Shown: in pieces, positions 1-64,000 of the stretch
How the letters are laid out: every line of letters starts with the position of its first letter
Position numbering within the stretch: the stretch's first letter is position 1
Program-made: the position numbers and the translations under genes
Origin: a virus
Taxonomy: Duplodnaviria; Caudoviricetes
Direction: 5' to 3' (one strand)
Length of the DNA stretch: 64,000 nt
Virus record (IMG/VR): IMGVR_UViG_3300010262_000138
Location: 1-64,000 of that record
The notes under the pieces: generated by a model
The model's input: the letters and a program-made list of their open reading frames with translations, nothing else
Database searches by the model: none
Told to the model about the DNA's origin: nothing

Positions 1-151
1 CACCCGGAGTAGGTTAATTCAAAAAATTTGCCTTAAAACGGCCGAAATCTACTAATATTTGGATATAATTTTAATTAACATTTAACATTTAGTGTCTAAT
101 TAGTAAATCAATTTTCTATCATATTTTCTTACAATTTGTAGTAAAAATGAG

Positions 152-198
152 AAAAATAGGGTAGACGAGAATAACTCGTCTACCCTATTTTTTTTATA
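152..198 (+). terminator. Intrinsic terminator hairpin upstream of the sigma-factor module
   Basis: 18-bp perfect stem aaaaatagggtagacgag / ctcgtctaccctattttt, loop aataa, followed by a T run. Confidence 0.75.
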
Positions 199-421
199 GT
201 AAAGAAATTAACCTTATCAGAAACCCAAGTCATACCAAACTGAAATGGTGTGATATGGCGGGCCATTTTAATGCACTAAAGAAAGGCGAATAGCGAAATG
301 CGCTTAATCAATTACGTTGAGATAATTAAGTTATTTAACATAAAAATGAGAGTAATTTGTATCATAGTATCAAAAATGTGACAATAGATAGAATAATTGC
401 AGTTAAAAGTTTTTAGAAGGA

Positions 422-449
422 TTTACATTCGAACGTAAACTCCCCCTTT
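422..449 (+). promoter_or_regulatory. Candidate group-5 sigma (UviA/TcdR-type) promoter, possibly autoregulatory
   Basis: TTTACA(422-427)-N16-CCCTTT(444-449); same architecture as the site at 5174-5201. Confidence 0.45.
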
Positions 450-489
450 TCAGTTTAGAAGAGGGGGAGTTTTATGCTGTGTTGTTGAT

Positions 490-1026
490 TTGATTCGCAA
501 TGCCCAGTCAGGAGACGAAGAAAGCGTAATGCGTCTAATCGAGAGGTTTAACCCACTATTTAAAAAGTACGCGAACCGTCTAAATTATGAAGATGCATAT
601 AACGACTTGCAATTGGATTTTCTGTGTGCTTTGCGAAAAATGAATTTGGGAAAAATGAGGAACTATTCAGATGGAGCAATGGTGAAGTATATTCAAATAG
701 TGCTTCACCATGCATATGTAAAACGATTGGAGGGGTATATTGCAACGAGGAAATACACGATACCTTTCTGTTCTCTTTCGGGGGAACAGATACTACATAT
801 TGATGACAATTTGAAATGCACCGACCAGTATCATTCGTTAATGATTATGGATCTCAGAAATATTTTGTCTTTGAAAGAATATCAAATTGTAATCGCATGT
901 TGCCTTCAAGGATACAGAGCGTCAGAAATAGCAGAAAAAACTCATATTACCAGACAGGCTGTAAATCAAATTAAACTCTCGGCGCTCCGCAAAATTCGCA
1001 AAAATCAAATAGAAGGGAGTAATTAA
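490..1026 (+). CDS. Alternative sigma factor, UviA/TcdR/BotR-like (group 5 sigma-70)
   Basis: N-term AQSGDEESVMRLIERFNPLFKKYA..LNYEDAYNDL (region-2-like); C-term region-4 HTH GYRASEIAEKTHITRQAVNQIKLSALRKIRK. Confidence 0.8.
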   Translation: MIRNAQSGDEESVMRLIERFNPLFKKYANRLNYEDAYNDLQLDFLCALRKMNLGKMRNYSDGAMVKYIQIVLHHAYVKRLEGYIATRKYTIPFCSLSGEQILHIDDNLKCTDQYHSLMIMDLRNILSLKEYQIVIACCLQGYRASEIAEKTHITRQAVNQIKLSALRKIRKNQIEGSN

Positions 1027-2325
1027 ATGTATAATCGAGAAGCAGAAGGGACCCTCATTCTGTCAAAAACAGAGCTTGAGCGTAAAAGAAAATTGACTGA
1101 GTTAAAGCACATATTGAAAACGATAGAGAACCCGGAAAATAACACGAAATATATTCATTTGGCTGGTACAAATGGCAAAGGTTCTACTAGCGCGATGCTA
1201 GCTTCAATTTTTCATCACGCCGGATATAAAACTGGACTTTTTACATCTCCACACATTGAACGTATTTATGAAAGAATCCAAGTCAATGGTGATCCAATTA
1301 CTCCAAGTGATTTTTACACTTTAATGAACTATACCAAGCAGATTTACGCTGATTGCCAATTGAAGCCGTCAGTATATGCGTTGCTAACCGCAGTAGGATT
1401 TTTGTATTTTCAGAAATGTAAATGTGATATCGTAATTTTAGAAACAGGATTAGGCGGAGAAAACGATCCTACTAATGCAATCTCTAAAACAGAAGCTGCG
1501 GTTTTTACTAATATCGGGTTGGATCATATTCCATCGCTGGGAACAACCGTTGAAGAGATCGCTTCTAATAAGGCGGGTATTCTTAAACAGGGATGCGATG
1601 CGATTGCCTATCCTTCCGAGGCAGCGGCGGTCAGGATACTAGATAGGGCATGTCAAGCAAAGAATATTCCTTTGAGACAGTCCGACTTCTCCATGATTGT
1701 ATTGCATCATAGCGATGAGAAGGGGCAGATTTTTGATTATCGTGACAGAAAAAATCTTTATATTGGACTTTTGGGTGAACATCAAGTTTGCAACGCCGCT
1801 CTTGCACTTGATACCATTGATACGATGCGAACCAGAGGGTGGAATATCTCAGAGCAGTCTGTTAGGGAAGGGTTGAGGCTTACTCAATGGCCTTGCAGAC
1901 TGGAGGTGATCCATCACAACCCCACGGTCATTTTAGATGTTGTAACCAATTCTCTCGGAGCATGTAAATTTCAAAAAGCAATAAATCAATATTTCCCTAA
2001 TAAGCGTCCCGTTCTCATTCTGGGCAGTTTAAGTTATAAACAGTACCTAAATCTTTACGATATTCTTATCAGCGTGGCGGATAGTATTGTTGCCGTCACA
2101 GCGTCAGGCAGTAATGGCTGCAATGCCTTTCAGCTTGCCAGAAGTTTGGAAAATTACGGTAAAAAGGTTTATGCCTGCAGTTCCATTTCGGACGGAGCAT
2201 GGCTTGCAGAGAAACTATGCGGTCCGGAAGGAATTATTGCGGGAGTAGGCACATTTCATATTATGGCGGAACTGAAAGAATATTTTTCCGGCAAAGAACG
2301 GAGGGATCTCTATGCCGCGCTATAA
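1027..2325 (+). CDS. folC: FolC-like Mur-ligase family protein (folylpolyglutamate synthase homolog, divergent)
   Basis: HLAGTNGKGST P-loop, TSPH, ETGLGG..D.TN, IGLDH, WPCRLE; canonical DGAHN is replaced by DVVTN. Confidence 0.8.
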   Translation: MYNREAEGTLILSKTELERKRKLTELKHILKTIENPENNTKYIHLAGTNGKGSTSAMLASIFHHAGYKTGLFTSPHIERIYERIQVNGDPITPSDFYTLMNYTKQIYADCQLKPSVYALLTAVGFLYFQKCKCDIVILETGLGGENDPTNAISKTEAAVFTNIGLDHIPSLGTTVEEIASNKAGILKQGCDAIAYPSEAAAVRILDRACQAKNIPLRQSDFSMIVLHHSDEKGQIFDYRDRKNLYIGLLGEHQVCNAALALDTIDTMRTRGWNISEQSVREGLRLTQWPCRLEVIHHNPTVILDVVTNSLGACKFQKAINQYFPNKRPVLILGSLSYKQYLNLYDILISVADSIVAVTASGSNGCNAFQLARSLENYGKKVYACSSISDGAWLAEKLCGPEGIIAGVGTFHIMAELKEYFSGKERRDLYAAL

Positions 2326-3064
2326 AGGGGTTGACGTGTCAGAACATCAGGGTAAAATCAATTGGATGGCCATGAAAGAAGATGGAATTCAGTTTGCGAT
2401 TATAAGAATAGGCTGGACTCACTATGAAGGCGGGATAACATTAGATGATCGCTATCTGGAAAATATCAGAGGGGCACAGGCGGCGGGGATTCCAATAGGA
2501 GCTTACGTCTATGGCTACGACCTCAATGTTGAAGCGGCCGAGACTTCCGCCAAAATGGTGGCGAAAGAGTTAAGCAACTATCGATTTGAATATCCCGTAT
2601 ATTATGACCAAGAGTACGAACCCAAGCTTCAGCTTCTCACACGACAGCAGCGCACAGATATTTGTCGAGTATTTTTGGAAACTCTTCAAAAGAACGGATA
2701 TTTTCCGGGAATATATGCAAGTAAGGATTGGTTTGAAAATTGGGTTTTTGACTCCCAGCTTGTAGATTATGAACATTGGGTGGCACAATACGCAGACACA
2801 TGCAGCTATTCCGGAACATACGGGGTATGGCAATATGGAGTTATTGGGAATAAGGGAGTCAAAGGAAAAGAATATACGTTATGCGGATCAATTGCCGGGA
2901 TACAGACCAATTGTGACCTTGATTTTTCATATCGTGATTATCCCGCTTTAATCAAAAGATCGCCGCTGAATGGATGGGGAAAACCCCCTGATAAGACTCC
3001 GCTGAATCACACTACACTGTTAACAGAACTGAAGGAACTTTTAAGAAAATATGGTGAACTATAA
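2312..3064 (+). CDS. Glycoside hydrolase family 25 muramidase (endolysin-like)
   Basis: GVDVSEHQG, FAIIRIG, PVYYDQE (DxE), WVAQY, WQY, CDLD motifs; overlaps the FolC-like gene end. Confidence 0.9.
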   Translation: MPRYKGVDVSEHQGKINWMAMKEDGIQFAIIRIGWTHYEGGITLDDRYLENIRGAQAAGIPIGAYVYGYDLNVEAAETSAKMVAKELSNYRFEYPVYYDQEYEPKLQLLTRQQRTDICRVFLETLQKNGYFPGIYASKDWFENWVFDSQLVDYEHWVAQYADTCSYSGTYGVWQYGVIGNKGVKGKEYTLCGSIAGIQTNCDLDFSYRDYPALIKRSPLNGWGKPPDKTPLNHTTLLTELKELLRKYGEL

Positions 3065-3540
3065 TGGAACAGGTACACCGTGTTAAAACTGTTGCCTCCG
3101 GTATTATAGGAACTGCTTCTGCAGCGTTGGGATGGTTCGGGTGGCTGGTATTGATTTACTCTGCCGCAATAACGCTTGATTGGGTGACGGGGACCGCAGC
3201 GGCAAAGCAAAAGGGAGAGTGGTCTTCCAAGGCCGCAAGAGAAGGGTGCTGGCACAAGCTTGGTTCCATTATATCTATTCTTTCCGCCTTAATGTTAGAC
3301 GGAATGACAAGAGTAGTTATACGGGAGGTGCCGGAGATTTCGTTGCCATTTCACTACTCAGTTTTACTGGGCCCGATTGTTTTGGTTTGGTATATTGTGG
3401 CCGAGCTGGGAAGCATCATAGAAAATGCGGGAAAGCTTGGAGCCCCTGTTCCTAAATTCTTGACAGCGGCAATTCACACCTTACATACGTCTGCAGGGCG
3501 GGCCGGTGATCAGGCAAATTGCTCAGAGAAGGATCGGTAA
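3064..3540 (+). CDS. Phage holin family 4 (toxin-secretion/phage-lysis holin)
   Basis: DWVTGT..A....WSS...REG..HK and ELGSIIENAGKLGAPVP motifs; hydrophobic helices. Confidence 0.88.
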   Translation: MEQVHRVKTVASGIIGTASAALGWFGWLVLIYSAAITLDWVTGTAAAKQKGEWSSKAAREGCWHKLGSIISILSALMLDGMTRVVIREVPEISLPFHYSVLLGPIVLVWYIVAELGSIIENAGKLGAPVPKFLTAAIHTLHTSAGRAGDQANCSEKDR

Positions 3541-3546
3541 ATCTTA

Positions 3547-3575
3547 AAGGGCGTTGGGATGATCCCAACGCCCTT
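3547..3575. terminator. Bidirectional terminator between convergent genes
   Basis: aagggcgttgggat-g-atcccaacgccctt perfect hairpin. Confidence 0.7.
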
Positions 3576-3581
3576 CAGCCC

Positions 3582-5081
3582 TTACAGCATAACATTCAAA
3601 TCTTCCGGAATCTCCCATTGATGAGAATATATACATGATATATCTATTGGCACATCTGTTGGCTTCATCGGCGAATATTGCTCTGTTGCCTCTAAGTCAA
3701 CTCTGATACTCAATTCTGCCCAAACACATGCGGTGAGAGAGGGATTAAAACACAGCATTCGAGCAGACGCGGGGGCAACCTTTTCTTCGATAATCCGTTC
3801 AGTCCCGTCTGAGTTACGGTATATCAACTGAAAAAATTCCGTTGAACTGTCGAGCCTGAGAAAATAATACGCAGCTTCTTCAACCGGCGTCCCGTTTGCA
3901 TGGTAATATTTATCCTCATCCTTGATATGAACGCGGTCCTCGCCCTTCCAAAAATGCTTCTCCTTTCCCATTTCGTATGTATACACATTAAATCCGGATT
4001 CCCAATGGAAGTTATTTATATCCTCCAACCAAAAATCCGAGTAAAATTTTCCTTTGCGATCAAAAATTTCAATACTGTTGCCGCCTGTTGCGATCAGATC
4101 GCCTCTAGCGCCGATAAGTAGGTGGTCGTTGGCGAAGGTATAATATTCTCCGGAAGGCGAAGCGCGAAACTCCGAGAGATATTCGTAGTCCTTTTTAATC
4201 TCAAGATAATGGGGGGGCTCTTCGGGATGCAGCAGGCTTATAATTTGAAGCCCCAGCTTGTTTCGAAGTGCCAGCTCGTTTCGAAGCGCCAGCTCATCAT
4301 GATTATGATATGCATCGTACAATATCTGGTCATAGTCGTAATACGGACAATAAAAGAAACTCCCTTTAGGGGATATTCGTGCTGCTTCCACAAATGGCGC
4401 TCCGTCATATATGTCTTCTTCATATTTGAAGTATTCCGGATGGCTTGGATTAAAAGAAGTTTTATTGAATGAAAGATCCTCGCAGGAAAAAGTATAGAGC
4501 TGGATACGCCCCTCCTCTATCGTTTCAATAGATGGAATATAGGTGGGGACAATAAAATGTTTTTTGTCTTCGTCAAAATAAATGCCGGGAGAGGTATCCA
4601 TCAGGTCTTTGGATTTCCCGTGATCAGCCGTTGAAAAGAATCTTTCCGCAGGACGCGAATAGTTCCAAAGCCCGGTTGTATCAGTCATAAGAAGGATTTT
4701 CATCTCTGAGGCTTTCAAATCAAGACAGTACAAATTCCCGAATTCTATAAAGATCGCGCGGTCATTATCCAGCCAAAATAGTCTATCTTCGTATACTTGA
4801 TTTAGAAAATTTGAGATGCCAACGGTACCCATCGGCGCAGCTATCGGGAATAATCTAAATTCGCCTCTTACCCCATATAGCTCATATAGTTTAGGCAGAG
4901 AAACGGAAATCGGCGGATTGAACTCCCGCATGGGTAAAAATGTGGCGCGTGATGCGGTTGGTTTTTGTTCGGATAGGTCGGGCACCGCCGCAGTTTCCAA
5001 AATCTTAGGGTTTTGAACGCCCTGAGAGATGGCGCAGAAAATCAGAATGACGGCAAGGCAGGCAAAGGCTTTTTTCATCAT
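3582..5081 (-). CDS. Secreted/surface protein (N-terminal signal or anchor, possibly beta-propeller); candidate immunity protein
   Basis: RBS GGGAGG before ATG 5081; MMKKAFACLAVILIFCA hydrophobic leader; aromatic-rich; divergent from the M23 gene. Confidence 0.6.
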   Translation of the reverse strand: MMKKAFACLAVILIFCAISQGVQNPKILETAAVPDLSEQKPTASRATFLPMREFNPPISVSLPKLYELYGVRGEFRLFPIAAPMGTVGISNFLNQVYEDRLFWLDNDRAIFIEFGNLYCLDLKASEMKILLMTDTTGLWNYSRPAERFFSTADHGKSKDLMDTSPGIYFDEDKKHFIVPTYIPSIETIEEGRIQLYTFSCEDLSFNKTSFNPSHPEYFKYEEDIYDGAPFVEAARISPKGSFFYCPYYDYDQILYDAYHNHDELALRNELALRNKLGLQIISLLHPEEPPHYLEIKKDYEYLSEFRASPSGEYYTFANDHLLIGARGDLIATGGNSIEIFDRKGKFYSDFWLEDINNFHWESGFNVYTYEMGKEKHFWKGEDRVHIKDEDKYYHANGTPVEEAAYYFLRLDSSTEFFQLIYRNSDGTERIIEEKVAPASARMLCFNPSLTACVWAELSIRVDLEATEQYSPMKPTDVPIDISCIYSHQWEIPEDLNVML

Positions 5082-5173
5082 ATTACATCCTCCCAACATG
5101 CGGCATTGCTTCGTCTGGTTTCAGTATAACAAAACGTTTCCGCCAAAGCCAAAGAAATAAAAGAGAAAAAAGG

Positions 5174-5201
5174 TTTACATTTCACAAAAATTCCGCTCTT
5201 T
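5174..5201 (+). promoter_or_regulatory. Group-5 sigma (UviA-type) promoter upstream of the M23 gene
   Basis: TTTACA(5174-5179)-N16-CTCTTT(5196-5201), matching the TTTACA/CTCTTT consensus of UviA-dependent bcn promoters. Confidence 0.6.
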
Positions 5202-5289
5202 CTTTGACAGATCCCCAAACGAGACAAAAAAGAGGGGGGAGGTTATTAAGCTGAAACGGGGATCAACAAAAAGAAAGGATGAACAGGTA

Positions 5290-6813
5290 ATGTATAAAGA
5301 TCGGTCAAGCGTAACCGTCAAGTATTCTCAGGCGCCCAGGGTAGTTGAAAGATTTTTTTATCGCGTCAGGCCGTATAAAAATCCGTTGAATATCGACAAA
5401 AAGGGAGATTTTAATGGACTTGTGGTGTCGGGGGCGCTGGTTAAAATCGGTGGCATGGGCGCGCAGGAAGAATTATGGTGCCTGAAACCCCCGGCAGATT
5501 CAGAGCGGGGCAAAGGGCGTTTGTGTCACATTGTCAATGCGAATGAAAAGGCCAGCATCGATATTAGTCAATATCTTGGCTATAGGAATGGAAGCGCAGT
5601 TGTTATTTCTGTTAACAGTGGCGAAGAAATTATTGCAGACCTCAATTTTGATGTGATTGATTCTGCAACCAATAAATGCAGGATCTGGACGATAATTGGA
5701 GATGTAAAATACTATCTTTGCCATAACGCGCCTGATGTGGAATGGAAAGAGAATGGACAACAGGGGGATGACGAGTCTTCATGGGGCTTTGAGCGGCTGA
5801 TTAAAATTAAGGGTATTCCTCATGATCCCGATACTCCCAATACTCCCGATACTCCCGACTTTGACTATTTCAGCGAGAATTGTGGCTGCACCGACAAAGA
5901 TACGATGCCTGACTCTTGGCAGACGGGGATAGAAAAGCTGTATCGCCTTGTCTATAAGACAGATAGAGTAAAGGCCTTTTATAATTTGTATGGGGCACGA
6001 TATAATATTACTCAAAATGATATTGGGCATAATAATCATAGGTTTCATCCAGGGGTTGATATGGCGCATTTAGAAAATAAACACCCCCCAATTTACTTAC
6101 CGTTTGACGGACATGTTGAAAAGGTGAATGATTCGTATGGAGCAGTAACAGTTAAAGACAACAGAACTGGCTTCATTTATACTTTTATGCACATGACTAA
6201 TATATGCGTGTCTGAAACAAATGACGTGGATAAAGGTACTGTCATTGGGAATCAGGGCAGTAGGTTCGCTGGAAGCGATGATAAGATTGGTTCCCATCTC
6301 CATGTGGAGGTAGTGAAAAATAAAGATTATCTCACCCCTATTTACAATGCTTCCTTTGTCAAAATGGAAGATAGCATTCCCCCATACCCCGCCTTTAACA
6401 CACTGATCCTTGATGATGAAGTGGCGAACCCTGATTTTGACAATATGGATGAAGGCAGACTGGAGGAAGGCGAGCAGGACTCTGGCTCAGGTTCTGGCTC
6501 TGGCACAGGTTCGGGTTCAGGTTCGAGCTCTGCAGCTACGTTGCAGGAAAACCGACAGAGATATTATAACATAGTTAGAGACATTCTTCCTGAATGCGGA
6601 ACGACAACCGAAAGCTTTTATGCCCGTATGCAGCAGGCTGCAGCGGAAAATATGAATGACCCTTATGTGTATTCGCGGTTTAAGAAAACCATTGAGGATG
6701 GGTATGAACAAAGAGTAAAAAACAAATACGGCCTTGATGACACGTGGGATGATGAGGATATTGCATTCTTTTTGCGTTATGATTTAATGATGGAAGCAGA
6801 AAGTGGAGAGTAG
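5290..6813 (+). CDS. Multidomain M23 metallopeptidase without signal peptide (candidate cell-wall-lytic bacteriocin)
   Basis: HPGVD, FMHM, HLHVEV M23 motifs; N-terminal region with spaced Trp motifs (ricin-B-like?); DTP linker; Gly-Ser linker; helical C-terminal domain. Confidence 0.7.
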   Translation: MYKDRSSVTVKYSQAPRVVERFFYRVRPYKNPLNIDKKGDFNGLVVSGALVKIGGMGAQEELWCLKPPADSERGKGRLCHIVNANEKASIDISQYLGYRNGSAVVISVNSGEEIIADLNFDVIDSATNKCRIWTIIGDVKYYLCHNAPDVEWKENGQQGDDESSWGFERLIKIKGIPHDPDTPNTPDTPDFDYFSENCGCTDKDTMPDSWQTGIEKLYRLVYKTDRVKAFYNLYGARYNITQNDIGHNNHRFHPGVDMAHLENKHPPIYLPFDGHVEKVNDSYGAVTVKDNRTGFIYTFMHMTNICVSETNDVDKGTVIGNQGSRFAGSDDKIGSHLHVEVVKNKDYLTPIYNASFVKMEDSIPPYPAFNTLILDDEVANPDFDNMDEGRLEEGEQDSGSGSGSGTGSGSGSSSAATLQENRQRYYNIVRDILPECGTTTESFYARMQQAAAENMNDPYVYSRFKKTIEDGYEQRVKNKYGLDDTWDDEDIAFFLRYDLMMEAESGE

Positions 6814-6815
6814 TG

Positions 6816-6874
6816 TTTATAAAATAAAGGGCGGGTCTGAGAATAATTCTCAGACCCGCCCTTTATTTTATAAA
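6816..6874. terminator. 59-nt perfect palindrome / bidirectional terminator at the junction of left module and phage lysis cassette
   Basis: tttataaaataaagggcgggtctgagaat-a-attctcagacccgccctttattttataaa (29-bp arms). Confidence 0.8.
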
Positions 6875-7347
6875 AGAAGATTGATTTTACCAGAAACCCA
6901 CGCCATGCCAAACAGCAATAGTGCGGCAATGGCGGGCCAGTTCTTTTTAATATACTCAAGAAAATCAAATTTTGATTTATCGCTGACAATATCAACCTTT
7001 GCATCCACAGAGTTGATCTTATCATTCAATCCAGATACCTGTTTTGCCAATGCTTCAACGCTTTTATTATTCTCCGTCAGGCTATACTGCATCCCGATCA
7101 TTGTCGTTTGCATCTCGGCCAAGGTTTTTTGTGTTTCCACCAAGGTGTCAGGAAGCTTTGAAAGCATTGCAAGTGATTGCGTCATACTCTCTTTTGCAAC
7201 AGCAAAATCTTTATCGACCTCGTTCACTTTGTTCTCAAGACTGTTGATGTTATTACTAAGACCGTCAACTTTTTTCTCAAGCGTCTCGATACGATGCGAG
7301 TGGTCCATGTGTTCTCCGCAGTGAATTTCCTCTCCCACCACTACCAT
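6868..7347 (-). CDS. Coiled-coil protein with C-terminal TM helix (XhlA/holin-accessory-like)
   Basis: Heptad coiled coil, then WPAIAALLLFGMAWV; last gene of the lysis cassette. Confidence 0.6.
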   Translation of the reverse strand: MVVVGEEIHCGEHMDHSHRIETLEKKVDGLSNNINSLENKVNEVDKDFAVAKESMTQSLAMLSKLPDTLVETQKTLAEMQTTMIGMQYSLTENNKSVEALAKQVSGLNDKINSVDAKVDIVSDKSKFDFLEYIKKNWPAIAALLLFGMAWVSGKINLLL

Positions 7348-7357
7348 TCACCAGCCC

Positions 7358-7693
7358 TTATACAGTAATTTTGCTCTTATTGTTAAGCCCGAGAGTGTCC
7401 CACGCCTCCTGAATCGCAAGCTCTACGGCATCAGTATCCATCTTAAACCCGTACTGGTCGCACATTTTCTGGACAAAAGCAATAACCTCTGCTTTTTTTG
7501 TTTCGCCCATTCCGGATTCCGTATAAATGGTTTCCATTGCGCTAACGGCTACATAGACCCATCTCTCAATGATTGCCCACTGCTGGTCTGTAGTTTTGGA
7601 TTTAAAATAGGGGATTGCGTACCGCGTAATCAGGGCGGCAATCAGACCAATGATGCAGATTACAATTTGAGTCAAATCAATCGAAGTATTCAT
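7358..7693 (-). CDS. Phage holin, LL-H family
   Basis: N-terminal TM, IPYFKSK, AVSAMETIY..SGMGETKK motif. Confidence 0.8.
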   Translation of the reverse strand: MNTSIDLTQIVICIIGLIAALITRYAIPYFKSKTTDQQWAIIERWVYVAVSAMETIYTESGMGETKKAEVIAFVQKMCDQYGFKMDTDAVELAIQEAWDTLGLNNKSKITV

Positions 7694-7704
7694 ATTTTAT
7701 CTCC

Positions 7705-8946
7705 TTAAGTAATTTTGGGAGTATTGACATCCTCTTCCGAGGTATATCCGTCCATAGTTCTCGTGATCGTTTGGCTGTCAGGCGAATTGGTTTTGCAGTA
7801 CAGCACTTCTGCCGGATTGAAGGTCGTATCTCCTGCGCCGCGAGTGCCGGCCTTCATCAAATTTGTGTTCCCGGAAAGGGTAGGGGTGTACTGATAATGC
7901 GCTGCATCATTGTCAGCCTCCAAATGCAGATGAACCCCTGCGGTATATTTTCCGGAGGCGCCCATGATACCTATCTTGGTATCCTTCGTGACTTTATCTC
8001 CAACCTTTACCACAATAAAAGCCAGGTGATGATACCGCAGCACAACGTCGCCGATTTTTCCGGTCTTGTGGTTATAGGCATTTTCATACTTTACAGCCAC
8101 AACATTTCCTAAAACAGAATCTCTCCCTGCCAACAGAACCGTACCGTTTCCACTAGCATAAATAGTGGGAGATCCTGAGCAATCCAGTCCATAATGCGTC
8201 CCCATCCTAAGACCGTTTAATACTAGCTGGGAGTACTTTGCGTTTTTATATCCTGCTGTAACTCTCATATTGTTAATGGGAAGAATCAGCTTTTGATAGT
8301 CTTCAGTAGTGACTGCCGCCCTCACAAAATCCTTTTCCTTGTATCTGGGAATATCCTTTGCGTCAACATAAATTGCCAAAGGATGCACGATTGCCTTCTG
8401 GTTTTTCCCAATTACAAAGACATCAGCGGGGTCAATCATAGTAGAGTCATTCGCGCCTGCCCTAATCAGCATGGAGCTGCTGGATTCAGCGACCTGCGGA
8501 GTGTGGAATGGATGTGTAGTATCAGAGTCAATTTCCACATGGATATGATTCCACCATTTGTGCTTATCGCTCACTATGCCAATAACAGAATAAGCGGAAA
8601 CGGTAGACCCACTTATAACCTTGATAGACTCCATATGAATATAACGGACGATTAAATCCTTTACGGATCCCGTTTTAGGGATATAAACTTTGGGGTATTT
8701 TACCACAACAACGCAGCCAAGAGCATTTTGGTTGCGCTCTATCCCTAAAACAGTACCCTTTCCAGAAGCAATAACCTCAAAATTTGTTGCTCCAAAGCTG
8801 TCGCAGTCCATTCCAAAATGGGTAAACCTATGAGCCGGATCTTTTGCGTATTCAGTATTCTTAAACCCTGCGGCAATCGTACAGCTTTTCATGGGGTAAA
8901 TTAGAACCTGTGATTCAAGGGGAATTTTTTTTGAAATATCAATCAC
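7705..8946 (-). CDS. Endolysin with two tandem M23 peptidase domains
   Basis: THFGMDC/YIHM/HIHVE and THYGLDC/YHHL/HLHLE; lies between holin-like genes; true start may be ATT 8937. Confidence 0.8.
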   Translation of the reverse strand: MIDISKKIPLESQVLIYPMKSCTIAAGFKNTEYAKDPAHRFTHFGMDCDSFGATNFEVIASGKGTVLGIERNQNALGCVVVVKYPKVYIPKTGSVKDLIVRYIHMESIKVISGSTVSAYSVIGIVSDKHKWWNHIHVEIDSDTTHPFHTPQVAESSSSMLIRAGANDSTMIDPADVFVIGKNQKAIVHPLAIYVDAKDIPRYKEKDFVRAAVTTEDYQKLILPINNMRVTAGYKNAKYSQLVLNGLRMGTHYGLDCSGSPTIYASGNGTVLLAGRDSVLGNVVAVKYENAYNHKTGKIGDVVLRYHHLAFIVVKVGDKVTKDTKIGIMGASGKYTAGVHLHLEADNDAAHYQYTPTLSGNTNLMKAGTRGAGDTTFNPAEVLYCKTNSPDSQTITRTMDGYTSEEDVNTPKIT

Positions 8947-8948
8947 CT

Positions 8949-9206
8949 CTAATCGAGCGTAATATTGTTGATGTCCAATCCCTCTCGTTTAGCAGACACC
9001 AAGATCTTTACTTTGTTTTCAGCTTTTGCTTTTGAGCTGTAAAACCCCGTAATTACTCCCATCTCACCAAATACTGAGGGAATCAGATAGGCGAGGGGAG
9101 AGAGATCACGAGTTAAGAACATCAAAATAACAGTGATAATAACAAGGGCCAGCGTTACAATAGCAACGCTGGCAAACATAATCTTTGAGAATTCAAATTT
9201 TTTCAT
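8949..9206 (-). CDS. Two-TM small membrane protein, holin-like
   Basis: EFSKI...TM...TM...FYSSKAKAEN motif common next to Firmicute phage lysins. Confidence 0.7.
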   Translation of the reverse strand: MKKFEFSKIMFASVAIVTLALVIITVILMFLTRDLSPLAYLIPSVFGEMGVITGFYSSKAKAENKVKILVSAKREGLDINNITLD

Positions 9207-9227
9207 TTCAAATTATATATACTTGGA

Positions 9228-9422
9228 CTACTTAAACATTGCGATAGGGTCCTCTCCAATGAATTCTTCCGTTTCAATCAGGATGTCTGTTTCGCTGTAG
9301 ACCCTGTTTTCCGATTTTGGATCTATTGCGTCGCAATACAATTCTCCATTTCGCTCTATCATCATTCCAAGGTTACTATAAGCTCTGACTAACCCGTTTG
9401 CTAAATCATCATATACAATCAT
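9228..9422 (-). CDS. Small phage protein (fibre-associated)
   Basis: Co-oriented, RBS present, follows the LRR gene; DAIDP...R.Y.ETD motif. Confidence 0.6.
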   Translation of the reverse strand: MIVYDDLANGLVRAYSNLGMMIERNGELYCDAIDPKSENRVYSETDILIETEEFIGEDPIAMFK

Positions 9423-9438
9423 ATTTACCCCTTTTTTT

Positions 9439-11319
9439 TTAGCTCAATGGTGAATCCTCGACAAAGTAGCTTGTCAAGGCGCTCCAGTTAGTCGCAGACG
9501 AATACGCGGACAAAGTTCCAGCGGGGATGTGCAATTTAAATCCCGTATTTGATGTGGGTAATGCCGATGAACTTGCCAATGTGGGCGGGGTAGACGGCAG
9601 ATATACATTAACCAAACTCCGGCAACCTTGGAAACAACCGGTTGGTATATACGTTGTATTCATCGTTGCATTAACAAGCATAGTGCAGTAATAAAAAAGC
9701 TGTTGCGCATCACTTGTTAAAGAGCAATTAACCACTGCGTCTGTTAATGAATATAAATAGGAAAACGCCTGCTTCCCAATACTTGTAAGCGTAGATGGCA
9801 GTTTAATGGTTGTAAACTTAGCGCTTTGAAATGCGTTTTGGCCGATAGTGGCGACATTACAAAAATCAAACGAATTGATTCCGGCAGAATTAAAAGCATA
9901 TTTGTTTATTGCGGTACAAGTCGTTGGCAATTTAATCGTTTCAAGCACTGAACAGGATTGAAACATATAATCATATATCGCCGTTAATTGTGTGTTGCTT
10001 AAATCCACATACCTAAGAGCCGTATTGTCTTTTAAAAGATAGGAAGCGCTAATTTGTGTTAAGGTATTGGGCAATTTAATTGAAAATAGCGAGGAATTGC
10101 TTTGAATTTTCCAGCTAGAAGACATCGAAGTAATCGGTAGTGTGCTAAGATCGATTTCTGAGACTCTAGTTTTAAAAAACGTAAGCCCGTCAGAAGAACT
10201 CATGTGGCTTAATGTGGTGGCAATTTCGTCATCATATAGTGGAGCATTTGTATTATTGTAACCTAAAAACATGTTCGCTGCATTATATCCTTTTAACTGT
10301 TGCAACCCTTCAAAAAAAGAATAATAATGATTTAGTCCGTTGGGAAAATCCAAATACATTAAGTTGCTTATTCCGGGAAAACTATAACTACCGATGTCTT
10401 TTCTTCGCAAATATTTAACACGACTCATATATGCGCCTGGCTCAGATGTCCCGTAACTAGATACAAAAGGGAAATATTTTAAATTCCGACAATGGCTTGT
10501 ATCGAGCGGAATGGTCCCATACGGCAACGATATTTCTTCGAGGTTTATGCACCCACTAAACCCATAATTCGCAGCAAATCCATTATTAAGACAACATCTA
10601 TCGCCTATATATGCCTTTCTGAGCGAGCCCATAGGATTAAACCCGGTTTTAGATTGAGTGGGAGAGTTTTCGCTGTACTGCGAAGCCCTTCCGTTAAACG
10701 AAAAACTAGCACTAGAGTTACCAAATTCAAAGTTAGTAACATCAATCCGAATTACATAGTCGCCTGCTTCGGCATATGTGTGCGTTGCTGTTTCGTACCT
10801 GCCCAACGATACATCGCCCAGCGCCGTTCCGCCGCCACCGTCTCCCCAAACAATTCCAATAGACACATGGTACATATACATATACATGCTAAACTCGGTG
10901 TTTGGTTTATCAATGGTAATATGCAGAAACGTTGGCCGTCTAAGAAGAGGGTTCCCGCTGATTGTGCGATAGGCGGCACTGATGATGGTGACTCGCCTAT
11001 TGATTGAATTTAGTTCGTTATCGTAAACGCACCATTTCTGAAATTCAATTCCAATATCCGTATGATCTGGATTTGTATCCGGGAGACTTACCGAATCACC
11101 AATGCTGCAATTTACTTCTTTTACAACAGTTCCGTCATAGTCAATAAAAAATACATTGCAGTCACCGGAGGCTCCCCCTCCCATTTTTGCTGTTCCTACA
11201 ATCTCATTTCCGGCCTTGTCGTGTGCGGTATATCCTTCTGCAAGGGTATCAGCCGTTACGGTGTCCCCGGTCAAATCAATGAGCGTGGTTGCCCCATATA
11301 CAACCTTGTTAGTTGCCAT
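9439..11319 (-). CDS. Phage tail-associated protein with C-terminal BspA-type leucine-rich repeats
   Basis: Repeats IKLPNTLTQI, IKLPTTCTAINKYAF, IKLPSTLTSIGKQAF, and a PPTL...AY..ATNW cap; N-terminal module shared with the upstream gene. Confidence 0.8.
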   Translation of the reverse strand: MATNKVVYGATTLIDLTGDTVTADTLAEGYTAHDKAGNEIVGTAKMGGGASGDCNVFFIDYDGTVVKEVNCSIGDSVSLPDTNPDHTDIGIEFQKWCVYDNELNSINRRVTIISAAYRTISGNPLLRRPTFLHITIDKPNTEFSMYMYMYHVSIGIVWGDGGGGTALGDVSLGRYETATHTYAEAGDYVIRIDVTNFEFGNSSASFSFNGRASQYSENSPTQSKTGFNPMGSLRKAYIGDRCCLNNGFAANYGFSGCINLEEISLPYGTIPLDTSHCRNLKYFPFVSSYGTSEPGAYMSRVKYLRRKDIGSYSFPGISNLMYLDFPNGLNHYYSFFEGLQQLKGYNAANMFLGYNNTNAPLYDDEIATTLSHMSSSDGLTFFKTRVSEIDLSTLPITSMSSSWKIQSNSSLFSIKLPNTLTQISASYLLKDNTALRYVDLSNTQLTAIYDYMFQSCSVLETIKLPTTCTAINKYAFNSAGINSFDFCNVATIGQNAFQSAKFTTIKLPSTLTSIGKQAFSYLYSLTDAVVNCSLTSDAQQLFYYCTMLVNATMNTTYIPTGCFQGCRSLVNVYLPSTPPTLASSSALPTSNTGFKLHIPAGTLSAYSSATNWSALTSYFVEDSPLS

Positions 11320-11321
11320 AG

Positions 11322-11903
11322 TTAAGCCCCCGCAATCGTTACTGTCTTTCCTCCGGCCGCATTGTCACTTTCAACATACGGGATTGCCTCTACTGTCACC
11401 TGAGACAGATAATCATACCCTTCATCCGGCAGGATGGTTTGTTGATTTGTGGCGGGAATGACGGATTTGCTCTGTGCCGTTACGTCGCTGGACGGCTCAC
11501 AGGTGCCGGTGACGCCTAAAATCGTTACGCCCTGTTTGATGTTGGCGGGGATGATCTTGGCCTGTTCGGTGCTGTCGATCCCGACCGATCCGGATCCGTC
11601 GTGATACCCCTGCGAAATAGTCACTTTGCCTGTTTTGCTTGCGATATTCCCGGTTACTTTTCCTCGATTGGGCATCGTTCCGGTCAGCCTGGTCCCTCTG
11701 GCATACGCGGTCTTTCCTTCGAGGATTTCGGCCACTGCGGCGGTGGCGTCGTCCGAATCCACATCAAATTCACACGAGCCTGTAATGACCGCGCCGCTTT
11801 TATCGTGGGCGGTAAATCCGCTCAGGATTTTATCAGCCGTAACGGTATCGCTGGTCAGGTCGATCAGTGTATTTCCGCCGTATATGATTTTGTTGACTGC
11901 CAT
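11322..11903 (-). CDS. Phage tail-fibre-associated protein
   Basis: NKIIYGG.TLIDLT, GYHDGSG, IIPANIKQGVTILGVTG, PDEGYDYLSQVTV motifs typical of Firmicute tail accessory proteins. Confidence 0.75.
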   Translation of the reverse strand: MAVNKIIYGGNTLIDLTSDTVTADKILSGFTAHDKSGAVITGSCEFDVDSDDATAAVAEILEGKTAYARGTRLTGTMPNRGKVTGNIASKTGKVTISQGYHDGSGSVGIDSTEQAKIIPANIKQGVTILGVTGTCEPSSDVTAQSKSVIPATNQQTILPDEGYDYLSQVTVEAIPYVESDNAAGGKTVTIAGA

Positions 11904-11905
11904 TT

Positions 11906-12181
11906 TTAACTGCCTCCTATGATGATTGTTTGTCCAAAATTGTTGCTGACTGCGTAATAGGGGATCTCTTTTACTATCAGGTCTTGCTTCATTAGTTTTT
12001 TTTCTGTTGGCAGGGTCTGTCTTTCTACCCTTGGCGTAATCTCATAGCTCTCTGTATATTCTTCTGCCCCTGCCGTAACTACAGTAATATCCTCAAAATT
12101 TGCAGAGAATCGCCTTTCTACATCCTCAAATCCTGCAGAGAAACGTTGTTCTTTATAGTCGAATGTAACATTGATTCTCAT
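11906..12181 (-). CDS. Phage tail accessory protein
   Basis: YEITP...QTLPT..K.M..DL.V.EIPYY motif; operonic. Confidence 0.7.
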   Translation of the reverse strand: MRINVTFDYKEQRFSAGFEDVERRFSANFEDITVVTAGAEEYTESYEITPRVERQTLPTEKKLMKQDLIVKEIPYYAVSNNFGQTIIIGGS

Positions 12182-12492
12182 TGAATCACCCCGTCCCTCA
12201 GAATATCTCTAACTGGAACGGTAATTATATTTGAAGCAAGTGCTTCATCTTGGTTAGTCAATACACGTATCTGTATCAACACATCGAATGCACTTTTTAG
12301 TTTCAAAGTTTGCTCTTGGGTCATATTAATCGTGATCTGGGTTCCTTCCCACTCACAACATTCGTCATTTAATTCGACTGTGAAGCACTCGTTTCTATTT
12401 TGAGCGAAAGTGATCCAGCAAACCTTAGCTTCGTTAAGTGAAAATGGCAGAGTAAAGTGTAATACAGGTGTAGTACCTCGAATCATTACCAA
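12178..12492 (-). CDS. Phage structural protein (BppU-like Ig fold)
   Basis: RGTTP...F.LP...L.QEQTL...IQIR motif; overlaps the next gene. Confidence 0.7.
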   Translation of the reverse strand: MVMIRGTTPVLHFTLPFSLNEAKVCWITFAQNRNECFTVELNDECCEWEGTQITINMTQEQTLKLKSAFDVLIQIRVLTNQDEALASNIITVPVRDILRDGVIQ

Positions 12493-12533
12493 CCCTCCTT
12501 AATGAAAGAGGACCACATATTACTGCGGCCCTC

Positions 12534-12947
12534 TTAGAAAAAATAGTATCTTGGCACTTCCTCTCCATACCACTTCCACCTGATCCAGTCATCAATGTAA
12601 ATAATAACTCCAGAAAGAAAGAACCATAAAAGAGAAAACAGGGGACATACCTGCCCCAACAGGTTCCCATAAAAACTTGAGTAGTCCCATATGTTCCAGC
12701 CCAACCAAAGATTAACGATACATCCGGTACAGAATTCAGATGCAGTGATTATAGAGGCTCCCATACCCATTTGAAGCACAAATGGCATCTCCCACGAGAT
12801 TATCTCATTTATACTCCCGACTGCTACAAAGCAGATTCCGCCCAATATAAACATTGTCCAATGGCTATATCCCCGCCAAAGATATTCGGCGGCGACATAA
12901 AGTGCGCCGCCGATCATCCCAAGCGTCAGATTACGACGCCACTGCAT
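12534..12947 (-). CDS. Small membrane protein of the 'putative ABC permease'-like family common in phages
   Basis: E.LWRGYSHWTMF..GG, EF..G.IVN.WLG..IWDYS...N..GQVC; start reassigned to ATG 12947 overlapping the upstream stop. Confidence 0.75.
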   Translation of the reverse strand: MQWRRNLTLGMIGGALYVAAEYLWRGYSHWTMFILGGICFVAVGSINEIISWEMPFVLQMGMGASIITASEFCTGCIVNLWLGWNIWDYSSFYGNLLGQVCPLFSLLWFFLSGVIIYIDDWIRWKWYGEEVPRYYFF

Positions 12948-13458
12948 AGCTGATGGTAACGGCCTTAACCGCATCCACCGTCTCGCAAGATCTAATCTGC
13001 ACCTCAATTGCCTGCTGCTGTGCCACCAACGGCTCAACATAAGCGGCAATCGAAAGAGCGAGGGCGGCGAGATTTTCATAAGTCCACTCGGTACATTCCT
13101 GCCCGGTGGCATTCCATTTAAGTACAGGAGTCTGGCCGGCGGCAACAGCAATCTGATAGCGGGCCAGTGCCGAGGTAAGAAGTGACTGCTTTTCAGCAGT
13201 TACGCTGTACTGCTTTCCATCAGTGTATGTCAAAGGACGCTCTTCAAGAAACTCCGCAAGCACCCCTTTAGACTCTGCGATTTTAGCAGCCTTATAGTCT
13301 TCCAGCGAGGTCCCTGCCGGGATGTAAGGGCTGTACGGATCTCCCGTAATTTCCTCATACTGCGCAGAGGTAATAACACCTTTCTGCACAGCAACGTTTA
13401 CCATCATTTTACTCCAGAGTCCTCGGTTATAATTTCGCTTAATTTGTTCGAACCCCAT
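12931..13458 (-). CDS. XkdX-like N-terminus plus DUF4376-like tail-fibre chaperone
   Basis: FEQIKRNY.RGLW....V..AV.KG.IT..QYEEITG then K..KI.E.K...W...G..C..W. Confidence 0.7.
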   Translation of the reverse strand: MGFEQIKRNYNRGLWSKMMVNVAVQKGVITSAQYEEITGDPYSPYIPAGTSLEDYKAAKIAESKGVLAEFLEERPLTYTDGKQYSVTAEKQSLLTSALARYQIAVAAGQTPVLKWNATGQECTEWTYENLAALALSIAAYVEPLVAQQQAIEVQIRSCETVDAVKAVTISYAVAS

Positions 13459-13610
13459 ATATTCCTCCTAATATAACAAGCCCGAGTAAAACACGGGCTT
13501 ACATAAATCATTTTTATTTTATGCCTACAAAGCATTACAAAAGAAAATTATTCGAATGAGTCACGCAAAAATACGGAGCATTCTGATAAACAAAGAGTAG
13601 CCGCTTAGAG

Positions 13611-14366
13611 TTATACGCACTCAATATGGTGGTATTCCATTATTAAACTATCTGAAATAAGCTGATATGCTTTGGCGCTGTCTACATGAGACCATGGAGA
13701 GCCTGCGCGATGTGTAAGATCGACAAGTGCGCCAGCGGGATACTTTCCATACTTCTGGATCGTCTGGTCAATTGAACGGAGTTTATCAGTGCCGCCTTTT
13801 GCAAACAGAATACGGCTCCTCGCGGGCAATTCCTTTACGCCAATTTGAACATCGCTATCGTCACCAAACTCTAGTTGTTTAACATACTGAGACCCACTCC
13901 GCTTATAAGTTTCATAGACACTATCAACAACAGGTCCATGTGTAAACGCATAAATTTGATCTTCAAATAAGCGGTCGGAATGTTCACATAGATAATCAGC
14001 ATATGCAAAATATACAAGTTTTTCCAGAGACAAGTGCGTGCATTTGATTTTGGAAAGAATGTAGGAAGCTACATCCAGACCGGTTAAGACTCGGCTCTTT
14101 TTGACTTTCTCAGAAAATTCTGCTACGGACTTGGCGCATTCAACATCGTCAAAAAAAGGATCATATGTCGCAATTGATTCCCAAGAGTCAGATTCTGTCT
14201 CAATTAGATGAGTTGACAGAGGAACATCTTCACCGCAGCTTTGCTTGATACTTTTAATGATCATAGCTATTGCTTCGCTATTGAGCAATTCGCTCTTTGT
14301 AATGTCCAGCGCAACACGTGTGCCATCTGTGTACGAACTACTCATAATAATATAGTGCTTAACCAT
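13611..14366 (-). CDS. Panacea (DUF4065/SocA-like) antitoxin with extra N-terminal domain
   Basis: LEKLVYFAY, AFTHGPVV.SVY, LVDLTH..GSPW motifs. Confidence 0.85.
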   Translation of the reverse strand: MVKHYIIMSSSYTDGTRVALDITKSELLNSEAIAMIIKSIKQSCGEDVPLSTHLIETESDSWESIATYDPFFDDVECAKSVAEFSEKVKKSRVLTGLDVASYILSKIKCTHLSLEKLVYFAYADYLCEHSDRLFEDQIYAFTHGPVVDSVYETYKRSGSQYVKQLEFGDDSDVQIGVKELPARSRILFAKGGTDKLRSIDQTIQKYGKYPAGALVDLTHRAGSPWSHVDSAKAYQLISDSLIMEYHHIECV

Positions 14367-14988
14367 CGATGATTCCCCCCTCCTTACTTTCTTTCTCCCA
14401 CGTAGTATATTCCTGCTTGTATCTTTTATGAGATTTAAAATTTCTTTCTACATCGCATCTGTTCCAAATTTGCAATTCCCATGGGAATGATTCATTATTT
14501 TCCTTGAAATATAAATGGACGGCTTTATAATCAAGCTTTGACGAGTTGATACACTTATACTTGTCTTGGTAGGTATTTTCGACAAACGTTTGGATTGCTT
14601 CAAATGTCAACGGAAAATCCAAAATAATTCTTACTCCGAACAGGTCGTTAACACATTTATTGATTGGTATCCTTCCAAATTCATGTCTGGCGGTCTTGTA
14701 ATTTTGAATCTTATATTCAATGGAGTTCTGCGCTTTAACGCGAGCAGTAACCTGACAATCACACACAAAAGAGAGTTGTAAGGTTATACACGCGCTCTTC
14801 TCATTTAATAACCAAACATATTCCATAATATTCTTATAAATGGCGCCATCTATGTCAATGTCAGATACCTGAGACTTTTTTAAGTTTGTTCTTACATGAG
14901 CACCTTCAAGCCATTCATGTGTAACCTCAGTATATACAGATTGGATATAATCTATTAAGTCCTTAAGATCGTCGAAAACACTTCTCAT
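14359..14988 (-). CDS. RelA/SpoT-family small alarmone synthetase (toxSAS-like toxin)
   Basis: RVKAQNSIEYK, NDLFGVRII, YKAVH, WELQI synthetase motifs; overlaps the antitoxin start. Confidence 0.85.
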   Translation of the reverse strand: MRSVFDDLKDLIDYIQSVYTEVTHEWLEGAHVRTNLKKSQVSDIDIDGAIYKNIMEYVWLLNEKSACITLQLSFVCDCQVTARVKAQNSIEYKIQNYKTARHEFGRIPINKCVNDLFGVRIILDFPLTFEAIQTFVENTYQDKYKCINSSKLDYKAVHLYFKENNESFPWELQIWNRCDVERNFKSHKRYKQEYTTWEKESKEGGIIDG

Positions 14989-15067
14989 TATATACTACCT
15001 TGACACAATGTAAGCATATAACCGTCTCCTCAAAATAATATCCACAAGCAGGTACATGTTAATTCTA

Positions 15068-15096
15068 ATTATATATTATTATGCCTTACTTTACAA
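15068..15096 (-). promoter_or_regulatory. sigma-A promoter of the toxSAS-Panacea moron
   Basis: TTGTAA-N17-TATAAT on the minus strand. Confidence 0.6.
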
Positions 15097-15161
15097 TAGC
15101 AGACCTATTTATGAAAATAGTAAAGAAGTTTGTCTTAATATTACTATTTACTTAGATATAA

Positions 15162-15524
15162 TTATACCGCCAGCATGTTTTGATATTCCATCGCGGCGGC
15201 GATACGTTCTTCGGCTGTAGGTTCAGATGCGGCAGCCGCACTGGCCGCTGCTAATTCTTCCTCGAATGCTTCAATAGCTTCTAGGGTTTCCTGATTGCTC
15301 AATCCTTCTGGGAAAGTGGCTCCCATCTGCTCGGCGCGAGCTTTCATCATAGATAGCTCATCGATAAGAGCGCCGTTCTGAAATCCTTTAGCTAAGATCA
15401 TCACAGCTCCTTCTACGCAGTATGCGGGATAGCGATCTGACCACTGCTCTGGCGTGAAGAGCTCTCCAGAAGGTGTAACGACATTGCTAGTATGATCCCA
15501 GATTTGATAACGTTTTGTTGCCAT
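15162..15524 (-). CDS. Phage tail-fibre-associated protein
   Basis: Strong RBS; C-terminal PTAEERIAAAMEYQN motif typical of fibre chaperones. Confidence 0.7.
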   Translation of the reverse strand: MATKRYQIWDHTSNVVTPSGELFTPEQWSDRYPAYCVEGAVMILAKGFQNGALIDELSMMKARAEQMGATFPEGLSNQETLEAIEAFEEELAAASAAAASEPTAEERIAAAMEYQNMLAV

Positions 15525-15552
15525 AGAATGTGTCCTCCTTAATTACACTATG

Positions 15553-16665
15553 CTATGCGGTAAATTTATATACGCTAGAGGTTTCAGCACTCAGCGGACT
15601 GTTAGCAAATAACATCAGAGATTCATGCAGAATACCATAGGGTGGGGAGCTATTGCAATATTCATTCAAAGTTATAGACTCTTGCCTTACTAAGCTCGAA
15701 CTATAAGTATACATTATACTTTGCCTACGTGTACCACCGAACATCAGATATGAATCTCCAAATAATGCAACATTTAAGCCGGAACCATTGTCAGTGCCCG
15801 TCAAATGAGATACTGCAGTACTCTTTGTGAAACTGGAGTTATAAACATCAAAAGTGCCTGAAACTGCTTCGAATATAGCGTAAGGTGCTTTAGAACTATA
15901 ATTAGTAATGCCACCACCAGTGGCATCTGAACCAGAAAGATTAGTCAGTGTTGTTTTAGTCAATGAAGTATCATATGCAGTAACCTCACTATAGGTGGCA
16001 CCACTATAACCACGTCCACCAGCTAATATTACACGTCCATTTAGAGAAGCGACAGCATAATCTGATCCATGTGTACTGCTAGATGCGGTTGATTTTGTAA
16101 ATGAAGAATTGTATGCTATCACATTATTCTTATACGAAGTGCTGTATACCCCACCACCAAGGATCATATATGGACCATTACTAGCACCATTTAGGTTAGC
16201 AATTTTATCTGTTAATGCAGAGCATGAACTCTTAGTTAAAGCATTGTCGTACTTAGTAACGGTTGACTTATAAGGACCTAATCCTCCAGCGAATACAACA
16301 TATCCCTGATGATTGACTCCAGCAAATCTCGAAGTAGTATCTGGTAGCGATGTTGCAATAGTCCTAGTACAGCTAGAATTAAAAGCATTGACGGTATCAA
16401 AATAGTTGCGACTATCATCCTCACCACCAGCGAATAATATATAATCTGCAGTAGCTCCACCGGCAATACCATAAGAAATGACATAGGATAGTCCCATAGT
16501 AAGCGCACCATTATATTGATATCCGCTACTATAAAATAATCTAGCTACACCATTTACACCGATCCAAGCCTTTTTTATTTTCCTGGCAACGCCTCCAACG
16601 CCGATATACATCTTGCTTACCTTTTTGGCGACACTGCCTACGCCAATCCACATTCCTTTTGCCAT
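15553..16665 (-). CDS. Kelch-like beta-propeller protein, candidate receptor-binding protein
   Basis: N-term YIGVGGVARKIKKAWIGVNGVAR; repeated (F/L)AGG...V.AY..SLTK blades. Confidence 0.75.
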   Translation of the reverse strand: MAKGMWIGVGSVAKKVSKMYIGVGGVARKIKKAWIGVNGVARLFYSSGYQYNGALTMGLSYVISYGIAGGATADYILFAGGEDDSRNYFDTVNAFNSSCTRTIATSLPDTTSRFAGVNHQGYVVFAGGLGPYKSTVTKYDNALTKSSCSALTDKIANLNGASNGPYMILGGGVYSTSYKNNVIAYNSSFTKSTASSSTHGSDYAVASLNGRVILAGGRGYSGATYSEVTAYDTSLTKTTLTNLSGSDATGGGITNYSSKAPYAIFEAVSGTFDVYNSSFTKSTAVSHLTGTDNGSGLNVALFGDSYLMFGGTRRQSIMYTYSSSLVRQESITLNEYCNSSPPYGILHESLMLFANSPLSAETSSVYKFTA

Positions 16666-16677
16666 CAGTCAGCCTCC

Positions 16678-17988
16678 TCACTCGTACTGACAGTAAATTA
16701 CGCCGTTGCTCAATGCCGTAGTGCCAGCCGTAATTGCGCCGGTGCCTGCATAGATATTGCGTAACTGTGGCGTACTATAAGAGGTATTAGCAGTAGTTTT
16801 AGGAGTGCCTGTAAAGGTAGGGGAGGCGAGGGGGGCCCTCGTAGTATCGGTCGGGTGCTTATGATCCGACCTTGCAACAGTCCCCGCACTACCCGGTGAT
16901 GCCGTCCCATCTACAACTGGATTGGTCGTAGAATATGTAACATGAGTTCCATGCGAGGCTGCGGCAGCGCCAACATCGGAATTTGTTAAGTTAATATCCG
17001 AAGAAAGAGGTTTCCCGTTTACCGTTCTAGTGTCCGGAACAGCTCCCACATCAGACGGCACCAAATCAATATCAGCGGATAAACTCTTTCCGTTAACCGT
17101 TCTTGTCGAAGGAACAGCCCCCACATCATCAGGCACCAATGTGACATCCTGCTCTAAAGTCTTTCCGTTCACCTTTCTTCCGGATGGAACAGCGCCTACG
17201 TCTGCAGGATCCAAGGTGATGTCGCTGGAGAGGGGTTTTGAGTTAATCGTTCTTTCTGTTGGGACAGAACCCGTATCAGCAGAAGTAAGAGTTATATCCT
17301 CACTCAGCGCATGGCCGTTTACCTTACGCTCCACCGGGGCAAAAGAGGATACGCTTTTCCCGGAGTCCACAAGATTTCCGTCTGCATCGAGCTGCGGGAG
17401 ATTTCCAGCAACAGGGGATACCGGCTTATCTGATTTATTCTGCACTGACGAAATAGAGACTCCGCTATCAGAAATTGTACCGTCCGCAGTAGCGGAAAGC
17501 AGGTTCCCGGATACTGCGCTTACTTCCGGGGAAAAAGAAGACAGGACAACAAAGTATGTCCCGTCATATCTCATCAAATAGTTTCGATTTTTCAGCAGCT
17601 CGCCCGCACTGGGGTCCACCAATTCTCCATTCAGATTGGTTTTCTTGACATACTTGGCGCCCAACGAATTGATATTGATACTGGTAATACCTTTATTGTC
17701 GCGCCCAAATGAGATGATGAAAACCGTATTCCTAACATATCCTTCAATGCTGGCCTCGGTTGCATAATACGATGTGTCGTTTTCCGCCGTAGCAACTAAG
17801 AAAACGGTTGAAGGAGTGCTCTGCAGCTCCTGTACGGATCTCTCAAGCTCAGTAATGTCGGAGTCGATCTGCATAATGGCGCTTCCGACCTGAGTACCAA
17901 AGGTGTTGGTTCGGAAGGTCAAAAATGTCATGTCATTATCCGCAGCATCCGCAGCGGGATACCCTCTGGGGGTTGTTTTCATTGGCAT
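16678..17988 (-). CDS. Tail fibre protein with tandem ~25-aa repeats
   Basis: Five R(T/K)(V/I)N(G/S)(K/H).L..D(I/V).L...D(V/T)G repeats; ARSDHKHPTDT.RAPLASP.FTGTP. Confidence 0.8.
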   Translation of the reverse strand: MPMKTTPRGYPAADAADNDMTFLTFRTNTFGTQVGSAIMQIDSDITELERSVQELQSTPSTVFLVATAENDTSYYATEASIEGYVRNTVFIISFGRDNKGITSININSLGAKYVKKTNLNGELVDPSAGELLKNRNYLMRYDGTYFVVLSSFSPEVSAVSGNLLSATADGTISDSGVSISSVQNKSDKPVSPVAGNLPQLDADGNLVDSGKSVSSFAPVERKVNGHALSEDITLTSADTGSVPTERTINSKPLSSDITLDPADVGAVPSGRKVNGKTLEQDVTLVPDDVGAVPSTRTVNGKSLSADIDLVPSDVGAVPDTRTVNGKPLSSDINLTNSDVGAAAASHGTHVTYSTTNPVVDGTASPGSAGTVARSDHKHPTDTTRAPLASPTFTGTPKTTANTSYSTPQLRNIYAGTGAITAGTTALSNGVIYCQYE

Positions 17989-18000
17989 TGAAACGCCTCC

Positions 18001-18519
18001 TTAAGTCTTTTCGTCCATAGAGACGATTGTTTTTGAATCCAGTTCACTGACATACCAACGTTCCGAATCCGGATTACCGGGCGTTTTATAATCCCAATCC
18101 CTTACCAGATAGAACATCTTGACTACAGGGTTTGCAGTCATAATGATCTTCACAGGCAGAAACGTAGTCAAAATAACTCTTTCAATTGTAGAAAAAACAG
18201 CGGTACATGTAATCTTAATCGTATGGGGAACCCCTGCAATTCTTTCAATTACACTGAATACAGCACCCATCACGATCTTAATCTGCTCGCTGATTATAAT
18301 ATGATCAGTCAGCTTTGGAGCGTTCTCTTGCACCTGCATCTTAATGTTCAAAGGGAATGATGCAATAATCCTGTCAATTAAGCAGGGAGCGTAAACTGAA
18401 ATCTCCATCCGCACTTTGAGCATCGTATTGAACAGCCACTTAAAATATTTGCTGTATCCAGACAGCTTCATGCGGTATGTAAGCTTTGTGAGCAGCGGAA
18501 TTCCACTATATTTACTCAA
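18001..18519 (-). CDS. Phage tail-region hypothetical protein
   Basis: RBS GGAGG plus TTG start; operonic. Confidence 0.6.
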   Translation of the reverse strand: MSKYSGIPLLTKLTYRMKLSGYSKYFKWLFNTMLKVRMEISVYAPCLIDRIIASFPLNIKMQVQENAPKLTDHIIISEQIKIVMGAVFSVIERIAGVPHTIKITCTAVFSTIERVILTTFLPVKIIMTANPVVKMFYLVRDWDYKTPGNPDSERWYVSELDSKTIVSMDEKT

Positions 18520-18533
18520 ACAAAAAGACCTCC

Positions 18534-18941
18534 TTAATTGGAGGCAGTAAAGGTAATCTGACCCGGATCAAACTGTACGGTTGCAAGAGCCTGAACCAGT
18601 TTAGTAGGGCTCAAAGTAGCGTAATAGAGAACGTTACCACCGGTCGCAGCGTCAGCCACAAAGACGGTTTTAATCTGCCCCCAAGAAGTCGAACTCTGAT
18701 TAAACGCAATCGTGATTTTGTTGGAAAGCGCCCCGCCGTCACCGGCTGTAAAAGAATCCTTGCTGTTGGTCACAGACACCCTCGCGTAGTTGCCTCCTGA
18801 AATTTCTCCGGTCACAGTGCCGCTGGTGGAGACATCACCGGTCGCAAGGCCAATATAATAGGTCGTCGGGGCAACTTCACTGGCTCCCGAACGGCCAAAA
18901 AGAAAATCGACAATTCGATTCAATTGATTTGTAACAGTCAT
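18534..18941 (-). CDS. Phage tail fibre/baseplate protein
   Basis: YYIGL.T....GE.SGG.YARV.V...WG.I....DAATGGN.L motif. Confidence 0.75.
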   Translation of the reverse strand: MTVTNQLNRIVDFLFGRSGASEVAPTTYYIGLATGDVSTSGTVTGEISGGNYARVSVTNSKDSFTAGDGGALSNKITIAFNQSSTSWGQIKTVFVADAATGGNVLYYATLSPTKLVQALATVQFDPGQITFTASN

Positions 18942-18953
18942 GAATAATCCTCC

Positions 18954-19343
18954 TTAAGCAATCGTCAAACTGTTTTCTTCCTCGCCTCTGGGCTTAATGT
19001 TTACATAGCCCTCGCAAGGGTATTTCTTATTTCCAACGCCATCAATCAAAAGTACCTGCTGAACAAACAATCCGGACACATCTTTGGTGTAGTCGGATTT
19101 GATATAGACAATAAAAGATGAAGAATCGCTTGCCAGCACTTCACCCTGCAAATTGAGCAGGGGAGTATTGGGGTCGCCTGAACGAAATAGTACCCATCGG
19201 ACATCCTCAAAGGTTGTCAAATCAACAGGCTCGTTTGATTCCGCGTCAACAAACCCAAAGGTAAGCTCATGAAAATGCCCCGAAATAAAGGTTTCGTCCG
19301 GCAGATAGGTGATAGAGGTGGAGGCTGCGGTGGTACTTGCCAA
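18954..19343 (-). CDS. Baseplate-associated (BppU-like) protein
   Basis: Operonic; Ig-like pattern PVDL...W.L...TKD.SG.F.QQ. Confidence 0.6.
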   Translation of the reverse strand: MASTTAASTSITYLPDETFISGHFHELTFGFVDAESNEPVDLTTFEDVRWVLFRSGDPNTPLLNLQGEVLASDSSSFIVYIKSDYTKDVSGLFVQQVLLIDGVGNKKYPCEGYVNIKPRGEEENSLTIA

Positions 19344-19345
19344 TC

Positions 19346-19567
19346 CTATTCCTCCTTTTTATTTTCAGATCGGCCCGCCAGATGAATCGTTTCAGTTAGA
19401 GGCTCTTCAGAACTTTCTTCTTTCAATTCATCGTTTTTAAGGGCCGTTACCGCTTCAATTACATTTGAGAGAGTTTTAATGTTTTCATATCCCTTAACCT
19501 CAATCGAATTAAGGGCACTGATAATCAGATTCAAAATTTGCGTATATTTTGCCATAAATATCTCCAT
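19346..19567 (-). CDS. Phage hypothetical protein
   Basis: ALNSIEVKGYEN motif; operonic. Confidence 0.6.
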   Translation of the reverse strand: MEIFMAKYTQILNLIISALNSIEVKGYENIKTLSNVIEAVTALKNDELKEESSEEPLTETIHLAGRSENKKEE

Positions 19568-19569
19568 TC

Positions 19570-22284
19570 TTAACCTTCGTCGGTATATGCCAGATAGTAG
19601 ATATAATCATATATTGGGTCTATATCATACCCGGTCTCTAAATCACCATCTAAATACACTTTTGTTACAACCTTTTTGTGATCCACGTAAATCCTGTACC
19701 CCTTAAAATACAAGCTGGAATTAACCCCCAAGGATTTTATGGTCACATATGACAGTTTCGCAATTGCTGAAGATAAATTATTAACGTCCAACTTTTGAGC
19801 AACTACTTCTCCAAGATCTGCAACAGATGCCTTTAAGCTATTAAAGGTCGCCTTATTTACATATGCCTCGTCAATCGTTGCAACCTTAGAGCTTAATCTG
19901 TCAAATTCTGCTTCCGTTGCATACACCCGGTCCAGCTTGGCTGGCGTTACCGCGTCATCTTCAATGGTTCTGGTATCAATTTCGCCGCTGGCGATCTTGT
20001 CAGAAGTAATCCCTCTATAGTCAAGATTCTTGGCGTAAATATTTCCGTTGAAGGTTGCGCTGGTTGTCGTCCAGCTCATCAACCCCATCTTTCCGGTTCC
20101 ATTTGAATTGAGGTTAATTACCCCGTTGGAAGACTTCAGATAATTGGCGCCAATGGTGAATCCGCCGATTGTGCCCTCAGAGGCTTTCAGCGTTCCTTCA
20201 AACATGGCGTTACCATCTGCGTCCACATAAAACTTGTCCTTCCAGCCCGAACCGTTGTTCGTTTGAATCTTAATACCGGTAGAAGGGTGCATCAGGATAC
20301 GGCCCTTATTGTTGTTGGTTGTCATGGTAAATCCATTGGCGTCCATTAGGATTGAGTTATTGTCATTGGATATGGTCATATTTGAGCCAAAAATCAGCTT
20401 ACCAAGAAGCACTCCCGCGTTTATTCCGTATACAATACTGCCGTCTGGCAGCGTAATTGCGCCTAGAGCAGTTTCCACCGTATTGAATCCGTCCCTTGAA
20501 AATGCCAATGTATTCTGCGTCAGCCACATCTGGTTCCCAGAGTAGGTTCCGTCGCTGTTCAGCTTCTTTGCCCTCAGCCCGTTCTGATTCATAATCATTT
20601 CCAAGCTGCTGGAATTCATCAGCGAGTTTTTAGTCAGGTCAAGGCTGCTGTTCATAAAGTCAACCAAGTCGCCCTGATACTGACCAAAATCCTTGATGGC
20701 CGTATAGTTGAAGTTTAATGACGATCCGGTTTTAGTTGCAGTATCATATAAATCGGAAAACTGCCATGTAGCACTATTCAGCCGATATCGGTTGGCAAAA
20801 GTCATTTCAAAGTCGTCAGGGGAGTCGTAATTAAACGAAACCGACAGCAAAACAGGCGACATAAAATGATCTTCATACATCTCCACATGAACCAAAGCGC
20901 CGAGCTCCAACTGCTGAATGAACGGCATAAAGTCATGCTGAAATAGAAAATTTACACTGGATAGAGAAAAGGAATATTTAGGCTCAGACAGTTTCTTCAA
21001 AAGAGATACGCTTTGATCGTAAAGCTCCTGAGCCATTTCCTGAATCTCAACCTCGGTCATCACAGACGTTTTGACGAAGCAATCATCCTGATAAATGTCC
21101 TCATACCGAAAATTATCCAGCTCCAGAATCTGTGCCGGCGTAAGATTGTTTGATATTTTAAGAACATTATGAATGTCGTTCAGCGTTTTAGTATAAAAAG
21201 AAACCTGAGATTCATATCTGCTGATAGCAGACTTTGACGCATTGATCTCTTTTTGTTTCGCGGATAGCTTATTCAGAGTGTCTTGGTATGCGGATTTATC
21301 AGATTTGTCCACTCCGGCCTGAATCTGTGCCGCCTGAACCTCTTCAATCGCCGTATATTCTCCCTCAAGGGTTGTGAGCTTCGAGCGCTCGGAGATCAGG
21401 GAAGAATTTGAATTCTTCAGATTAACAAGGGCGGTTTTATACGCGCCGCGATTTGATTCAATCTTAGACTCCCATTGGTTCAGTGCGTCCCGAAGTCCCT
21501 TCTGCATCTGCGGCTTAAAATAGTCATAATTAAAAATTTCCGCCGTACCCAGGGGGTTCACAGTAGTGATGTCAAGCTCGCCTCCGCCATAGCAGCGGAG
21601 TACCGAAATCAGGCTGTCCGTTTCAGCCGTTACCTTAACATCCTTGATCAGATTATGATAGGTAAGGTATATGTCGGTATTTTTCACAATGCTGCGCGGA
21701 GTATATGCAGAAACCTTACGGGCGACCGTATCAAAGACAAAAATGCACTCATACGCTTCCTCTACATCAGTCATCATAAAGTTGTAAATGTTGCCGTCCG
21801 AGATATCGAAGGTACGAAACTTTGTCATAAGATCCGGATCAATATACCCAACCGACCAGTTGGGGGCCTTCTCCAGCAGCCCGCCCAATAACGTTTTGGT
21901 AGGGGAGAGGGGATTATAAAACTGATACGTACCGCTCAATAGATTAACCTTCTTATAAGAAAGCTCTATCTCTGCGGATGATGCGGAGATTTCCTTATAT
22001 CTTTGAACTCCGTCTGAAACCTCTTCTTCTCCCTGAATAATAAAAAAGCCAAGCTCCTCACAGGATATAACCCTGCGGACACTCAGCTCATTATAAAAAG
22101 GGTTCTCTCTTCCGTTTGCATCTTTACAAGGATAACGGAAGTTTATTTCCGAAACCGCGTTAAAGTTTAGAGTGACATTGAGATCGGAAAAGAAGCCGAG
22201 AGGCCCGACCTCCGCCCTGTCCGGATTACATAATGTCAAAACCGGCGTTTCGTAACGGTTGAACTTGTCAAAAGACGCAACCAA
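19570..22284 (-). CDS. Tail-associated hub/spike protein (Tal, YomG-like)
   Basis: Follows Dit; 904 aa; VNPLG...I.N.DYF, coiled coil, and TALG...YGINA..L.GK motifs. Confidence 0.8.
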   Translation of the reverse strand: MVASFDKFNRYETPVLTLCNPDRAEVGPLGFFSDLNVTLNFNAVSEINFRYPCKDANGRENPFYNELSVRRVISCEELGFFIIQGEEEVSDGVQRYKEISASSAEIELSYKKVNLLSGTYQFYNPLSPTKTLLGGLLEKAPNWSVGYIDPDLMTKFRTFDISDGNIYNFMMTDVEEAYECIFVFDTVARKVSAYTPRSIVKNTDIYLTYHNLIKDVKVTAETDSLISVLRCYGGGELDITTVNPLGTAEIFNYDYFKPQMQKGLRDALNQWESKIESNRGAYKTALVNLKNSNSSLISERSKLTTLEGEYTAIEEVQAAQIQAGVDKSDKSAYQDTLNKLSAKQKEINASKSAISRYESQVSFYTKTLNDIHNVLKISNNLTPAQILELDNFRYEDIYQDDCFVKTSVMTEVEIQEMAQELYDQSVSLLKKLSEPKYSFSLSSVNFLFQHDFMPFIQQLELGALVHVEMYEDHFMSPVLLSVSFNYDSPDDFEMTFANRYRLNSATWQFSDLYDTATKTGSSLNFNYTAIKDFGQYQGDLVDFMNSSLDLTKNSLMNSSSLEMIMNQNGLRAKKLNSDGTYSGNQMWLTQNTLAFSRDGFNTVETALGAITLPDGSIVYGINAGVLLGKLIFGSNMTISNDNNSILMDANGFTMTTNNNKGRILMHPSTGIKIQTNNGSGWKDKFYVDADGNAMFEGTLKASEGTIGGFTIGANYLKSSNGVINLNSNGTGKMGLMSWTTTSATFNGNIYAKNLDYRGITSDKIASGEIDTRTIEDDAVTPAKLDRVYATEAEFDRLSSKVATIDEAYVNKATFNSLKASVADLGEVVAQKLDVNNLSSAIAKLSYVTIKSLGVNSSLYFKGYRIYVDHKKVVTKVYLDGDLETGYDIDPIYDYIYYLAYTDEG

Positions 22285-22286
22285 AA

Positions 22287-23081
22287 TTAACCACCAATCT
22301 TTCTTGCGTTGCTGTATTTCATTTCGAATTTTGTTACATCTCCGCTGATTACCAGCTCGTTCTTTCCGCTTACCATCCGGAAAAACTTCTTGTTAAAATT
22401 TTCGCTTAGGTTTAATCCTGATGTTGAAGTAATGATACTCCGGTCATTATCCACAGTAATTATCTCTTTCGCCCTAACGTTGGCAACAGAGAATTGGCGT
22501 CCATTATCAGAATTGTTTTGAAACGTAATTGTTCCTCCGGTGTTTCCAGTGGTGATGACCAGGTGGGGGTAGGTATAGTCCGTATTATCAGAATCGTTAT
22601 AATGGTTGATTCTTTGGGTATACGCATTCTCGCTGTTCATAAAACGGTAGGTTTTTTCATTCTGCCATGCCCAAGGAGCATCACACTCTACAGAAAAAGA
22701 AAATCCATGACAATGGCTCCCGATATAGATTCCTTTTGGGTTTAGAAGGAAGCAGTTGAAAAAAATATCATGAATCTCCGGGTTTGCAATAATCATACGG
22801 CAATAGTTTTGTCTGCCAAATAACCACTTGCTTATCTTAGAACGGCGCACACCGTCAATTACCGCATTGCTGATTACCTGCATGTCAAAGGAAAGAACGT
22901 TACTTTGTGAAATCCCGTATAGATATCTTGTAGGCTTTTTCAATGTGGCGCCGAAGAACGGCTCTACATTTGCGCCGGCATCAATCTCTTCGGCGGAGGA
23001 GCTTCCAAGCGTAAGAATTTTAAGCCCATAGTTTTCTGAATATTGATCGTCAAAGACGAAATTGTTTCCATAGTATGATAT
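22287..23081 (-). CDS. Distal tail protein (Dit, YomH-like)
   Basis: F.FD...SE.YGL, I.KWLFG, CDAPWAW, NFNKKFFR...G.N.L; start probably ATA 23081 behind GGAGG. Confidence 0.8.
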   Translation of the reverse strand: MSYYGNNFVFDDQYSENYGLKILTLGSSSAEEIDAGANVEPFFGATLKKPTRYLYGISQSNVLSFDMQVISNAVIDGVRRSKISKWLFGRQNYCRMIIANPEIHDIFFNCFLLNPKGIYIGSHCHGFSFSVECDAPWAWQNEKTYRFMNSENAYTQRINHYNDSDNTDYTYPHLVITTGNTGGTITFQNNSDNGRQFSVANVRAKEIITVDNDRSIITSTSGLNLSENFNKKFFRMVSGKNELVISGDVTKFEMKYSNARKIGG

Positions 23082-23144
23082 TTGAATCACCTCCGGCCAT
23101 ATAAGAAAGGACGTGCAACAAAGCACGTCCTTACACTTTATCTT

Positions 23145-23756
23145 TCAGCGCAATATTCTATCACTGTCTTTTGAATACTTTACATGGATTCTATCTACAT
23201 TCTTTGTGTTGATGACTGCTTGCCATGTAGGATCGTCTGCCATATCGAAATCCCGACAAACTGTTCCATGATTCATCATTACAACATCTGACAGGACCAG
23301 CCATGTATCTCCCTCATCCGATGTGTAGTATTTGAAGTAAACTCCAGAATAAGAAATCCCATCATTTAAGAATACGTCAATATAGCACCCTTTATCTTTG
23401 TCGCTGATACCATCCCAAACTCCCCGATCCAGTGTACGATGAAAAATTGGTTCTATAATATGGGTCCCAATATACTGATTAGTTTCAATTAACCCGAAAA
23501 TCGTTCCGCATACAGCACTAAAAATAATAACGGATGCGTCGCCTGAATCTTTCCATCCTAATATGTGGAAGATTTGACGCCCCAGTATCGATATAATAAA
23601 GCTATAAAGCATCGAATTAACGGAAAAGAATTTTTCAACAGGGCATTTCTTTTGTGCGAGAAAACAGTACGTGCCAGAGAAAACCATAAATGGGATAAAA
23701 AACATTGCCAAGTCAGGGATTAAGTGCGTAAAAGATTCAGCAGTTATAATGTCCAT
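23145..23756 (-). CDS. DUF6338-like membrane protein (moron)
   Basis: Three TM segments, then VWD...G.Y..V.L.DG..Y.G; paralog of 33857-34447. Confidence 0.6.
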   Translation of the reverse strand: MDIITAESFTHLIPDLAMFFIPFMVFSGTYCFLAQKKCPVEKFFSVNSMLYSFIISILGRQIFHILGWKDSGDASVIIFSAVCGTIFGLIETNQYIGTHIIEPIFHRTLDRGVWDGISDKDKGCYIDVFLNDGISYSGVYFKYYTSDEGDTWLVLSDVVMMNHGTVCRDFDMADDPTWQAVINTKNVDRIHVKYSKDSDRILR

Positions 23757-24070
23757 TTAACACCTCGTATCTTTTTAGGTTTTGGAAGCTGTGGGCGTGG
23801 ATATGCTCCGCTTACACCGCATTTTATCTCGTCAATTGCCTGTATAGCTCTAATTCTATATCTGGTACGCGACGCCATATGCGATAAACTTATGCGTTTT
23901 GAATAGCGATTAGAAGTAAGAGACGCCACAAGGTAGTTCCGTAAAACTTCAAGTTCGTCTTGCTTTAAAGTCTCAATTAGATACGTACAGTTAAATCCTC
24001 TATCAATCTTTCTTACAATTGACAAAAAAAGTCGGTCTGACCTCGTTCTGGCATATGCAGATCTTCTCAC
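23744..24070 (-). CDS. Basic hypothetical protein (moron)
   Basis: RBS AGGAGG plus GTG; Pro/Lys-rich tail overlapping the DUF6338-like gene. Confidence 0.5.
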   Translation of the reverse strand: MRRSAYARTRSDRLFLSIVRKIDRGFNCTYLIETLKQDELEVLRNYLVASLTSNRYSKRISLSHMASRTRYRIRAIQAIDEIKCGVSGAYPRPQLPKPKKIRGVKWTL

Positions 24071-24200
24071 TTCGCACCCCTCCTATAATATTTGAGTTTA
24101 TTATAGCATAGGGATTTGAAATACAAAATGCAAAACACAATTTAAGTGAATTGGTGTGCATTACGCTCACTCCATTCACTTTTATTATAACCCTAAGCTC

Positions 24201-24521
24201 TCAGCGATGAGAATGTGTAAGCAGTTCGCTCAAAATCGCATAAATGTACGAAGGGCCGCGAACTATCCCGCTGATTTGTCCAGGACCCGGTATCGGCATT
24301 TGCTGAAATGCCTTTTCGAATTCGTTCCTTGTTAAACGATATGAGGTGCGGCTGACGTGGACAACATCATTTTCTACCCGATATGTGAAAGGAAGTCCCG
24401 TAATGGTATGAAAGACTTGACCCTCGTTATTCTTTATTAGCTCCCAAAGCAGATGAAAATTCACAGCACACACCTCACAAATATTAAAAAATAGAAGCCG
24501 TAAACCGTTCTCCGCCAACAT
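24201..24521 (-). CDS. Small conserved-looking hypothetical protein (true start likely internal GTG near 24464)
   Basis: GQVFHTITGLPFTY...GPSYIYAIL motif. Confidence 0.6.
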   Translation of the reverse strand: MLAENGLRLLFFNICEVCAVNFHLLWELIKNNEGQVFHTITGLPFTYRVENDVVHVSRTSYRLTRNEFEKAFQQMPIPGPGQISGIVRGPSYIYAILSELLTHSHR

Positions 24522-25083
24522 CTCTACGCTTATGCGACAAATCAGTAACAGCAGCCTTCATATGTTTTACGAGTTCGTTATGGTCTTTCCATGGCATTGT
24601 AGAATACAGATGCTTTTGCAAAACATCCTCACACTCAAAGTCTGGGGCGGCCGCAAAAACAGCGAATCCAGAGATATCCTGATTTATTCTAACAGGCTTA
24701 TATGCGGTGATTTCAGGGACAGGGGCGCCGGTATAACGATAACCATATGCACAAAAGTTTCCCTTATTATCTCTGCCGCCAAGCAGATACTGCCGGCTCG
24801 TCAACTTTGAGTAATTCTTTTCAAAATACCTCATAATCTCTTTATGGACAATAGCCATCGTGAGAACGCTATGGTCTGGACGTTGACCAAGAACACTCCA
24901 CAATCCCTCGTTAGAAAACTTTCCGGTTGTTCCCATAATTATATTGGAATTGATTTTTAATACCTTGCAGGTTGAGTCAGAGAACACCTTATCGGGCTCT
25001 CCCTCTTTATCAAATCCAACAACTCTACCGTCCGATACAAACGTACAAAAATTAACTCCGCACACCCCAATTACAACGCTCAT
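24484..25083 (-). CDS. Ntn-hydrolase / proteasome-beta-like protein (moron)
   Basis: RBS then MSVVIG...VSDGR...K...I...IIMG.TG and a C-terminal VGG; N-terminal Ser as candidate nucleophile. Confidence 0.55.
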   Translation of the reverse strand: MSVVIGVCGVNFCTFVSDGRVVGFDKEGEPDKVFSDSTCKVLKINSNIIMGTTGKFSNEGLWSVLGQRPDHSVLTMAIVHKEIMRYFEKNYSKLTSRQYLLGGRDNKGNFCAYGYRYTGAPVPEITAYKPVRINQDISGFAVFAAAPDFECEDVLQKHLYSTMPWKDHNELVKHMKAAVTDLSHKRRDVGGERFTASIF

Positions 25084-25499
25084 TCTACTCACCCTTTCAG
25101 TGAGTATAATACCACTGTCAGGGCATACGATCAAGCCTTTGGATGTGATGATTCCGGGCTTTAGCTCTATGTTCATACAGTACCTTTCTGCTAAAAGACG
25201 GACGGGATTTACCCGTCCGTCGTATTATTTGTTAAATGCCGACATAACGTTGACAGATTAAGAATTTACTCGTGACTTGTATCATTTTTACAACTTATTG
25301 CATTATATCTCGTTTCAAATTCTTGTGCTTGTGACTTATTATTCTTGATAGGAACATATTTTGAAAGAAGGTATTGCAAATAACACCTCTGTACAATATT
25401 ATCATTCATGGCGTTCATTTCTTACACTCCCTTCACGCATATAATGTGAGTAGAAATACTGAGGATTATACGACCTATATCGTGTTAGTTATACAAATA

Positions 25500-25607
25500 G
25501 AAAGTGAGCCGTCTGTTACAGCAGACGGCTCACTTGGTGGTTTGGGGCCATAACCCCGACTGCTAAATTGTCCGTATGTACTGTGGCAACCGTCTGGGTT
25601 TCCACAC
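25500..25607 (-). ncRNA. Candidate ~105-nt small RNA with its own promoter and terminator
   Basis: TTGCAT-N16-TATAAT (25639-25612), 5' hairpin, and terminator gtgagccgtctg/cagacggctcac plus T run. Confidence 0.45.
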
Positions 25608-25664
25608 TTTTATTATATAGCTTTTTCAGAAAAATGCAATAGTTGTTTTGCTATACATACAGGG

Positions 25665-28600
25665 TTATATGATCCCTTTCTTCGCGTTTCCACGAATCCC
25701 TCTGTTGGATGCGGTCTTATTAAGCTGTTCAACAACCCTGTCTGCAATCTTTCTGATAGAGGGCACTACACTTTCATCGAGAGAACCCGCTACCTGAATA
25801 TTGATTAGACCGCCATCAATCGAGAGCCCAGTAGACAGAGATCCGATTCCGTTGATGCCCCTAACCGAATTGAGTTTAGGGAGCAGGGAAGACACAACGG
25901 GAAGATTTTCTACAAAATCCAGCAGCTTACGTCCTTGCATAGACGAAAGCACAACTTCCGATCTTGTAGAGCTGCCATGAAGCATCGCGGGGCCGGTAGA
26001 ACTTACAACGCCTCCCGAAGCAAACCCAGGCAAGCTTCTCGCCCCGGAAGAAAATCCCGGATATGTTCTTGGGTCTGTAATATGAACAGTACTATAATCG
26101 TAGCCGCTCCCGGATAAATCCTTATACTTTACATTGTTGTATTTGCTGTAATCATTAACGCGGTCGATAGCATCAGCCGCTTCTTCGGCCTTGCGGATAG
26201 TAGTATCAAGAGAGTCATTTACTCTGTTTACCCCATCCTCAACCCTTTGCGTCGCGCCGGCTACTGAATCCATAGCAACGGATACATTCCCGGTTTCAGC
26301 GCACATATCGCAAGTAGCCGCAATCAGGTATTGGAGGATATCATAGACTGTTTTTTCTCCAAATCCGAAGTTTTCCAATGACTTATAAGCGTCATTCCAG
26401 ACGTGGATTACTTCGTCCCTTGTCATTCCTCCATATGTCGTGCAGAATTCAATCAGGCTGTTGTAATATTCTGACGACCGTTCCTGAATCATGTCGATTG
26501 CTTCAATACGCATCGAACCTTCTTGGTCTAGAGCTTCTTCAATCAGCCTGATTTTTCTTTCGTAGTATTCTTCGTCAGCCTTGTATTCTTCTTCAAGATT
26601 GTCAAGCTTTTCTTTATGAATCAGCTCATAACGCTCATACTCATCGTCCAGAAGGTCTGTAGCCTGATCGTATGCGCGGTCTGACTGATAATCTTCCAGA
26701 TCAGAATATTTGCCTGCAAGTTGCTCCTGAAGCTCAAGACGCTTCTTCATCGCGTCGGAGGAATCGTCGTTTTGAATCTCTAAGAGTTTGCTTTCAATAT
26801 CAGCAATCTCTTTATTCTTTTCCGCAAGCTGCTTTTGATAGTCGTTTTCGTCCTTATCGCGTTCCAGCGCCTTTTTGCGAGCGTCAATTAAACGCTTATA
26901 GGCGTCGATTTGATCCTCAATCGCATCTTTTTCTTCGTCATATTGCTTTTTGATACGGTCAAGATCGTCTTGGTAAGCAGACTTTTTTGCTTCCAGACGA
27001 TGTTTGATCATCTTAACGGTAACGTCAATAAGATCTTCAATAGCACTTTGTGCGTCCTTAGCCGCTTCTTTCATCTTTTTAGCGGCTTCTTCCGCAGCCT
27101 TTGCGGCAGACTCGGCGGCTTTCCCGCCGTCCATTACTGAAAGGGAATAAGTCCCGACAGAGGCACGCGCGAGGTCAAATAACTTCCTCTGCTTCTCTAC
27201 ATGAGCATTGAGCTTTTCAACTGCGGCATCGAATTCGCTACCTTTATCTGATACAGCCGCATTAGCAATAGCCTGTTTCCATGAAGCATCCGCGTCAGCA
27301 AGACGTGCACTGGCGAGATCGTAAGTTGCATCCTTCAAGTAGCTTGCGGCTTTTTCTTGATCCTCAAACGTCTTGAGAAGATTAGTAGCCTCCTGCAGAT
27401 AAGCGGCTTCAGCATCATCAATTCTTGCATAAGCAAGATCGATCATGGCGTTTTTGTTTAGTACAAGCTGACCGTTTTCCGTCTGTAAACACGCGAGGTA
27501 TTCCGGCTCTAACTCTAAGAGAGATTGTAGTGTGTCGAGGGTTAGATAACCCTTGGTGTTATACTCTTCAACGGCTCCAGAAAGGGAGGTATAGGCAGAC
27601 TGTAGGGAGTCAATTGCGTCATTGGCGTCTTTAATAGAAAGAGCGGCAGCTTGTGCGGCGACAGAAACATCACTAAACGCCTCAGAAGAAACACTATCAC
27701 CAGAACCCACCACTTCTAAAAATCGATCAAGAGCATCGTTTGCGAAATCAACCATCTCTACGTCTGATTGCGTGACCGGTTCTATTTCTGCAAGTTGGCG
27801 ATACCAATTTGCGACTACGGGGAGGCTGGCCGCAAGATTATCATACTCTGACTTTTCAGCATTAGTAAGTTTAATGCCTTCTTCCTGTTTTTGCAGAAGT
27901 TTATCATATCTATCTACACCTAGATCAAAATATTCGACGGCCGAAACAGGCGATGAATACCCTTGCAGCTCTGCAAAGAAACCCTGTTTAAATCCCTTTG
28001 CTGTCATAACCCGATTGTTAATACCACTACGCAGATATCTGGTATTATCGAGCCCTTGAATATTGTCCTGCATTTGAGCGTAAAGATTACGCGCGGCGCC
28101 GTATTGTTCTTGTGAGGCTGTTACTTTTTCAGCCTTTAACAAGTTAATTCTACGCTCTAATGCATCGTTAGATTTCTGAAGATCAGAAAGTTCTTTTTCT
28201 TCTACAAGGGATGGCAACGTCCCAAGAGACTGAATCTCCTTAATTCTGTCCTCATTTATTTTAATCTCATCGCTAACCCGTTTAATTTCAGATGCTAAAG
28301 ATTCTACTTGTTCCTTTGACTTCGCATAAGACTCAAACGCTTCTTCTGCGCTCTGTGAAAAATAGTTAAACCCTTTAATTGCGAGGTTTAAAGCCCCAAT
28401 AACAATAGCAACCTTTGAAAGAGCCGATAAGGCAGAGAATGCCTTACCAAGAGAACCAACAGCTCCTTTCAGACCTTTAGTGGCATAACCCTCCGCAATA
28501 ATTGCTGCAGCGTTTTTCTTCGCGGCTGAAGTATTTAGAATTTTCTCAGCCGTATTGGCCCTTTCTGCATCAGATAGCCCTGTATTCGCTAATGCTTCCT

Positions 28601-28762
28601 CTATTTTTGCGCGAGTTAGAGCCTTGGAAGATAACATCTGTTGGTTGCTAGCCATTACATTGACGATTTGTTCTTTTGATAGTCCCGCTAAAGCGGTTTG
28701 CAAAAGCGCGATATCATCGCACCCGGCGCCTACAATACTAAAAAATTGTTTAATTGCCAAAT
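25665..28762 (-). CDS. Tape measure protein, exon 2 (C-terminal ~1030 aa)
   Basis: Ala/Glu/Lys-rich coiled coils and a GFASGG...AMLHG...E.VL C-terminus; no RBS and an in-frame stop 6 codons upstream of the TTG. Confidence 0.85.
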
Positions 28763-28782
28763 CTTTCTGTGTGTGTTAAAAT
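28754..28782 (+). promoter_or_regulatory. sigma-A promoter driving the antisense cargo, straddling the proposed 3' splice site
   Basis: TTGCCA(28754-59)-N17-TAAAAT(28777-82) with extended -10 TG; first cargo ATG at 28808. Confidence 0.65.
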
Positions 28783-28807
28783 AACAGTATACTAAACGAA
28801 TGGGGGA

Positions 28808-29047
28808 ATGGATTCAATGGAATGTCTGCTTGTTGCAATCACTATTGTTTTTGTTTTGATAGTTATAATGGGTCTTATTGTATCTGTGTTGTCCGAATTA
28901 GGATTTACCGACTTTCCGCCTCTGCTCATCCTTGCACTTGCCATAATAATATTTGTTGTCTGGTTTTGTAATAGTATTAAAAAAGATATAGAGAATAGAG
29001 AGAAAATAAAAAAAGAGATAGCGGAAAGAAATATGAAACGAAAATAA
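28808..29047 (+). CDS. Intron cargo: two-TM small membrane protein
   Basis: Two hydrophobic helices and a basic tail; directly after the promoter. Confidence 0.65.
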   Translation: MDSMECLLVAITIVFVLIVIMGLIVSVLSELGFTDFPPLLILALAIIIFVVWFCNSIKKDIENREKIKKEIAERNMKRK

Positions 29048-29137
29048 CTAATATCCGGATAACATAACACTCCTAATAGTGTGTAATACACTGTATAGAT
29101 TTAGTTTTTAAATAACGTATTTGAAAGGAAGGTAACG

Positions 29138-29896
29138 ATGAAGTTTTATAGAATAGTAAGTTTGGTTGCAATCTCGCTTATTATCGCATCGTGCAGTAAT
29201 GAATCTCTGAACGAATCATCTTCTACATCGTCCAGTGTAAACACAATGGTCTTACAAAATAACTCTGACTCAACAGAATTGTCCGCTGCTTCTCAGATCA
29301 ATGAAGCTTTCAGCGATAATAGTGCCGTAGAACCCGGCTTAAATAGTAATGTCGCTACTTCCTCAGAACACACCCCTGCCGAAGGTCCAACATCGTCAAA
29401 AATTGAGATTAGCGAGAGCAATATCGTAGAATCTCCCCATAAAGCGAAACCTGAAAAGACAGAAAAGATAGAAAAGCACTATTTCTGTTATTGTGACACA
29501 GAAACTATAGTTGAAATTCCGGACATCAAAAAGCCGTTCCCGGTTAATCAGGTTACAGGGTTTGAATTTGATGGATATTTCTGCGATAGTGAAAGCGTAA
29601 AGTCATCGGGGAATGAGAGAAGGTATTTCCATCATATCGAAGATGAACTCAACTTGGTTTTTGCCGCATTTGATGAATACGATAAAGTAGATCCAAGCAT
29701 TCAAGAACTGTTAGATAAACGTTGTAAATCCAATGTTCTTTATGTTGTATGGAACATATGGGATTCGAATATCGATATAATGACTCCGGCAAAAGGGGAG
29801 GGTTATACGATGAGAGATGTCCCGGTAGGCGCAAAAGGCGTCACTCTTTACGATATGGAAGGGAATATACTCGACCCACATGATGATATATTCTGA
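29138..29896 (+). CDS. Intron cargo: lipoprotein (Ser-rich linker plus C-terminal domain)
   Basis: RBS aaggaagg; lipobox LIIAS-C; Ser/Asn/Glu-rich spacer. Confidence 0.75.
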   Translation: MKFYRIVSLVAISLIIASCSNESLNESSSTSSSVNTMVLQNNSDSTELSAASQINEAFSDNSAVEPGLNSNVATSSEHTPAEGPTSSKIEISESNIVESPHKAKPEKTEKIEKHYFCYCDTETIVEIPDIKKPFPVNQVTGFEFDGYFCDSESVKSSGNERRYFHHIEDELNLVFAAFDEYDKVDPSIQELLDKRCKSNVLYVVWNIWDSNIDIMTPAKGEGYTMRDVPVGAKGVTLYDMEGNILDPHDDIF

Positions 29897-30507
29897 TGGG
29901 GAGCGAAACAAATATGATTGAATTATCCACAAATAATTCGCTAAGAGGTCATTTATCACCACATACTAAGACAAGACCTATCATGAATGGATTTTGCCAA
30001 TCAGGAAAAAGATATCTCATTTTTCACAAAATCTGCCGTTTGCGTAATCGCTTGATATCATTGGTAGTTACTAGGTTAATATACTGCGAAAATAAGCTAT
30101 GCGACGATGGGGATTTTACAATAACAGATCTCAAAAAGGATATTCAATATCTTATTTCAAAAGCGGAAAAATATGAACCATGTGTTTACCCTTGCCGGCC
30201 AATGGTGAAAGAGTTATTAGAAATACCGCAAGATCAACTTTTTAATGGTAATACCATTTCCTTTTCAACACCATATTTATTACGTGCCCAAACCTCACAA
30301 TATTACGGGTACGGAGATACTTCAAGATTTGCTATAATTGGAATAACTGTTGATAATTATGAATCAGAAGTATATTGTAACTGCGATCCAGAAAACCCTG
30401 ACATAGAAATTTTTTATGAAAAAGATGGGAATAAAACGGTTAATTTAGACTTTGTTGGCCCATGTTATATTACATATATGCTGAGAGCGCTTAATGATCC
30501 TATCTAA
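29896..30507 (+). CDS. Intron cargo: hypothetical protein (start uncertain)
   Basis: ATG overlaps the lipoprotein stop (TGATG); AT-rich. Confidence 0.5.
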   Translation: MGSETNMIELSTNNSLRGHLSPHTKTRPIMNGFCQSGKRYLIFHKICRLRNRLISLVVTRLIYCENKLCDDGDFTITDLKKDIQYLISKAEKYEPCVYPCRPMVKELLEIPQDQLFNGNTISFSTPYLLRAQTSQYYGYGDTSRFAIIGITVDNYESEVYCNCDPENPDIEIFYEKDGNKTVNLDFVGPCYITYMLRALNDPI

Positions 30508-30594
30508 TAAAAATAGGATTAGTGGGATGACTTTATGAGACAGGTTGAACTTTTGTGAACCAATATATTTATTAACCAGAACGGAGGTATTACT

Positions 30595-30801
30595 ATGGCA
30601 TTATTGGTAGCACTGGGAGTGATCGGGATCTTTGCGATGGCGCTCTACATCGGGGCGGCGGGGCTCTTTGGGCCGGTTATAGGCATTATCATCGTAATAG
30701 CGGGCGTTGTGTGGGCCTGTAAAGAAACGCCGGAGCAGAAGATGGTCCGGGAGGCAATCGAACGGAGCAACGAGAAGCTTTATGGGAGGAAGCACCCGTA
30801 A
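30595..30801 (+). CDS. Intron cargo: two-TM small membrane protein
   Basis: RBS GGAGG; two hydrophobic helices. Confidence 0.7.
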   Translation: MALLVALGVIGIFAMALYIGAAGLFGPVIGIIIVIAGVVWACKETPEQKMVREAIERSNEKLYGRKHP

Positions 30802-30854
30802 ATGATAATCGGAGGGTATATCACTCCGTAATTAACCAATATTTGATACTCACA

Positions 30855-31121
30855 TTATTCATCGGTAAGTGTAATTCCGATTGGTTTGCACCCTGTTAAA
30901 CGCAAAAAGACATACTCCATATCGTCCACATAAACTTCTGGTGTCTCATTTCCGTTTAAGTCCCATGGGAATATTGGATCTGGGATAGACAGTCCCAATT
31001 TTTTGGCAATTCTTTTAACATAAAGACGATCTAATGTAACAATTGGAATATTTGTTTTAGCAGAAAGTTTAATTAACGAATAGGTTTTTCCGTTACCACG
31101 AGGTCCATAAAACAGTTTCAT
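30855..31121 (-). CDS. Intron cargo: minimal P-loop protein
   Basis: RBS GGAGG; Walker A GPRGNGKT and Walker B-like VYVDD in 88 aa. Confidence 0.7.
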   Translation of the reverse strand: MKLFYGPRGNGKTYSLIKLSAKTNIPIVTLDRLYVKRIAKKLGLSIPDPIFPWDLNGNETPEVYVDDMEYVFLRLTGCKPIGITLTDE

Positions 31122-31163
31122 AATTTACCTCCAAAAAAAATAGGATAGAAAGGAATTTTTAAA

Positions 31164-31475
31164 ATGACTATCAATCATGTGATAGCAATTAAGTTAGAGC
31201 ATCTTGTTTGTGAGATTTGTGAGTGTGAAAGATTCGGTATTTGTGGGATTGCTAGCGCATCAAATTTTGAAGTGCGTCCAATCGAGGCGGCAATACTGTG
31301 TTTTGCTAAATTATCGCAATATCCACATAAAAGCAAAGAATGTACCGTCAAAGCAGAAAACTTTTTAGACAAATGGCACACTATATTTGAATACCCAAAA
31401 GAAAACCCAAGACATACGTGCGAAGAATACCTGTCTGAATTAGAACAAGCCGTAAAATGTTTTAACCAACATTAG
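31164..31475 (+). CDS. Intron cargo: hypothetical protein
   Basis: RBS AAGGA; stop ends 2 nt before the repeat arm at 31477. Confidence 0.65.
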   Translation: MTINHVIAIKLEHLVCEICECERFGICGIASASNFEVRPIEAAILCFAKLSQYPHKSKECTVKAENFLDKWHTIFEYPKENPRHTCEEYLSELEQAVKCFNQH

Positions 31476-31499
31476 AACTGTTTTTTTTAGCACACACAG

Positions 31500-31866
31500 C
31501 AACAAACAGGCTCCTATCAGCCTGCTAGATTTCGAGCACCTCTTTACCGTCACACCTGTATCGTCGGCGCGGCGGCGGGGGATTATGCTTCTGTGAACGT
31601 CCTTCATGACATCCGTTCCCCAACGGAGCCAGACTCGTTGCCTCGTCCGTTTTTAACGTGAAGTTTCGCTGCGGATAGACTAACACCTCAAAGTGATAGG
31701 GAAGTGCTTCATCGTCCCCGACTGTGCTCGGTTGTTGCCACCGAGCTAATTTAGTCCCTCTTTATTTATAGACCCGCATCACCATATCTTGTTCAGAGCA
31801 CGATTACGCTCCGTCCTTGATACGGCTAGGCACAATAATACAATCTGTCGCCCGTCATTTCGGGCC
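31500..31866 (-). ncRNA. Non-canonical group I-like ribozyme core
   Basis: P3 GGGACUA(31758-52)/UAAUCCC(31585-79); Q-like UAUCCGCAGCGAA; R-like ACGUUCACAGAAGCAUA; P8; S-like AAAGAGGUGCUCG; P9 hairpin 31505-31526. Confidence 0.7.
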
Positions 31867-33739
31867 AACCCAGGTCTCCAAAAATTTTAGCTGTTCCAAC
31901 GCCAAGACTTGATTTTTTAATCATGTTTATTGCGTTGGAAGCAGTATATATAGATGTACTCAACAAAGCAATTTTCGCTATAAAGCCATCGCCAATCGTT
32001 GATACCTTTAGGATGGCAGTACCAGCGTCAATTAAAAAACCAACAAAATTACTGTTTATGATAACATCAGCAAAATGTTCAAACGCGGCTGCGTTTTCTT
32101 TGAGTTTAAATTCCAAACCTTCTTGGTACGCACTAAACTTTTGCATCGCAGTACCAGCCGAATTTGCCGATACAGCGGAATACTCCATAGCCTTATCAAG
32201 ATTTTCAAACAGAACAAAGACGTTTTCGCGCTGTCTTACTCCGCCCAGTGTGGTCGCAATGGCGCTCTTCTCCGTTTCCTTAAGAGATTCCCACCTTCGA
32301 CCTGTTTCTTGAATAACTTCATTGAAATCTCTGAATTGACCCTCTTGATTTCTTAAGGATATTCCAACGGCATTCAGAGCTTTTTCAAAATCATTGAGCG
32401 GGTCTCCGTCATCATCAATCAACCTACCAAGTTTTACATTACCATATCTTGCAAATATCGTTTTAAACGCTTCACCAACGGTGCTCATATCTCGCTGAGT
32501 AACTTCGCCAACCGCTGCAAGATAGCCAAGCAGATTATCCATATCTACGCCTGCTTGACGTGCGGAGTTAGCAGTACGCGCCATTGCCTCTGCAAGACCT
32601 CCGGCGCTGACGGCGGCTTTAATGTCAATTCCGGTTAGCTTATCTACGATACCCATAGCGTTTGATGCCTCAACCTTATAGCCCTTCATGGCTGACGTAA
32701 GGTATTTTGATGCTTCTGCCGCGTCTACCATGCCAACGATGCTTAATACCATCGAGTCTTTGATTAAAGTGTTAGTATCGTCAAGATTATAGCCCTGTCG
32801 TTGCCACTCTACTGCCGATTCAGCCACAGCGGTTGTGGTGCTCCCCAGCTCGATAGCCATCCTATTGTAAACATCAATGAGCTCTTCTGCGGATTCCTTT
32901 GTGCCTCCTGTTACAATACGCAAATCGACAAGAGCTTTGTCTAACTCAAACGCTGTATCAATTGCCTTATATACCGACGTAACAAAACCAGTTGTTATCG
33001 CGCTTGAAGCTAAATAGACAGAAAATGTCTTAATCTTTTCTCCAAGGTATGTAAAAGTATTTCCGCCCTCGTACCCCGCAGACTTCATTTCTGCCTTAAA
33101 TGATTTAATCAGAACCTGAGCTTCTTTTAGATTACCTAAATCCAGTTCTGAAAAAACTTCATTGATTTTTACCGAATTTAAATCAACCGCAGACGCTTTT
33201 ATCGTTTTTAGGTATTTTTCAAAGTCTGCTTTTGTCTGCTTAATAGAAGCGGAATCGGAACTGCTCTTAAAAGCGTCACGAGCAGCCTGGGTTTCTAACG
33301 CAACTCGCTCTTTTGCAAGTTTTTGTCTTTCTTTTTCAGCAGCTATTGCTTTACTTTGCTGCTCCTGCTCAATTCTCGCATTTTCAAGCATCTGACGCTT
33401 TAATTGATCAGAAAATCTCTTCTGCGCAGCTTCTCGCTTTTGAATATCCCAATCAATTTGGTTTACAACATTTTTGGATGCATTAGTAGAAGCGCCTGAT
33501 CTGACTGATTGATTAGCCGATGATGCTGAAGATGTTAAGCTAATAGAAAGAGTTTTTGATAAATCCTTTATTTGTGCCTTAATTGAACTTGTATCAATGC
33601 TTAATTTTATTTTGGGCGGGTCTCGCCCTATCTCCTGAGCAATTTTTTCAAGTTCTTTGCGTATTAGTTGCCCAGAGGCGCCGGAAGCCGTACTGCCTCC
33701 CTCTACGCCAACTAATACTCTAATATCTGGTTCTGCCAC
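31867..33739 (-). CDS. Tape measure protein, exon 1 (TP901-family core)
   Basis: ELDKAL..LRIVTG, A.ELGSTT..VAES..EW.RQGY, VGEAFKTIFAR motifs; ORF runs on to a stop at 31826 inside the intron. Confidence 0.9.
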
Positions 33740-33856
33740 TTCACCACTCCTTTATCAAATCAAAAAGAGGGGAAGTGATCCCCTCAGTTAAAACAATTTG
33801 CATATACAAAAAGAGGCGGATTTAATCCGCCTCTTTCTTACCATTAAGTTAACGGA

Positions 33857-34447
33857 CTAATCTCCGCTAACCATCTCTATTCTCTCGAAATTCTTTAAGT
33901 TTAGCATTACCATCCTAGAGTCATCATCTGTATTATCAAATATAATTTCTTGATTTGGTCCCAACATTTGATAGTAGCACAAAACAATGATTGGCTCCCG
34001 CTCATAATCTTCTGAATATTTGATCTGGCCATAGTAGCTATATCCATCATTTATCCAAACGCGGACGTACAAGCCGGGTGATATCACATCGTCCCATATG
34101 TTTTCCTTTGGGTTACGCATGATTCCCATTTTCATTCTGCAGTTATTGATGAAGGGATTATTGACGAGTAATGCTAATATATACCCTGTCATCAAGCTGA
34201 AAATCAAAAGCGAAATAAGATACCATGAGCTGGATTCAGATACAAACGGGAGTAGCTGATACACAGATTTCAAAACAAAACTAATGATAATACTTAAAAA
34301 CAGTAGGTAAGATACCTGATTGGAAGAATCTCTATCTTTATATAAAATGTAACGGTAAACACTGAGAAATAAGTACCCCGGAACTACATACAACAATAGG
34401 TCTGAGATACTGTGAGCTAAGTCAATAACCCAACTTATAGCAAACAC
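33857..34447 (-). CDS. DUF6338-like membrane protein (moron)
   Basis: YVVPGY, three TM segments, NIWDD, Y.GQI...E...REP.I.L. Confidence 0.7.
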   Translation of the reverse strand: MFAISWVIDLAHSISDLLLYVVPGYLFLSVYRYILYKDRDSSNQVSYLLFLSIIISFVLKSVYQLLPFVSESSSWYLISLLIFSLMTGYILALLVNNPFINNCRMKMGIMRNPKENIWDDVISPGLYVRVWINDGYSYYGQIKYSEDYEREPIIVLCYYQMLGPNQEIIFDNTDDDSRMVMLNLKNFERIEMVSGD

Positions 34448-34450
34448 TCC

Positions 34451-34561
34451 TTACTTTTTTGCCCCTTGTGGCGGGGGAGTAGGATTTTTGACAACGACAT
34501 TTTGCTTATTATAGTTTTGCGATCCAGAGTTATTAGGAGTATTAGGTGTACCGCCGGACAT
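34451..34561 (-). CDS. Unannotated 36-aa Pro/Asn-rich peptide
   Basis: MSGGTPNTPNNSGSQNYNKQNVVVKNPTPPPQGAKK*; RBS GAGG; TGGACA-N16-TATAAT promoter with extended TG upstream; stop abuts the RBS of the next gene. Confidence 0.65.
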   Translation of the reverse strand: MSGGTPNTPNNSGSQNYNKQNVVVKNPTPPPQGAKK

Positions 34562-34619
34562 ATTATTACCTCGCATTTTATAGTTATGATATTATACCAC
34601 AAAATGCAAATATGTCCAA

Positions 34620-35147
34620 CTACCGATATGCCTCATCCAACACAGCACGCGCCTTATTGCCAAACTCCTGATTAAACTTCTCTACGGCACGCTTCATAAA
34701 GTCATCAGGATCTCTATGAGGATTGCTTTCCGTAAAGGTTCCATGACTGTCGTAACCTACAACCGTCTTTCCTCCGGTGTCGTATCCATGAGTATAGAGC
34801 GCCGCAAGGTTATCAACTCCCTCTGGATATGACGCCGGATCTAGGGACTCGCGTTCCATCTCAGAACGAATAAACCCAACATTAAAGCAATACTTTCCGT
34901 CCGCAGTTAATCCCTCATCGCTGATTTCAATATAATCCAGAAACGCTTCGCCGTACCGGTTCTTGATTTCAGATACCTCTGCGCTCAATATAGCCTTCAT
35001 TCTCTGGGCATATTTCTCATCAACGACAATGCGCCCAAAAGGGCGGCCTGCTTTTACAGCTTCCTTTCTTGCCTTTTCCACCTTCTTTTTGCCGGCAGGG
35101 GAGGCCAGAAAAGCGTTAACCTTCTTTTGAATACTGTCAATGCTCAT
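34620..35147 (-). CDS. Phage tail-completion-like protein
   Basis: Likely start MSIDS overlapping the upstream stop; C-terminal FMKRAVEKFN. Confidence 0.6.
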   Translation of the reverse strand: MSIDSIQKKVNAFLASPAGKKKVEKARKEAVKAGRPFGRIVVDEKYAQRMKAILSAEVSEIKNRYGEAFLDYIEISDEGLTADGKYCFNVGFIRSEMERESLDPASYPEGVDNLAALYTHGYDTGGKTVVGYDSHGTFTESNPHRDPDDFMKRAVEKFNQEFGNKARAVLDEAYR

Positions 35148-35784
35148 CTTTTTCGGCCCTTTTAGCCAGGTCAATCACATTGTCAGGCTGTTGCTCCAGA
35201 ACGGCATGGGCAAGTTCCTTTTCGTCTAGGGTAGAAAGTCTCATCATGGCCTCCACCATCTTCTGCGGGTCAGCAGGGATCGCCTCGCTTAAACTCTTAA
35301 ATGCGGTAACGGCGCGATCAAGCTGCGCCGAAAGCTCTTCAAGCTTCTTGCGCTGTTCGCTGTAGATCAAAGCATTCTTATCTGCGATTCTCTTTTCAAC
35401 AGACTTATAAATGAGATCAAGCTGTTCCTTAGAAATATACTCGCAGATCTGCTGATAAAGCTCCGTCCCAAACAAAAGAGAGGCAAGCCGGTCCGCGCCC
35501 ATCTCCATTTTAAGATTGGTATACCATGAAATAATCGCCAACCTCATAATCACTTCGCCCACCTCGGGCTGATAAACTTCTTCACCATTATCATTGATCC
35601 CATAATGATTTTCCACAACAGAATCAACCAAACTATACATTGAAGCGAGTGGAATATAAGCTTTTACAGTAATGTCCATCTGACCATCGCCTGTAATGCA
35701 TCCGAATGTATTTGTCTTTTGGCACGAATCCAAAAAGGAATCCAACTTTTTAAAAGAAATTTTTGCTTCATTATTCTTCGCCAT
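35137..35784 (-). CDS. Putative tail assembly chaperone
   Basis: Position between tail tube and TMP; YTNL motif; coiled coil. Confidence 0.55.
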   Translation of the reverse strand: MAKNNEAKISFKKLDSFLDSCQKTNTFGCITGDGQMDITVKAYIPLASMYSLVDSVVENHYGINDNGEEVYQPEVGEVIMRLAIISWYTNLKMEMGADRLASLLFGTELYQQICEYISKEQLDLIYKSVEKRIADKNALIYSEQRKKLEELSAQLDRAVTAFKSLSEAIPADPQKMVEAMMRLSTLDEKELAHAVLEQQPDNVIDLAKRAEKDEH

Positions 35785-36223
35785 CTACGTTCTCCCTTTT
35801 TACCCTTTTTCGATTTTGACGGTTTTTGGTTACTATGTCGTAGTCGCACCAACCGCCGTCAACCTTTGACCAACATACCCATTTGTAATCAATATTAGGA
35901 TATACATACCAAAACAGCTTACGTTTAAGTTTTGCAACAGAATCCGGCATCCCTTTGATATCAATTACTTCTATATGACCGTCAGAAAACTCCAAACAGA
36001 AGTCAGCGACATACTTAATTGCGATAATTGTCTTACCGTTTCTTGTGAATTTAGGTTGCAGAATATAAGGCTTTTGCAGTTCACATTTAACGATATTTCC
36101 GCTTCCCACTAGGGGCAAAACCACATCCCGGTAGTATTTCATCTCAACCTTGCTGTCAAAAACAATTCCTTCATATGTTCTGGACTCCGGAGAATCCGAC
36201 ACATTATATTTAGATCTTCCTAT
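35771..36223 (-). CDS. DUF1064 family PD-(D/E)xK endonuclease-like protein
   Basis: SKYN, GIVFDSK.E, LQ..Y.LQ, YVADF, V.DIKG, KRKLF; start probably ATA 36223. Confidence 0.8.
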   Translation of the reverse strand: MGRSKYNVSDSPESRTYEGIVFDSKVEMKYYRDVVLPLVGSGNIVKCELQKPYILQPKFTRNGKTIIAIKYVADFCLEFSDGHIEVIDIKGMPDSVAKLKRKLFWYVYPNIDYKWVCWSKVDGGWCDYDIVTKNRQNRKRVKRENVDGEE

Positions 36224-36279
36224 TATATTCACCTCACTAAGAGGGGAGGGAGCCGCTGGCGCGGCTCCCTCCTTTCTTA

Positions 36280-36645
36280 TTATTCCTTGTTTATCCAGTC
36301 CACAATCTGCGCAAAGCTCCAATCAGGATGCTGTGTTATCTCTTCACTCAATTCCTGCCGCGTTTGAGCGGTAGCGTCACTCAATGACGTTGTGCTCAAA
36401 TAAGACTTAACCTCATCTTCGCTCATATCAGTGCGTTCAGAAATCTGCCTGATAATTTTACCCTCTGACCGGGCTTTTTCTACCTGTTCCATATATTCCT
36501 GATAACATTCAGGACAGCAAGCCATCGAGCGCCAGCTCTCACTTCGGAGACAAAAGCGGCAGGAATAATAATGCTTCCTGCCGCCATCCGATCCGCGATG
36601 ACAGTTCAGATTTTTACAGATTGTGTTTGGCTCTTTCTGCGGCAA
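36280..36645 (-). CDS. Cys-rich phage protein
   Basis: YYSCRFC...WRSMACCPECY; follows the tail tube gene. Confidence 0.65.
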   Translation of the reverse strand: MPQKEPNTICKNLNCHRGSDGGRKHYYSCRFCLRSESWRSMACCPECYQEYMEQVEKARSEGKIIRQISERTDMSEDEVKSYLSTTSLSDATAQTRQELSEEITQHPDWSFAQIVDWINKE

Positions 36646-36657
36646 TTAAATTACCTC

Positions 36658-37461
36658 TCAGGTGTCGTCAATCTCTTCCTCGTCGTAGTTATAAAGCTTC
36701 CAGAGGTTCTTAGAGGCGCCGATACAGGCAGAAGTAACAGCCTCAACAGCAACGTTCTGAACGGCAGCCTGATCACCAAACGAAAGATCAATCTCTCCGG
36801 AGATCTTTCCGCTCTCCATAACAACCATCAGCGGCACGTCAGTCTGAGAGCAAAGATCGGTAAACCAAGCGTCGATAATAACCTTACCGGTCATCGAGAA
36901 CTTGTCGCCGTCATTGTTGGTCTTCTTGTATTTGCTGAATTTCGGATAGTAGTCAACAATAACGGTGTCTCCGGCCTTGAACTTATTGGTAGGCAGGGTG
37001 ATCTCTTTCGTATCTGCGGCATACGCAAAGGCGGTAGCAGACGCGGAAGCGGCCTGCGTATAAGAAGCACCGGGGAGGCCGTTGACATCGGCGGCGTAAA
37101 TATACCCAATTTCATTACCAACGTCGCCAACTGCTTTGTGGGGCAGAGAAACCTTGGTGCCATCAGAAGTGACGAGCTCGGCGCGAATCATGATTTCGCT
37201 GCCGCCAGTTACCTCAATTTCATCAGAACCAACCTGCATGGCGATATATCCGCTGTCGATCGTCCCGTTGGTGCCGTTAAAGGCAGCGGTCTTACCGATA
37301 TCGAATGCAGCCAGATGCACGCCGTCAGAGCCGTTCGCATAAACGGTTTCCTGACTTCCGGTAAACTGAGCAGTCTGAAAGTCATTCAGAGTAACACGAT
37401 GCTCGCCAGAAGCAATGTCGTAGACACGCATTCTGCGCATCTTCTTCAGTGCGTATTTCAT
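36658..37461 (-). CDS. Major tail tube protein
   Basis: Strong RBS, high-expression codon usage, position after neck genes; VYA.G..G pattern. Confidence 0.7.
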   Translation of the reverse strand: MKYALKKMRRMRVYDIASGEHRVTLNDFQTAQFTGSQETVYANGSDGVHLAAFDIGKTAAFNGTNGTIDSGYIAMQVGSDEIEVTGGSEIMIRAELVTSDGTKVSLPHKAVGDVGNEIGYIYAADVNGLPGASYTQAASASATAFAYAADTKEITLPTNKFKAGDTVIVDYYPKFSKYKKTNNDGDKFSMTGKVIIDAWFTDLCSQTDVPLMVVMESGKISGEIDLSFGDQAAVQNVAVEAVTSACIGASKNLWKLYNYDEEEIDDT

Positions 37462-37503
37462 TAAACAAACTCCTCCTGTAAAAATTAAATAGCGGAGGAG
37501 TTT

Positions 37504-38298
37504 CTAACTCCACCGCAAATCTTTTTCGTCTAACTTATCGCTCTTGATCATGCCTGTGTGTATCCCGTTCATTACAGACTGAACCCTTACCTTGCCATGT
37601 GCGGTTCTTGCACCGGACAATAGCTGATAAATTCTCATCTGCTCAATATTAAACGGTGTTACCGCTCCAGAGCCTCCATAAATTACATCTGCCATACTGT
37701 CACCGATATGTGAGAGAAGGGAATTACTCTCATCATCCCTCTTTTTTCGTGATCGCCTCTTCGCCTCATCCCGCATATCGTCAATCAATATACGTTTGGC
37801 AGAGGCGGTGGCAGGCTTAATTCTTCCAGCATCTGAAAAGCAGTTAATCTGTTTGATAAAGGCATGAATCCAGCCAAAAACCTCCTGGCCAATTCCCCAT
37901 GAGGGGTTGTCTAGGTCGAATATGACAAAGTTTCCGTCTTCCGTTTTACCCAAATCGTAATTTCGTTTACCGAGAAAAAATCCCAACGCATCTTGGCAGA
38001 TTGAAAGCTGTATTTTTTGATCAGAGCGTTTGTGAGCGTCCAGCCATTTCAGAGCAAATACGTCAAATGGCGTGACAGACTCGTAATCTATCCCCATATC
38101 ATCAAGCCAAACCATAGCTTCATACGGTTCAGCCATCAGATTTGTAACATAACTCCAATAATAGTAATCGCAGTCAGCCCCTCCGCCAAGATCAAGTATC
38201 TCACCTATAGTTGGATGATGTACGATAATCTCCGGCGCCAACACTAAATCGCGCCCGCTTTGCAAAAACGCCTTACTGATTTCAGGATCCATAATCAA
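37504..38298 (-). CDS. SPbeta YomV-like tail-region protein
   Basis: HPTIGEI...Y......P....V.LDD.G.DY motif and synteny. Confidence 0.6.
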   Translation of the reverse strand: MIMDPEISKAFLQSGRDLVLAPEIIVHHPTIGEILDLGGGADCDYYYWSYVTNLMAEPYEAMVWLDDMGIDYESVTPFDVFALKWLDAHKRSDQKIQLSICQDALGFFLGKRNYDLGKTEDGNFVIFDLDNPSWGIGQEVFGWIHAFIKQINCFSDAGRIKPATASAKRILIDDMRDEAKRRSRKKRDDESNSLLSHIGDSMADVIYGGSGAVTPFNIEQMRIYQLLSGARTAHGKVRVQSVMNGIHTGMIKSDKLDEKDLRWS

Positions 38299-38771
38299 TA
38301 CCCCGGATTGACACGATCTAAAGCGTCGGTTTCAAATCTCATCTCCCGATAGAAATGCTTCGCGTCCAAGATGTGTTCAGTGTTTTTCACCAACTTAAAA
38401 GGGCCAATCCCGACCCCAATCGTTGCGCGGTTCAGCGTTTTATCGATTTCACAGGCGATCAAATCAATCCTGTCTGCGCTTGTACCGCTTACCTGCATCA
38501 AAGATTCACAGGCAATAACCCTTATCGTGACAGTGACATCCCGAACAATATCGTTTTTGGTAAGAGATGGAACGTCTACCTTCATGGCGATATATGTCTT
38601 TGCTTCCTGCTCTGTTTCAGGGATCCTGAAATATGGGAAAATCCGGTCGTACAGTAAGTCGTCCGGGTATTCACATCCGGCAGGGAAGGAAACCAACTCG
38701 GTGAAGACATCATTGCCTAACAACTTCTTGATGATCTCTAATTTGAAATCAGGAATTTCCTTGCTGTTCAT
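38295..38771 (-). CDS. Putative tail terminator/neck protein
   Basis: IFPY..IP......TYI...RIDLI..EID..LN......IG; synteny. Confidence 0.6.
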   Translation of the reverse strand: MNSKEIPDFKLEIIKKLLGNDVFTELVSFPAGCEYPDDLLYDRIFPYFRIPETEQEAKTYIAMKVDVPSLTKNDIVRDVTVTIRVIACESLMQVSGTSADRIDLIACEIDKTLNRATIGVGIGPFKLVKNTEHILDAKHFYREMRFETDALDRVNPGY

Positions 38772-39781
38772 AGAACGGCAGTCACCTCCAAACTCATCGT
38801 TACGGGGTAATAACTGCCTTCCGAATCAATCAGGGTGAGCATAATGATCTTTCCAATCAGAGATTCGTCATCTGGTACGGAAATCTGAATCGAGTTGCCG
38901 TCCGTTTGAAAGAAAACAATCCCAATCAGGCTCTCATCAAAGTCCACCGTCCACTTGGCGCGGATACCCTCTGCCACTGTCTCTCCATCGGCAGCATAGA
39001 ATATTGCCTGATAGTTACGCGGCTTCATCCCGACTTTTATCTCAGGTTTGCCTGAAATCGCGCATTTCAGCTTTTCGGGCGGCGGGGGAGACGGACTGAC
39101 TCCCGGATCTATATAATCGCAAAGAAGCAAATCCACTCTGTCGTTGACATGCCCCGACGGGTCCTGAGTCAAGTTGATTACAATAAATCCGCCGTCAATA
39201 TCCTGATATTTGTTGGTGTTCTGGTCGGTTGAGGTGCATTCATATGTACGGGGGTTCCCGTCAATCACCTCAAGCATAAACCTTTTACCAAGATCGATCA
39301 GTCTGGTTTCTTCATCAAACGGAAGCTGCACCTTAAACTCACGCTCAGATGATGAAATGGTAATCCCATTGCTGACATTTGAGGTATAAGGCTTTGTTAC
39401 CAAACACCATCTCTCAATAACCTCCAGTGTATGAGGATTCTGCCATCTGATCTGGCGGTTGCACTGAACGATTCTGCCCCTCCGGGTAATCTCATCGTCA
39501 AAATCAATTTTAGTGACCAGCCAGTGCATATCGCTCCAAACAACAATATCTCCGATATTTACCTTATCTCCCGGCAAAAGCTGGAACGCCTTTTCGCTTT
39601 GAAAGTCAGTAGCGAGAATTAGCATTGAGTGCTGTACGTCTCCCACCATTACTTCATGAAAAGAAGGGGAGTTTCGCATCTGCCGTTCCAGAGCGTCAAT
39701 TTGATCCGAAATGACACGATCCCTGGTTGTAACCCCTCCGGTTAGCAGGCGGGTTTTATAAGTGCCCCAATCAACATCCAT
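38768..39781 (-). CDS. Head closure/neck protein with C-terminal Ig-like domain
   Basis: GDIV.W....WLV, CNR..RW, LPFD.ET..I....RF; synteny. Confidence 0.6.
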   Translation of the reverse strand: MDVDWGTYKTRLLTGGVTTRDRVISDQIDALERQMRNSPSFHEVMVGDVQHSMLILATDFQSEKAFQLLPGDKVNIGDIVVWSDMHWLVTKIDFDDEITRRGRIVQCNRQIRWQNPHTLEVIERWCLVTKPYTSNVSNGITISSSEREFKVQLPFDEETRLIDLGKRFMLEVIDGNPRTYECTSTDQNTNKYQDIDGGFIVINLTQDPSGHVNDRVDLLLCDYIDPGVSPSPPPPEKLKCAISGKPEIKVGMKPRNYQAIFYAADGETVAEGIRAKWTVDFDESLIGIVFFQTDGNSIQISVPDDESLIGKIIMLTLIDSEGSYYPVTMSLEVTAVL

Positions 39782-40079
39782 TCTCTCCGCCCCCTGACAT
39801 AAGGATTTCTTCCAAAAGTTTTTTCATACGAAATACTTCTCTGCGCAATACGACGGCTTCCACAGAATGCTTTTCAATCCATGTCAACTTACTGAGAACA
39901 GTGATATATTTGGCCGACTGCTGAAGTTCAGGGAAAAGCTCCAACGCGCCGTTAGCCTCAATCAAAATTCCCTCCAAGTATACTGACAGGAAACATTGTT
40001 CTCCCGCTCGTTCTCTTTCGCTGAGGGGGAGTATCTTTGATACCTTATCAATCAATCCTTTGATATAGACGTTAAGCAT
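39771..40079 (-). CDS. Phage hypothetical protein (YomY-like position)
   Basis: KILPL.E...RREVF motif; operonic. Confidence 0.6.
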   Translation of the reverse strand: MLNVYIKGLIDKVSKILPLSERERAGEQCFLSVYLEGILIEANGALELFPELQQSAKYITVLSKLTWIEKHSVEAVVLRREVFRMKKLLEEILMSGGGENGC

Positions 40080-40086
40080 GTTACAC

Positions 40087-40521
40087 CTACACCTTCAACT
40101 GTGAGATTTTACCCTCTCGGTAGGTATAATCAATCATGCGATGCCTGAATTCATCCTTCAAAGAAGTACGCAGAATTTGAAGCTGCTCCAGCAGTTTGGC
40201 GGGACTGAAGAATGAATAATCCTTAGTTGACATCAAGTTTCTCATATTCTCCGTATTTGTCACCTTGGGCAAAACCCAGTAATATGCTTCTCCTGATGCC
40301 AAAATCTCCATAACCTCATCCGTAAGATCCTCTTCAAATTCCCGGTCATCTTCGTTCCTCAAAGAAAGATCAATCTTGCAAACCCGTTGAAATTCAGATA
40401 CCGCGCTCATAAGATGGCGATCCAAAATACGTTCCCGGTCATCAGGATAAAACTTCAGAATATCATAATCTGAAAATCGGGCTAATGCCCGGTTGTGGAT
40501 TTCATTATATGGGGTAGCCAA
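40087..40521 (-). CDS. Head-tail adaptor protein
   Basis: MATPY..I, DL..R......F..DL.D...EILA, KDYSFFSPA.LL. Confidence 0.7.
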   Translation of the reverse strand: MATPYNEIHNRALARFSDYDILKFYPDDRERILDRHLMSAVSEFQRVCKIDLSLRNEDDREFEEDLTDEVMEILASGEAYYWVLPKVTNTENMRNLMSTKDYSFFSPAKLLEQLQILRTSLKDEFRHRMIDYTYREGKISQLKV

Positions 40522-40533
40522 TGCTTTTCCCCC

Positions 40534-41181
40534 TTACTTCAGTTCAAATCCCGTAGCAGACTCAATGGATTTCACTCGCTTCAGGTCGTTAAGTACACCC
40601 TCTTCAATAAGTGCCATTGCTCTGCGGGCAACCGTTTCTTTAGCGGAATCATTCAGGCGGGAAATAATCATTTCCATCTCTTCAATATTGCACTCAAAAA
40701 TATCATCAAAGTTTGCAAACGGGACGATATTCTTATAAAACCGCTCAAGCTGGCAAAACTTCATAATCTGTTCTGCATTCTCTCCTACGATTTTAACCCA
40801 GTGGTTTGCAAAGAAAGACGGGTCGCCGTTTCTCATGTTCAGCACTTCCTCTACAGAAAGGTACTGCACTGTATCAAATTCCGGCCATTCAATTGTGTAC
40901 CCGGTTTTACGGGATACATAAACCAAATTACCATAAAAACAGGAACGCACCTCAACAAGATCGTTCATGTCAGGCTTTTCCATAGGGGGTAGCACCTTTC
41001 TATCAGATGTTTTGGAAGACTTACTGTTAATCTGAGTCTCCTTTACAGGGATGTTATTATCAATCCCGGTCGAAGCTTTAATATCCTTATCAGGGTCCGA
41101 GTTATTGATATTCACCACCGGAGATGATACACTTTTCTCCGTTGCAGTCTTTTTAGAGGCAGGTTTTCTAGTTGCAGCCAT
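40534..41181 (-). CDS. YonA-like phage protein following the capsid gene
   Basis: Synteny; G.L.Y.S...G....W..F motif. Confidence 0.6.
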   Translation of the reverse strand: MAATRKPASKKTATEKSVSSPVVNINNSDPDKDIKASTGIDNNIPVKETQINSKSSKTSDRKVLPPMEKPDMNDLVEVRSCFYGNLVYVSRKTGYTIEWPEFDTVQYLSVEEVLNMRNGDPSFFANHWVKIVGENAEQIMKFCQLERFYKNIVPFANFDDIFECNIEEMEMIISRLNDSAKETVARRAMALIEEGVLNDLKRVKSIESATGFELK

Positions 41182-41260
41182 TGCGTTTCTCCTTTATTCC
41201 TTTTCTTCCTTAATACCATTTATGGAGAGGGCGGGATTAAAATCCCGCCCCTTCACTTAA

Positions 41261-42259
41261 TCAGGAAAGGGTATAAATACCCATCTTGGCAGAAGCGAGA
41301 ACGCCAATGCCGTAATCCTCACGATAGAAATACTCCATGGTCATATCGGCATTGGTCGAGCCATCCTTCTCAAAAACAATCGCGTCGCCGCTGCGGACAG
41401 CCTTGACGGGGCGATCATTAGAAGCAACAACGTAAATCTTGTTGTCAGGGAACACAAAGGTATCGGTGCCGATCTTATGACGGTTTTTCACACCGATCAT
41501 GGGAACGCCGGCAAGCTTGCCGTAGTAACCAATACCGTAGTAATCGTCCTTGGCCTGATCCGCAATGGTAGCAGTGGTGCATTTGCGCAGGGCGGTCTTG
41601 GTGCCAAGAATAGAAGCGTTCATACCAGTGGCCGCTTCGACATGCTCCACGAGGGTCAGCAGAGTAGCCTCAGAATAGGAGCCGGCAGACACATAAGTGT
41701 TGTTAAGGCCGGTAGTGGCGGCAGTAATACCCGAAAACGCGGTATAAATATCGTTCAGGTACTGATCTTTAAACGACTTCGCAACGCGGTTAATCATCTC
41801 ATTCCAGTCAATACGACCAGAGAGGAAGCGGGAAAGATCGTCGTAAATGCGAACCGCATGGGGAGTAGTGGCAATCGAGATGGTCCGCTTTTCACCGATT
41901 CTCTGACGGCGGGGGACAGCAACCCCATCGGCAATTTCTGAAACAACAAACATAGTATTGTCGTCTGCCACAAAGTCGATTGCATCGCCGGCCGCGACAT
42001 TGCGCTCGTCAACAAGATTCATAAAGAACTCGTCGCCCTTAAGACCCTCATCGACCAGAACGGGGAGAATCGCTTCAAGAATTTCAAAAATCTCAACCTT
42101 GTTGCGACGAAGAGCCTTATAATCAAACTTGGAGCTGCCTCCGTTCGCCTCGATCAGCGCCTGACGCAGAACATCGGAGGGGTTCTGATCGGCATACTCC
42201 TTGGCGACGGTGCCGCGATAGGTGTCAAGTGCAAGACGCACAATAGAATTCTTTTCCAT
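41261..42259 (-). CDS. Major capsid protein (YonB-like)
   Basis: 332 aa, RRNK.EIFEI.E, V..RN...GD, FL.GR.DW, ILGT..AL; biased codon usage. Confidence 0.85.
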   Translation of the reverse strand: MEKNSIVRLALDTYRGTVAKEYADQNPSDVLRQALIEANGGSSKFDYKALRRNKVEIFEILEAILPVLVDEGLKGDEFFMNLVDERNVAAGDAIDFVADDNTMFVVSEIADGVAVPRRQRIGEKRTISIATTPHAVRIYDDLSRFLSGRIDWNEMINRVAKSFKDQYLNDIYTAFSGITAATTGLNNTYVSAGSYSEATLLTLVEHVEAATGMNASILGTKTALRKCTTATIADQAKDDYYGIGYYGKLAGVPMIGVKNRHKIGTDTFVFPDNKIYVVASNDRPVKAVRSGDAIVFEKDGSTNADMTMEYFYREDYGIGVLASAKMGIYTLS

Positions 42260-42290
42260 TATGTAATTCCTCCTGATTATTTCAATTTAA

Positions 42291-42785
42291 TTAGTCAACC
42301 CGGATCACAAAGAACTCTTTGGACCCAACGGTTTCCTTAGCGATAATCTTGCCAATCTGAGTGGAACCAGAGGTAAGGGTGGAAACCACCTTCAGCTTGG
42401 TATCAGCCTGTGCCTCAACAATGGAGTTGACTGCGGGAGTACCGGTAAAAGCTTCAGCAGTCACGCTAAACACGTCGCCATGATCAAGAATATAGCCGCG
42501 AATCGCCTTGCCAGCCTCATTAGTAAAATCATCAAGATTGCGTTTGCGTTCATCCGCCATAACCTCGGGGGTAGCGACCAAAATAACGGTCCCGATCTTA
42601 GAGGTCGCTGCGGGCTTGACGGCCTTATAAATTTCACGTTCGCCGTCCATCAGAGAGTCCAGAACAGCGATATTGCCATTCTCAATTGCAGTAGCGGCGT
42701 CCGAAACAAAATACTTAGCAGAAACGAGCTTGGACGGGACAACAGTACCGGCCAGATTGTCAGTGCGCACAACAGCGTATGCCAT
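42291..42785 (-). CDS. Capsid decoration protein (YonC-like)
   Basis: IENG, F.N.AG...R.Y.L..GD.F.VT; immediately upstream of the capsid gene. Confidence 0.7.
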   Translation of the reverse strand: MAYAVVRTDNLAGTVVPSKLVSAKYFVSDAATAIENGNIAVLDSLMDGEREIYKAVKPAATSKIGTVILVATPEVMADERKRNLDDFTNEAGKAIRGYILDHGDVFSVTAEAFTGTPAVNSIVEAQADTKLKVVSTLTSGSTQIGKIIAKETVGSKEFFVIRVD

Positions 42786-42821
42786 AATTAAAATTCCTCC
42801 TGATAATTCAATGTTTTTTGT

Positions 42822-44357
42822 TTATTTACGGCCATATTTAGAAAACAGCTCTCCATAACCCGTCTTGTCGGCCACCTCCGGCTCATCCTTCAAGGGGATT
42901 TTTACCGAGGTTTTCTTCGGGGCATAAGAGAACTGTTTTCCAACCGAGGCAACCTTGCCTCTGATTGCATAACACTCCTTGCGGAGATCTTCGATCTTTT
43001 CAAAGCTATAGGCAGATTCTTTCAGGGTTGCGAACTCCTCGTTACCGTTCAGATCCTCAAATTCGGCCAAAACCTCATCTGCCTCAGCTTCGTGATTTGC
43101 TTTGACGACTTCATTCTTGAAAGCTCTTAGTTCTTCTACCTCAGACTCGGGAGTAGAATAATCCTTCTTGTAGTCGGAAAACTCCTTTTCAAGAGCTTCA
43201 AAGGTATCGCGCGACTGATCGAGCTTCGCGCTCTCCTCAAGAGTCAGCCAGCGATTCACCATCTCCTCAAACTCTCCGGTGATATTCGCACTCAAAACCC
43301 CAGCGTCATCAGTTTTGAACGTATAAGTAAAGCGCCCCATCTTGGACTCATAGTTATCAGCGGTCCAAGTAGAGCGTTCCACATATACAAATTCATCATC
43401 AAAGTCATCAACCCAGTAATAGGTTTCAGACACAACGTTACCCATTGCGTCCCTAACCACCTCGCTTGTCAAAGCGTTGCACAGGGCGTCTCTCTTTTTC
43501 CGATACGAAGCTGAAAAGCTCTCGGGGACACTGGGAGTTTTAATCATATCCTCAATAGCAGACCTGAACTGCTCCTCGGTCATATCCTCGGTCAGCTCAA
43601 ATTTGACATCTTCGGACTTAAGATTATATTCACCCAGAATTTTTTCTCTCTGTTCAGCAGTCAAACTTTCTTTCCCTCCTTTAAAACAAAAAACAGCGGG
43701 CTCCTGCGCCGCAAATTCCTTCAGCTCCTTGAGCATCAGAGTAAATTGCTGGCGATAATCAGAAACCGCTGTATCCGACTTCATTTGCACGCTTGCACTT
43801 TCAAAGCAGGGAGTAACACTGCTTCCAAGAATGCAAAGCGCCTCAAAGTCCATACTTTCAATCACACAATATCCATCGCTGTCAATGATATAGCTGTTTA
43901 CGCCAATCTCCATTGACTGGCTCCATTGGTCCTGAGAGGCCAGACATTCGTAACCGTACTGACGTTTCCACAAGATAGCATCGCAGAACAGATATTCGTT
44001 CTCGGTCCCGTCTTTTTCGGTTACAGTCTTCCACTCAAAGCGGCTGCTTTCCGGAACCACACCATACGGTACGGTTGCCGCGACGACCTCATATCCACCG
44101 TCATTGTTTTTCACAACCCTGATATCATGAGATCCAAAGTCATTATTTTCGGCATCGTACCGCCCAACAAGAGGACAATTCATCAAAGAGGGAAGAGCCG
44201 CCTCAAAAACCTCTTTTGAAATAGAACTCATGTTTCTGTTTCTTCCCGCATAGGCAATTGCTACGCGGGCTGCCGCAAAGGAAGGATTAAGATCTTTGAT
44301 CTCTTCAAATTTGAGAGAAAATGAAATGCCGATTGTTTTCTTTTCCATATTGTTCAC
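42822..44357 (-). CDS. Prohead protease/scaffold fusion (YonD-like)
   Basis: G.NRN.S.I, GSH, QSMEI, ALCILG..V.PCFE.A, then an acidic coiled-coil scaffold. Confidence 0.8.
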   Translation of the reverse strand: MNNMEKKTIGISFSLKFEEIKDLNPSFAAARVAIAYAGRNRNMSSISKEVFEAALPSLMNCPLVGRYDAENNDFGSHDIRVVKNNDGGYEVVAATVPYGVVPESSRFEWKTVTEKDGTENEYLFCDAILWKRQYGYECLASQDQWSQSMEIGVNSYIIDSDGYCVIESMDFEALCILGSSVTPCFESASVQMKSDTAVSDYRQQFTLMLKELKEFAAQEPAVFCFKGGKESLTAEQREKILGEYNLKSEDVKFELTEDMTEEQFRSAIEDMIKTPSVPESFSASYRKKRDALCNALTSEVVRDAMGNVVSETYYWVDDFDDEFVYVERSTWTADNYESKMGRFTYTFKTDDAGVLSANITGEFEEMVNRWLTLEESAKLDQSRDTFEALEKEFSDYKKDYSTPESEVEELRAFKNEVVKANHEAEADEVLAEFEDLNGNEEFATLKESAYSFEKIEDLRKECYAIRGKVASVGKQFSYAPKKTSVKIPLKDEPEVADKTGYGELFSKYGRK

Positions 44358-44372
44358 CTCCTCCTTTGCAGC

Positions 44373-44580
44373 TTAAAACGTCATGCGAAAACGGTCTGAT
44401 ACTTTGCATAGCCCCTTTTTCGCGGCGTTATCTATATCAAAACAAAGACGCCCGGATTTTTCATAAGGAAAAAACCAGACGTTGCCTTGTTCGATATTAA
44501 ATTGAGTTTGAATCTCTTTCAGACCGGATGCTCTCAGTTTATCTGCAAGCTCCCGGTCAAAAACCTGTAGTGTCTGCACA
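44373..44580 (-). CDS. Small phage protein
   Basis: RBS AGGAG before GTG near 44580; sits between portal and protease. Confidence 0.5.
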
Positions 44581-44589
44581 CTAAAACTC

Positions 44590-46068
44590 CTATCTGTTGG
44601 CGTTGCTGTCATCGCCCCTTGTCTGTTCTCCTGACTCGCTGAGGTCCTCTTCATTTGACTGCGGACGCCCCGAGCTTGACTGAGTATAAGAGCTTGACAG
44701 CGGAGTAAGATTACCCATATTGAGCATGTTCATCTCAACAAAATCCATACCAATAATGTCGATTGGTGTAAGACCAAGCACAGCGGCCCAAGAAGATTTA
44801 ACGGGAATCCCCATTGAACTGGCCTCTTTATAGTAAGAGATCCAGTCTGCTTTATTAAATGTAGTAACCGGAAGAATACTCAGCTTAAACTTTTGCGTCC
44901 CGGATAAAGACTTCAAAATTCTATTGACCAGTCGTTCGCACTGAATTCCCAGCCCCAGAATGATATTTTCATCAGCGGTGACGGACAGTTTAAGAGCGCC
45001 TGCGGTATTGTTGCTCGAAGATCCAAAAAGAAGCGGAGAGGTCCCGCCCTCTTTCCAAAACTGTTCCTCAGACATCGAAACGGTGTCTACTCCGTTTAGG
45101 TTCCCGCTCTTTTCAAAGTTAAACAATTCCGCCTTCATGGGAGCCATAAAAGCTCCAATGTACGGAGGCAGTGCAGCTACCATCATCTGATAATACTCGG
45201 TAGCCAAATTCCAATCGAATTTTGGGGTCCCATCATCGTTTAGTGGGATCTGAAGCCCAATTGCTTTGTAATTGGAGATAGTCTCCTTTGTCTCTTGAAG
45301 CGCCTTAAAGGTCTCAATATCATAAAGCATCGGAAGGGTAGAGGCCCAAGGGGGAATACTGTACTGCGAGGTAGTTTCATCCGCCTTTAAACAAAATGAA
45401 ATGCTTTCAGGTATTTCCTGCCATTTAATTCCCGTACTTAGATATGTGTTTCTCAGCGTTGTAAACTCGGGCGGATATAAAAATAGATCTGATTCTTTTA
45501 TCTGTGAAAAGTCAACCGCATAGTTCCATGTCCCATCAATAACGGAAGATAGCTTACAGATATCAGGGTTAATTCTTTGTACGAAGAATGAATTCGTTCC
45601 GCTCCAGATTACGCCATAAATAACTCCTTCACGCAATGCAATAATAGAGGCTTTCTGCATTTCGTGTTTCAGGTTCATCGTCTCAACCTGATGCGCCGCC
45701 TTTAAGTATGCCTTACGAAAAGCGTCTTCTTTCATTTTGGTGGGATCAAACCCCAACGGAGAAATCGTATGGGCCCACAAATGCATCTGGGCATAATACA
45801 AAATCAACCTGCGATATTGGCTTGATGCATCATACATATAAATTGACGCATTACGGATGTTCTTCTCGTTGCTTTTCGGAGACTGCATGTAGGTTAAAAT
45901 TTGCTCTTTCGTATATCTCGTATACGTTACTGACGAAGATGCGTTCTTCGACAGATCAACAAGGTTTTGCCTTTGCATCTGAGCAAACTTTATTGCAAAC
46001 TCATAAGCTCTTTTACGGTTTTCCAGCTCAATATCGGTTTTGTTCTTTATTTCTTCTATCTTTCTCAC
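44590..46068 (-). CDS. Portal protein (YonE-like)
   Basis: S.Y.Y..S..YRRLI.Y.A, C-terminal PL.SSYTQS..GRP; follows the terminase. Confidence 0.8.
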   Translation of the reverse strand: MRKIEEIKNKTDIELENRKRAYEFAIKFAQMQRQNLVDLSKNASSSVTYTRYTKEQILTYMQSPKSNEKNIRNASIYMYDASSQYRRLILYYAQMHLWAHTISPLGFDPTKMKEDAFRKAYLKAAHQVETMNLKHEMQKASIIALREGVIYGVIWSGTNSFFVQRINPDICKLSSVIDGTWNYAVDFSQIKESDLFLYPPEFTTLRNTYLSTGIKWQEIPESISFCLKADETTSQYSIPPWASTLPMLYDIETFKALQETKETISNYKAIGLQIPLNDDGTPKFDWNLATEYYQMMVAALPPYIGAFMAPMKAELFNFEKSGNLNGVDTVSMSEEQFWKEGGTSPLLFGSSSNNTAGALKLSVTADENIILGLGIQCERLVNRILKSLSGTQKFKLSILPVTTFNKADWISYYKEASSMGIPVKSSWAAVLGLTPIDIIGMDFVEMNMLNMGNLTPLSSSYTQSSSGRPQSNEEDLSESGEQTRGDDSNANR

Positions 46069-47906
46069 CTGCCAATCATCCTAGGGGGTCTAAAGGAAAA
46101 CATGTTTGCGGTCAATGGTTGTGCGTTATTCTTAAAAATCTGCCCGCGTCTAAGCTGCGCCAAATACCAACACAACAAACCATATACAAAAACTCTATCA
46201 TCGTGCATGGTATTGCGCTTATCAGGCGGGTAGTTATATGTGACGTTGCCACCGTTTGTGTACTTGCACATAGTAACAATTTCGTTTTTCATCAACTCAA
46301 TTTGGGACAATGCAACCTGTTCATCATAACTGAGGTCATAACGCTCTTCTGTACCGTCATCCAGTATTTTGATGAGGTAATCCTTGCCTTCATAATCAGC
46401 GGGGAGCGTTACAACGCCAAGTTTTGTCATGCGCTCCGCAGCATCAAAGATTTCATTTCTATGACCGCGAGGATCAATGAGTTTGATAATATCCACAGCG
46501 TTTGGGAACTTTTTAAGGGCGGTTTCGTTTGCTTTATGGGCTCTGTCAATCAAGCCTTTATGGACATTGCCATCCTTCCCGACCCAATCATCCAACAGAT
46601 AGTCTGTAACGCCGCCGATCATCTGTCCTCCGGCGCCGGCATCACAAACAATCGCTTTAATGTTCTCGTAATCGAGCTTCATCTTATCGGAACCGTTATA
46701 CAACAAAAGCAGGTCTTGAAAGCTCTTGACCTGCTCGGGCAGACGCATCGGCGTCTTCTTTTTAGATGTAATATCAACCAAGCTGACGACGTTGCAGATA
46801 TCCATACACCATCCGCGTATTGGATCCAGGTTAAGCTCTGCAATACCGATTACGGAGTTATCGTTGATTCTGGCCGAGTCCCATGCCATTACAAACAGGT
46901 GAGATCCAGTGTCATTACAGAGCAGGGGAGGGCGGATAACAGAACACTGCATCAAATCGCGCCTTGTCAGTATCTGTCCCTCGTGGCTGTCTGCGGAGAA
47001 CTTATTATACAGTTCTCTTAAAGCCTTATCCCGGTTATCAGCCATTGCCTTCTCAACCTTATCCTTACTGATCAAAGGAGGGTATGGCTCACCTTTAAAT
47101 TTTGCAGACATCACCATGTCAATATCGATGTTGCAGGCAAAATATTTTGAGTCACCCATCAGCATACGCTCAGAAAAGAAACGAAATTTCTTATAGAACT
47201 CCGAGCTGGTATCAGAAGCGGATGAAGCATAAAGAAGCTGCCTTGAAAAACCCTTTGGCTCCAAGGCGACATTGATATTTCCGCCCAGCTTAAAATTTTC
47301 GTCCTGGTTGACAAACTGCTCTGCCTGAATAAACAGTTCGTCATTAAACCATCCCGCTTCGTCAAAGCAGACGAGGTTTGCACGCTTACCTTTAATATTA
47401 GTAATGTCGCTGTTGAGGGTATTTACGGTTGATCCATTAAAAAGCTTAAAAGAAAATGAGGTCGGGTCATGGTTAAACCCGTCCCCGTTTGGACCTCCGC
47501 GCACAATTTCCTCAAAGAAAACATCCGTACTCCCTACAAAAGATTCAATTTCCTTTTTTGAAATTTTCTCAATTTTAGCAAATACTTCCTTAGCCTGAGC
47601 ACCCGTATTTCCCAAGAAATAGGTAGCATGGAAAGGGACCAGCAAACTGCGCAGCATCGTATAGATAGCCAGCTTGGTTGTTTTTCCCGCGTTTCGTGAC
47701 TCAAGCCATAACGCAAAATCAACAGGCCAAGTGTTCTGAATAACATATGACTGCAAATCCAGCATGTCAATTCCCATAAACCGGGATGCAAAGGCAACCG
47801 GATTTCGTCGCCCCCACTGGATTACATTACAATACTTCTCATATGTCTCAAGCTTTCTTTGGGAGATTTCCTTTTTACCGGAGCGTTTTTGAATGGTAAT
47901 ACTCAA
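46065..47906 (-). CDS. terL: Terminase large subunit (YonF-like)
   Basis: SRNAGKT Walker A, GKRAN...FDEAG Walker B, YASSA, nuclease WDSAR..D.S and HDDR. Confidence 0.9.
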   Translation of the reverse strand: MSITIQKRSGKKEISQRKLETYEKYCNVIQWGRRNPVAFASRFMGIDMLDLQSYVIQNTWPVDFALWLESRNAGKTTKLAIYTMLRSLLVPFHATYFLGNTGAQAKEVFAKIEKISKKEIESFVGSTDVFFEEIVRGGPNGDGFNHDPTSFSFKLFNGSTVNTLNSDITNIKGKRANLVCFDEAGWFNDELFIQAEQFVNQDENFKLGGNINVALEPKGFSRQLLYASSASDTSSEFYKKFRFFSERMLMGDSKYFACNIDIDMVMSAKFKGEPYPPLISKDKVEKAMADNRDKALRELYNKFSADSHEGQILTRRDLMQCSVIRPPLLCNDTGSHLFVMAWDSARINDNSVIGIAELNLDPIRGWCMDICNVVSLVDITSKKKTPMRLPEQVKSFQDLLLLYNGSDKMKLDYENIKAIVCDAGAGGQMIGGVTDYLLDDWVGKDGNVHKGLIDRAHKANETALKKFPNAVDIIKLIDPRGHRNEIFDAAERMTKLGVVTLPADYEGKDYLIKILDDGTEERYDLSYDEQVALSQIELMKNEIVTMCKYTNGGNVTYNYPPDKRNTMHDDRVFVYGLLCWYLAQLRRGQIFKNNAQPLTANMFSFRPPRMIGR

Positions 47907-49042
47907 GGCTTACCACGCCCCTTAGCCTGAGCCTCTTGCAGCTCAATTTTTGTCATACGGAGCTCTTCCTGCAGTTTCTCACAATCTTCCTGCTGTTTAC
48001 GGATTATTTCAGACTGTTCCCCCACCATACGGGCGTATTCGTCAGAAGTAAATCCCAGCTCTGCAATTAAGGCGCGGGCATTTTGCTCCGCCACCTCTTT
48101 ATAAGAGGCAGAAAGTTTGGCGTCAACAGAATTGACCTTTATATCCTCAAAGCCGTTGTCGGCCATCTCGCGCATGATGTAGGTAAGGGCTGTGGTGTTA
48201 CGAACACCGGCTCCGCCGCTTTTTACGGTCAAACCATTATCGTTTGCCATTTTACTGATATTTGTAATCAGCCTGTCCTTAATTTTACTATACTTCTCTA
48301 CCTCGGTATAATCGGTTTGGGTTTTTCTCATTTCCCGGTTAACCGCTCTGTCAATCTGTTCCTGTTGAAGCATCGTCTTCACCATCATAATGGCGCTTTG
48401 CAGTTTATGAGGATCTTCAATTACTTCATCAGTCAGATAGTCAGCAAGAGTATTGTATAGAAACTTACGGTTTTCAGTCGTATAGCTCTCATCATCAAAG
48501 CAGTCATATCCAACCGTCTGAATGACGTATCCCTTATTTTTGCGGTCTGCCGCAGCCCACCTGGTTTCTTTCTCATCACGCAGGATGTTTTCGTCGGTTA
48601 AAACGCTGTTCCCCTTCAAAAGTTCCACGAGAAAAGGGTAGAAGGTCTTGCTTTTTTCCTGCGTGAGATTCAATTGCCTGATATAAGCGCCGAGAGACAC
48701 ATCCCCTTTATCCCGGCAATTTATATAAATCTTTTCAGAAAAGTAGAGGTCAAGTGCGCAGCACGTCAAGATCAGAGCCGTCTTTTCATCCTTAAATCGG
48801 AATTTCTGCTCCTCAAAGAATTTGTTCGCGCAGTCGCTGCACATGTGTGTGTAACCCTCGTTGCCAATATACATATCTGAACGCTTTGACGAATAGAATA
48901 CTCCCGTTGGATTATCCACTATCCTTCCGCACTTCGTACATTTATACAGCGGCGGCAGAGTAGTCGCGTCAAACTTAGGCTCTTTCATCTTTGGCCTGTT
49001 TTTTGAACCCGGTGGTCTTCCTCTTGATGCCATACTTAACAC
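47903..49042 (-). CDS. YonG-like Zn-finger protein upstream of the terminase
   Basis: CTKCG...FY.S...C..C motif, C-terminal coiled coil; synteny. Confidence 0.6.
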   Translation of the reverse strand: MLSMASRGRPPGSKNRPKMKEPKFDATTLPPLYKCTKCGRIVDNPTGVFYSSKRSDMYIGNEGYTHMCSDCANKFFEEQKFRFKDEKTALILTCCALDLYFSEKIYINCRDKGDVSLGAYIRQLNLTQEKSKTFYPFLVELLKGNSVLTDENILRDEKETRWAAADRKNKGYVIQTVGYDCFDDESYTTENRKFLYNTLADYLTDEVIEDPHKLQSAIMMVKTMLQQEQIDRAVNREMRKTQTDYTEVEKYSKIKDRLITNISKMANDNGLTVKSGGAGVRNTTALTYIMREMADNGFEDIKVNSVDAKLSASYKEVAEQNARALIAELGFTSDEYARMVGEQSEIIRKQQEDCEKLQEELRMTKIELQEAQAKGRGKP

Positions 49043-49107
49043 CTCCTTGCATTTTTTTCACACAAAAAAAATAAAAGCCCTCCTGTTGAGGAGGGCAAAA
49101 TTGACAG

Positions 49108-49692
49108 CTATTTATGACCGAATTGTATAAGATTTACTATCTCTTCATTTGTCCAAATTTGATTATCAAATATTTCATAGGATTCGTTGCGCTTCTTAAA
49201 TATCCTGACCGGAGTATCTGTTGTATTGTCATAGATATTTAATCTGTCGCACACCTTCATTAAACGAGGTATCATAGAGATGGCTTTATAATAGCGAGAA
49301 ACAATTTTATCATTAGGAACGTCATGACCACCGTTTGCAACACGATCTTTTACGCGCAAAATATTGATGGATGGATCATAGGTCAAAATGAATGCGCAAC
49401 GAATAAAGTACCCGGATTTTTTCGCACGTTCTAACAATAGCAGGTTTCTATCTGTAGAAAGCACTGTCTCAAACGTAAAAGATATTTTCTGATCAACCGC
49501 TAAATCTCTCATCGCCGTTGCAATCTGTGCTGCCTCAATATTTGAAATATTACGAGATTTTTGTATATCGTCCGCATTGATATAAGGGAGTATAATATCT
49601 TCGTCAGATGCAATTGTACTTTTTCCAGACCCATTTGGTCCGGCATAAACACGAATCTCAGGATTTTTACTTAACATACTCCACACGTCCAT
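49108..49692 (-). CDS. Zeta-toxin-family P-loop kinase (short form)
   Basis: AGPNGSGKST, INAD.I, SFTFETVLS, RV..RV..GGHDVP..KI..RY, YDN. Confidence 0.85.
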   Translation of the reverse strand: MDVWSMLSKNPEIRVYAGPNGSGKSTIASDEDIILPYINADDIQKSRNISNIEAAQIATAMRDLAVDQKISFTFETVLSTDRNLLLLERAKKSGYFIRCAFILTYDPSINILRVKDRVANGGHDVPNDKIVSRYYKAISMIPRLMKVCDRLNIYDNTTDTPVRIFKKRNESYEIFDNQIWTNEEIVNLIQFGHK

Positions 49693-50002
49693 CCGGATAT
49701 TCCCAATAAGGCTGTTTGCGAACTAAGTCATATCTGGCAACAGGGAGACCTTTTTCAAATTTGTCTGCAATTGCATCGCTGACAGCTTTCTTTATAGCAA
49801 CATCATCCCGCATATCGCGTATGGACGGCCTTCTTTTATGTGAAATGTTAATGATAGATCCATCTTCCATGGTAATTGATGTGCGATACTTTCTAATTTC
49901 TCTTTTTTTGATAATTGCCACAAACACACCCCCTGCTATTACGAGCAATGATATTAAAGACTTACTCAATTTCATTTTATCACCCATTACAGTATAATTC
50001 AA
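49667..50002 (-). CDS. Putative antitoxin partner of the zeta-like gene
   Basis: AV..AI......G.PVARYD.....PY.EYPDGR.EYV motif; overlaps the toxin start. Confidence 0.65.
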   Translation of the reverse strand: MNYTVMGDKMKLSKSLISLLVIAGGVFVAIIKKREIRKYRTSITMEDGSIINISHKRRPSIRDMRDDVAIKKAVSDAIADKFEKGLPVARYDLVRKQPYWEYPDGRVEYVK

Positions 50003-50062
50003 GTTTAGCAGGAGATATACACGAATTTAGACGACAGGCAAATTTAATACGTTACGTAGATG

Positions 50063-51229
50063 TTATTCTAATATAACATTATACGCGCAATCTACTCCGT
50101 TTTCATTCACCACAAGCACAGTCTGTTCCGGCTTATTGCGCAATCTATGATCCATGCAGTAGTCGTCAGGTCCGGATACGCACCCTGATTCATATACTCT
50201 TGTATCATAAACCGTCCGCATCCCATTGGTATGGCGGTGCCCTGCAAGAACGATATCAGGCTTCATATGCATAAACATAGTCAGCTTCTGGACAACGGTT
50301 TCCATATTATCCTTGTCCCCATGCACCCCGAAAACTTTCTGTCCCCGAACGCTGAACATTGCCACGCTTTCTTCGACGCCATGTTCGTGAACAAACACAT
50401 TGCTATAATTCGCAAGCCTTGCCGTAAGAAAGAAGGGAACTAGAACGTCAAGATTTTCACCCTTTAGATTATCATCCTTTTTGGGGATAACCCGTCCGTG
50501 ATTACCCGGAACCGAATAAACATGAACGACGTTAAACATGCCGCTGATACACTCAACAAATTTGCTGACCGCCATTGAAACAGTCTTTACCTGTTGGGCA
50601 ACATTCATGTTGTTTTCCAGCCGCGTCGCAGTGTGTATCAATCCGGAAACTAAGTCCCCGCCCAAAAGCAGATAACATCCCTCAGAACAGTGGCGCTGGC
50701 GGATTTCGTCAATTCTCTCAAGGTACTGATTCAGCCGGCGATACATTACTTCCTCGTTATACTCATTAAAAAAGTTTTTAGTGTCAAGACCGGCATGTAA
50801 ATCAGTCAAATGCACAATCAGGTCGTTGTCAGAAATCTCAGTATCTCTGGGCGTATATCCCACTGCAGGCTCTACATTCCACGCAATCACTTCTTTGATT
50901 GTATCAAGCAGAGTGTCCCTACGGGCAAGCTCACGCTGAATACGGGCAAGCTCGCTACGTTCATCGCGCATTCTGATTACGGCTTTCTGTGCCTCCAACT
51001 TCTGCACGTGATAGGTATCCGCAGCGTCTTCTGCTTCCGGGCGTCGTACAAACCCGGCCTCGTCGAATTCATAGAGAAGGGGAGACGCCCTTCGTATTGT
51101 GTTTTTATCGCATGGTTCACCGGTTGCCTTCTCTACATAATCCGCAACGTCGCTCCATTCGATTTCGTCATCTGTTTTGCGCCGCCGCAGAAGGTCAAGC
51201 AGACCAGAATAATAACTCGTATCTCTCAT
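50063..51229 (-). CDS. Calcineurin-like metallophosphoesterase (YonJ-like)
   Basis: TDLH.G, GDLVSG.IH, GNHGR, HGD, GHRH motifs. Confidence 0.85.
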   Translation of the reverse strand: MRDTSYYSGLLDLLRRRKTDDEIEWSDVADYVEKATGEPCDKNTIRRASPLLYEFDEAGFVRRPEAEDAADTYHVQKLEAQKAVIRMRDERSELARIQRELARRDTLLDTIKEVIAWNVEPAVGYTPRDTEISDNDLIVHLTDLHAGLDTKNFFNEYNEEVMYRRLNQYLERIDEIRQRHCSEGCYLLLGGDLVSGLIHTATRLENNMNVAQQVKTVSMAVSKFVECISGMFNVVHVYSVPGNHGRVIPKKDDNLKGENLDVLVPFFLTARLANYSNVFVHEHGVEESVAMFSVRGQKVFGVHGDKDNMETVVQKLTMFMHMKPDIVLAGHRHTNGMRTVYDTRVYESGCVSGPDDYCMDHRLRNKPEQTVLVVNENGVDCAYNVILE

Positions 51230-51287
51230 ATTATCTCCGTAACAAAAAAAAGGACCGGATTTATCCGGTCCTTTATCCTATCCTACA

Positions 51288-51584
51288 TTACTTTTCCAAA
51301 AGATCCTTATTAGGCTTAAAAATGACCTGAACGTGAGCCGGCTTTACGGTCCTTTTACCATTCAGACCTGACACATAGGTACGCTCTTTGATTTTAGCAA
51401 GGGTGAACCGGCCAAAGCCGTACAGATTCACATCGTTACCGGTCTGAAGCTGTTCTTTCAGCAACTCGCAGAATGCTGCGATGGTTTCTTTGCTCTTCTT
51501 CTTAGTAATTCCAGTCTTCTCAGCAAAAAGCTCTGTCAGTTCTTCTTTGAAGATGGTAGGGTTATTGTAACTGATAATAATCAC
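51288..51584 (-). CDS. hup: HU-family DNA-binding protein
   Basis: K.EL....AEKTGITKK, V.L.GFG.F......R.......G.....PA...V.FKP.K.L. Confidence 0.85.
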   Translation of the reverse strand: MIIISYNNPTIFKEELTELFAEKTGITKKKSKETIAAFCELLKEQLQTGNDVNLYGFGRFTLAKIKERTYVSGLNGKRTVKPAHVQVIFKPNKDLLEK

Positions 51585-51586
51585 TC

Positions 51587-52294
51587 CTAAAATTCTAGTT
51601 CATCCGCGTGACTGGAAATCCAGCCGCGATGGTTTGTTGTTAAAGCACATATTGCGACTCTGTTATCGCCCTCAAAGTGGCGGACGTATCTTACAAAGCC
51701 GCTTGCCTCTTTGTTTTCAAGATCGCATTGCCCGTCATGACCAATGCAGATCAGCTTACAGGAATCTGAAATTCTGGTAATTGCCTTCTTAAGATTGGGA
51801 CCTGTGAAGTTCTGACACTCATCAATGATTACAACCTTATTATGAAAGTTGGTGCCTCGTATAAAACTCTCGGTCAGCAGCTTAACGATGCCTTCTCCCG
51901 TTTTCTGGTTGACCATAGAAGCGTCGCATACATCTCTCTGCGGATTCATTTTACACTCAATCATTGCCTGATAGAATGGCTCAAAGTATACTTCGCTTTT
52001 AGCGGTAATATCTCCGGGAAGAAACCCCTGTCTTCCTTCGTTGCAGGCGCTGACCAGTCCGATAATTCCATCATACAAGCCATGCCTGACCAGCAGGTTC
52101 GCCGCGCCCATTGCAACGGTCGTTTTACCGGTGCCCGCACAAGAGTTCGCAAAAATAACCAGCTTCTGAGGATCAAGAATTGCTTCTGCAAAAACCTTTT
52201 GTTCAGGATCAAGCGTCATGCCATAAAAGGGATGACCGTCAAGAGAGGTGGGGCATGGCTCAGAGTAATCCTCGGCAATACGCCTCTTTGCCAT
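51587..52294 (-). CDS. phoH: PhoH-family ATPase
   Basis: AGTGKT, GFLPG, FIRG.N, IIDECQN, TR....CK....G...Q.D. Confidence 0.9.
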   Translation of the reverse strand: MAKRRIAEDYSEPCPTSLDGHPFYGMTLDPEQKVFAEAILDPQKLVIFANSCAGTGKTTVAMGAANLLVRHGLYDGIIGLVSACNEGRQGFLPGDITAKSEVYFEPFYQAMIECKMNPQRDVCDASMVNQKTGEGIVKLLTESFIRGTNFHNKVVIIDECQNFTGPNLKKAITRISDSCKLICIGHDGQCDLENKEASGFVRYVRHFEGDNRVAICALTTNHRGWISSHADELEF

Positions 52295-52923
52295 CAGCGC
52301 CCACCTCCAAAAATATCCGCGATGCTGGTTATAATTCCGTCAATGAATCCATACTCAAGAGCTTCCTGAGCAGTAATGTACCAGTCCTTGTCCTTCTGGC
52401 GCCGGTAAGTCTTTACATCAACCTTCGTCTTTGCCATAAGGTAGTCATGTGAAAACCTTTCCAGAGCCTTAAAGTGACTGGCGGCACACTCTACCTGGCT
52501 CATCGTCCCCTCAATACCTCCAGAACCTGAATGCCACATAAAGGTACTGTGTTCAAGAGCGTATCTCTTATGTCCGGCAAGCATAATCGCACATCCTGCG
52601 CTGGCCGCAAGCCCCATATTATATGTATAGATCGGAGTTTCACTGGCTTGAATGATATCGATCAAGTGCCACATAGCGTATTCATCCCCGCCGGGACTAA
52701 AAATCATAAGGCGAATGGGCTCTCGCTTTTCTTTCTCAATTCCACGATCCGCGTCCTCATAGTTCCACAAAAGAATTCGTTTCCCAATTTCAGTCAGGCT
52801 TGAACTCACCTCAAAATCAAGCCATATGGTTCTACGGTCTGCCTGCTCATAATAGTTAAGAACTTCTGGCTCAGGCAGTTTCAGATTTCCAACACTCTCT
52901 GGGATATTAACGTCTAAAACCAT
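52294..52923 (-). CDS. clpP: ClpP-like protease proteolytic subunit
   Basis: I.SPGG, G.AASAG (Ser), M.H (His), D.Y..A.EA..YG.ID. Confidence 0.88.
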   Translation of the reverse strand: MVLDVNIPESVGNLKLPEPEVLNYYEQADRRTIWLDFEVSSSLTEIGKRILLWNYEDADRGIEKEKREPIRLMIFSPGGDEYAMWHLIDIIQASETPIYTYNMGLAASAGCAIMLAGHKRYALEHSTFMWHSGSGGIEGTMSQVECAASHFKALERFSHDYLMAKTKVDVKTYRRQKDKDWYITAQEALEYGFIDGIITSIADIFGGGR

Positions 52924-53042
52924 ATTTTGTCCTCACAAAACTACTGTATTTAGAGGGGAAGTCCCTCATCATACGAAATATTTTGTGCAATTTATACAAA
53001 ACATGTAGACATGCCCTGAAGATACAGAGATATTACCGACTA

Positions 53043-53816
53043 TCAACTTTTTTCTTTTGCAGTTGACCTTTTGCGTTCCTCGCGCTTCTTCATCTTAAAA
53101 TATCTGCTCCTGCCATCCCCTAAACATTCAGAGCAATAAATGCGGTTACGGTTCTTTGTCTGCGGCATCCAGCGTCCGCACTCACAGCAGCGTGAGAAAT
53201 TTTCTCCCTTAAAAGCCCTGTAAGCATATCCAAGATCCTGAAAATCTTCGTTGTTCAAGTGAATCGCCACATTTCCATCTGGGGAGAATATCAAAGGGCG
53301 GGCGCTTAAATTCATGCATCCATCTCCATACTCTACCATACCCGCCTCGTAGAGCCTTCGCACCATGTCAGTACGTTTCTTTTTGCTTAGAGATAAATTG
53401 GCCCGTTCCGCTACCTCTTTCCAGCGGCTCCCGGCAATAAAACCTTTTGACTTTTCGCTTTTTACCATTTCAAATCTTGCAAGTGCCACACAGGTAAACA
53501 GAAAACATTCCAAGTCCCTGTCTTTCAGGTTGCCTATTATCTCAATTTCTGATGAATAGATTGGTATAGACAAAATCCTATTCAGTGGAAATTTATCTCC
53601 GTTTGATACATATGTAGGGACTTTTTGGAACAACGTAGATCCTTCTGGGAGAGATTTTTCATAAGGCTCTATCAGCTTTCTGACTCGCGCCTCCGCATCG
53701 CTTTTATCCATCCCGCTCTGTACCAGATACCTTGCAGCATACATCGATGCCTCGAATGGGTCTGCTAAAACAGCAGACCCCTCGGTAATATCCTTTGCAT
53801 ACTGATATTCATTCAA
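53043..53816 (-). CDS. Phage protein with C-terminal Zn ribbon downstream of the RNAP gene
   Basis: C.ECG........R.YC.EC; overlaps the RNAP stop. Confidence 0.65.
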   Translation of the reverse strand: MNEYQYAKDITEGSAVLADPFEASMYAARYLVQSGMDKSDAEARVRKLIEPYEKSLPEGSTLFQKVPTYVSNGDKFPLNRILSIPIYSSEIEIIGNLKDRDLECFLFTCVALARFEMVKSEKSKGFIAGSRWKEVAERANLSLSKKKRTDMVRRLYEAGMVEYGDGCMNLSARPLIFSPDGNVAIHLNNEDFQDLGYAYRAFKGENFSRCCECGRWMPQTKNRNRIYCSECLGDGRSRYFKMKKREERKRSTAKEKS

Positions 53817-54918
53817 AATTACCTTGTAAATTTACCTGACCTCCTACATCAATAGCGCATGGAGAGAATCTTTCACCGGCATACTCAACGGCGCCGTTTT
53901 GATCAATCTCCAAATAACACAGCTTATTTCCGGATTCTTTCAAAAGATTGCGGCAAATTTGTTCAGAGCATACCAACCACGCAAACCGCTTTGACCTTTC
54001 TGATTTATAACACAGGTCAACGAGAATGTTACATAATTCCTCTGCGTTACTGACTGCCTGCCCGCACTCTGCCGTAAAATCTTCAATTATTACTGTCTTT
54101 GCCTTCTTGCTTTCTTCTTCAGATATGCGGTAAAGGCGAGCATTCTTTTCGAACTGGTCCATCTGGGAACAAAAGTCGTGATAGATTTTTTGAATCTTGG
54201 CAAAGGCCCTGCTGCTATACTCTTTATCGCTTTTTAGTAGGGAAGAGTCAAACGGATCTGCCTTATGCTCCCGCGTTTTACGAGCCTCAAAATACGCTTC
54301 CACAATATGACATAAACGGTTCATCGTACCGCCGCAGTCAATCACAGGGTTAAGACTCGCTACCTGGTCTAAGAACTCCCGCATACGCGGGGTAGGGGAC
54401 TCTTTATTTCTCAACTCTTCTATGCTTACACCGAACTCCATTCTGCAACGAGTCTGCGTCCGGTCTATGTAGTTGCGATAACGGCTTAGTTCTTCAGGAT
54501 ACCGATATATCATAAAATATGGTTTACGGTCCGCCACAATGCGTATGTTGATTGGATCGTCTGTCTCTGCGGCGGATTTACGTTTGTACCAATGTTTTGG
54601 CATCCCGTTGGAAATAATTCCTTTAAGTTTGTCGATACAATTCTGTTGTATAAATTGCCCGGAAATAACACGATATTCCAACTCTTCGTATTCTCTTTCT
54701 CCTTTAGAGAATCCCGCCTGAATATCTGTCTGGGTTGTGATTCTATTTGTCACCGAGCCAATATCATCTCCGAACCCCGCGATATTAGCCGCAATGAAAT
54801 CGCTCTCGCTCGGAATCTTTTTAGGTGCCTTCTTCTGTTCGCATTGAATAGGAAGAGTTTCCTTGTGACAACCCACCAGAACGGGATTGTCGGTCAGGAA
54901 GATTAAATCTCCATCTTT
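53809..54918 (-). CDS. yonO: YonO-like RNA polymerase, exon 2
   Basis: Begins K-D-G-D-L-I-F-L-T-D-N after omega-G; IG.VTN, Q...IDK.KG, KPYFM.Y.Y motifs. Confidence 0.85.
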   Translation of the reverse strand, partial: KDGDLIFLTDNPVLVGCHKETLPIQCEQKKAPKKIPSESDFIAANIAGFGDDIGSVTNRITTQTDIQAGFSKGEREYEELEYRVISGQFIQQNCIDKLKGIISNGMPKHWYKRKSAAETDDPINIRIVADRKPYFMIYRYPEELSRYRNYIDRTQTRCRMEFGVSIEELRNKESPTPRMREFLDQVASLNPVIDCGGTMNRLCHIVEAYFEARKTREHKADPFDSSLLKSDKEYSSRAFAKIQKIYHDFCSQMDQFEKNARLYRISEEESKKAKTVIIEDFTAECGQAVSNAEELCNILVDLCYKSERSKRFAWLVCSEQICRNLLKESGNKLCYLEIDQNGAVEYAGERFSPCAIDVGGQVNLQGNFE

Positions 54919-55169
54919 CCTTTATACTCCATGTCACCATAGAGAGTAGACTATCTCTTCACCCCATAGGGTGCCCGGCGCTTCCACGCAGGAATTTCAC
55001 CTGACATGTACTTCCTTTCGGAATAGTCGTTACACGTTCTCAAAAGAGCTTCGCACGGTATTGTCTCGGGAAGAGTTCTACCGTTAGCACAGCAAAGCTG
55101 CACACCCCGCAATTACGGGTTCACCGGGTTTTCACCGCGCCGTTTCCGACGCGGGGGACTGCTTTATCA
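54919..55169 (-). ncRNA. Group I self-splicing intron (251 nt, ORF-less)
   Basis: P1 GGAU|U..AGUCC with U-G wobble; P3 CCCGGUG/CGCCGGG; R GUGUAACGACUA; S GAAGAGAUAGUCU; terminal G; splicing restores NGAD-KDGD. Confidence 0.92.
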
Positions 55170-56816
55170 ATCCGCTCCATTCAATGCATGGCAGGTCATA
55201 TCATGGCAGTTTAAAAGCGTAACTGTATTCATATACCGATACCAATAGTTTGCCTCATCAGACCTGTGTATCTTCATCTTCCTGATATTATTGTGATTGC
55301 TCATTGGGGCTCGGAAACATACAACATCATCTGTCCCTTTATCGTGCCAATATCTGTTATATAGCTCCCCGGCTTTCAGCAGCCCTGTCACCGGTAATCC
55401 CCAAATGCTCTGGCACAACGCAATTGGATCGCCGCATATTACAGAGAAGTTACCCTCTACCTTAACCTTCCCGAACTTCGACTCATTTACCCTCTTCTTA
55501 ATCAGCGTCTTAATCTGATTGCGTACAAAGGGGTCTCCAAGCATCCTTCGGTCTGCCTGCAGAGCCGTAACCCAATCAAAATCTCCGCTGAATGCATTCT
55601 TCTCTGTAATACCAGTACCCCGTAAAAAGAGAAGGGTACGGTAATAATCGTCACCCATTGCATCGCTGAGTTCGTGCAGGGTAGGGGAGACCAACTCATT
55701 TATCTCATCATCGCTAAGATCATAGCTCTGAATGAACTGATAATTAAGGCGCCGCTCTTTATCAAGCTCTCTCGAAGTCACTTTTGTAGCTGAAAAGGTA
55801 TATCCATTTACACTGCAATTTTGCAGATAATCATCGATATTTGCGTAAGAATCCCATAATTTCAGCATAGAAGCAGTCAAAATCAGCTCAATTTCGTTGA
55901 TTTTGTGCTTATTTCCCCAGATGTCTACCGCCGCATCCTTTTGTGCTATTGATGACGCAAATTCATGAAAATCAAATGTAAATGCCATACCTTTACAAAA
56001 ACTATTGCGCAGACAAAGCCCAGACGGAAGATAGTCAAGCTGAAGCTCTTCCTGCCATCGCATAGCTAGGGCGGGGGACATCACTCCGTATCCATCGCTA
56101 TCAATCAACTCTACGTCTCCGTTTTTGATAACTTCCATACTTGGTTCTCCGGTAGGTGAGTCCTTCAGAAGAATGTAATCCGAGTTGAAGTGAACAACGC
56201 AGTCGTCTACGACAAGAACCCCTTTTGGTATACTGAGAGGGGTTGATGCGGAACAAATCAAGGCGCGATATGCCTCTAGCTTCGCCGGCACAAACTCTTT
56301 ATCCATGCGTCGCCCATTGTCCGCTCGTCGCCGCAGTTCTTCTAAAAGTTCCGCTCCATTCCTTGTATACTCTGAAATAAATACAACGGTTGAGTTTTTT
56401 ACGCCCCCGGTAGTCCCGACAAATCGTTGGTAGGTCATTCCATTGACCTTAAACCCTTTACACGCCCGGAGAAAATCCTTATTGGAATTACACACCAAGC
56501 AGATGTATTCCGGTACGAATTGGATCTCATTCAATGCAGAATACAGCAATTTTATGCGGTTTTCCACCTCTTTTGAACGTTTTTCTCTCCGCAATTCACG
56601 TAATTCTGTGCGAATTTTCTCGAATTTATCCAGATTTTTATGAAGATCAATACCGGCTATCTGCTCGATCATACGGATACAGGTGCTTTCCGCGAGTGAA
56701 ATCACAGCCCCGGACCTCTTGGCGTCGCGCAGCGAGATATTGTAATCCCAGTTGGACTTCCTCAATTCTTCGGTGGATAACTTCAAAACCTGCCTGAGAT
56801 AAGAATACTGCTTTAT
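55170..56816 (-). CDS. yonO: YonO-like single-subunit RNA polymerase (RdRP-related two-barrel), exon 1
   Basis: DG.G..SP, R..F.KGM, LT.SM.KLW..Y, LNYQF.Q, R.P, LNGAD; start probably ATA 56816. Confidence 0.85.
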
Positions 56817-56913
56817 GAAATCAGCCTCCTTTTTTGTGCATACAGTAATAGAAAATGAGAATAGACAACCCAAAACGATAATCTATTCGAAGTGGATTAA
56901 GAGTTCCCCAAAA

Positions 56914-57213
56914 TCAATTACTGTGAATGGATTTATGCATCTGTTTCATGCGTTCTGCCGCCGCCGCTCTCAACGCATCAGGCGCTTTGCGTTTTGGGGC
57001 GGTCGTTGACCGAATCGTTATCATATTCTCCGGCGCCTCAAAGAGAGCGTAAACAGCCTCACCGCTTTCATCAAACTCCTCCCTTGTTATCTCCCATCCC
57101 ATTTTCCTGAACTTACGGATATAGCGGGGGATAGAAGCCTCTACCTTCCACTTACGGTCGGTATCGTCCAGCCACATATGTACTTCGCGTTCTTCTGTCG
57201 TCAAAGCCTTCAT
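56914..57213 (-). CDS. Phage hypothetical protein
   Basis: EERE...........ASIP.YIRK..K.GW motif; RBS GGGGTGAG. Confidence 0.6.
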   Translation of the reverse strand: MKALTTEEREVHMWLDDTDRKWKVEASIPRYIRKFRKMGWEITREEFDESGEAVYALFEAPENMITIRSTTAPKRKAPDALRAAAAERMKQMHKSIHSN

Positions 57214-57217
57214 CGTC

Positions 57218-57611
57218 TCACCCCACAATCTTATTGATGTAATAGATCCCGTCGCTGCACCAGACCTCTACATCCGGCTCATAGCGAAGAAAATCTTTCA
57301 GATGGTCCCGGCAATACAGATAAGCCGTTCTTCCGGCGCGGACTTCACGCAGGGCCTCGTTCATCATCTGGCGGTAATAACAGTAAAGCGGCGTAGTATT
57401 ATCGTCAGACGACCAACCCTCGTTCTTTCCCCTCGGGAGGAGCTTGCGGCCGGCAGGCGTAATCCCATTCTTCAGATTCGCCACCAGCTCACCGCAGTCA
57501 ACTCCGCTTTCTTTATTTCCGAAATAATCACACACCACTTCTTCTTCCTCTCCTTTTACTCCGCATTCCTTTACGTGCAGACAGCATTTGCACAGATTAT
57601 TTAGCTTCACT
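57218..57611 (-). CDS. Phage hypothetical protein (Cys-rich N-terminus; start approximate)
   Basis: Co-oriented in the operon; CKCC..C motif. Confidence 0.45.
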
Positions 57612-57632
57612 CTATAAACTGGCTCCTTCCCA

Positions 57633-57821
57633 TCAAGGGTTATTTGTATTTTGTACCAGCTCGGAAAGCCGGTCTGACAGCTCCGCAGAGATGCCGACCA
57701 TAGCGCAGCACTCATTCCATTCGCACCACCATGCGCAGCTCTCTTTACTGCACGATCTGTTTCCAGCTACTTTGAGAGGACACATCTTATTTTCCAATCC
57801 TAATTTCCTCCTCCGGTTCAC
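57633..57821 (-). CDS. Small Cys-rich phage protein
   Basis: CPL......C....CAWW......CA motif. Confidence 0.55.
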   Translation of the reverse strand: MNRRRKLGLENKMCPLKVAGNRSCSKESCAWWCEWNECCAMVGISAELSDRLSELVQNTNNP

Positions 57822-57975
57822 GAGGCCACTGAAATTCAGACTTAATGGCTTCCAACTTAGCGGCCATTATAGCCAGCCTCGCTTTCGCTTTCTTTTCTCT
57901 CAACTCGTAATCTAAATTTTTGACTTTAACTTTCATGAGCCCTCCATTTGCGGGGCGGGTATCAACCCGCCGCAT
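57787..57975 (-). CDS. Small phage protein
   Basis: RBS GGAGG before internal MKVKVK; operonic. Confidence 0.45.
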   Translation of the reverse strand: MRRVDTRPANGGLMKVKVKNLDYELREKKAKARLAIMAAKLEAIKSEFQWPREPEEEIRIGK

Positions 57976-58744
57976 ACTCTTTTCTCAGCTTCTCGACGAT
58001 ATACATCTGGCCTTTACCAGTTACCAGAGTAACAGGGAAGATCTTATGCCCATATGTAGTTTCCTTCGCAACCTCCTTTACATCGAATAATCCGGAGGAG
58101 ACATACTGCTGGTAAGGCTCGTTGTTTTCCCGCAGGATCTTTTTGTCCCTAAGCCACCGGAGCAGCTTGTTGCGCCCGAGAGGAATATTCTCATCGTGGA
58201 CCAGTTTTGCCATCTGGGACATCGTAATCAGGTCTTTCGAGTTGCCAACCTTCTCAGCAAACTCCACCATAGGCTTCTGAGACTCAATGACCTTCTCCTG
58301 CGCCGCAGTCTTTTCTTCCAGAAGCAACCGCTGTTCACGCTCCGCTTTGAGATCCGTAGCCAGACGAATGATGGTGTCGGGGTTAAGGAGAACTTTTTCA
58401 ATTGTTTCAGGGGTCATATAGGCGCCATGCTTGCGGATAGAGGGAATAACTTCGTCAGCAATCTTTGCCTGAAATGCTTCTGCGGCCTCGTTTTTAGCTT
58501 TCATAGCAAGGCGGTAGAAGATGTTTTCGGGGATGAAATCGGGGCAACCATTGCCATCCCCACTTGTGGGGACGCCGAGTTCTGTGAGATATTTTCGTAC
58601 CCGCTCCCACCGTACAGCTTCGTTGCCGCTGGCTGCAATTTGGGTAAACCCCAAGCCTCGGGCCACCGTTTCGAGCTTCAGATAGGCCGTTCCATCCTTC
58701 TCATAACACTCGATTCCTTTGATAGTAATGATGTTGTTTTCCAT
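57962..58744 (-). CDS. Phage antirepressor (BRO-like N-term plus KilAC/ANT C-term)
   Basis: ARGLGF, FIPENIFYRLAMKAKN..AE.FQ, VIPSIRKHGAY, G.N.L..WLR, PYQ.Y...G.F, VTGKGQ. Confidence 0.9.
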   Translation of the reverse strand: MENNIITIKGIECYEKDGTAYLKLETVARGLGFTQIAASGNEAVRWERVRKYLTELGVPTSGDGNGCPDFIPENIFYRLAMKAKNEAAEAFQAKIADEVIPSIRKHGAYMTPETIEKVLLNPDTIIRLATDLKAEREQRLLLEEKTAAQEKVIESQKPMVEFAEKVGNSKDLITMSQMAKLVHDENIPLGRNKLLRWLRDKKILRENNEPYQQYVSSGLFDVKEVAKETTYGHKIFPVTLVTGKGQMYIVEKLRKEYAAG

Positions 58745-59002
58745 TTGCAGCTTCCTTTCATAACTTGATATAAGATTGTTTTCTATAAGCTGCGCCCACA
58801 AGTGGGCACGATTTTCGACCACTTGTGGTCGAAGCTCCTACCGGATAGGAGTCGGCGGATCACCGATTCCTTAATCCCGATCCCTCATGGGGGTGGTGTT
58901 TCACCACCCCGCGCGACAATTTTTCCCACACTCCTCTCACAATTTGCGTTTAAATATAGTAATGCCCGGTACAGTGATGTGGATGGATTTTCCCACCAGT
59001 GG
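58557..59002. promoter_or_regulatory. Four CCAC-N2-GTGG palindromes (operator-like)
   Basis: Cores at 58560-69, 58796-805, 58819-28 and 58993-59002; three have extended symmetry. Confidence 0.5.
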
Positions 59003-59177
59003 CGCAGCCACGTCGATGGATTTTATATCTCATCCGCTACCGGGGCCAACCGGTATCGGAATCCTTGAGCGCGAACGGCAGGGCCAACCACCGTCCGGGC
59101 ATACTATTCAAATTTAGCTGGGATTACGCGAAACACCCCATCAGTGTTTTTATGTACGTTTGAACCTTCAACTGCCA

Positions 59178-60143
59178 TTAAAACCCTGCCGCCTCCTCCA
59201 CTCGTTTATGATTTCCTCCGCCGTAATAGACAAGCGGATTGACGAATATAAACTTCTTATTAACGCCCCACCCGTCACCATCAACCTGTGCGGCAATGTG
59301 CTGCTGCCGGCCATTAAGAGGGAAGGTTAACCGAAACAGATCTTCAGACAGACGCCTGGCGTTTTTCCGAGAATACCCTACAATATCGCAGAAATCGCCT
59401 ATAGAAAGCGGTTCAATTCTCCTCAGTCGGTTTTCCAACGGATTTTTACAGAGGATGTTATATTCCAGATTAGCGTAGGGCATAGCCCTCAGCAGGTATC
59501 CAAGCCTGACAATATCCTGCGGCCGTGAATTAAGATAAAAACTTTTCAATGCAGCGGAATATATCCTCGTAATACGTTTCCCTTCATCAAAAATCTGATT
59601 ACGGAAAGAGTCCCTTATTGACCCCCGTCGAAAATACTTCTGATCCAATTTACAGCGTCCACTATCTTTGAAGAATATCTCGCATCGCTTTACCTCATCC
59701 GTAAAATCATAAAACTGACTGGCGCTCAAATTCAACAAGCCGACAATATCACAGGATTTTAATACCGCGCCGTTGCTGTCGGTAATAACCCCATCATAGT
59801 CCATCCAATTAGCGAGATACATCAGTCTCGTCAAATGGGCTGGGCTGATATTAGGAAAGAGACAATGGGATGTCTCATGGATGCTCCAAACAAAATTACC
59901 ATATTTGGCAAAGGCGCTGTTGATCCGATTCCTTACCGGCACGCCCGGCGTTTCATCAGGAGGATGGAGATCTTCCAAAGAGCTCACAACTCCCTCAGAG
60001 GCTTTCTTACGGCGGACCACCTTAAGCCTCTCAAATCTTACATCGTCCACACCGGATACTCTGGCCCCCGGACTCAGCACATCAATAACTTCACCCGTAG
60101 TTTCGGAAACCAATAACATCCGCTCATTGATTCTGGTTGACAA
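59178..60143 (-). CDS. Phage protein, possibly replication/DNA-binding; first gene of the leftward operon
   Basis: ETTGEV N-term, LTRL.YLA, LG.L....PY.N..YN.LC.NP.E, F.NP..YY.G. Confidence 0.6.
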   Translation of the reverse strand: MSTRINERMLLVSETTGEVIDVLSPGARVSGVDDVRFERLKVVRRKKASEGVVSSLEDLHPPDETPGVPVRNRINSAFAKYGNFVWSIHETSHCLFPNISPAHLTRLMYLANWMDYDGVITDSNGAVLKSCDIVGLLNLSASQFYDFTDEVKRCEIFFKDSGRCKLDQKYFRRGSIRDSFRNQIFDEGKRITRIYSAALKSFYLNSRPQDIVRLGYLLRAMPYANLEYNILCKNPLENRLRRIEPLSIGDFCDIVGYSRKNARRLSEDLFRLTFPLNGRQQHIAAQVDGDGWGVNKKFIFVNPLVYYGGGNHKRVEEAAGF

Positions 60144-60590
60144 ATTATATCTCCAATCTTCGTGTTTTATGGCAATTCGTTAAAAAATCTCCTCAAATAC
60201 CAATAGGAAATGGGGTAAAATGTCCTCAAATACCGGAGTAACAAAAATGCCACTTAATCCCTGAAAAATCAGGGCTTTACTCGCTAAAATCTTCGGGCCG
60301 CCCTTCTATATCTACGCACAAGTCCGAGGGGGAGCCGCAGGACGTAGCTGCGACAAGCGAACGAGTATTTTGTTTGGAGAAACTATATGTAAATACCCAA
60401 CGCTGAATGGAAGCGGAAAACAAAATGCGAAGTGAGCGCCCGTTCTCTTTACCAATAAAACCAAAGTCTAAAGAAAGCCTGTAGTGTAAAAGTAACTCAA
60501 GTGTTGTTCCTCCTTTAGTCGGCACATAAATCCAAATTATTCCAATCAATTTATTAGTTACATTAAATACTAAATATTAGCTTTGTGCCT

Positions 60591-60618
60591 ATTGTAACAT
60601 AATATCCAAAAAAGTCAA
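60591..60618 (-). promoter_or_regulatory. sigma-A-like promoter facing the leftward operon
   Basis: TTGACT-N16-TACAAT with extended -10 TG. Confidence 0.5.
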
Positions 60619-62258
60619 GTAGTCATTTAAGATTTTGTTTATTACTTTACTGATGCCTATAATATAATACCTAAAGCTAAGTAGTACCTCTGGCTTAAGG
60701 CAGTGCTGACAGCTACGTTCCGTATCTTTTAAAAAATAAAATAACGTATCTCTTACCTGAAATACAGCAGTGCCTCTATAGATACGCAGTGCTGAACGAT
60801 AAGTAATAAGATACGTATTGATAGGCAGTTCCTCTGCCCGAAGTCAGTGCCTATGGGTTCATCGTTTCCATCGTTCTCTTAAAAAAATAAAAAATATCGC
60901 GTCTTAACACCTACAACCTTGCACTTCCTTCAGTTAGAGGAACTGCCTATGTATCCACACCTTTTTTCTTCTACTGGCATGGTGAGGCGACGGCCTCTCA
61001 TCGCTTGGAAGCGACTGGACAAATAGGGGACGCTGACGCTCCCCCTACCCCCATTTGTAGCCAGTCCCATCCAAACGAACGCACTCTCAACCCAACACGA
61101 ACGTACCGTTCGCGCCGGGACCCTGAGTGCTTTCGAGGTTGGCGACGTCTCCGCAACCCCACCATGCCTTATCAGTGCGTAAATAAAGAATAGCACTCTA
61201 TTACCGGGCTGCCGCCCAGACCTGCTCCTCGCCGGAAGGCAGGGAAAAAAGCTTTGCTTTATTCCTGTGCAAGAGGATAATCCGAGAACCTTTTGTCAAT
61301 AGGACTTTCGCGGCATATGCTCGCCCTGCCGGGCTCCTCTATTCCACGTTCCATTGACAACCGGTTCCGCTCCATTGGAAAACTTTAGAGTAATCCTAAG
61401 TATTAAGCCAATGATTTGTTACAGGCAAAAAATAAAGCGAGACGATTTTGATCGCCTCGTTATTTCTTTTATAGGCAGCTTGCGGTAAATACCCGTACTG
61501 CCTTTATTCAAATGTGGCTAATAGTTTTCTTCCCCTCTACAGGAGAATGAATGCCTCTACTTATCGGCGCGTATTGGCTGAATGATTTATTATTTGTTTT
61601 AATTTTATGTGCTCAATTCGCATCTTTTTCCCTTTAATCAAATGGGTAAGCATAATTTTACGCAGTGGTTTTGTTAGCGCTGGGCGGAACAGTTTGCACT
61701 GCACTGTCTTTCTTTATTGCTATTTTGTAATTGCTTTTATTACAAGTTATGTAACTGAAGATGGTTAATAAATATTAGATGTTTTAATTATTATCGAGTA
61801 AACAGGTTGGAGATATCGAAGTAAAGTGCCAGAAGTATCAGAGAGAGGTAAAAGAATAGCAGAATGGTAAGATTAAATGAGAATTTGATAATAGATGATG
61901 GAAAAATAATGGAGATGGATTGATATAAGAGGGGAGGATCGAAGAGAAATTGAGGATAAAAGGGGTGGGAATTGAGAAATTTTAGGATGAGTGAGAAATA
62001 CGAACTTATCCAATTCCCCTGAAAAAAAGTCGCTCAAAAAATGTAAAATATCCCCTTGCCGGGTCAGGCTGATTTTCCCGTTTGGCACTAAGTGAAAATC
62101 TACCGGATTAGTGCACTTTAACGGCCTACGTCCGTCCTGCATCTGCCTTGCATCCGGTTGCGGCTCTTGCGTTGACGTGGGCGCCTGGATAATCGCGGCA
62201 TATGTGTATATATACATACATATGATGAATAATATACATTTTTATTAAAAACTGTTGC

Positions 62259-62462
62259 TTATTCCTCATCTATCCCATCATCAGACAACACAACCTTCAA
62301 CAGCGTACTTGTTACAAAACCGTTGAAACTCAAATTTTTCGCATCACAATACGCTTTTATCAACTCTAACTCATTTATTTTGAATTTTACGCCTATTGTC
62401 TTGTATGTTTTTTTGTCATATTGCTTTATATATTCTAATTGTTTTTTACTTGTTTTAGGCAT
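62259..62462 (-). CDS. Small ribbon-helix-helix-like DNA-binding protein
   Basis: KQYDKKTYK.I.VK.K..E...IK.Y.....LS.NGF. Confidence 0.65.
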   Translation of the reverse strand: MPKTSKKQLEYIKQYDKKTYKTIGVKFKINELELIKAYCDAKNLSFNGFVTSTLLKVVLSDDGIDEE

Positions 62463-62978
62463 ATTGCCATATCCTTTCTTTTCGCTTTTGAAAATGAATG
62501 AAAATTAAAGAAAAACGCAGAAAACAAGAGATATTGCAATAAAAATGCGGAACAATTACGGGTAATCTCCCTTAATCGTCTAAAATAAGGTTTTACAACA
62601 TAATAGCGACTATGCTAAGATATGACCATCAAATCAAACAACGATTTGTCCGGCGGCGCGGTTACGCCGATGTTGTAACGATTGACGCGGAAACGAGTGA
62701 CCCGCCCAAAAGCGGGAAGGAACGAACCTTGACAAGACAGGCGCAAGCCGTCAAAGAATGCCGATGCCGATACCATCATTGACGCATCACGCCGGGCCGG
62801 AACCGTCCACCATAGCGGCAAAGGACCATCCCGGCAAGCATCTTTGACGCACTTAAACCTTGACCATAGCATAACACATGCAAAGCGATTTTGCAACGTG
62901 TGAACGGTTAGCGGCGCGGGGAACCGCGCATTACATAGGGTAACTATACCCATTTACAAATTGAGAGGAGAAAAAACC

Positions 62979-63716
62979 ATGACCAACACTAATAATGCTA
63001 TCGTTACCAATGCAAGCATCATCGCCGGGTTGACTGCCGAAAACGTCAAGATTGACGTTAAGGCCAACAACAAAGTTTCCGTCGCGTGTGAAGTGTCCTT
63101 GCTGGACGGCGCAACGGAGATCGAGACAAAAGCCTATAAAGGCGCGGTAAAAACCCTTGCAAAGAAGGCGCTGCGGGAATACCATGAAAAGCTTTATCAT
63201 GGGCACCCAATGCAGGCAATCGCAAATCACACCTATGATCTTTTCTTTGAAAGCGATGTTTTCTCCGCGACTATTCCCGCTATTGGCACATTGGACGCGG
63301 AAAACAAGGCACTCTACAAAGAAAAAGTGCTTTACCTGCAAAAGTTTGGTAAAGAGTGGATCAATTCAGAGGACAAAGAAAGCAGGCTGCGCACAAAGCT
63401 TTTCACCGACATCAAAAAGGCAATGCAGGACATTTTCAGAGCGTTTGACCCGGAAACGAACATCAACCCGAATGACAAAGATGTCCGTATGTTCCTGTCT
63501 ATCCTAGGCAAGATTAAAGGCGACAAATTCACCACTTCAGGAGATAGGGCCGTTATGGTTGCGGTAGAATTTGCCATCTATCATAAAATTCTGGGCAAAG
63601 AATACTTTATGGACCTTTACACCTCTAATAAGGACTGGGACGGCATAAAGGGAAAACCCGCAAAGGAAGATCCCGCGCAAGAGGAACCCGCGAAAGAGGA
63701 AAAAGAGGCTGCATAG
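62979..63716 (+). CDS. Hypothetical protein, first gene of the rightward (early?) arm
   Basis: RBS GAGGAG then ATG 62979; long ORF with biased codons. Confidence 0.7.
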   Translation: MTNTNNAIVTNASIIAGLTAENVKIDVKANNKVSVACEVSLLDGATEIETKAYKGAVKTLAKKALREYHEKLYHGHPMQAIANHTYDLFFESDVFSATIPAIGTLDAENKALYKEKVLYLQKFGKEWINSEDKESRLRTKLFTDIKKAMQDIFRAFDPETNINPNDKDVRMFLSILGKIKGDKFTTSGDRAVMVAVEFAIYHKILGKEYFMDLYTSNKDWDGIKGKPAKEDPAQEEPAKEEKEAA

Positions 63717-63777
63717 CCTCTTTTTTCTTTGCTCTTTTTTTGAGAAGCCGTCCGGGCTTTCTTTTTTTCTTTACGGG

Positions 63778-63826
63778 CCAGGCCGCCAGGCCGCAAAACC
63801 CAGGAACCCAGGCCGCCAGGCCGCAG
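63778..63826 (+). repeat. Direct repeat ccaggccgccaggccgca x2
   Basis: Two exact 18-nt copies separated by aaacccaggaac. Confidence 0.7.
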
Positions 63827-64000
63827 CTCCCACAAGTTGAATCAGAAATCCGAAATACGCCATAAGTGCGCCCAAACGCAGGACAGGAGGAACTATGAAC
63901 GGAATTTGTTTTTGTGTAAACCTTTTCAAGTTTGACGGTTTCACCGTCCAGCAAGGCATGATCTATGGAACCTACAGAGGCCGGAAGTTTGTCACAAATG

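Follow-up and report, generated by a model that had tools for sequence, protein, structure and literature searches.

A putative group I-type intron with a loop of accessory genes in the tape-measure gene of SPbeta-like gut prophages

In the 64-kb stretch of phage DNA analysed here (the window), the tape-measure gene (TMP) is found as two colinear pieces 3110 nt apart. The segment between them (31867-28758, minus strand) is probably, with a likelihood we put near 0.8 from comparative sequence analysis, a single group I-type intron lying within the TMP of an SPbeta-like prophage from bacteria of the animal gut. A preliminary description of this DNA had read the segment as a group I intron carrying an island of cargo genes, and that reading is supported here for a presumed splicing reaction with corrected splice sites and a different P1. 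The RNA is conserved, its helices covary in a group I topology, the frame joined across it is open and its cargo varies from phage to phage. The virus record is rated 67% complete.

The split tape-measure gene and its relatives

The two ORFs at 33739-31826 (637 aa) and 28760-25665 (1031 aa), both on the minus strand as are all exon and RNA elements named below, do belong to the same tape-measure family, as had been proposed. Both match phrog_4211 (positions 429-946 for the first, 2197-2575 for the second), the first also matches PF10145, and both are colinear with P0001, an uninterrupted homologue of 1672 aa. The stop reported upstream of the second piece is present (in-frame UAA at 28778-28776), and TTG is the sole start of that piece in the window. 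The annotated first ORF runs 13 codons into the intron, ending at the UAG at 31828-31826. Exon 1 (31868-33739) would thus use 624 codons, including the PF10145 and phrog_4211 matches and ending on the invariant U31868, and exon 2 (25665-28757) would have 1030 codons plus the stop, as judged from phrog_4211 and the alignment to the uninterrupted homologue; its first five bases, GCAAU, are the P10 strand. The coordinates first proposed for splicing do give an open frame, but the splice sites themselves had to be moved by a few bases. The junctions from 31867 or 31870 to 28762 are replaced by 31868|28757, which would read ..FGDLG|AIKQFF.. in a predicted TMP of 1654 aa; the peptide expected across it would be IFGDLGAIKQFF. 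The spliced ORFs are open over 1654 (window), 2099, 1755 and 1676 aa, and in L009 and L016 the frame stays open until the locus ends. Moreover, uninterrupted tape-measure proteins cross the junction in single BLASTP alignments, and the ..KDLG|A(I/M).. junction aligns gap-free with FKDLF|ATISLL (P0043) and FVGLY|ALLRDL (P0001).

The same RNA is found at the same TMP site in nine related SPbeta-like phage contigs (L005-L010 and L014-L016). Comparison of related TMP loci for a conserved core, covarying stems and variable cargo, as suggested in the preliminary description, was positive. The cargo is unrelated from locus to locus, the loop of L016 is empty, and the introns are between 499 nt (L016, no ORF) and 4795 nt long. 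The core of the window is 75-79% identical to those of L005-L010, with flanking exons at 58-67%, and in six of seven relatives it has diverged less than the coding sequence beside it; L016 is divergent, with a core only 62% identical to that of the window. The proteins of the related phages are only about 60% identical.

Gut DNA runs of pigs and cattle, from 10 studies, contain the interrupted form of the gene at ~100% identity. Two RNA runs contain the DNA and cover parts of the cargo only, with the exons free of RNA cover and no spliced molecule or junction-crossing read among them; the contigs of RNA run X19 (28937-29194, 30510-30660, 31005-31186 and 31202-31345) all lie within the cargo. 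When the island and both core types were compared with the phage collection by blastn no match was obtained, exact and degenerate DNA patterns sought in viral, genome and metagenome contigs gave one further locus only (L007), and a protein-seeded locus search in viral contigs gave nothing close. A second, compact intron type was seen in L011-L013, and one N-terminal TMP piece split by it occurs in 133 indexed blocks of the collection.

Structure of the RNA and position of the splice sites

The intron (28758-31867, 3110 nt) is divided by comparative structure into a ribozyme core, a cargo loop and a 3' tail. The group I topology noted after exon 1 was confirmed, the first ~390 nt of the gap being a conserved structured RNA. 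Its G+C content is about 0.5, whereas most of the cargo, apart from one short ORF, is at 0.3-0.4, and the stretch after exon 1 folds better than its shuffles (z = -3.4). In an alignment of seven sequences (A4), a model of 100 pairs that includes the P3/P7 pseudoknot is 95.9% paired, with changes on both sides in 54 of the 100 pairs; none of 500 shuffles came up to this. In slid controls, in which the partners were displaced by 1-3 columns, pairing fell to 37-48% of cells and double-sided changes to 6-18 pairs. The order P3-5', P4-P6, P7-5', P3-3', P8, P7-3' is kept, and P1, P2, P4, P6, P7, P8, P9 and P10 covary. No core match was given by Rfam, group I models included, at E <= 10 for the window and its 461-nt core, nor at gathering score in nine loci; the related compact core gave chance snoRNA/miRNA matches only, as did the window and the 461-nt core.

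P2 (CCGUAUC/GAUAUGG) and its distal hairpin P2a, at 31782-31825, have compensated pairs at 5/7 and 3/6 positions. The 5' strands of P3 (31752-31777), GCGG (31777-31774) and GGGACUA (31758-31752), are separated by a 15-nt bulge and have their partners at 31585-31575; 100% and 96% of their cells pair, with almost no variation and one compensating shift, in L010 (GCGAGG/CCUCGC). Assigned from its position and this one shift, P3 would be the least certain helix. Canonical group I introns have a J3/4 joiner of ~3 nt, and here J3/4 is atypically long, about 30 nt at 31751-31721 or, by another count, about 60 nt, including a covarying hairpin. Within it lies the extra hairpin at 31726-31747, whose loop GGCAACA (31739-31733) pairs with UGUUGCU at 31504-31498, a pairing that is fully compensated in L010 (ACAGUA/UACUGU). 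Because of this insert, the naming of helices between P3 and P4 may be wrong.

The P4-P6 domain (31596-31720) comprises P4, P5/P5a, P6 and P6a-c. P4 is CGGG/UCCG (31720-31717 with 31675-31672), with G-C, U-A and A-U at one position; in A4 the compensated pairs are 2/4 in P4, 4/5 in P6a and 3/4 in P8. Another P4, UGCGGG/AUCCGCA, considered for its likeness to the P/Q consensus, was rejected: it has a G.A mismatch in four loci, and compensation for the changes in Q is found at 31720-31717. In the catalytic core (31533-31593), where P7 and P8 covary, the P7 5' strand CAGAAGCA (31593-31586) is followed by the P3 3' strand (31585-31575), P8 (31574-31548), J8/7 GUAAAGAGG (31547-31539) and the P7 3' strand UGCUCG (31538-31533). 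P7 reads C-G, a bulged A, G-C, then AGCA/UGCU, AGUA/UACU or ACUA/UAGU; the bulged A and G-C pair resemble the guanosine-binding site in the P7 of known group I introns, such as that of Tetrahymena. Comparative pairing then gives, within 31505-31532, a P9.0 strand AAAUC (31532-31528) and the P9 hairpin (31526-31505).

The 5' splice site had been placed at U31867, a base that varies among the relatives (U, C or G) and was rejected on that evidence, L007 having C there and both L015 and L016 having G. A site after U31868 has an invariant U.G wobble with G31831 in 10/10 loci. The local hairpin first taken as P1 lacks the conserved U.G, and P1 forms instead with the guide sequence at 31831-31827. 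The exon strand of P1, UGGGU (31868-31872), is found in four pair states across the 10 loci (UGGGU/GCCUA, UGGCU/GGCUA, UGCGU/GCGCA and UGGGU/GCCCA), the wobble always being kept. The former candidate (GGCCCG-AAAUGA-CGGGC, 31850-31866) is a hairpin of the P1 loop and itself covaries (GAACCU/AGGUUUC in L015 and L016). The internal guide sequence (31827-31836) consists of AUUGU (P10 strand, 31836-31832) and then GCCUA (P1 strand, 31831-31827). P10 joins 28757-28753 to 31836-31832, covaries and is contiguous with P1; it has 5 bp in 8/8 loci, as GCAAU/AUUGU, ACAAU/AUUGU, GCAAU/AUUGC or CAAUU/AAUUG, the first pair being G.U, A-U or G-C. The two strands of L007 have moved in concert, and there are frame-restoring indels downstream in the exon. 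A 5' site after U31872, for which RNAalifold gives GGGUCU (31775-31770) as partner, was discarded, there being no G before an in-frame start of exon 2.

At the 3' end, G28763 had been taken as the last intron base and falls within the P9.0 pairing. The P9.0 strand GAUUU (28763-28759) and the terminal G28758 (together 28758-28763) are kept in 8/8 loci; G28758, the omega G, is G in all eight loci in which the 3' end is present. AAAUC/GAUUU stands in the canonical place, just after P7 and just before the terminal G, and has 5 bp in six of the eight loci and 4 bp in two, nearly invariant and without covariation. The inverted repeat around the cargo proved real (31502-31482 with 28784-28764, 86% complementary), with a duplex energy of -16.8 kcal/mol as RNA versus -8.3 +/- 2.4 for shuffles. 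Its 5' arm (31477-31499), which closes the cargo loop, was seen in 8/8 loci, and the 3' arm lies at 28767-28788. The loop is closed by a UGUGUG/CACACA stem that is replaced by UAUGCG/CGCAUA in L008, a covariation, and in the cargo-free L016 the same long-range stem closes an AT-rich loop of ~45 nt. In one DNA run a contig leaves the sequence at 31488, within the stem arm.

Cargo genes, proposed mechanism and alternatives

The cargo loop (28789-31476, ~2.7 kb) holds six ORFs, five of them antisense to the tape-measure gene: on the plus strand, 103 aa (31164-31475), 68 aa (30595-30801, membrane), 203 aa (29896-30507), 252 aa (29138-29896, lipoprotein-like) and 79 aa (28808-29047, membrane); on the minus strand, 88 aa (30855-31121, P-loop-like). 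Only weak family matches were found for the window cargo, as with PADLOC, and nothing usable on the 203- and 252-aa proteins came from the ESM Atlas. The claim that the cargo lacks a homing endonuclease held for the 26 cargo proteins scanned in the window and relatives, none of which has a LAGLIDADG, GIY-YIG, HNH or His-Cys box nuclease. Searches of the window and related cargo for transposase or recombinase domains gave only weak zinc-ribbon matches. The cargo of relatives includes a Tiamat-like defence protein (TmtA), a Panacea-domain protein and, from precomputed annotation only, an AcrVA2-like protein.

In the mechanism that we propose, the late transcript would fold a ribozyme of ~390 nt directly after exon 1, and the guide at 31836-31827 would pair with both the end of exon 1 (P1, U31868.G31831) and the start of exon 2 (P10). 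Return of the distant 3' splice site (2.7 kb) to the core would depend on three pairings: the 22-bp stem of 31499-31477 with 28788-28767; the pairing of 31739-31733 with 31504-31498, tying the base of the stem to the extra hairpin; and P9.0 (31532-31528 with 28763-28759), putting G28758 in the guanosine site of P7. Two transesterifications, presumably catalysed by the RNA on its own, would then join GGU|GCA and give the 1654-aa tape-measure protein. The loop under the long stem would tolerate any content and thus serve as a bay for accessory genes. Since the cargo is mostly on the opposite strand, it could be expressed from its own promoters without transcription of the tail gene. It is conceivable, at somewhat less than even chances, that the intron is a dedicated, swappable storage bay across this clade of SPbeta-like gut phages, with a conserved ribozyme and a purpose-built clamp (the 22-bp stem, the loop-strand pairing and the 5-bp P9.0) around a loop that takes kilobases of self-expressed, often antisense genes for defence, anti-defence, toxin-antitoxin-like and surface proteins. 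A sloppy deletion would then destroy an essential virion gene, and the core and 3' stem would be recombination anchors for cargo exchange.

The alternative that deserves most attention, though we consider it unlikely, is a group I ribozyme that is no longer self-sufficient and needs a maturase or chaperone from phage or host, or splices inefficiently and so throttles the TMP supply. Many natural group I introns need protein helpers, and the very large loop, the unusual insertion between P3 and P4 and an RNA missed by Rfam models would fit such a case; however, no intron-encoded protein is common to all loci, and L016 encodes none. Much less probable is a dead intron in a TMP pseudogene of a defective prophage, of which the two ORFs would be remnants. 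The record is indeed rated only 67% complete, but both exons are open over 1654-2099 codons in every locus, and helices maintained by compensatory changes, together with a core more conserved than its coding flanks in 6/7 relatives, in phages whose proteins are only ~60% identical, argue for continued selection.

Just as improbable, in our opinion, is that two separate TMP polypeptides are made and that the conserved RNA has a different role, for instance in processing, in termination or in regulating the island. Two ORFs are annotated by the gene callers at every locus, and the second has possible TTG or ATG starts; however, these called starts vary in place and codon and lie downstream of conserved in-frame sequence, the covariation of P1 and P10 takes in exon bases of both sides, and uninterrupted homologues align gap-free over the junction. 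A transposon-like 2.7-kb block with terminal inverted repeats (CTGTGTGTG...CACACACAG), landed beside a small intron, appears the least probable of all: an imperfect inverted repeat does stand at both ends and the contig departing at 31488 does so inside an arm, but that stem also closes the loop of the cargo-free L016 and shows RNA covariation in L008, and the cargo searches gave no transposase or recombinase domain at any locus.

Comparison with known introns

Phage group I introns are usually seen as small selfish elements with at most one homing endonuclease. If the endonuclease slot here holds a changing set of accessory genes, the ribozyme would keep a hot spot inside an essential structural gene, which would explain the "split" tape-measure genes reported by gene callers in many gut-phage contigs. 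With the natural series of introns from 499 to 4795 nt one could also examine what distance between a 3' splice site and its ribozyme can be bridged. The sunY (nrdD) intron of phage T4 has one sense-strand endonuclease gene, and there too the ORF lies between the core and the 3' splice site, which is returned by pairings near the 3' end; unlike it, the window intron holds a multi-gene, largely antisense island.

Group I introns of tape-measure genes have been described in prophages of the Bacillus cereus group, as TMP-IVS1, -IVS2 and -IVS3 (Tourasse and Kolsto 2008, PMC2504315). These belong to subclasses IA1 and IA2, at most some carry a single endonuclease gene and most are without a complete one (PMC2504315). 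The window intron resembles them in interrupting the TMP of a Firmicute prophage, with P1 and P10 adapted to the site, and in having no complete homing endonuclease gene. However, its core lacks P7.1/P7.2 between P3 and P8, and it carries six unrelated genes, mostly antisense. The IStrons CdISt1 and BcISt1 (Tourasse et al. 2014, PMC4227781) carry an IS payload with transposase genes and are mobile to many sites. They share the 5' ribozyme and the kilobase payload before the 3' splice site, the whole unit being spliced out, which is why an insertion of this type in a gene is harmless. Unlike IStrons, the window intron has no transposase and keeps to a single site in one gene, with a constant ribozyme and a changing payload. 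Organellar group I introns with extra genes reach up to about 20 kb, as cited in PMC4227781; they likewise give room to protein or RNA genes other than endonucleases but are eukaryotic and are not known as a recurrently used site for exchangeable accessory genes in a phage structural gene. Thus group I introns in TMP genes are already published, and what is new here is the multi-gene, largely antisense cargo.

The split tape-measure gene and its relatives

The tape-measure gene of the window lies in two pieces, as the preliminary description had stated. The two minus-strand ORFs, 33739-31826 (637 aa; PF10145 and positions 429-946 of the phrog_4211 profile) and 28760-25665 (1031 aa; phrog_4211 positions 2197-2575), are colinear with P0001, an uninterrupted homologue of 1672 aa, and from these matches they make up the N-terminal and C-terminal portions of a single tape-measure protein (exons 1 and 2). 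The gap between them measures 3.1 kb. About 390 nt of it, the core, are RNA-like, G+C-richer (GC about 0.5) and fold better than shuffled sequences (z = -3.4), and the remaining ~2.7 kb contains six plausible ORFs, five of them on the strand opposite to the tape-measure gene, in a block bracketed by an inverted repeat. The interrupted form was found at about 100% identity in pig and bovine gut DNA runs from ten studies; therefore the arrangement is not an assembly artefact, which does not in itself prove an active phage. The IMG/VR record containing the window is 112 kb long, and by its downstream tail genes (DUF6558 and Prophage_tail/YomG_N) and the gene order of its relatives the phage is SPbeta-like. 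The tape-measure gene ends at 25665 and is separated from the DUF6558 tail gene (23126-22287) by four or five further minus-strand ORFs (23145-25176); since the two genes are adjacent in the related contigs L005 and L006, this region looks like a second accessory insertion.

Relatives were sought by a similar-length protein search, which returned many tape-measure N-terminal pieces ending at the same place; contigs L005, L006, L008, L009, L010, L014, L015 and L016 were fetched from it, and a DNA pattern gave L007. The comparison of related loci proposed earlier, looking for a conserved core, covarying stems and variable cargo, bore out the idea: the same ~390-nt sequence directly follows the N-terminal piece in every one of these nine contigs, the cargo is different in each locus, and where a contig reaches the 3' end the order is core, unrelated gene block, C-terminal piece. 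Compared with the window, the RNA is better conserved (75-79% identity) than the coding flanks (58-67%) in six of seven relatives, the exception being L016, with a core only 62% identical. A free-standing gene for a 435-aa GIY-YIG/NUMOD-type homing endonuclease occurs at L010:4506-5813, flanked on one side by the tail-tube gene and on the other by the genes that precede the tape-measure gene.

Structure of the core and predicted splice sites

The RNAalifold prediction from seven sequences has 105 pairs, and compensatory changes occur in 52 of these. The structure was then rebuilt by hand from covariation and counted formally, giving 100 pairs in 20 helices with 95.9% of cells paired; 54 pairs change on both sides, and none of 500 shuffles reached any of five measures. 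When the 3' partners were slid by 1-3 columns as a control, 37-48% of cells were paired and 6-18 pairs had changes on both sides. The strands follow in the order P1, P2, P3-5', P4, P5, P4', P6, P7-5', P3-3', P8, P7-3', P9.0, P9, which is that of a group I intron; together with the compensated pairs this upholds the topology initially assigned. The element GUUCACAGA before P7 is identical to the classical R element, and UAAAGAG(G/A)U before the P7 3' strand is similar to the S element. P7 has a bulged A next to a G-C pair, like the guanosine-binding site of the Tetrahymena intron. P3 is nearly invariant across loci, its 5' strand being split by a bulge. About 30 nt with a hairpin occupy the J3/4 position, where 3 nt are expected, so the RNA is not a textbook group I member and the helix naming there may be wrong. 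Rfam, searched with the window and a 461-nt core stretch, gave no match to the core.

RNAalifold also paired exon bases AGACCUG (31877-31871) with CG-GGUCU (31778-31770), overlapping the P3 5' strand. Neither strand varies among seven loci, even at synonymous codon positions, and the reason could be a competing pairing that hides the 5' splice site, or else a homing-site constraint. In L016, the stretch from the P3 3' strand to P8 contains two additional hairpins (3690-3760; CUUGCC..GGCAAG and GCGCC-GAAA-GGCGU), which are reminiscent of the subgroup IA elements P7.1 and P7.2 and are lacking in the window's core.

The splice sites were placed by comparison. In P1, exon bases UGGGU (31872-31868) pair with GCCUA (31831-31827), with four pair states over ten loci and the terminal U.G unchanged in all. 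Directly 5' of this guide strand, AUUGU (31836-31832) pairs with GCAAU (28757-28753) to form P10, whose first position is G.U, A-U or G-C; L007 has the two strands displaced in step (CAAUU/AAUUG), its frame being restored by two compensating exon indels. The base preceding GCAAU is G in all eight loci, and GAUUU, the five bases ahead of this terminal G, pairs with AAAUC immediately after P7, a placement that is exactly that of P9.0 in group I introns. Therefore, the intron comprises 31867-28758 (3110 nt). The sites originally proposed thus have to be moved: the 5' site had been set at U31867 or G31870, whereas position 31867 is U, C or G in relatives and the comparative P1 puts the site after U31868, and the last intron G had been set at 28763 instead of 28758, where P10, P9.0 and the G of the eight loci place it.

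The predicted junction is GAC CUG GGU|GCA AUU AAA (..FGDLG|AIKQFF..), the predicted spliced RNA reads ...GACCUGGGU|GCAAUUAAA..., and the predicted junction peptide is IFGDLGAIKQFF. Every locus has an open frame when joined at these sites, with predicted lengths of 1654 aa in the window, 2099 in L006, 1755 in L008 and 1676 in L010, and in L009 and L016 it is open up to the locus end. Single BLASTP alignments from uninterrupted tape-measure proteins cross the junction (spliced L008 against P0001, 47% over 815 residues; spliced window against P0007, 38% over 699 residues). A multiple alignment is gap-free at the junction against FKDLF|ATISLL (P0043) and FVGLY|ALLRDL (P0001), and the earlier junctions leave one or two residues extra in it. 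We put the probability that the intron is spliced to give a full-length tape-measure protein at roughly 0.8. The RNA runs with this DNA, which cover cargo pieces only, showed no spliced RNA.

As first noticed, distant arms can pair across the cargo: the duplex 31499-31477/28788-28767 reaches -16.8 kcal/mol, against -8.3 +/- 2.4 for shuffles, and all eight loci have a similar stem around the common core UGUGUG(U)U/AACACACA, L008 having UAUGCG/CGCAUA. Just 5' of the first arm, UGUUGCU (31504-31498) pairs with the extra-hairpin loop GGCAACA (31739-31733), and all changed positions of this pairing are compensated in L010 (ACAGUA/UACUGU). The long stem, the loop pairing and the 5-bp P9.0 would keep the 3' end on the core whatever the loop contains. 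In one pig-gut DNA run (X5), a contig matches over 30767-31488 and then, right within the long stem's 5' arm, passes into unrelated sequence; therefore the same cargo end may adjoin a different core in another phage of that sample.

Cargo genes

Intron lengths are 499, 787, 1264, 1592, 1851, 2870, 3110 and 4795 nt. The shortest, in L016, has no ORF; there the stem encloses about 45 nt of AT-rich loop, which shows the stem to be part of the intron and the loop to be where insertion occurs. The window's cargo encodes a lipoprotein-like protein of 252 aa, two small membrane proteins, an 88-aa P-loop-like protein, and proteins of 103 and 203 aa without relatives of known function. That of L005 includes a SocA/Panacea-domain protein and that of L009 a DUF2513 protein. 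As anticipated in the preliminary description, cargo genes stand in place of a homing endonuclease: no homing endonuclease or transposase domain was found among the 26 cargo proteins scanned.

The gene of a 68-aa membrane protein (30578-30808) has a second copy, 88% identical, in the same 112-kb record (G000:C1:79083-79312), and in gut DNA runs it shows several variants and 4-5 times the depth of its surroundings; thus it behaves like a small repeated module. Contigs of X19, a sludge metatranscriptome, match the window only at 28937-29194, 30510-30660, 31005-31186 and 31202-31345 (99-100% identity), and no tape-measure exon. These matches would fit cargo expression during lysogeny, DNA carry-over being the alternative.

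Six related loci have, as their final cargo gene ahead of exon 2, a gene for an antisense protein of 152-182 aa (minus strand; L005:12210-12674, L006:11830-12300, L009:13354-13812, L011:13005-13490, L012:10822-11370, L013:5383-5901) with a zinc ribbon conserved at its C-terminus, CPxCxST..K...RA.....G..S.....F.C..CG (alignment A6). It accompanies both the window's intron type and the compact type described below, and is absent from the window.

A compact intron type and known systems

At L011:7716-8100, L012:7692-8050 and L013:2257-2615, the N-terminal tape-measure piece is followed by a second type of group I-like core, which is more compact; the protein site (..TDTG) seems to be the same. 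Inspection by eye gives, for this core, Q AGUCCGCAGC, P6 CUCGUUG/CAACGAG, R AAUGUUCACAGAGCAC, P8 UUGGUC/GAUCAA and P7' GUGCUCG; L013 has A where L012 shows the expected terminal G. The collection indexes the N-terminal piece of this type (563 aa) in 133 blocks. These introns carry kilobases of cargo too, including a TmtA-like (Tiamat) protein in L011 (PADLOC E = 2.5e-43) and, in L012 and L013, an AcrVA2-like protein known by precomputed annotation only, a call that was not reproduced. A near-consensus promoter (TTGAAA, 17 nt, TATAAT) lies immediately behind the compact core and ahead of the first sense-strand cargo gene of L012 (7990-8020), a placement suggesting that the cargo is transcribed on its own.

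The cargo-carrying tape-measure intron is a real feature. In the literature searched, no phage group I intron was described with cargo that is multi-gene, defence-related or antisense. Group I introns in tape-measure genes are already known from Bacillus cereus-group prophages, but those are IA1 or IA2 introns, of which at most some have an endonuclease gene, and then only one (PMC2504315). Genes of other kinds can also reside in group I introns, which can be as long as about 20 kb (PMC4227781). IStrons share with the window's intron the order of a 5' ribozyme and a 3' payload, although their payload, unlike that of the window, is a transposon (PMC4227781).

What the first reader, a model, noticed from the sequence alone, without database searches (positions are those of the whole stretch)
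28754..28808. One stretch does triple duty: TMP exon-2 start, 3' splice-site stem and antisense promoter for the cargo
Seen: on the + strand TTGCCA-N17-TAAAAT with an extended -10 TG. The -35 lies in exon-2 codons (Leu-Ala) and the -10 lies within the stem arm, 25 nt before the first cargo ATG. The last + cargo ORF ends 2 nt before the other arm. Inference: cargo is expressed by host RNAP in the lysogen, antisense to the late transcript, and any gene captured between the arms gets a promoter automatically, an integron-like logic without DNA-level disruption of TMP function.
Basis: partly seen in the sequence, partly recalled or inferred. Interest (0 to 1): 0.7.

Follow-up and report, generated by a model that had tools for sequence, protein, structure and literature searches.

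The report
Cargo promoter across intron splice junction
A 29-base stretch at the far end of a cargo-carrying, self-splicing-type intron in a gut phage's tail tape-measure gene also reads, on the opposite strand, as a near-consensus bacterial promoter aimed at the intron's backward-facing passenger genes. It stays fixed in relatives while the genes on both sides of it change.

Summary
The motif is real. TTGCCA-17-TAAAAT with an extended -10 TG lies at 28754-28782 (+). Sites this good are rare: 5 on both strands of the 64-kb window against about 1 expected.

In relatives with about 40% exon-2 identity and a different first cargo gene, a 30-nt island (27/30 identical) runs from the first base of the -35 to just past the -10. 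The 17-nt spacing and the TG are kept.

On the minus strand the same bases are the 3' end of a 3,110-nt group I-type intron in the tape-measure gene. This is inferred, not shown. It has a 5' ribozyme, a 9-13 bp clamp stem around 2.7 kb of cargo, a terminal G at 28758, and exon 2 starting at 28757.

The -35 therefore straddles the splice junction.

The promoter-proximal cargo differs between lineages, so "any captured gene gets a promoter" is partly supported. No integrase or att-like sites were found.

Splicing constraints alone could explain the conservation, and there are no TSS or strand-resolved RNA data.

The layout is IStron-like with accessory genes in place of an IS. Earlier notes of this scan report cargo-carrying tape-measure introns in other genomes, and one note reports a promoter across the 3' splice site. 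Those notes are unchecked.

The parts
28754..28759 (+). -35-like hexamer TTGCCA. On the minus strand it is the last two intron bases (terminal G at 28758) plus the first four exon-2 bases.
   Evidence: Invariant in L004, L011 and L016.
28760..28776 (+). 17-nt spacer. It holds AAATC (minus strand: the GAUUU of the intron tail), three variable bases (TTT or ATG), and the core of the clamp arm, which carries the extended -10 TG at 28774-28775.
28777..28782 (+). -10-like hexamer TAAAAT (TAATAT in the L004/L011/L016 lineages). It lies in the distal AU part of the 3' clamp arm.
28767..28781 (-). 3' clamp arm of the intron RNA. Its 9-nt core is complementary to 31491-31499, followed by an AU extension.
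   Evidence: The core is conserved in all lineages.
31485..31499 (-). 5' clamp arm, directly after the P9 hairpin of the ribozyme.
   Evidence: A C-to-U change in L011/L017 turns a C.A mismatch into a U-A pair.
31500..31867 (-). Structured RNA at the 5' end of the intron (group I-like): P1 3' strand and guide sequence at 31826-31836, then helices I label P2, P4-P6, P7, P8 and P9.
   Evidence: 96-100% identical in lineages whose flanks diverge. Seven one-sided changes keep their pairs. MFE z-score -2.8. No Rfam hit.
31868..33739 (-). Tape-measure exon 1. The inferred 5' splice site follows U31868. The last 9 exon bases are conserved across lineages, and 6 of them pair with the guide sequence (P1).
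25665..28757 (-). Tape-measure exon 2. It is inferred to start at G28757 (GCA = Ala). Its first 4-5 bases pair with 31832-31836 (P10).
28783..30858 (+). Variable cargo: a 76/79-aa membrane protein, a 252-aa lipoprotein, a 203-aa protein and a 68-aa membrane protein. Relatives carry a 313-aa SHOCT-like gene here, with or without 104-aa and 604-aa genes.
30859..31484 (.). Constant cargo module: an 88-aa Walker-A mini-protein on the minus strand (30855-31121) and a 103-aa Cys-rich protein on the plus strand (31164-31475).

Best explanation
Bases 28754-28782 belong to two overlapping signals on opposite strands.

Minus strand (RNA). They are the 3' end of a 3,110-nt group I-type intron (31867 down to 28758) that interrupts the tape-measure gene. 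The ribozyme sits at the intron's 5' end. A clamp stem (31485-31499 with 28767-28781) loops out 2.7 kb of cargo and brings the distant 3' end to the core. The intron ends in GAUUUG, with the terminal G at 28758. One guide sequence pairs with the last six bases of exon 1 (P1, with a U.G pair at the splice site) and with the first 4-5 bases of exon 2 (P10). Splicing would give a continuous protein reading ...FGDLG|AIKQFF....

Plus strand (DNA). The same bases form a sigma-A-type extended -10 promoter. Its -35 straddles the splice junction, and its TG and -10 lie in the clamp arm. Host RNA polymerase would start near 28789-28790 and transcribe the passenger genes antisense to the late tape-measure transcript, most plausibly in the lysogen.

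Because the block is part of the intron's fixed end, whichever gene sits next to it is expressed.

Shown: the motif, its rarity, its conservation, the clamp complementarity, the variable cargo, intact exons, and unsplit homologues.

Inferred: splicing, the exact splice sites, promoter activity, and its timing.
For: Motif and rarity.

Conservation:
- A 30-nt island (27/30 identical) runs from the first -35 base to one base past the -10. Exon 2 beside it is about 30-50% identical, and the first cargo gene is unrelated.
- The scan tool finds the same site in L004 and L011.
- The -10 changes from TAAAAT to TAATAT. That keeps T1, A2 and T6 but breaks a clamp pair.

Need for a promoter: there is no other promoter candidate between exon 2 and the first cargo gene, and there is no + strand gene upstream for 3 kb.

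Negative control: a second intron of a relative, with a co-oriented ORF, ends in the same GAUUUUG tail but has no promoter-like site.

Distant relatives: more distant split tape-measure genes in IMG/VR also carry a TG-extended -10 site 20-45 nt before the first antisense gene next to exon 2. The hexamers differ and the site does not overlap the junction.

Intron:
- Unsplit homologues align across the gap.
- A 389-nt block is 96-100% conserved between divergent flanks.
- Seven one-sided substitutions preserve pairs.
- There is a single in-frame P1/P10 solution.
- The rules match a junction-verified intron in L012.
- The same phage has two Rfam-detectable group I introns.

Lifestyle: a large serine recombinase and a tyrosine recombinase are present in the record.
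Against: - There are no TSS, strand-specific RNA or splice-junction reads. No contig joins across the insert, and the RNA-library contigs give no strand.
- Every conserved base of the island can be explained by intron function alone.
- Rfam's group I model does not match the ribozyme even at E = 10.
- There is no compensatory double change, because the sequences are 98% alike.
- The P1/P10 solution arises in 5.6% of shuffles.
- P3 is weak and competes with the base of P2.
- A second conserved promoter-like site, at 31817-31844 (+), has no obvious gene behind it. Conserved intron sequence can therefore imitate promoters.
Confidence: 0.55

Rival explanations
1. The promoter look is a by-product. 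The block is conserved only because it is the intron's 3' clamp arm, terminal G and P10 region. The cargo is transcribed from elsewhere, for example from internal promoters.
For: All conserved bases have an RNA role in my model. Another conserved promoter-like site inside the ribozyme has no gene behind it. There are no expression data.
Against: - A 10/12 match plus TG at optimal spacing is rare.
- It sits exactly where the first antisense gene needs a promoter.
- The -10 keeps its key bases while losing a clamp pair.
- The tail of the co-oriented L012 intron gives no such motif.
- Distant relatives have other promoter-like sites at the same place.
Confidence: 0.25
2. There is no intron. A moron island with its own promoter was inserted into the tape-measure gene, and the gene now works as two polypeptides, or the prophage is defective. 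The inverted repeats are scars of insertion or recombination.
For: There is no Rfam group I match. AGACCUGG at the 5' edge and AGAUUUGG at the 3' edge resemble a short direct repeat. No joined form was seen.
Against: - The second half has no convincing ribosome-binding site or start, and gene callers disagree on its start.
- Both halves stay open in several diverged lineages from at least 10 studies.
- A 389-nt non-coding block is held at 96-100% identity with pair-preserving changes.
- A guide sequence pairs with both exon ends in frame.
Confidence: 0.1
3. The motif is a chance match in AT-rich DNA.
For: The number of weaker promoter-like sites in the region equals the shuffle expectation.
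Against: The quality and position give about 5e-4. The motif is conserved across lineages.
Confidence: 0.03

Closest known systems
IStrons (CdISt1, BcISt1 and relatives; Tourasse et al. 2014, PMC4227781)
   Same: A group I ribozyme sits at the 5' end. [quoted passage not shown] The insert's gene content varies.
   Different: The cargo here is not an IS200/605 or IS607 transposon. There are no TnpA or TnpB genes. Instead there are small membrane proteins, a lipoprotein and unknown genes, mostly on the opposite strand, with a promoter-like site in the 3' repeat. The ribozyme is not found by RF00028, the model that was used to find IStrons.
Group I introns TMP-IVS1/2/3 in tape-measure genes of Bacillus cereus-group prophages (Tourasse and Kolsto 2008, PMC2504315)
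   Same: Self-splicing-type introns in prophage tape-measure genes, with the guide sequence adapted to the site.
   Different: In what I read of that paper there is no multi-gene antisense cargo and no promoter over the splice site. I did not compare the sequences.
Phage morons: accessory genes with their own promoter and terminator, expressed from the prophage (my own knowledge of the lambdoid-phage literature, not checked here)
   Same: Passenger genes lie inside a late operon, are read by host polymerase, and have envelope-type products (weak PHROG matches to 'moron' categories).
   Different: These genes are placed inside an essential gene and made harmless by RNA splicing. The promoter belongs to the fixed end of the carrier rather than to each gene.
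Integron platform (Pc promoter next to attI; my own knowledge)
   Same: A fixed promoter followed by exchangeable genes, with variation at the promoter-proximal end.
   Different: No integrase, attI or attC-like repeats were found. The breakpoints look like ordinary recombination in conserved flanks.

Membership tests
Sigma-70/sigma-A promoter | -35 and -10 hexamers near consensus, 16-18 nt apart, with an optional TG one base before the -10 | tested here: met
   TTGCCA-17-TG-n-TAAAAT, 10/12
Sigma-70/sigma-A promoter | Transcription starts 6-9 nt after the -10 and depends on the hexamers | not testable with these tools
   Only unstranded contigs of one RNA library cover the cargo.
Sigma-70/sigma-A promoter | Conserved in homologous loci | tested here: met
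   The -35, the spacing and the TG are invariant, and the -10 keeps T1, A2 and T6 in L004, L011 and L016. This is confounded by RNA constraints.
Group I intron | Match to the family covariance model (RF00028) | tested here: not met
   No hit at E up to 10. The model also misses a junction-verified ORF-bearing intron and the nearest ribozyme relative, so the test has low power here. It does find two other introns of this phage.
Group I intron | 5' exon ends in U paired with G of an internal guide sequence (P1), and the same guide pairs with the 3' exon (P10) | tested here: inconclusive
   There is a single in-frame solution: 6-bp P1 ending in U.G and an adjacent 5-bp P10. 5.6% of shuffles do as well. 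The exon bases involved are the ones conserved across lineages.
Group I intron | Intron ends in G | tested here: inconclusive
   G28758 fits the frame and P10. The GAUUUG tail is shared with the verified L012 intron. It was not shown by RNA.
Group I intron | Conserved core P3-P9 with the P7 guanosine pocket and the P3/P7 pseudoknot | tested here: inconclusive
   By eye there are P/Q/R/S-like motifs (P4 as UGCGGG with UCCGCA; R as GUUCACAGAAGCA; S as AAGAGGUGCUC). P7 has an extra bulged A, and P3 is only 4-5 bp and competes with P2. No compensatory changes are available.
Group I intron | Self-splicing or in vivo splicing | not testable with these tools
   No joint across the insert appears in the runs laid.
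IStron | Group I core followed by an insert flanked by inverted repeats, with the 3' splice site after the 3' repeat | tested here: met
   The description is taken from PMC4227781.
IStron | The insert is an IS200/605 or IS607 element with transposase or TnpB ORFs | tested here: not met
   Pfam and PHROG scans of all cargo proteins found no transposase or TnpB.
Integron | IntI integrase with attI and attC recombination sites | tested here: not met
   No recombinase lies in or beside the insert. The recombinase genes of the record lie at 78 kb and 111 kb. There are no repeated attC-like elements between the cargo genes.

The most novel reading that the evidence does not exclude
This intron family is a general 'safe harbour with a built-in promoter'. 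The fixed 3' end of a self-splicing intron in an essential late gene supplies host-polymerase expression to whichever accessory genes recombine in next to it. Prophages can then trade lysogenic-conversion or defence genes without ever disrupting the tape-measure protein. In this lineage the promoter, the clamp stem and the splice junction are compressed into the same 30 bases.
Probability: 0.4. Interest if true: 0.75.

Novelty: new variant of a known kind. Interest (0 to 1): 0.6.

Why it matters
If the promoter is active, a ribozyme and a promoter share the same bases on opposite strands. That would explain how mainly antisense passenger genes inside an essential phage gene are expressed in the lysogen while the host gene is restored by splicing in the lytic cycle.

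It would extend the IStron idea (an intron that makes an insertion harmless) from transposons to exchangeable accessory genes. It would also give a simple rule for finding expressed cargo in many gut phages.

For annotation, tape-measure genes split by several kilobases should not be called pseudogenes. The small genes inside them are candidates for superinfection-exclusion or defence functions.

Tried and rejected
- Rfam scans of the insert, the whole window and relatives found no intron family for this element.
- BLASTN of the ribozyme against GenBank phages found nothing.
- Exact and gapped DNA patterns from the ribozyme and from the promoter block found nothing in IMG/VR, JGI metagenomes or GTDB genomes.
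- The search for related loci with exon 2 found no close relative.
- The 79-aa, 88-aa and 103-aa cargo proteins have almost no homologues outside this phage group.
- Read laying showed no joints, and no cover of exon 2 in the RNA library X19. That absence is not evidence.
- I first placed the 5' splice site at the identity boundary (31877). I rejected this because divergent exons could not pair with one fixed guide sequence.
- A group II reading was rejected: no domain V or VI follows the cargo.
- An intein reading was rejected: the insert is not in frame.
- RNAduplex on long flanks of distant relatives was uninformative.
- The L012 second intron shares no sequence with this ribozyme.

Full report
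**Observation.** The + strand reads TTGCCA (28754-28759), 17 bases, then TAAAAT (28777-28782), with TG at 28774-28775. In 27500-33000 the number of promoter-like sites equals the shuffle expectation (13 found, 13.7 expected), but this site is the best of them. Sites with at least 10 of 12 matches plus the TG number five on both strands of the 64-kb window. A first-order Markov model gives 1.1, which is roughly 5e-4 for any given 60-nt interval and strand. The first + strand ORF starts 25 nt after the -10 (ATG 28808). The ATG at 28817, preceded by GGGGGA, is the start that gene callers use. The inverted repeat 28764-28784 / 31482-31502 is real.

**What surrounds it.** The window is part of a 112-kb IMG/VR virus record. 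The record carries a large serine recombinase and a tyrosine recombinase, so a temperate lifestyle is plausible. On the minus strand a tape-measure gene is in two open pieces, 33739-31826 and 28760-25665. Full-length homologues of 1,400-2,500 aa align across the gap without needing extra residues. Between the pieces lie about 390 nt of G+C-rich non-coding sequence and then six ORFs, five on the + strand. The same DNA occurs in pig and bovine gut metagenomes of about ten studies.

**Relatives.** Exact-protein look-ups of the 103-aa cargo protein and its cluster members brought in contigs of several lineages. In L004, L011, L013 and L016 both exons are strongly diverged. Upstream of 31877 exon 1 is visibly divergent. 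Exon 2 scores 4-12 identities per 20-nt window. Yet a 389-nt block from 31877 to the 5' arm at 31489 is 96-100% identical. In L017 the neighbouring 103-aa gene product is only 61% identical while the block stays at 96%, and identity drops immediately after the arm. This is the signature of a functional RNA or mobile-element end.

Of the substitutions in the block, nine fall in helices of my model. Seven of these keep the pair (G.U to A-U, C-G to U.G and the like), and two open terminal pairs. The rest lie in loops. No double compensatory change exists, because the sequences are 98% alike. The fold is more stable than shuffles (z = -2.8).

**Is it an intron, and where are the splice sites?** Rfam's group I model does not match, even at E = 10 on 461 nt, nor does it match in relatives. 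The same model does find two other introns of this phage (54927-55209 minus strand, and 95234-95548 of the record). The negative result has low power, however. A second insertion in exon 1 of L012 has a junction fixed at the protein level by comparison with the uninterrupted L011 (...AFAG|TRQQ...). That exon ends in U and the intron ends in G. A guide sequence pairs with five bases of exon 1 and, directly beside them, six bases of exon 2. Rfam misses this intron as well, and it also misses the nearest ribozyme relative in IMG/VR.

I applied the same rules to the window. A systematic search over all U and G positions, all guide positions and all frames gave one in-frame solution:
- Exon 1 ends at U31868, and CUGGGU pairs with GCCUAG at 31826-31831.
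- The adjacent AUUGU (31832-31836) pairs with the GCAAU that follows G28758.

The product reads ...FGDLG|AIKQFF.... Shuffles reach this quality in 5.6% of trials, so the pairing alone is only suggestive. But it explains two otherwise odd facts. Identity between lineages extends exactly nine bases into exon 1, covering the P1 strand. It also extends four bases into exon 2, covering the P10 strand.

By eye the core has P/Q/R/S-like elements and a P7 in which the usual GACUA/UAGUC is replaced by G-A-(A)-GCA with UGCUC. The IMG/VR subfamily L023-L041 has a clean GAGCAC/GUGCUC at the same place. P3 is weak. I therefore call the element group I-type, with membership not proven.

**Layout.** The 5' arm follows the P9 hairpin. 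The 3' arm lies 9 nt before the terminal G (28759-28766 lie between). The 9-bp core of the stem is kept in all lineages. One C-to-U change in L011 and L017 repairs a C.A mismatch. A ribozyme, then an inverted-repeat stem around a large insert, then the 3' splice site is the published layout of IStrons (PMC4227781). Group I introns in prophage tape-measure genes are known (PMC2504315). I found no paper describing accessory-gene cargo with an antisense promoter in such an intron.

**The promoter question.** Between the window and L004/L011/L016, the only conserved bases at the exon-2 side are a 30-nt island, 28754-28783 (27 of 30 identical). It begins with the first base of the -35 and ends one base after the -10. 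The three differences are two bases in the spacer and the fourth base of the -10. The scan tool calls the same site in L004 and L011.

The A-to-T change in the -10 keeps T1, A2 and T6 but creates an A.A mismatch in the clamp. That speaks slightly for selection on the DNA signal. No other promoter candidate lies between exon 2 and the first cargo gene, and the 3 kb upstream are antisense to exon 2, so the + strand genes need a start here. The verified L012 intron carries a co-oriented ORF and ends in a similar GAUUUUG tail, yet it shows no promoter-like site on the opposite strand.

Among 80 tape-measure loci from IMG/VR, about 25 are split by 1.3-7.7 kb containing antisense ORFs. Several unrelated lineages (L044, L088/L097, L089, L090, L093, L096, L099) have a TG-extended -10 site 20-45 nt before the first antisense gene next to exon 2. 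The hexamers differ (TTGACA, TTGCGT, TTGATT...). In the L085-L097 group the site lies just inside the clamp arm rather than overlapping the junction. A promoter at the intron's 3' end thus recurs, while the tight overlap seen here is a feature of this lineage.

Against this, each conserved base also has an RNA role. A second conserved promoter-like site at 31817-31844 (+) has no gene behind it. No RNA data resolve strand or start. One metatranscriptome has identical contigs in the cargo and in exon 1, but they cannot show transcription.

**Cargo exchange.** The segment 30859-31500 (the 88-aa gene on the minus strand, the 103-aa gene, and the arm) is constant. The segment 28790-30858 is replaced in L004/L016 by one 313-aa SHOCT-like gene, and in L011 by that gene plus two more. 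About 40-50 nt of leader after the -10 remain alignable at about 65% identity. The right breakpoint is at the stop of the 88-aa gene, where a 16-nt motif is duplicated in the window. No recombinase or att-like repeat is associated with the cargo. Pfam and PHROGs give only weak hints: a membrane protein, and a lipoprotein resembling a superinfection-exclusion family at E = 0.002.

**Earlier notes of this scan (unchecked AI notes).** The same reader described the intron, its odd P7 and the mosaic cargo on this window. Other windows carry similar 'cargo-carrying tape-measure introns' in at least 34 genomes, with IStrons named as the closest known system. One note (e1-5936431) reports a promoter across the 3' splice site in another genome with different hexamers. 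I could not read that DNA. My IMG/VR survey is an independent partial check of the general pattern.

**Verdict.** The triple-duty reading is the best explanation, at about 0.55. The main rival is that the promoter look is a by-product of splicing constraints, at about 0.25. The element is a new variant of a known kind: an IStron-like group I-type intron with accessory cargo.

Noticed in passing
L012:2333-3692 (minus strand): A second 1,355-nt insertion lies in tape-measure exon 1 of a relative and carries a co-oriented 345-aa ORF with no Pfam hit. Comparison with L011 fixes the junction. The exon ends in U, the intron ends in G, and P1 and P10 are clear. Rfam does not see it.
   Followed up: partly
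window 54927-55209 (minus strand) and G000:C1:95234-95548 (plus strand): Two further group I introns of this phage match RF00028 at 37 and 42 bits, below the gathering score of 50.
   Followed up: partly
window 31817-31844 (+): A promoter-like TTGATA-16-TACAAT (10/12) lies antisense within the P1 loop and guide-sequence region. It is conserved in L004 and L011 and has no obvious gene downstream.
   Followed up: no
window 30855-31121 (minus strand): An 88-aa protein with a Walker-A-like GPRGNGKT motif and a strong GGAGG ribosome-binding site is co-oriented with the intron and present in every variant (84-100% identical). It matches PHROG 1828, of unknown function. It might be the intron's own factor.
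   Followed up: partly
L023-L102 (IMG/VR loci): About 25 of 80 related tape-measure loci are split by 1.3-7.7 kb of mostly antisense ORFs. Many of the first cargo genes are small zinc-ribbon proteins, each preceded by a TG-extended -10 site.
   Followed up: partly
window 30810-30825 and L004:4674-4689: The 16-nt motif GGAGGGTATATCACTC is duplicated at the right-hand cargo junction of the window. In relatives it directly abuts the end of the 88-aa gene. It may mark a recombination breakpoint.
   Followed up: no
run X16, contig laid at window 28979-29014: A contig fragment carries the same arm and -10 sequence (TGTGTGTTAAAATA), but behind a different -35 (TTGATT, also 17 nt away) and with different flanks. 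It may be a third lineage. It could not be fetched.
   Followed up: no
L004:3590-3662: In the 313-aa lineages the promoter is followed by a conserved GGGGAG ribosome-binding site and a three-codon mini-ORF before the real gene. This may be a remnant of an earlier first cassette.
   Followed up: no

Follow-up and report, generated by a model that had tools for sequence, protein, structure and literature searches.

The tape-measure protein (TMP) gene of an SPbeta-like phage is interrupted by a group I intron. The intron is 3110 nt long and occupies positions 31867..28758 of the minus strand, beginning with U31867 and ending with G28758. It very probably splices itself out of the transcript by the standard group I mechanism; catalysis and splicing in vivo are what its sequence and those of its relatives would predict. 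An initial annotation had described the ribozyme core as non-canonical. The strings that it quoted are all present on the minus strand, but the guanosine site and the splice-site pairings prove to be ordinary. The unusual part is the periphery, which links the core to a gene-carrying loop of several kb.

The window analysed here comprises the first 64 kb of an IMG/VR virus record that is 112 kb long. Its relatives carry the YonB, YomW and YomU families, and the phage is therefore SPbeta-like. The TMP appears as two pieces on the minus strand that match one TMP family. The N part (31826-33739, 637 aa) matches PhageMin_Tail and positions 429-946 of phrog_4211, and the C part (25665-28760) matches positions 2197-2575 of phrog_4211. 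In a related phage (L002) the TMP is one unbroken protein of 1917 aa that aligns with both pieces, so about 3.1 kb intervenes in the window gene.

When the exons are joined at 31868/28757, the frame stays open for 1654 aa (...FGDLG|AIKQFF...; GAC CUG GGU|GCA AUU). Applied to six relatives, the same junction rule also leaves the frame open and gives intron lengths of 787-4795 nt. In the unbroken relative P0122, the peptide KDLFATI aligns without gaps with the junction peptide of the window, GDLGAIK. The closest uninterrupted TMPs, P0122 and P0123, were considered as guides to the junction and are too diverged to fix it. The C part lacks a conserved start codon, and no Shine-Dalgarno-like sequence precedes it. 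With the splice sites placed, the TMP of these phages can be annotated as a single gene.

Homologous introns can be found by way of the protein. A search with the TMP N part returned many N parts of similar length, and their contigs share a layout: the N part, about 400 nt of non-coding DNA, variable genes on both strands, and a long C part. With nhmmer, the window RNA is located directly after the N part in L003, L004, L006, L007, L008, L009, L011, L012, and L016. These nine homologous introns occupy the same TMP site as in the window and belong to uncultivated SPbeta-like phages. L016 is a clear member of the family (nhmmer E = 5e-43). Covariation was assessed on alignment A2, which holds nine sequences (eight relatives and the window).

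Other collections gave no further members. Megablast and blastn searches of INPHARED showed no nucleotide similarity to the window intron in any phage, and scans of IMG/VR for conserved motifs added nothing to the family. Motif scans of GTDB species genomes returned no members, only three chance matches in coding DNA. A scan for intron-less junctions, whose query was built under a wrong junction model (3' site at G28763), found nothing.

Some of the related loci have features of their own. Window positions 30859-31877, with the intron core and the first two cargo ORFs, are 99.2% identical to L004 6176-7195. Immediately upstream, identity is only ~68% over part of TMP exon 1, and beyond it, in the tail genes, identity is 95.6%. 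The two genomes thus form a mosaic with a boundary at the 5' splice site. A different intron, unrelated to the window family, is present in the TMP of another SPbeta-like phage (L017 7780-8380). It has canonical CAGAGACUA / AAGAUAUAGUCC elements, and the exon before it (...AACGUUGGU) is near-identical to that of L016 (...AACGUAGGU). A third type of TMP intron occurs at L005 9692-10051, in a large family with N parts of 563 aa. Its cargo includes an AcrVA2-like gene in precomputed Pfam annotation (L005 10051-11094), as well as a weak resemblance to a CRISPR repeat at L005 12766-12793 (RF01337, 27 bits, E = 0.9) that could be fortuitous.

The intron region is richer in G+C than its surroundings. 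Compared with shuffled sequences, its minus strand is the more stably folded (z = -2.85), which is not so for its plus strand (z = 0.06). RNAalifold predicts 89 pairs on A2, 44 of them with compensatory changes. After refinement, the model comprises 17 helices and 95 pairs, P7 being treated as a pseudoknot. In this model 96.3% of the alignment cells are paired; shifting the partners by 1-3 columns lowers the figure to 35-42%. Compensatory, that is two-sided, changes occur in 46 of the 95 pairs, and none of 500 shuffles reaches the observed values. The P3-P8 and P4-P6 helices and the P3/P7 pseudoknot are all present, which bears out the earlier claim of a ribozyme with group I topology. As judged by this covariation, the RNA in the TMP gene is a real group I intron.

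Support varies from helix to helix (all on the minus strand). The loop of P1 contains a hairpin, P1a (GCCCG...CGGGC, 31850..31865), with one compensatory pair, a change from G-C to A-U in L012. P2 and its inner hairpin P2a (31782..31825) have 5/7 and 3/6 covarying pairs, respectively. The 5' strand of P3 (GAGGGA, 31755..31760) pairs with UCCCCC at 31582-31577; P3 is 96-98% paired and lacks compensatory support because it is nearly invariant. P4 (31722-31717 with 31675-31671), P5 (31713-31711 with 31680-31678), and P5a (31707-31683) show covariation. P6 (AGCG/CGUU) is extended by P6a and three hairpins (31596..31670), and most pairs of P6a-d covary. The P8 hairpin (31546..31576) has three compensatory pairs and four with a one-sided change. 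The P9 hairpin (31505..31526) folds in every relative, though the sequences differ. The earlier assignment of P3 and P4 is supported by covariation. Another pairing scheme, with P4 as UGCGGG/UCCGCA and P5 as GACUAA/UUAGUC, was rejected: GACUAA is invariant while its supposed partner varies.

P7 was the main reason to regard the core as unusual. Its 5' strand CAGAAGCAU (31593-31585) pairs with GUGCUCG (31539-31533), both on the minus strand, and so differs from GACUA/UAGUC as had been stated. The pairing runs C31593-G31533, a bulged A31592, G31591-C31534, an extra bulge A31590, and A31589-U31535, followed by G-C, C-G, A-U, and U.G. Across ten sequences P7 is 100% paired, and two of its distal pairs covary. 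The C-G, G-C, and A-U pairs are invariant in all nine sequences that include the 3' strand, and so is the bulged A. A G-C pair beside a bulged nucleotide and a C-G pair, with A-U above, is the arrangement expected of a guanosine site. From alignment with the RF00028 consensus and textbook knowledge, the invariant pairs are presumably the guanosine pocket of canonical introns.

The additional bulged A of the earlier description is real in the window, where it may be either A31590 or A31589, and is variable in the relatives. Two members have A at this position and five have C; the other three (L007, L009, and L016) have no bulge there. The P7 of L016 is the textbook CAGACUAU/AUAGUCG. Given this and the invariant guanosine-site pairs, the window P7 is therefore a covarying variant of an ordinary P7, and its odd look is ordinary covariation with no new chemistry. 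The extra bulge is, to judge from the alignment, dispensable, and a change of cofactor is not indicated. In most members the bulge adjoins the G-C pair of the guanosine site and may have a kinetic effect.

The splice sites are fixed by the canonical pairings P1, P10, P9.0, and omega-G. Nucleotides -5..-1 of exon 1 (UGGGU, 31868..31872, minus strand) form the 5' strand of P1, which places the 5' splice site after U31868. Their partner GCCUA (31831-31827) belongs to the internal guide sequence (31827..31836, minus strand), whose other half, AUUGU (31836-31832), forms P10 with the first five nucleotides of exon 2 (GCAAU, 28753..28757, minus strand). P1 (UGGGU/GCCUA) is 100% paired, with a U.G wobble (U31868.G31831) in 10/10 sequences. 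Its compensatory change, from G-C to C-G, is found in L008 only (UGGCU/GGCUA); in L016 P1 reads UAGGU/GCCUA. For P9.0, AAAUC in J7/9 (31528..31532, minus strand) is complementary to GAUUU (28763-28759), which is invariant except for GAUUA in L008. This is followed by omega-G, the last intron nucleotide (G28758; the two together at 28758..28763, minus strand). P9.0 (AAAUC/GAUUU) and P10 (AUUGU/GCAAU) are present in all seven sequences that include the 3' end. The omega-G is invariant, so a terminal G is accompanied by both P9.0 and P10.

Several other junctions were considered. The initial annotation had noted an in-frame junction with GU...AG ends. This can indeed be read in the sequence, but the two in-frame options of that annotation have their 3' site in common, at G28763. 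The otherwise conserved GAUUUG is GAUUAG in L008, which would leave an in-frame UAG in exon 2, so that a 3' site at G28763 is excluded for both, including the option U31867|...G28763|. Placing the 5' splice site after U31872 or G31871 has no in-frame solution with a terminal G. RNAalifold proposed a long P1 between the exon AGACCUGGGUU and GAYGCGGGUCU; it was rejected because L008 and L016 favour a P1 with GCCUA, and only its AGACC/GGUCU half survives.

That half is a candidate for a second exon-binding helix. Nucleotides -10..-6 of exon 1 (AGACC, 31873..31877) can pair with GGUCU in J2/3, after P2 (31770..31774, both minus strand). The helix is 100% paired in ten sequences, and its two compensatory pairs come from L016 only (AAACG/CGUUU). 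Together with P1, all ten terminal exon nucleotides would therefore be bound, on either side of P2.

The extra hairpin reported between P3 and P4 is present as GCUCGGU-GGCAACA-ACCGAGC (31726..31746, minus strand), and 6/7 of its stem pairs covary. It is called P3.1 here, a name listed among the optional helices of group I introns (PMC3873408). Its position in the group I scheme would follow from the helix naming rule only. The P3.1 loop GCAACA (31738-31733) is complementary to UGUUGC (31504-31499, minus strand), a segment flanked by P9 on one side and the closing helix of the cargo loop on the other, and a pseudoknot of 6 bp can form. All six pairs are 100% kept, and three are compensatory, all from L009 (ACAGUA/UACUGU). 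Only 2 of 500 shuffles match the observed support. As read from these pairings, the P3.1 hairpin is a peripheral clamp, and the core is unchanged.

The closing helix has its 5' arm, the inverted repeat I2, at 31482..31498 and its 3' arm at 28784-28767, followed by a short variable linker (28764..28784 in all; minus strand). Each of the seven relatives whose sequence extends to the 3' end has a duplex here (17-21 bp, -11 to -24 kcal/mol), in L007 with compensatory changes. A promoter-like sequence, TTGCCA-17-TAAAAT with an extended -10 TG, is found on the plus strand at 28754-28782. Reading towards the cargo, antisense to the TMP, it overlaps the 3' splice site together with the first nucleotides of exon 2 on one side and the closing-helix 3' arm on the other.

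The cargo loop of the window (28785..31481, ~2.7 kb) contains six ORFs on both strands. None of them has a homing-endonuclease or transposase match in Pfam or PHROGs. Cargo content differs in every relative, and the loops measure 0.4-4.4 kb. In the cargo of L003, L006, L007, L008, L009, L011, and L016, there are faint or weak Pfam hints, among them SocA_Panacea, DUF2513, and DUF6514, and no homing endonuclease. A free-standing gene of 435 aa with a weak GIY-YIG and a faint NUMOD1 match lies between the tail-tube gene and the TMP of L009 (3506-4813).

The following course of splicing can be proposed. Exogenous guanosine would bind P7 at G31591-C31534, flanked by C31593-G31533, the bulged A31592, and A31589-U31535. 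It would attack after U31868, which is held in the U.G wobble with G31831 of P1. The omega-G G28758, placed by P9.0 and P10, would then occupy the same site in P7, and ligation of the exons at GGU|GCA would produce the TMP of 1654 aa. Pairing of the P3.1 loop would tie the 3' arm, with the closing helix and 0.4-4.4 kb of cargo, to the core, and pairing of exon nucleotides -10..-6 with GGUCU would extend exon binding to 10 bp.

Three other explanations have to be weighed. The RNA could belong to a divergent ribozyme subclass in which the altered P7 changes cofactor use or splice-site choice, as the initial annotation had suggested. This would suit a P7 unlike GACUA/UAGUC, the second bulge that most members have directly 3' of the guanosine-site G, and the result of the Rfam searches. 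No Rfam model, RF00028 included, matches the window intron region at E<=10, and RF00028 has no match at E<=1 in the L003, L005, L007, L008, L009, L016, and L017 loci; that standard covariance models may miss the intron was thus correctly foreseen. The window intron stays below the gathering score of RF00028, which is a detection criterion and not a structural definition. As evidence of novelty the miss fails: RF00028 also misses L016 and the unrelated L017 intron, which have a canonical P7 or canonical R/S elements, and the miss therefore says little about the novelty of the core. A different cofactor is further contradicted by guanosine-site pairs that do not vary, a bulge that can be A, C, or absent, covariation confined to distal P7, and the textbook P7 of L016. 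Different selection of splice sites is contradicted by the U.G wobble of P1, P10, P9.0, and omega-G, all of them canonical. Such a subclass is highly improbable.

Alternatively, the RNA may no longer splice. The TMP would then be made as two polypeptides, and the structure would be a relic or have another role, for instance in regulation of the cargo. The cargo is large and partly antisense and has no homing endonuclease, and the promoter-like site overlaps the 3' splice site, all of which could be understood in this way. It is harder to understand why substitutions throughout the core preserve the structure in phages whose TMPs are only ~36-57% identical, why all relatives retain the reading frame and the pairings at the splice sites, and why the C part is provided with neither a conserved start codon nor a ribosome-binding site. 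Loss of splicing is very unlikely. The third explanation is splicing in trans, with exon 1 and the core on one transcript, exon 2 and the 3' arm on another, and the closing helix and the L3.1 pseudoknot joining them. A helix of 17-21 bp does bridge the two halves in all relatives, across cargo of up to 4.4 kb that includes antisense genes. The cargo has no terminator-like site on the TMP strand, however, exon 2 is not preceded by a strong promoter on that strand, and the shortest member (L007, 787 nt) needs no such mechanism. There is very little to be expected of separate transcripts, and self-splicing in cis by the standard mechanism is the preferred explanation.

The periphery of this intron could, tentatively, be a specialization for cargo, consisting of the bipartite exon-binding site of 10 bp, the P3.1-loop pseudoknot, and the closing helix. 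If this is true, a canonical core can fold and select its splice sites although up to 4.4 kb of accessory genes of variable content lie in between, and an essential tail gene offers those genes a protected place. How a small ribozyme can accommodate inserts so large and so variable is suggested by the closing helix together with the two additional long-range pairings, a point of interest for accessory genes carried in phage introns and for designing group I ribozymes that are split or carry cargo. The analysis also supplies a structure backed by covariation, and defines the splice sites exactly, for a group I family that is undescribed and escapes standard models.

In its core the TMP intron resembles canonical group I introns (RF00028). 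It shares with them the P3-P8 and P4-P6 helices, the P3/P7 pseudoknot, the guanosine site, the U.G wobble of P1, P10, P9.0, omega-G, and R-like GUUCACAGA and S-like AAAGAG...UCG elements. The core can be likened, we assume, to the Tetrahymena type, and the R element presumably resembles that of IC1. It departs from canonical introns in its distal P7 (GCAU/GUGC, next to the extra bulge that varies), in the P3.1 hairpin and the pseudoknot of its loop, in the additional exon-binding helix downstream of P2, in the three hairpins borne by P6, in a cargo loop of several kb, and in the absence of an RF00028 match. Features that define two of the subgroups are lacking. Between the 5' strand of P7 and P3' there are only two nucleotides, AA, so P7.1/P7.2, expected in subgroup IA, are absent. 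P5 carries the single hairpin P5a in place of P5abc, and no P2.1 was found; both would be expected in IC1.

The same phage has another intron at 54927-55209 of the window (minus strand), where the GACUA/UAGUC P7 cited for comparison in the initial annotation is indeed present. Its RF00028 score of 37.4 bits (E = 6e-06) falls short of the gathering score, which is 50. It is likewise a group I intron in an essential gene, but it is compact (~250-280 nt) and has the GACUA/UAGUC P7, unlike the TMP intron. Elsewhere in the window, at 6817-6951 (minus strand), there is a weak L20_leader-like match (34.7 bits, E = 0.0048), also below its gathering score. Most of this match is made up of a G+C-rich hairpin with a U run behind it, resembling a terminator.

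Introns in TMP genes are also known from prophages of the Bacillus cereus group, where TMP-IVS1-3 are classed as IA1/IA2 (PMC2504315). As here, these are group I introns in phage TMP genes, most without a complete homing endonuclease, and different introns occupy one site (PMC2504315), as do those of L016 and L017. IStrons combine a group I intron with an IS element, with IA2 ribozymes and IS200/IS605 transposases (PMC4227781). Because it lacks P7.1/P7.2, the window intron is unlike both the IA1/IA2 TMP introns (PMC2504315) and the IA2 IStrons (PMC4227781). With the IStrons it shares a 5' ribozyme, cargo held in an inverted-repeat stem, and a short 3' tail with the splice site (PMC4227781). 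It differs from them, apart from P7.1/P7.2, in that its cargo ORFs match no transposase family in Pfam or PHROGs, and in carrying a different cargo in every phage.

Follow-up and report, generated by a model that had tools for sequence, protein, structure and literature searches.

On comparative sequence evidence, a YonO-like RNA polymerase gene in a phage genome fragment of 64,000 nt (the window, meaning the whole stretch of DNA analysed here) is very probably split in its DxDGD magnesium-binding loop by a selfish group I intron of subgroup IA, the usual phage type, that would be removed by splicing. The gene lies on the minus strand and is broken by 251 nt, and the reading frames on either side of the break rejoin the sequence DKDGD (Table 1). 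Exon 1 ends in CHALNGAD, with GAT as its last codon and TGA TAA directly after it, and exon 2 opens at 54918 with AAA GAT GGA GAT, encoding KDGD (protein start KDGDLIF, KDGDLIFLTDNPV). The aspartate of LNGAD that closes exon 1 is the first of the metal triad, FRAPM being located upstream in the same exon, and the remaining two aspartates of the triad are supplied by KDGD in exon 2; the complete DxDGD triad (D568 + KDGD) is present only once the exons are joined. All 568 + 369 codons are open, and all family-invariant residues are kept in both exons. The joined exons encode a protein of ~937 aa, and uninterrupted homologs measure 860-962 aa; the true start of exon 1 may lie ~20 codons downstream of the listed start.

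Table 1. Features of the interrupted polymerase gene and its intron, in window positions.
Feature	Position	Strand	Evidence or remark
Exon 1, YonO-like RNA polymerase gene	55170..56873	(-)	568 aa in ORF list; Pfam, PHROGs and tblastn matches
Exon 2	53809..54918	(-)	369 aa + stop (stop 53809-53811); translation, phrog_35857, phrog_8308 positions 552-824
Predicted group I intron, 251 nt, without homing endonuclease ORF	54919..55169	(-)	RF00028; covariation; intron-less homologs set junction
Two in-frame stops UGA UAA, first six intron bases	55164..55169	(-)	Sequence
P1: exon GGAU + intron UG pair with CAGUCC internal guide	55156..55173	(-)	U.G wobble at 5' splice site
P2, 8 bp, GAAA loop	55135..55154	(-)	4/8 pairs compensatory
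P3 5' strand CCCGGUG	55122..55128	(-)	Partner 54974-54980; 3/7 pairs compensatory
Two extra hairpins between P3 and P4	55087..55119 (55106-55119 + 55087-55103)	(-)	100% paired, 2 compensatory pairs each
P4-P5 hairpin, A-rich internal loop	55055..55084	(-)	Alignment; L028 insertion in terminal loop
P6/P6a	55034..55054	(-)	GCG/CGU closing pair unique to window copy, itself compensated
P7 5' strand GACUA, guanosine-binding helix	55024..55028	(-)	Pseudoknot with 54949-54953; equals RF00028 consensus
P7.1 (55012-55023, short UUCC-GAAA-GGAA) + P7.2 (54985-55008)	54985..55023	(-)	4/4 and 7/9 pairs compensatory
P3 3' strand CGCCGGG	54974..54980	(-)	Alignment
P8	54960..54973	(-)	5/6 pairs compensatory
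P7 3' strand UAGUC	54949..54953	(-)	RF00028 match; alignment
P9 hairpin	54927..54944	(-)	RF00028 match; alignment
Terminal G (omega-G), 3' splice site after it	54919	(-)	Sequence; only in-frame end; same position in all homologous introns
Site 2, equivalent window position	~54631-54636		Window uninterrupted there; relatives' introns 286-393 nt or ~1.0-1.2 kb

The exon before the break ends in U and the inserted sequence ends in G, and 55170|54918 is the sole cut that is both in frame and rebuilds D-K-D-G-D; a cut placed one base before this, or where the Rfam match described below ends, gives a product that is out of frame or stopped. Two genuine genes whose products are translated separately and assemble without splicing, as with the split beta' subunits of jumbo phages, could also explain two adjacent reading frames, and the annotation of phage c-st does list two separate genes. 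Here, however, the break falls inside a five-residue metal loop, and translation of the exon-2 frame could begin no earlier than the GTG at 54876, 14 codons past KDGD, so that a separately translated second half would lose two catalytic aspartates; the spacer, moreover, is a conserved ribozyme and not an intergenic region. Since the first start in the exon-2 frame comes after the motif, this arrangement is not credible, and we hold it to be exceedingly improbable. An intein was also considered and was ruled out by the stop codons and the structured RNA.

A scan of the whole window with Rfam at gathering thresholds returned no match, because the intron scores 37.4 bits against the group I model RF00028, whose curated gathering cut-off of 50 bits is an annotation threshold and not a biological criterion. 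In E-value mode (701-nt search) the full RF00028 model covered 54927-55209 on the minus strand at E 6.5e-8, and scanning the 112-kb viral record to which the window belongs gave the same match (E 2.5e-9 per genome). Homologous introns at the same site also score 34-44 bits against RF00028, and no other Rfam family matches within the intron in E-value mode. The RF00028 match is above chance, since the homologous introns covary and intron-less homologs are contiguous exactly at the junction. The original prediction, made from the letters alone, had placed a 251-nt ORF-less group I intron at 54919-55169, between LNGAD and KDGD, with a GAT|AAA junction that rebuilds DKDGD; reading frames, RF00028 and covariation bear out these coordinates exactly, and the contiguous homologs confirm the junction. 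A 53-aa TTG-initiated ORF (window 54951-55112, minus strand) lies inside the ribozyme core; it is unlike any endonuclease and is probably a chance frame.

We derived the structure of the intron from six homologous introns at this site (site 1) that come from different phages, in an intron-family alignment of 349 columns on which RNAalifold was also run. A structure from P1 to P9 with the P3/P7 pseudoknot leaves 97% of cells paired, and 40 of its 82 pairs are compensatory among the six introns; none of 500 shuffles reached these values, and sliding the partners by 1-3 columns left ~40% paired. P1, P3, P7 and omega-G, all named in the original prediction, are present in this covarying structure, with the terminal G at 54919. 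P1 is short, consisting of four exon pairs and two intron pairs, and its GGAU/GUCC pairing is invariant in the six introns; in L028, where the pairing is CGAU/GUCG, the exon carries a synonymous change (GCC for GCG) and the guide has the matching GUCG. All six introns have the same P7 strands, GACUA/UAGUC, and the same joining segments beside them, and these equal the Rfam consensus. At P6, the window copy alone has GC at alignment column pair 146/172, where the other five sequences have CG. The extra hairpins between P3 and P4 stand outside the canonical core, which in canonical group I introns has only a 3-nt joiner there. P7.1 and P7.2 lie between P7 and the 3' strand of P3, a feature that we take to mark subgroup IA, the usual phage type. 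The element is thus covered from end to end by a conserved group I architecture and is a predicted guanosine-dependent self-splicing intron. In a side comparison, the P6-P7-P7.1 stretch (window 55008-55063, minus strand) was 73-91% identical to unannotated or misannotated stretches in phage records from Klebsiella, Acinetobacter, Enterococcus and other hosts, an identity that suggests unannotated group I introns there too.

Two features of the window copy might be taken to mean that the intron no longer splices and that the polymerase gene has become a pseudogene, decaying within a defective prophage, namely its sub-threshold Rfam score and the absence of a recognisable P10, there being no complement to AAAGAU beside the guide. 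The short P1 and a reduced P7.1, the latter shared with L097, are further weak points of this copy. Relatives have a P10 of CUUU/AAAG or longer, with 6 bp in L091 and 4 bp in L092 and L097. P10 is dispensable in some group I introns. Against decay, both exons are open and retain the family-invariant residues, every helix is intact, and the change that this lineage has made in P6 is compensated. In addition, L097, which belongs to a distant phage, has the same minimal form of 252 nt, and a protein cluster 97% identical stops at the same NGAD. A dead gene is therefore very unlikely, and we infer that the intron is a working one that is spliced in vivo. A sequencing run guessed to be RNA yielded only pieces of 38-56 nt on the conserved core, without joints; their several mismatches indicate that they come from other introns.

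The occupancy of the site was surveyed in the best 80 IMG/VR loci, in 80 loci of species-representative bacterial genomes (GTDB) and at the ends of protein clusters. The gene is uninterrupted between residue 568 and the first residue of exon 2 in 72 of the 80 viral and 69 of the 80 bacterial-genome loci, as in L007, where the exons are contiguous at 5120/5121, and homologous introns are found in others. Among the best 120 protein clusters, 79 are contiguous, mostly as ALNGAD-K-DGD, where K is sometimes replaced by F, A, H or C, and DKDGD is the commonest form among uninterrupted homologs; another 25 end 0-18 codons past NG[AM]D. Intron-plus and intron-minus alleles coexist among relatives that are ~50% identical in exon 1.

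Exon 1 matches the Pfam family RdRP (PF05183) with 40.3 bits against a cut-off of 23.8, and it matches phrog_25339 and phrog_8308 of the PHROGs collection; of the 847 positions of phrog_8308, 56-550 are covered by exon 1 and 552-824 by exon 2. By tblastn we found the yonO genes of the SPbeta group (E 4e-15 to 5e-19), along with 'RdRP' genes of Enterocloster phages and phage c-st. In the alignment, YonO LLQFD|NDGD corresponds to ALNGAD|KDGD and the R-x-P motif upstream of the triad, FRAPM, to YonO LRSPH; D559, D561 and D563 are invariant across 32 homologs. A sequence search of the PDB with exon 1 gave no match. The fold was examined on P0011, a homolog without interruption whose sequence is 61% identical to exon 1, modelled with AF2 from 32 aligned sequences (pLDDT 87.3, pTM 0.80). 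With Foldseek, this model of the homolog matched plant RDR2 (7w82, E 3.9e-16) and QDE-1 (2j7n, TM 0.50), further the two-barrel polymerases P74 gp62 and crAss phi14:2 gp66 of phages, and then bacterial msRNAP beta', and it has two double-psi beta-barrels. On these sequence matches and the model of the homolog, the host gene is a predicted YonO-like, or RdRP-like, two-barrel single-chain RNA polymerase, and the YonO-like assignment of the original prediction holds on Pfam, tblastn and fold alike. YonO of SPbeta is the DNA-dependent RNA polymerase for late genes (PMC5467207), and by extrapolation from this enzyme, to which it is 23-26% identical, the polymerase of the window phage would serve late transcription as well.

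We searched for homologous introns with a DNA pattern made of the intron 3' end and the start of exon 2, and with protein-guided locus searches. The DNA pattern scan of genome contigs gave no matches, and the intron-family sequence profile detected no other copies in the window. Introns occupy the same codon boundary in L006 (308 nt), L091 and L092 (303 nt each), L096 (291 nt), L097 (252 nt) and L028, L031 and L095 (1018 nt each). The three 1018-nt introns carry a 225-aa ORF with NUMOD4 and HNH_3 domains in the loop of P5, the terminal loop of the P4-P5 hairpin, and L093 retains the end of another such endonuclease ORF. The endonuclease in these related introns marks the family as a selfish mobile element. 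No homing endonuclease ORF is found in the 251 nt of the window copy, which is either a derivative or an ancestor of the endonuclease-bearing form, the ORF having been lost or never having been there.

When used as a profile, the site-1 intron sequences also pick up introns elsewhere in the polymerase gene family, at two further positions, so that three positions are known: D|xDGD (site 1a, the position in the window), DxD|xD (site 1b, 6 nt downstream) and a site ~95 codons into exon 2 (site 2, QQNxI|DK). Site 1b is occupied in L133, L141, L167 and L179. Site 2 is occupied in six of the 80 viral and seven of the 80 genome loci; its carriers are L041, L042, L045, L048, L052, L070, L089, L091, L093, L096, L097, L100, L102, L112, L134, L135, L157 and L167. 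The site-2 inserts share the core of the family, and those of L089 and L157 score as group I. Sites 1a and 1b are each preceded by GGAU, which fits the same GUCC guide. Two introns of the family occur together in one phage in L091, L096, L097 and L167.

Because the intron lies inside the metal-binding catalytic motif, the enzyme would be made only after RNA splicing. The host polymerase would transcribe the gene as one pre-mRNA, and ribosomes that reach the intron would terminate at UGA UAA, which would leave the ribozyme free to fold. Exon GGAU would pair with the guide GUCC and free guanosine would attack after the wobble U, whereupon the terminal G would direct exon ligation to a GAU-AAA mRNA encoding the full-length protein with an intact ALNGADKDGD; unspliced RNA would give only the 568-aa fragment, which lacks two of the three catalytic aspartates. 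The intron would persist because its imprecise deletion in the catalytic loop would kill the enzyme, and the catalytic-loop position has been described as a classic refuge in which imprecise loss is lethal (PMC12908238). It is reasonable to suppose that late transcription in this phage depends on splicing.

The original prediction had gone further and suggested a possible GTP/Mg-sensitive checkpoint. In full, such a checkpoint would let GTP, Mg2+, translation or the state of growth govern splicing efficiency and thereby set when the phage turns to YonO-dependent late transcription. In its favour, no active polymerase would arise without splicing, T4 introns are spliced in a manner dependent on translation and on the state of growth, and a c-di-GMP riboswitch controls one group I intron of Clostridioides. 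The need for guanosine and Mg2+, though, is common to all group I introns and does not by itself make a regulator, and cells normally contain far more GTP than a group I ribozyme needs. In the window copy the ribozyme helices account for all 251 nt, with no sensor or riboswitch-like element and no match to another Rfam family; most close relatives express the same gene intron-free, and the homing endonuclease of related introns is the mark of a parasite. The checkpoint thus finds no support, and we consider it very improbable and do not retain this part of the prediction; the window copy is best read as an endonuclease-less mobile intron that would splice constitutively.

A close parallel exists in phage c-st (AP008983), whose polymerase is 41% identical and has the same catalytic loop split by an ORF-less insertion of 317 nt (L003:4666-4982; AP008983 ~165.5-165.9 kb) at DMD|GD, 6 nt beyond the site in the window phage. 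This AT-rich insertion shares the GGAU/GUCC P1, the GACUA/UAGUC P7 and the terminal G. It was missed both by Rfam at E 0.001 and by the nhmmer profile of the family, and since neither detects it, we assigned it as group I-like by eye. The two halves of the c-st gene have been annotated since 2005 as CST179, 'YonO-homolog (N-ter only)', and CST178, 'hypothetical protein', and a comparative study that counts c-st BAE47877.1 among YonO-like enzymes does not mention the split (PMC7824862). Our search of the open-access literature found no paper that names the c-st insertion an intron and none that links YonO-like genes with introns; what came up on YonO together with introns or homing endonucleases was unrelated.

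In Gram-positive and T-even phages, group I introns are known from T4 td, nrdB and sunY, Twort orf142 and nrdE, and SPbeta bnrdE/bnrdF, and the DNA polymerase intron of SPO1/SP82 carries the HNH endonuclease I-HmuI. Like these (PMC12908238), the window intron is a small ribozyme with P7.1 and P7.2 that sits at the catalytic codons of an essential gene, its relatives carry an HNH-type endonuclease (here NUMOD4+HNH_3) in a peripheral loop, and plus and minus alleles coexist. Unlike these, it resides in a YonO-type single-chain RNA polymerase gene and not in a gene of DNA metabolism, and the window copy has two extra P3-P4 hairpins and lacks both an ORF and an evident P10. Mobile introns also occur in the multisubunit RNA polymerase genes of jumbo phages, as in gp273/274 of 201phi2-1 (PMC2919709), and in nucleus-forming phages intron endonucleases act as weapons of competition (PMC12908238). 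The jumbo-phage introns likewise interrupt the phage's own RNA polymerase gene, but that enzyme is of the beta/beta'-like multisubunit kind, whereas the window intron belongs to the single-chain YonO/RdRP-like lineage and cuts within the DxDGD triad itself. SPbeta YonO is a homologous two-barrel single-chain RNA polymerase with DxDGD (PMC5467207), encoded by an uninterrupted gene of 839 aa. Gene order is similar in SPbeta, with an HU-like gene downstream (yonN; window HU gene 51288-51584), but in the window phage three genes, an unknown 257-aa ORF, ClpP and PhoH, lie between the polymerase and the HU gene.

Introns in multisubunit jumbo-phage RNA polymerase genes were thus known, and a YonO-like host had not previously been noted in the open-access literature that we searched. 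That a group I intron should interrupt an essential phage gene at a catalytic codon is textbook and will not surprise a specialist. The consequence for annotation is practical: annotation often breaks the YonO-type polymerase genes of gut and clostridial phages into two or three genes that look unrelated, and the default Rfam cut-off misses such introns. Examples are CST179/CST178 of c-st, the PHROGs collection, in which the halves form separate families (phrog_25339 and phrog_35857) besides phrog_8308, and a fifth of the closest protein clusters (25 of the best 120), which end at the site; the expectation that automated annotation would call two broken genes was thus correct. Expression of these little-studied single-chain RNA polymerases requires the spliced sequence. 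With one intron family at no fewer than three positions in one gene family, these phages also allow intron site choice, homing and the loss of endonucleases to be studied in a compact natural setting. It is conceivable, though unlikely, that the rate of splicing times the early-to-late switch and that endonuclease-bearing copies cut the intron-less polymerase genes of co-infecting relatives while ORF-less copies protect the site; if so, late transcription of co-infecting relatives would be shut down, and the polymerase gene would be the centre of a system of competition and immunity.

The neighbouring genes (HU-like, PhoH, ClpP, metallophosphatase, antirepressor) fit an SPbeta-like phage. Several studies of pig and cattle gut have yielded assemblies with near-identical or identical DNA that includes the intron, with contigs that span it and show no differences, and the nearest prophage copy lies in a metagenome-assembled genome (MAG) of Lawsonibacter (Oscillospiraceae); we place the window phage among the SPbeta-like phages of Clostridia in pig and cattle gut. 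The 257-aa ORF (window 53043-53816, minus strand) overlaps the polymerase stop by 8 nt, has no Pfam match and contains CxxC pairs near its C-terminus. In PMBT24, BUCT082 and c-st, too, the polymerase gene is followed by a gene at the equivalent position, which in c-st is CST177 with the annotation 'YonO C-ter only', and the product of the 257-aa ORF may be a polymerase cofactor.

Such phages are intron-rich. The related phage L091 has two more group I introns (1509-1841 and 2038-2359, minus strand; 78.8 and 92.7 bits, above the Rfam cut-off) a few kb from its polymerase gene. The genome of the window phage itself contains, outside the window, a second group I intron at G000:C1:95234-95548 on the plus strand (locus L001:1501-1815; RF00028, 42.2 bits), which splits a gene like that of DNA polymerase III alpha (DnaE/PolC) after ...SSNYQFG, with exon 2 resuming at ...NHSIAYCMIGYQ.
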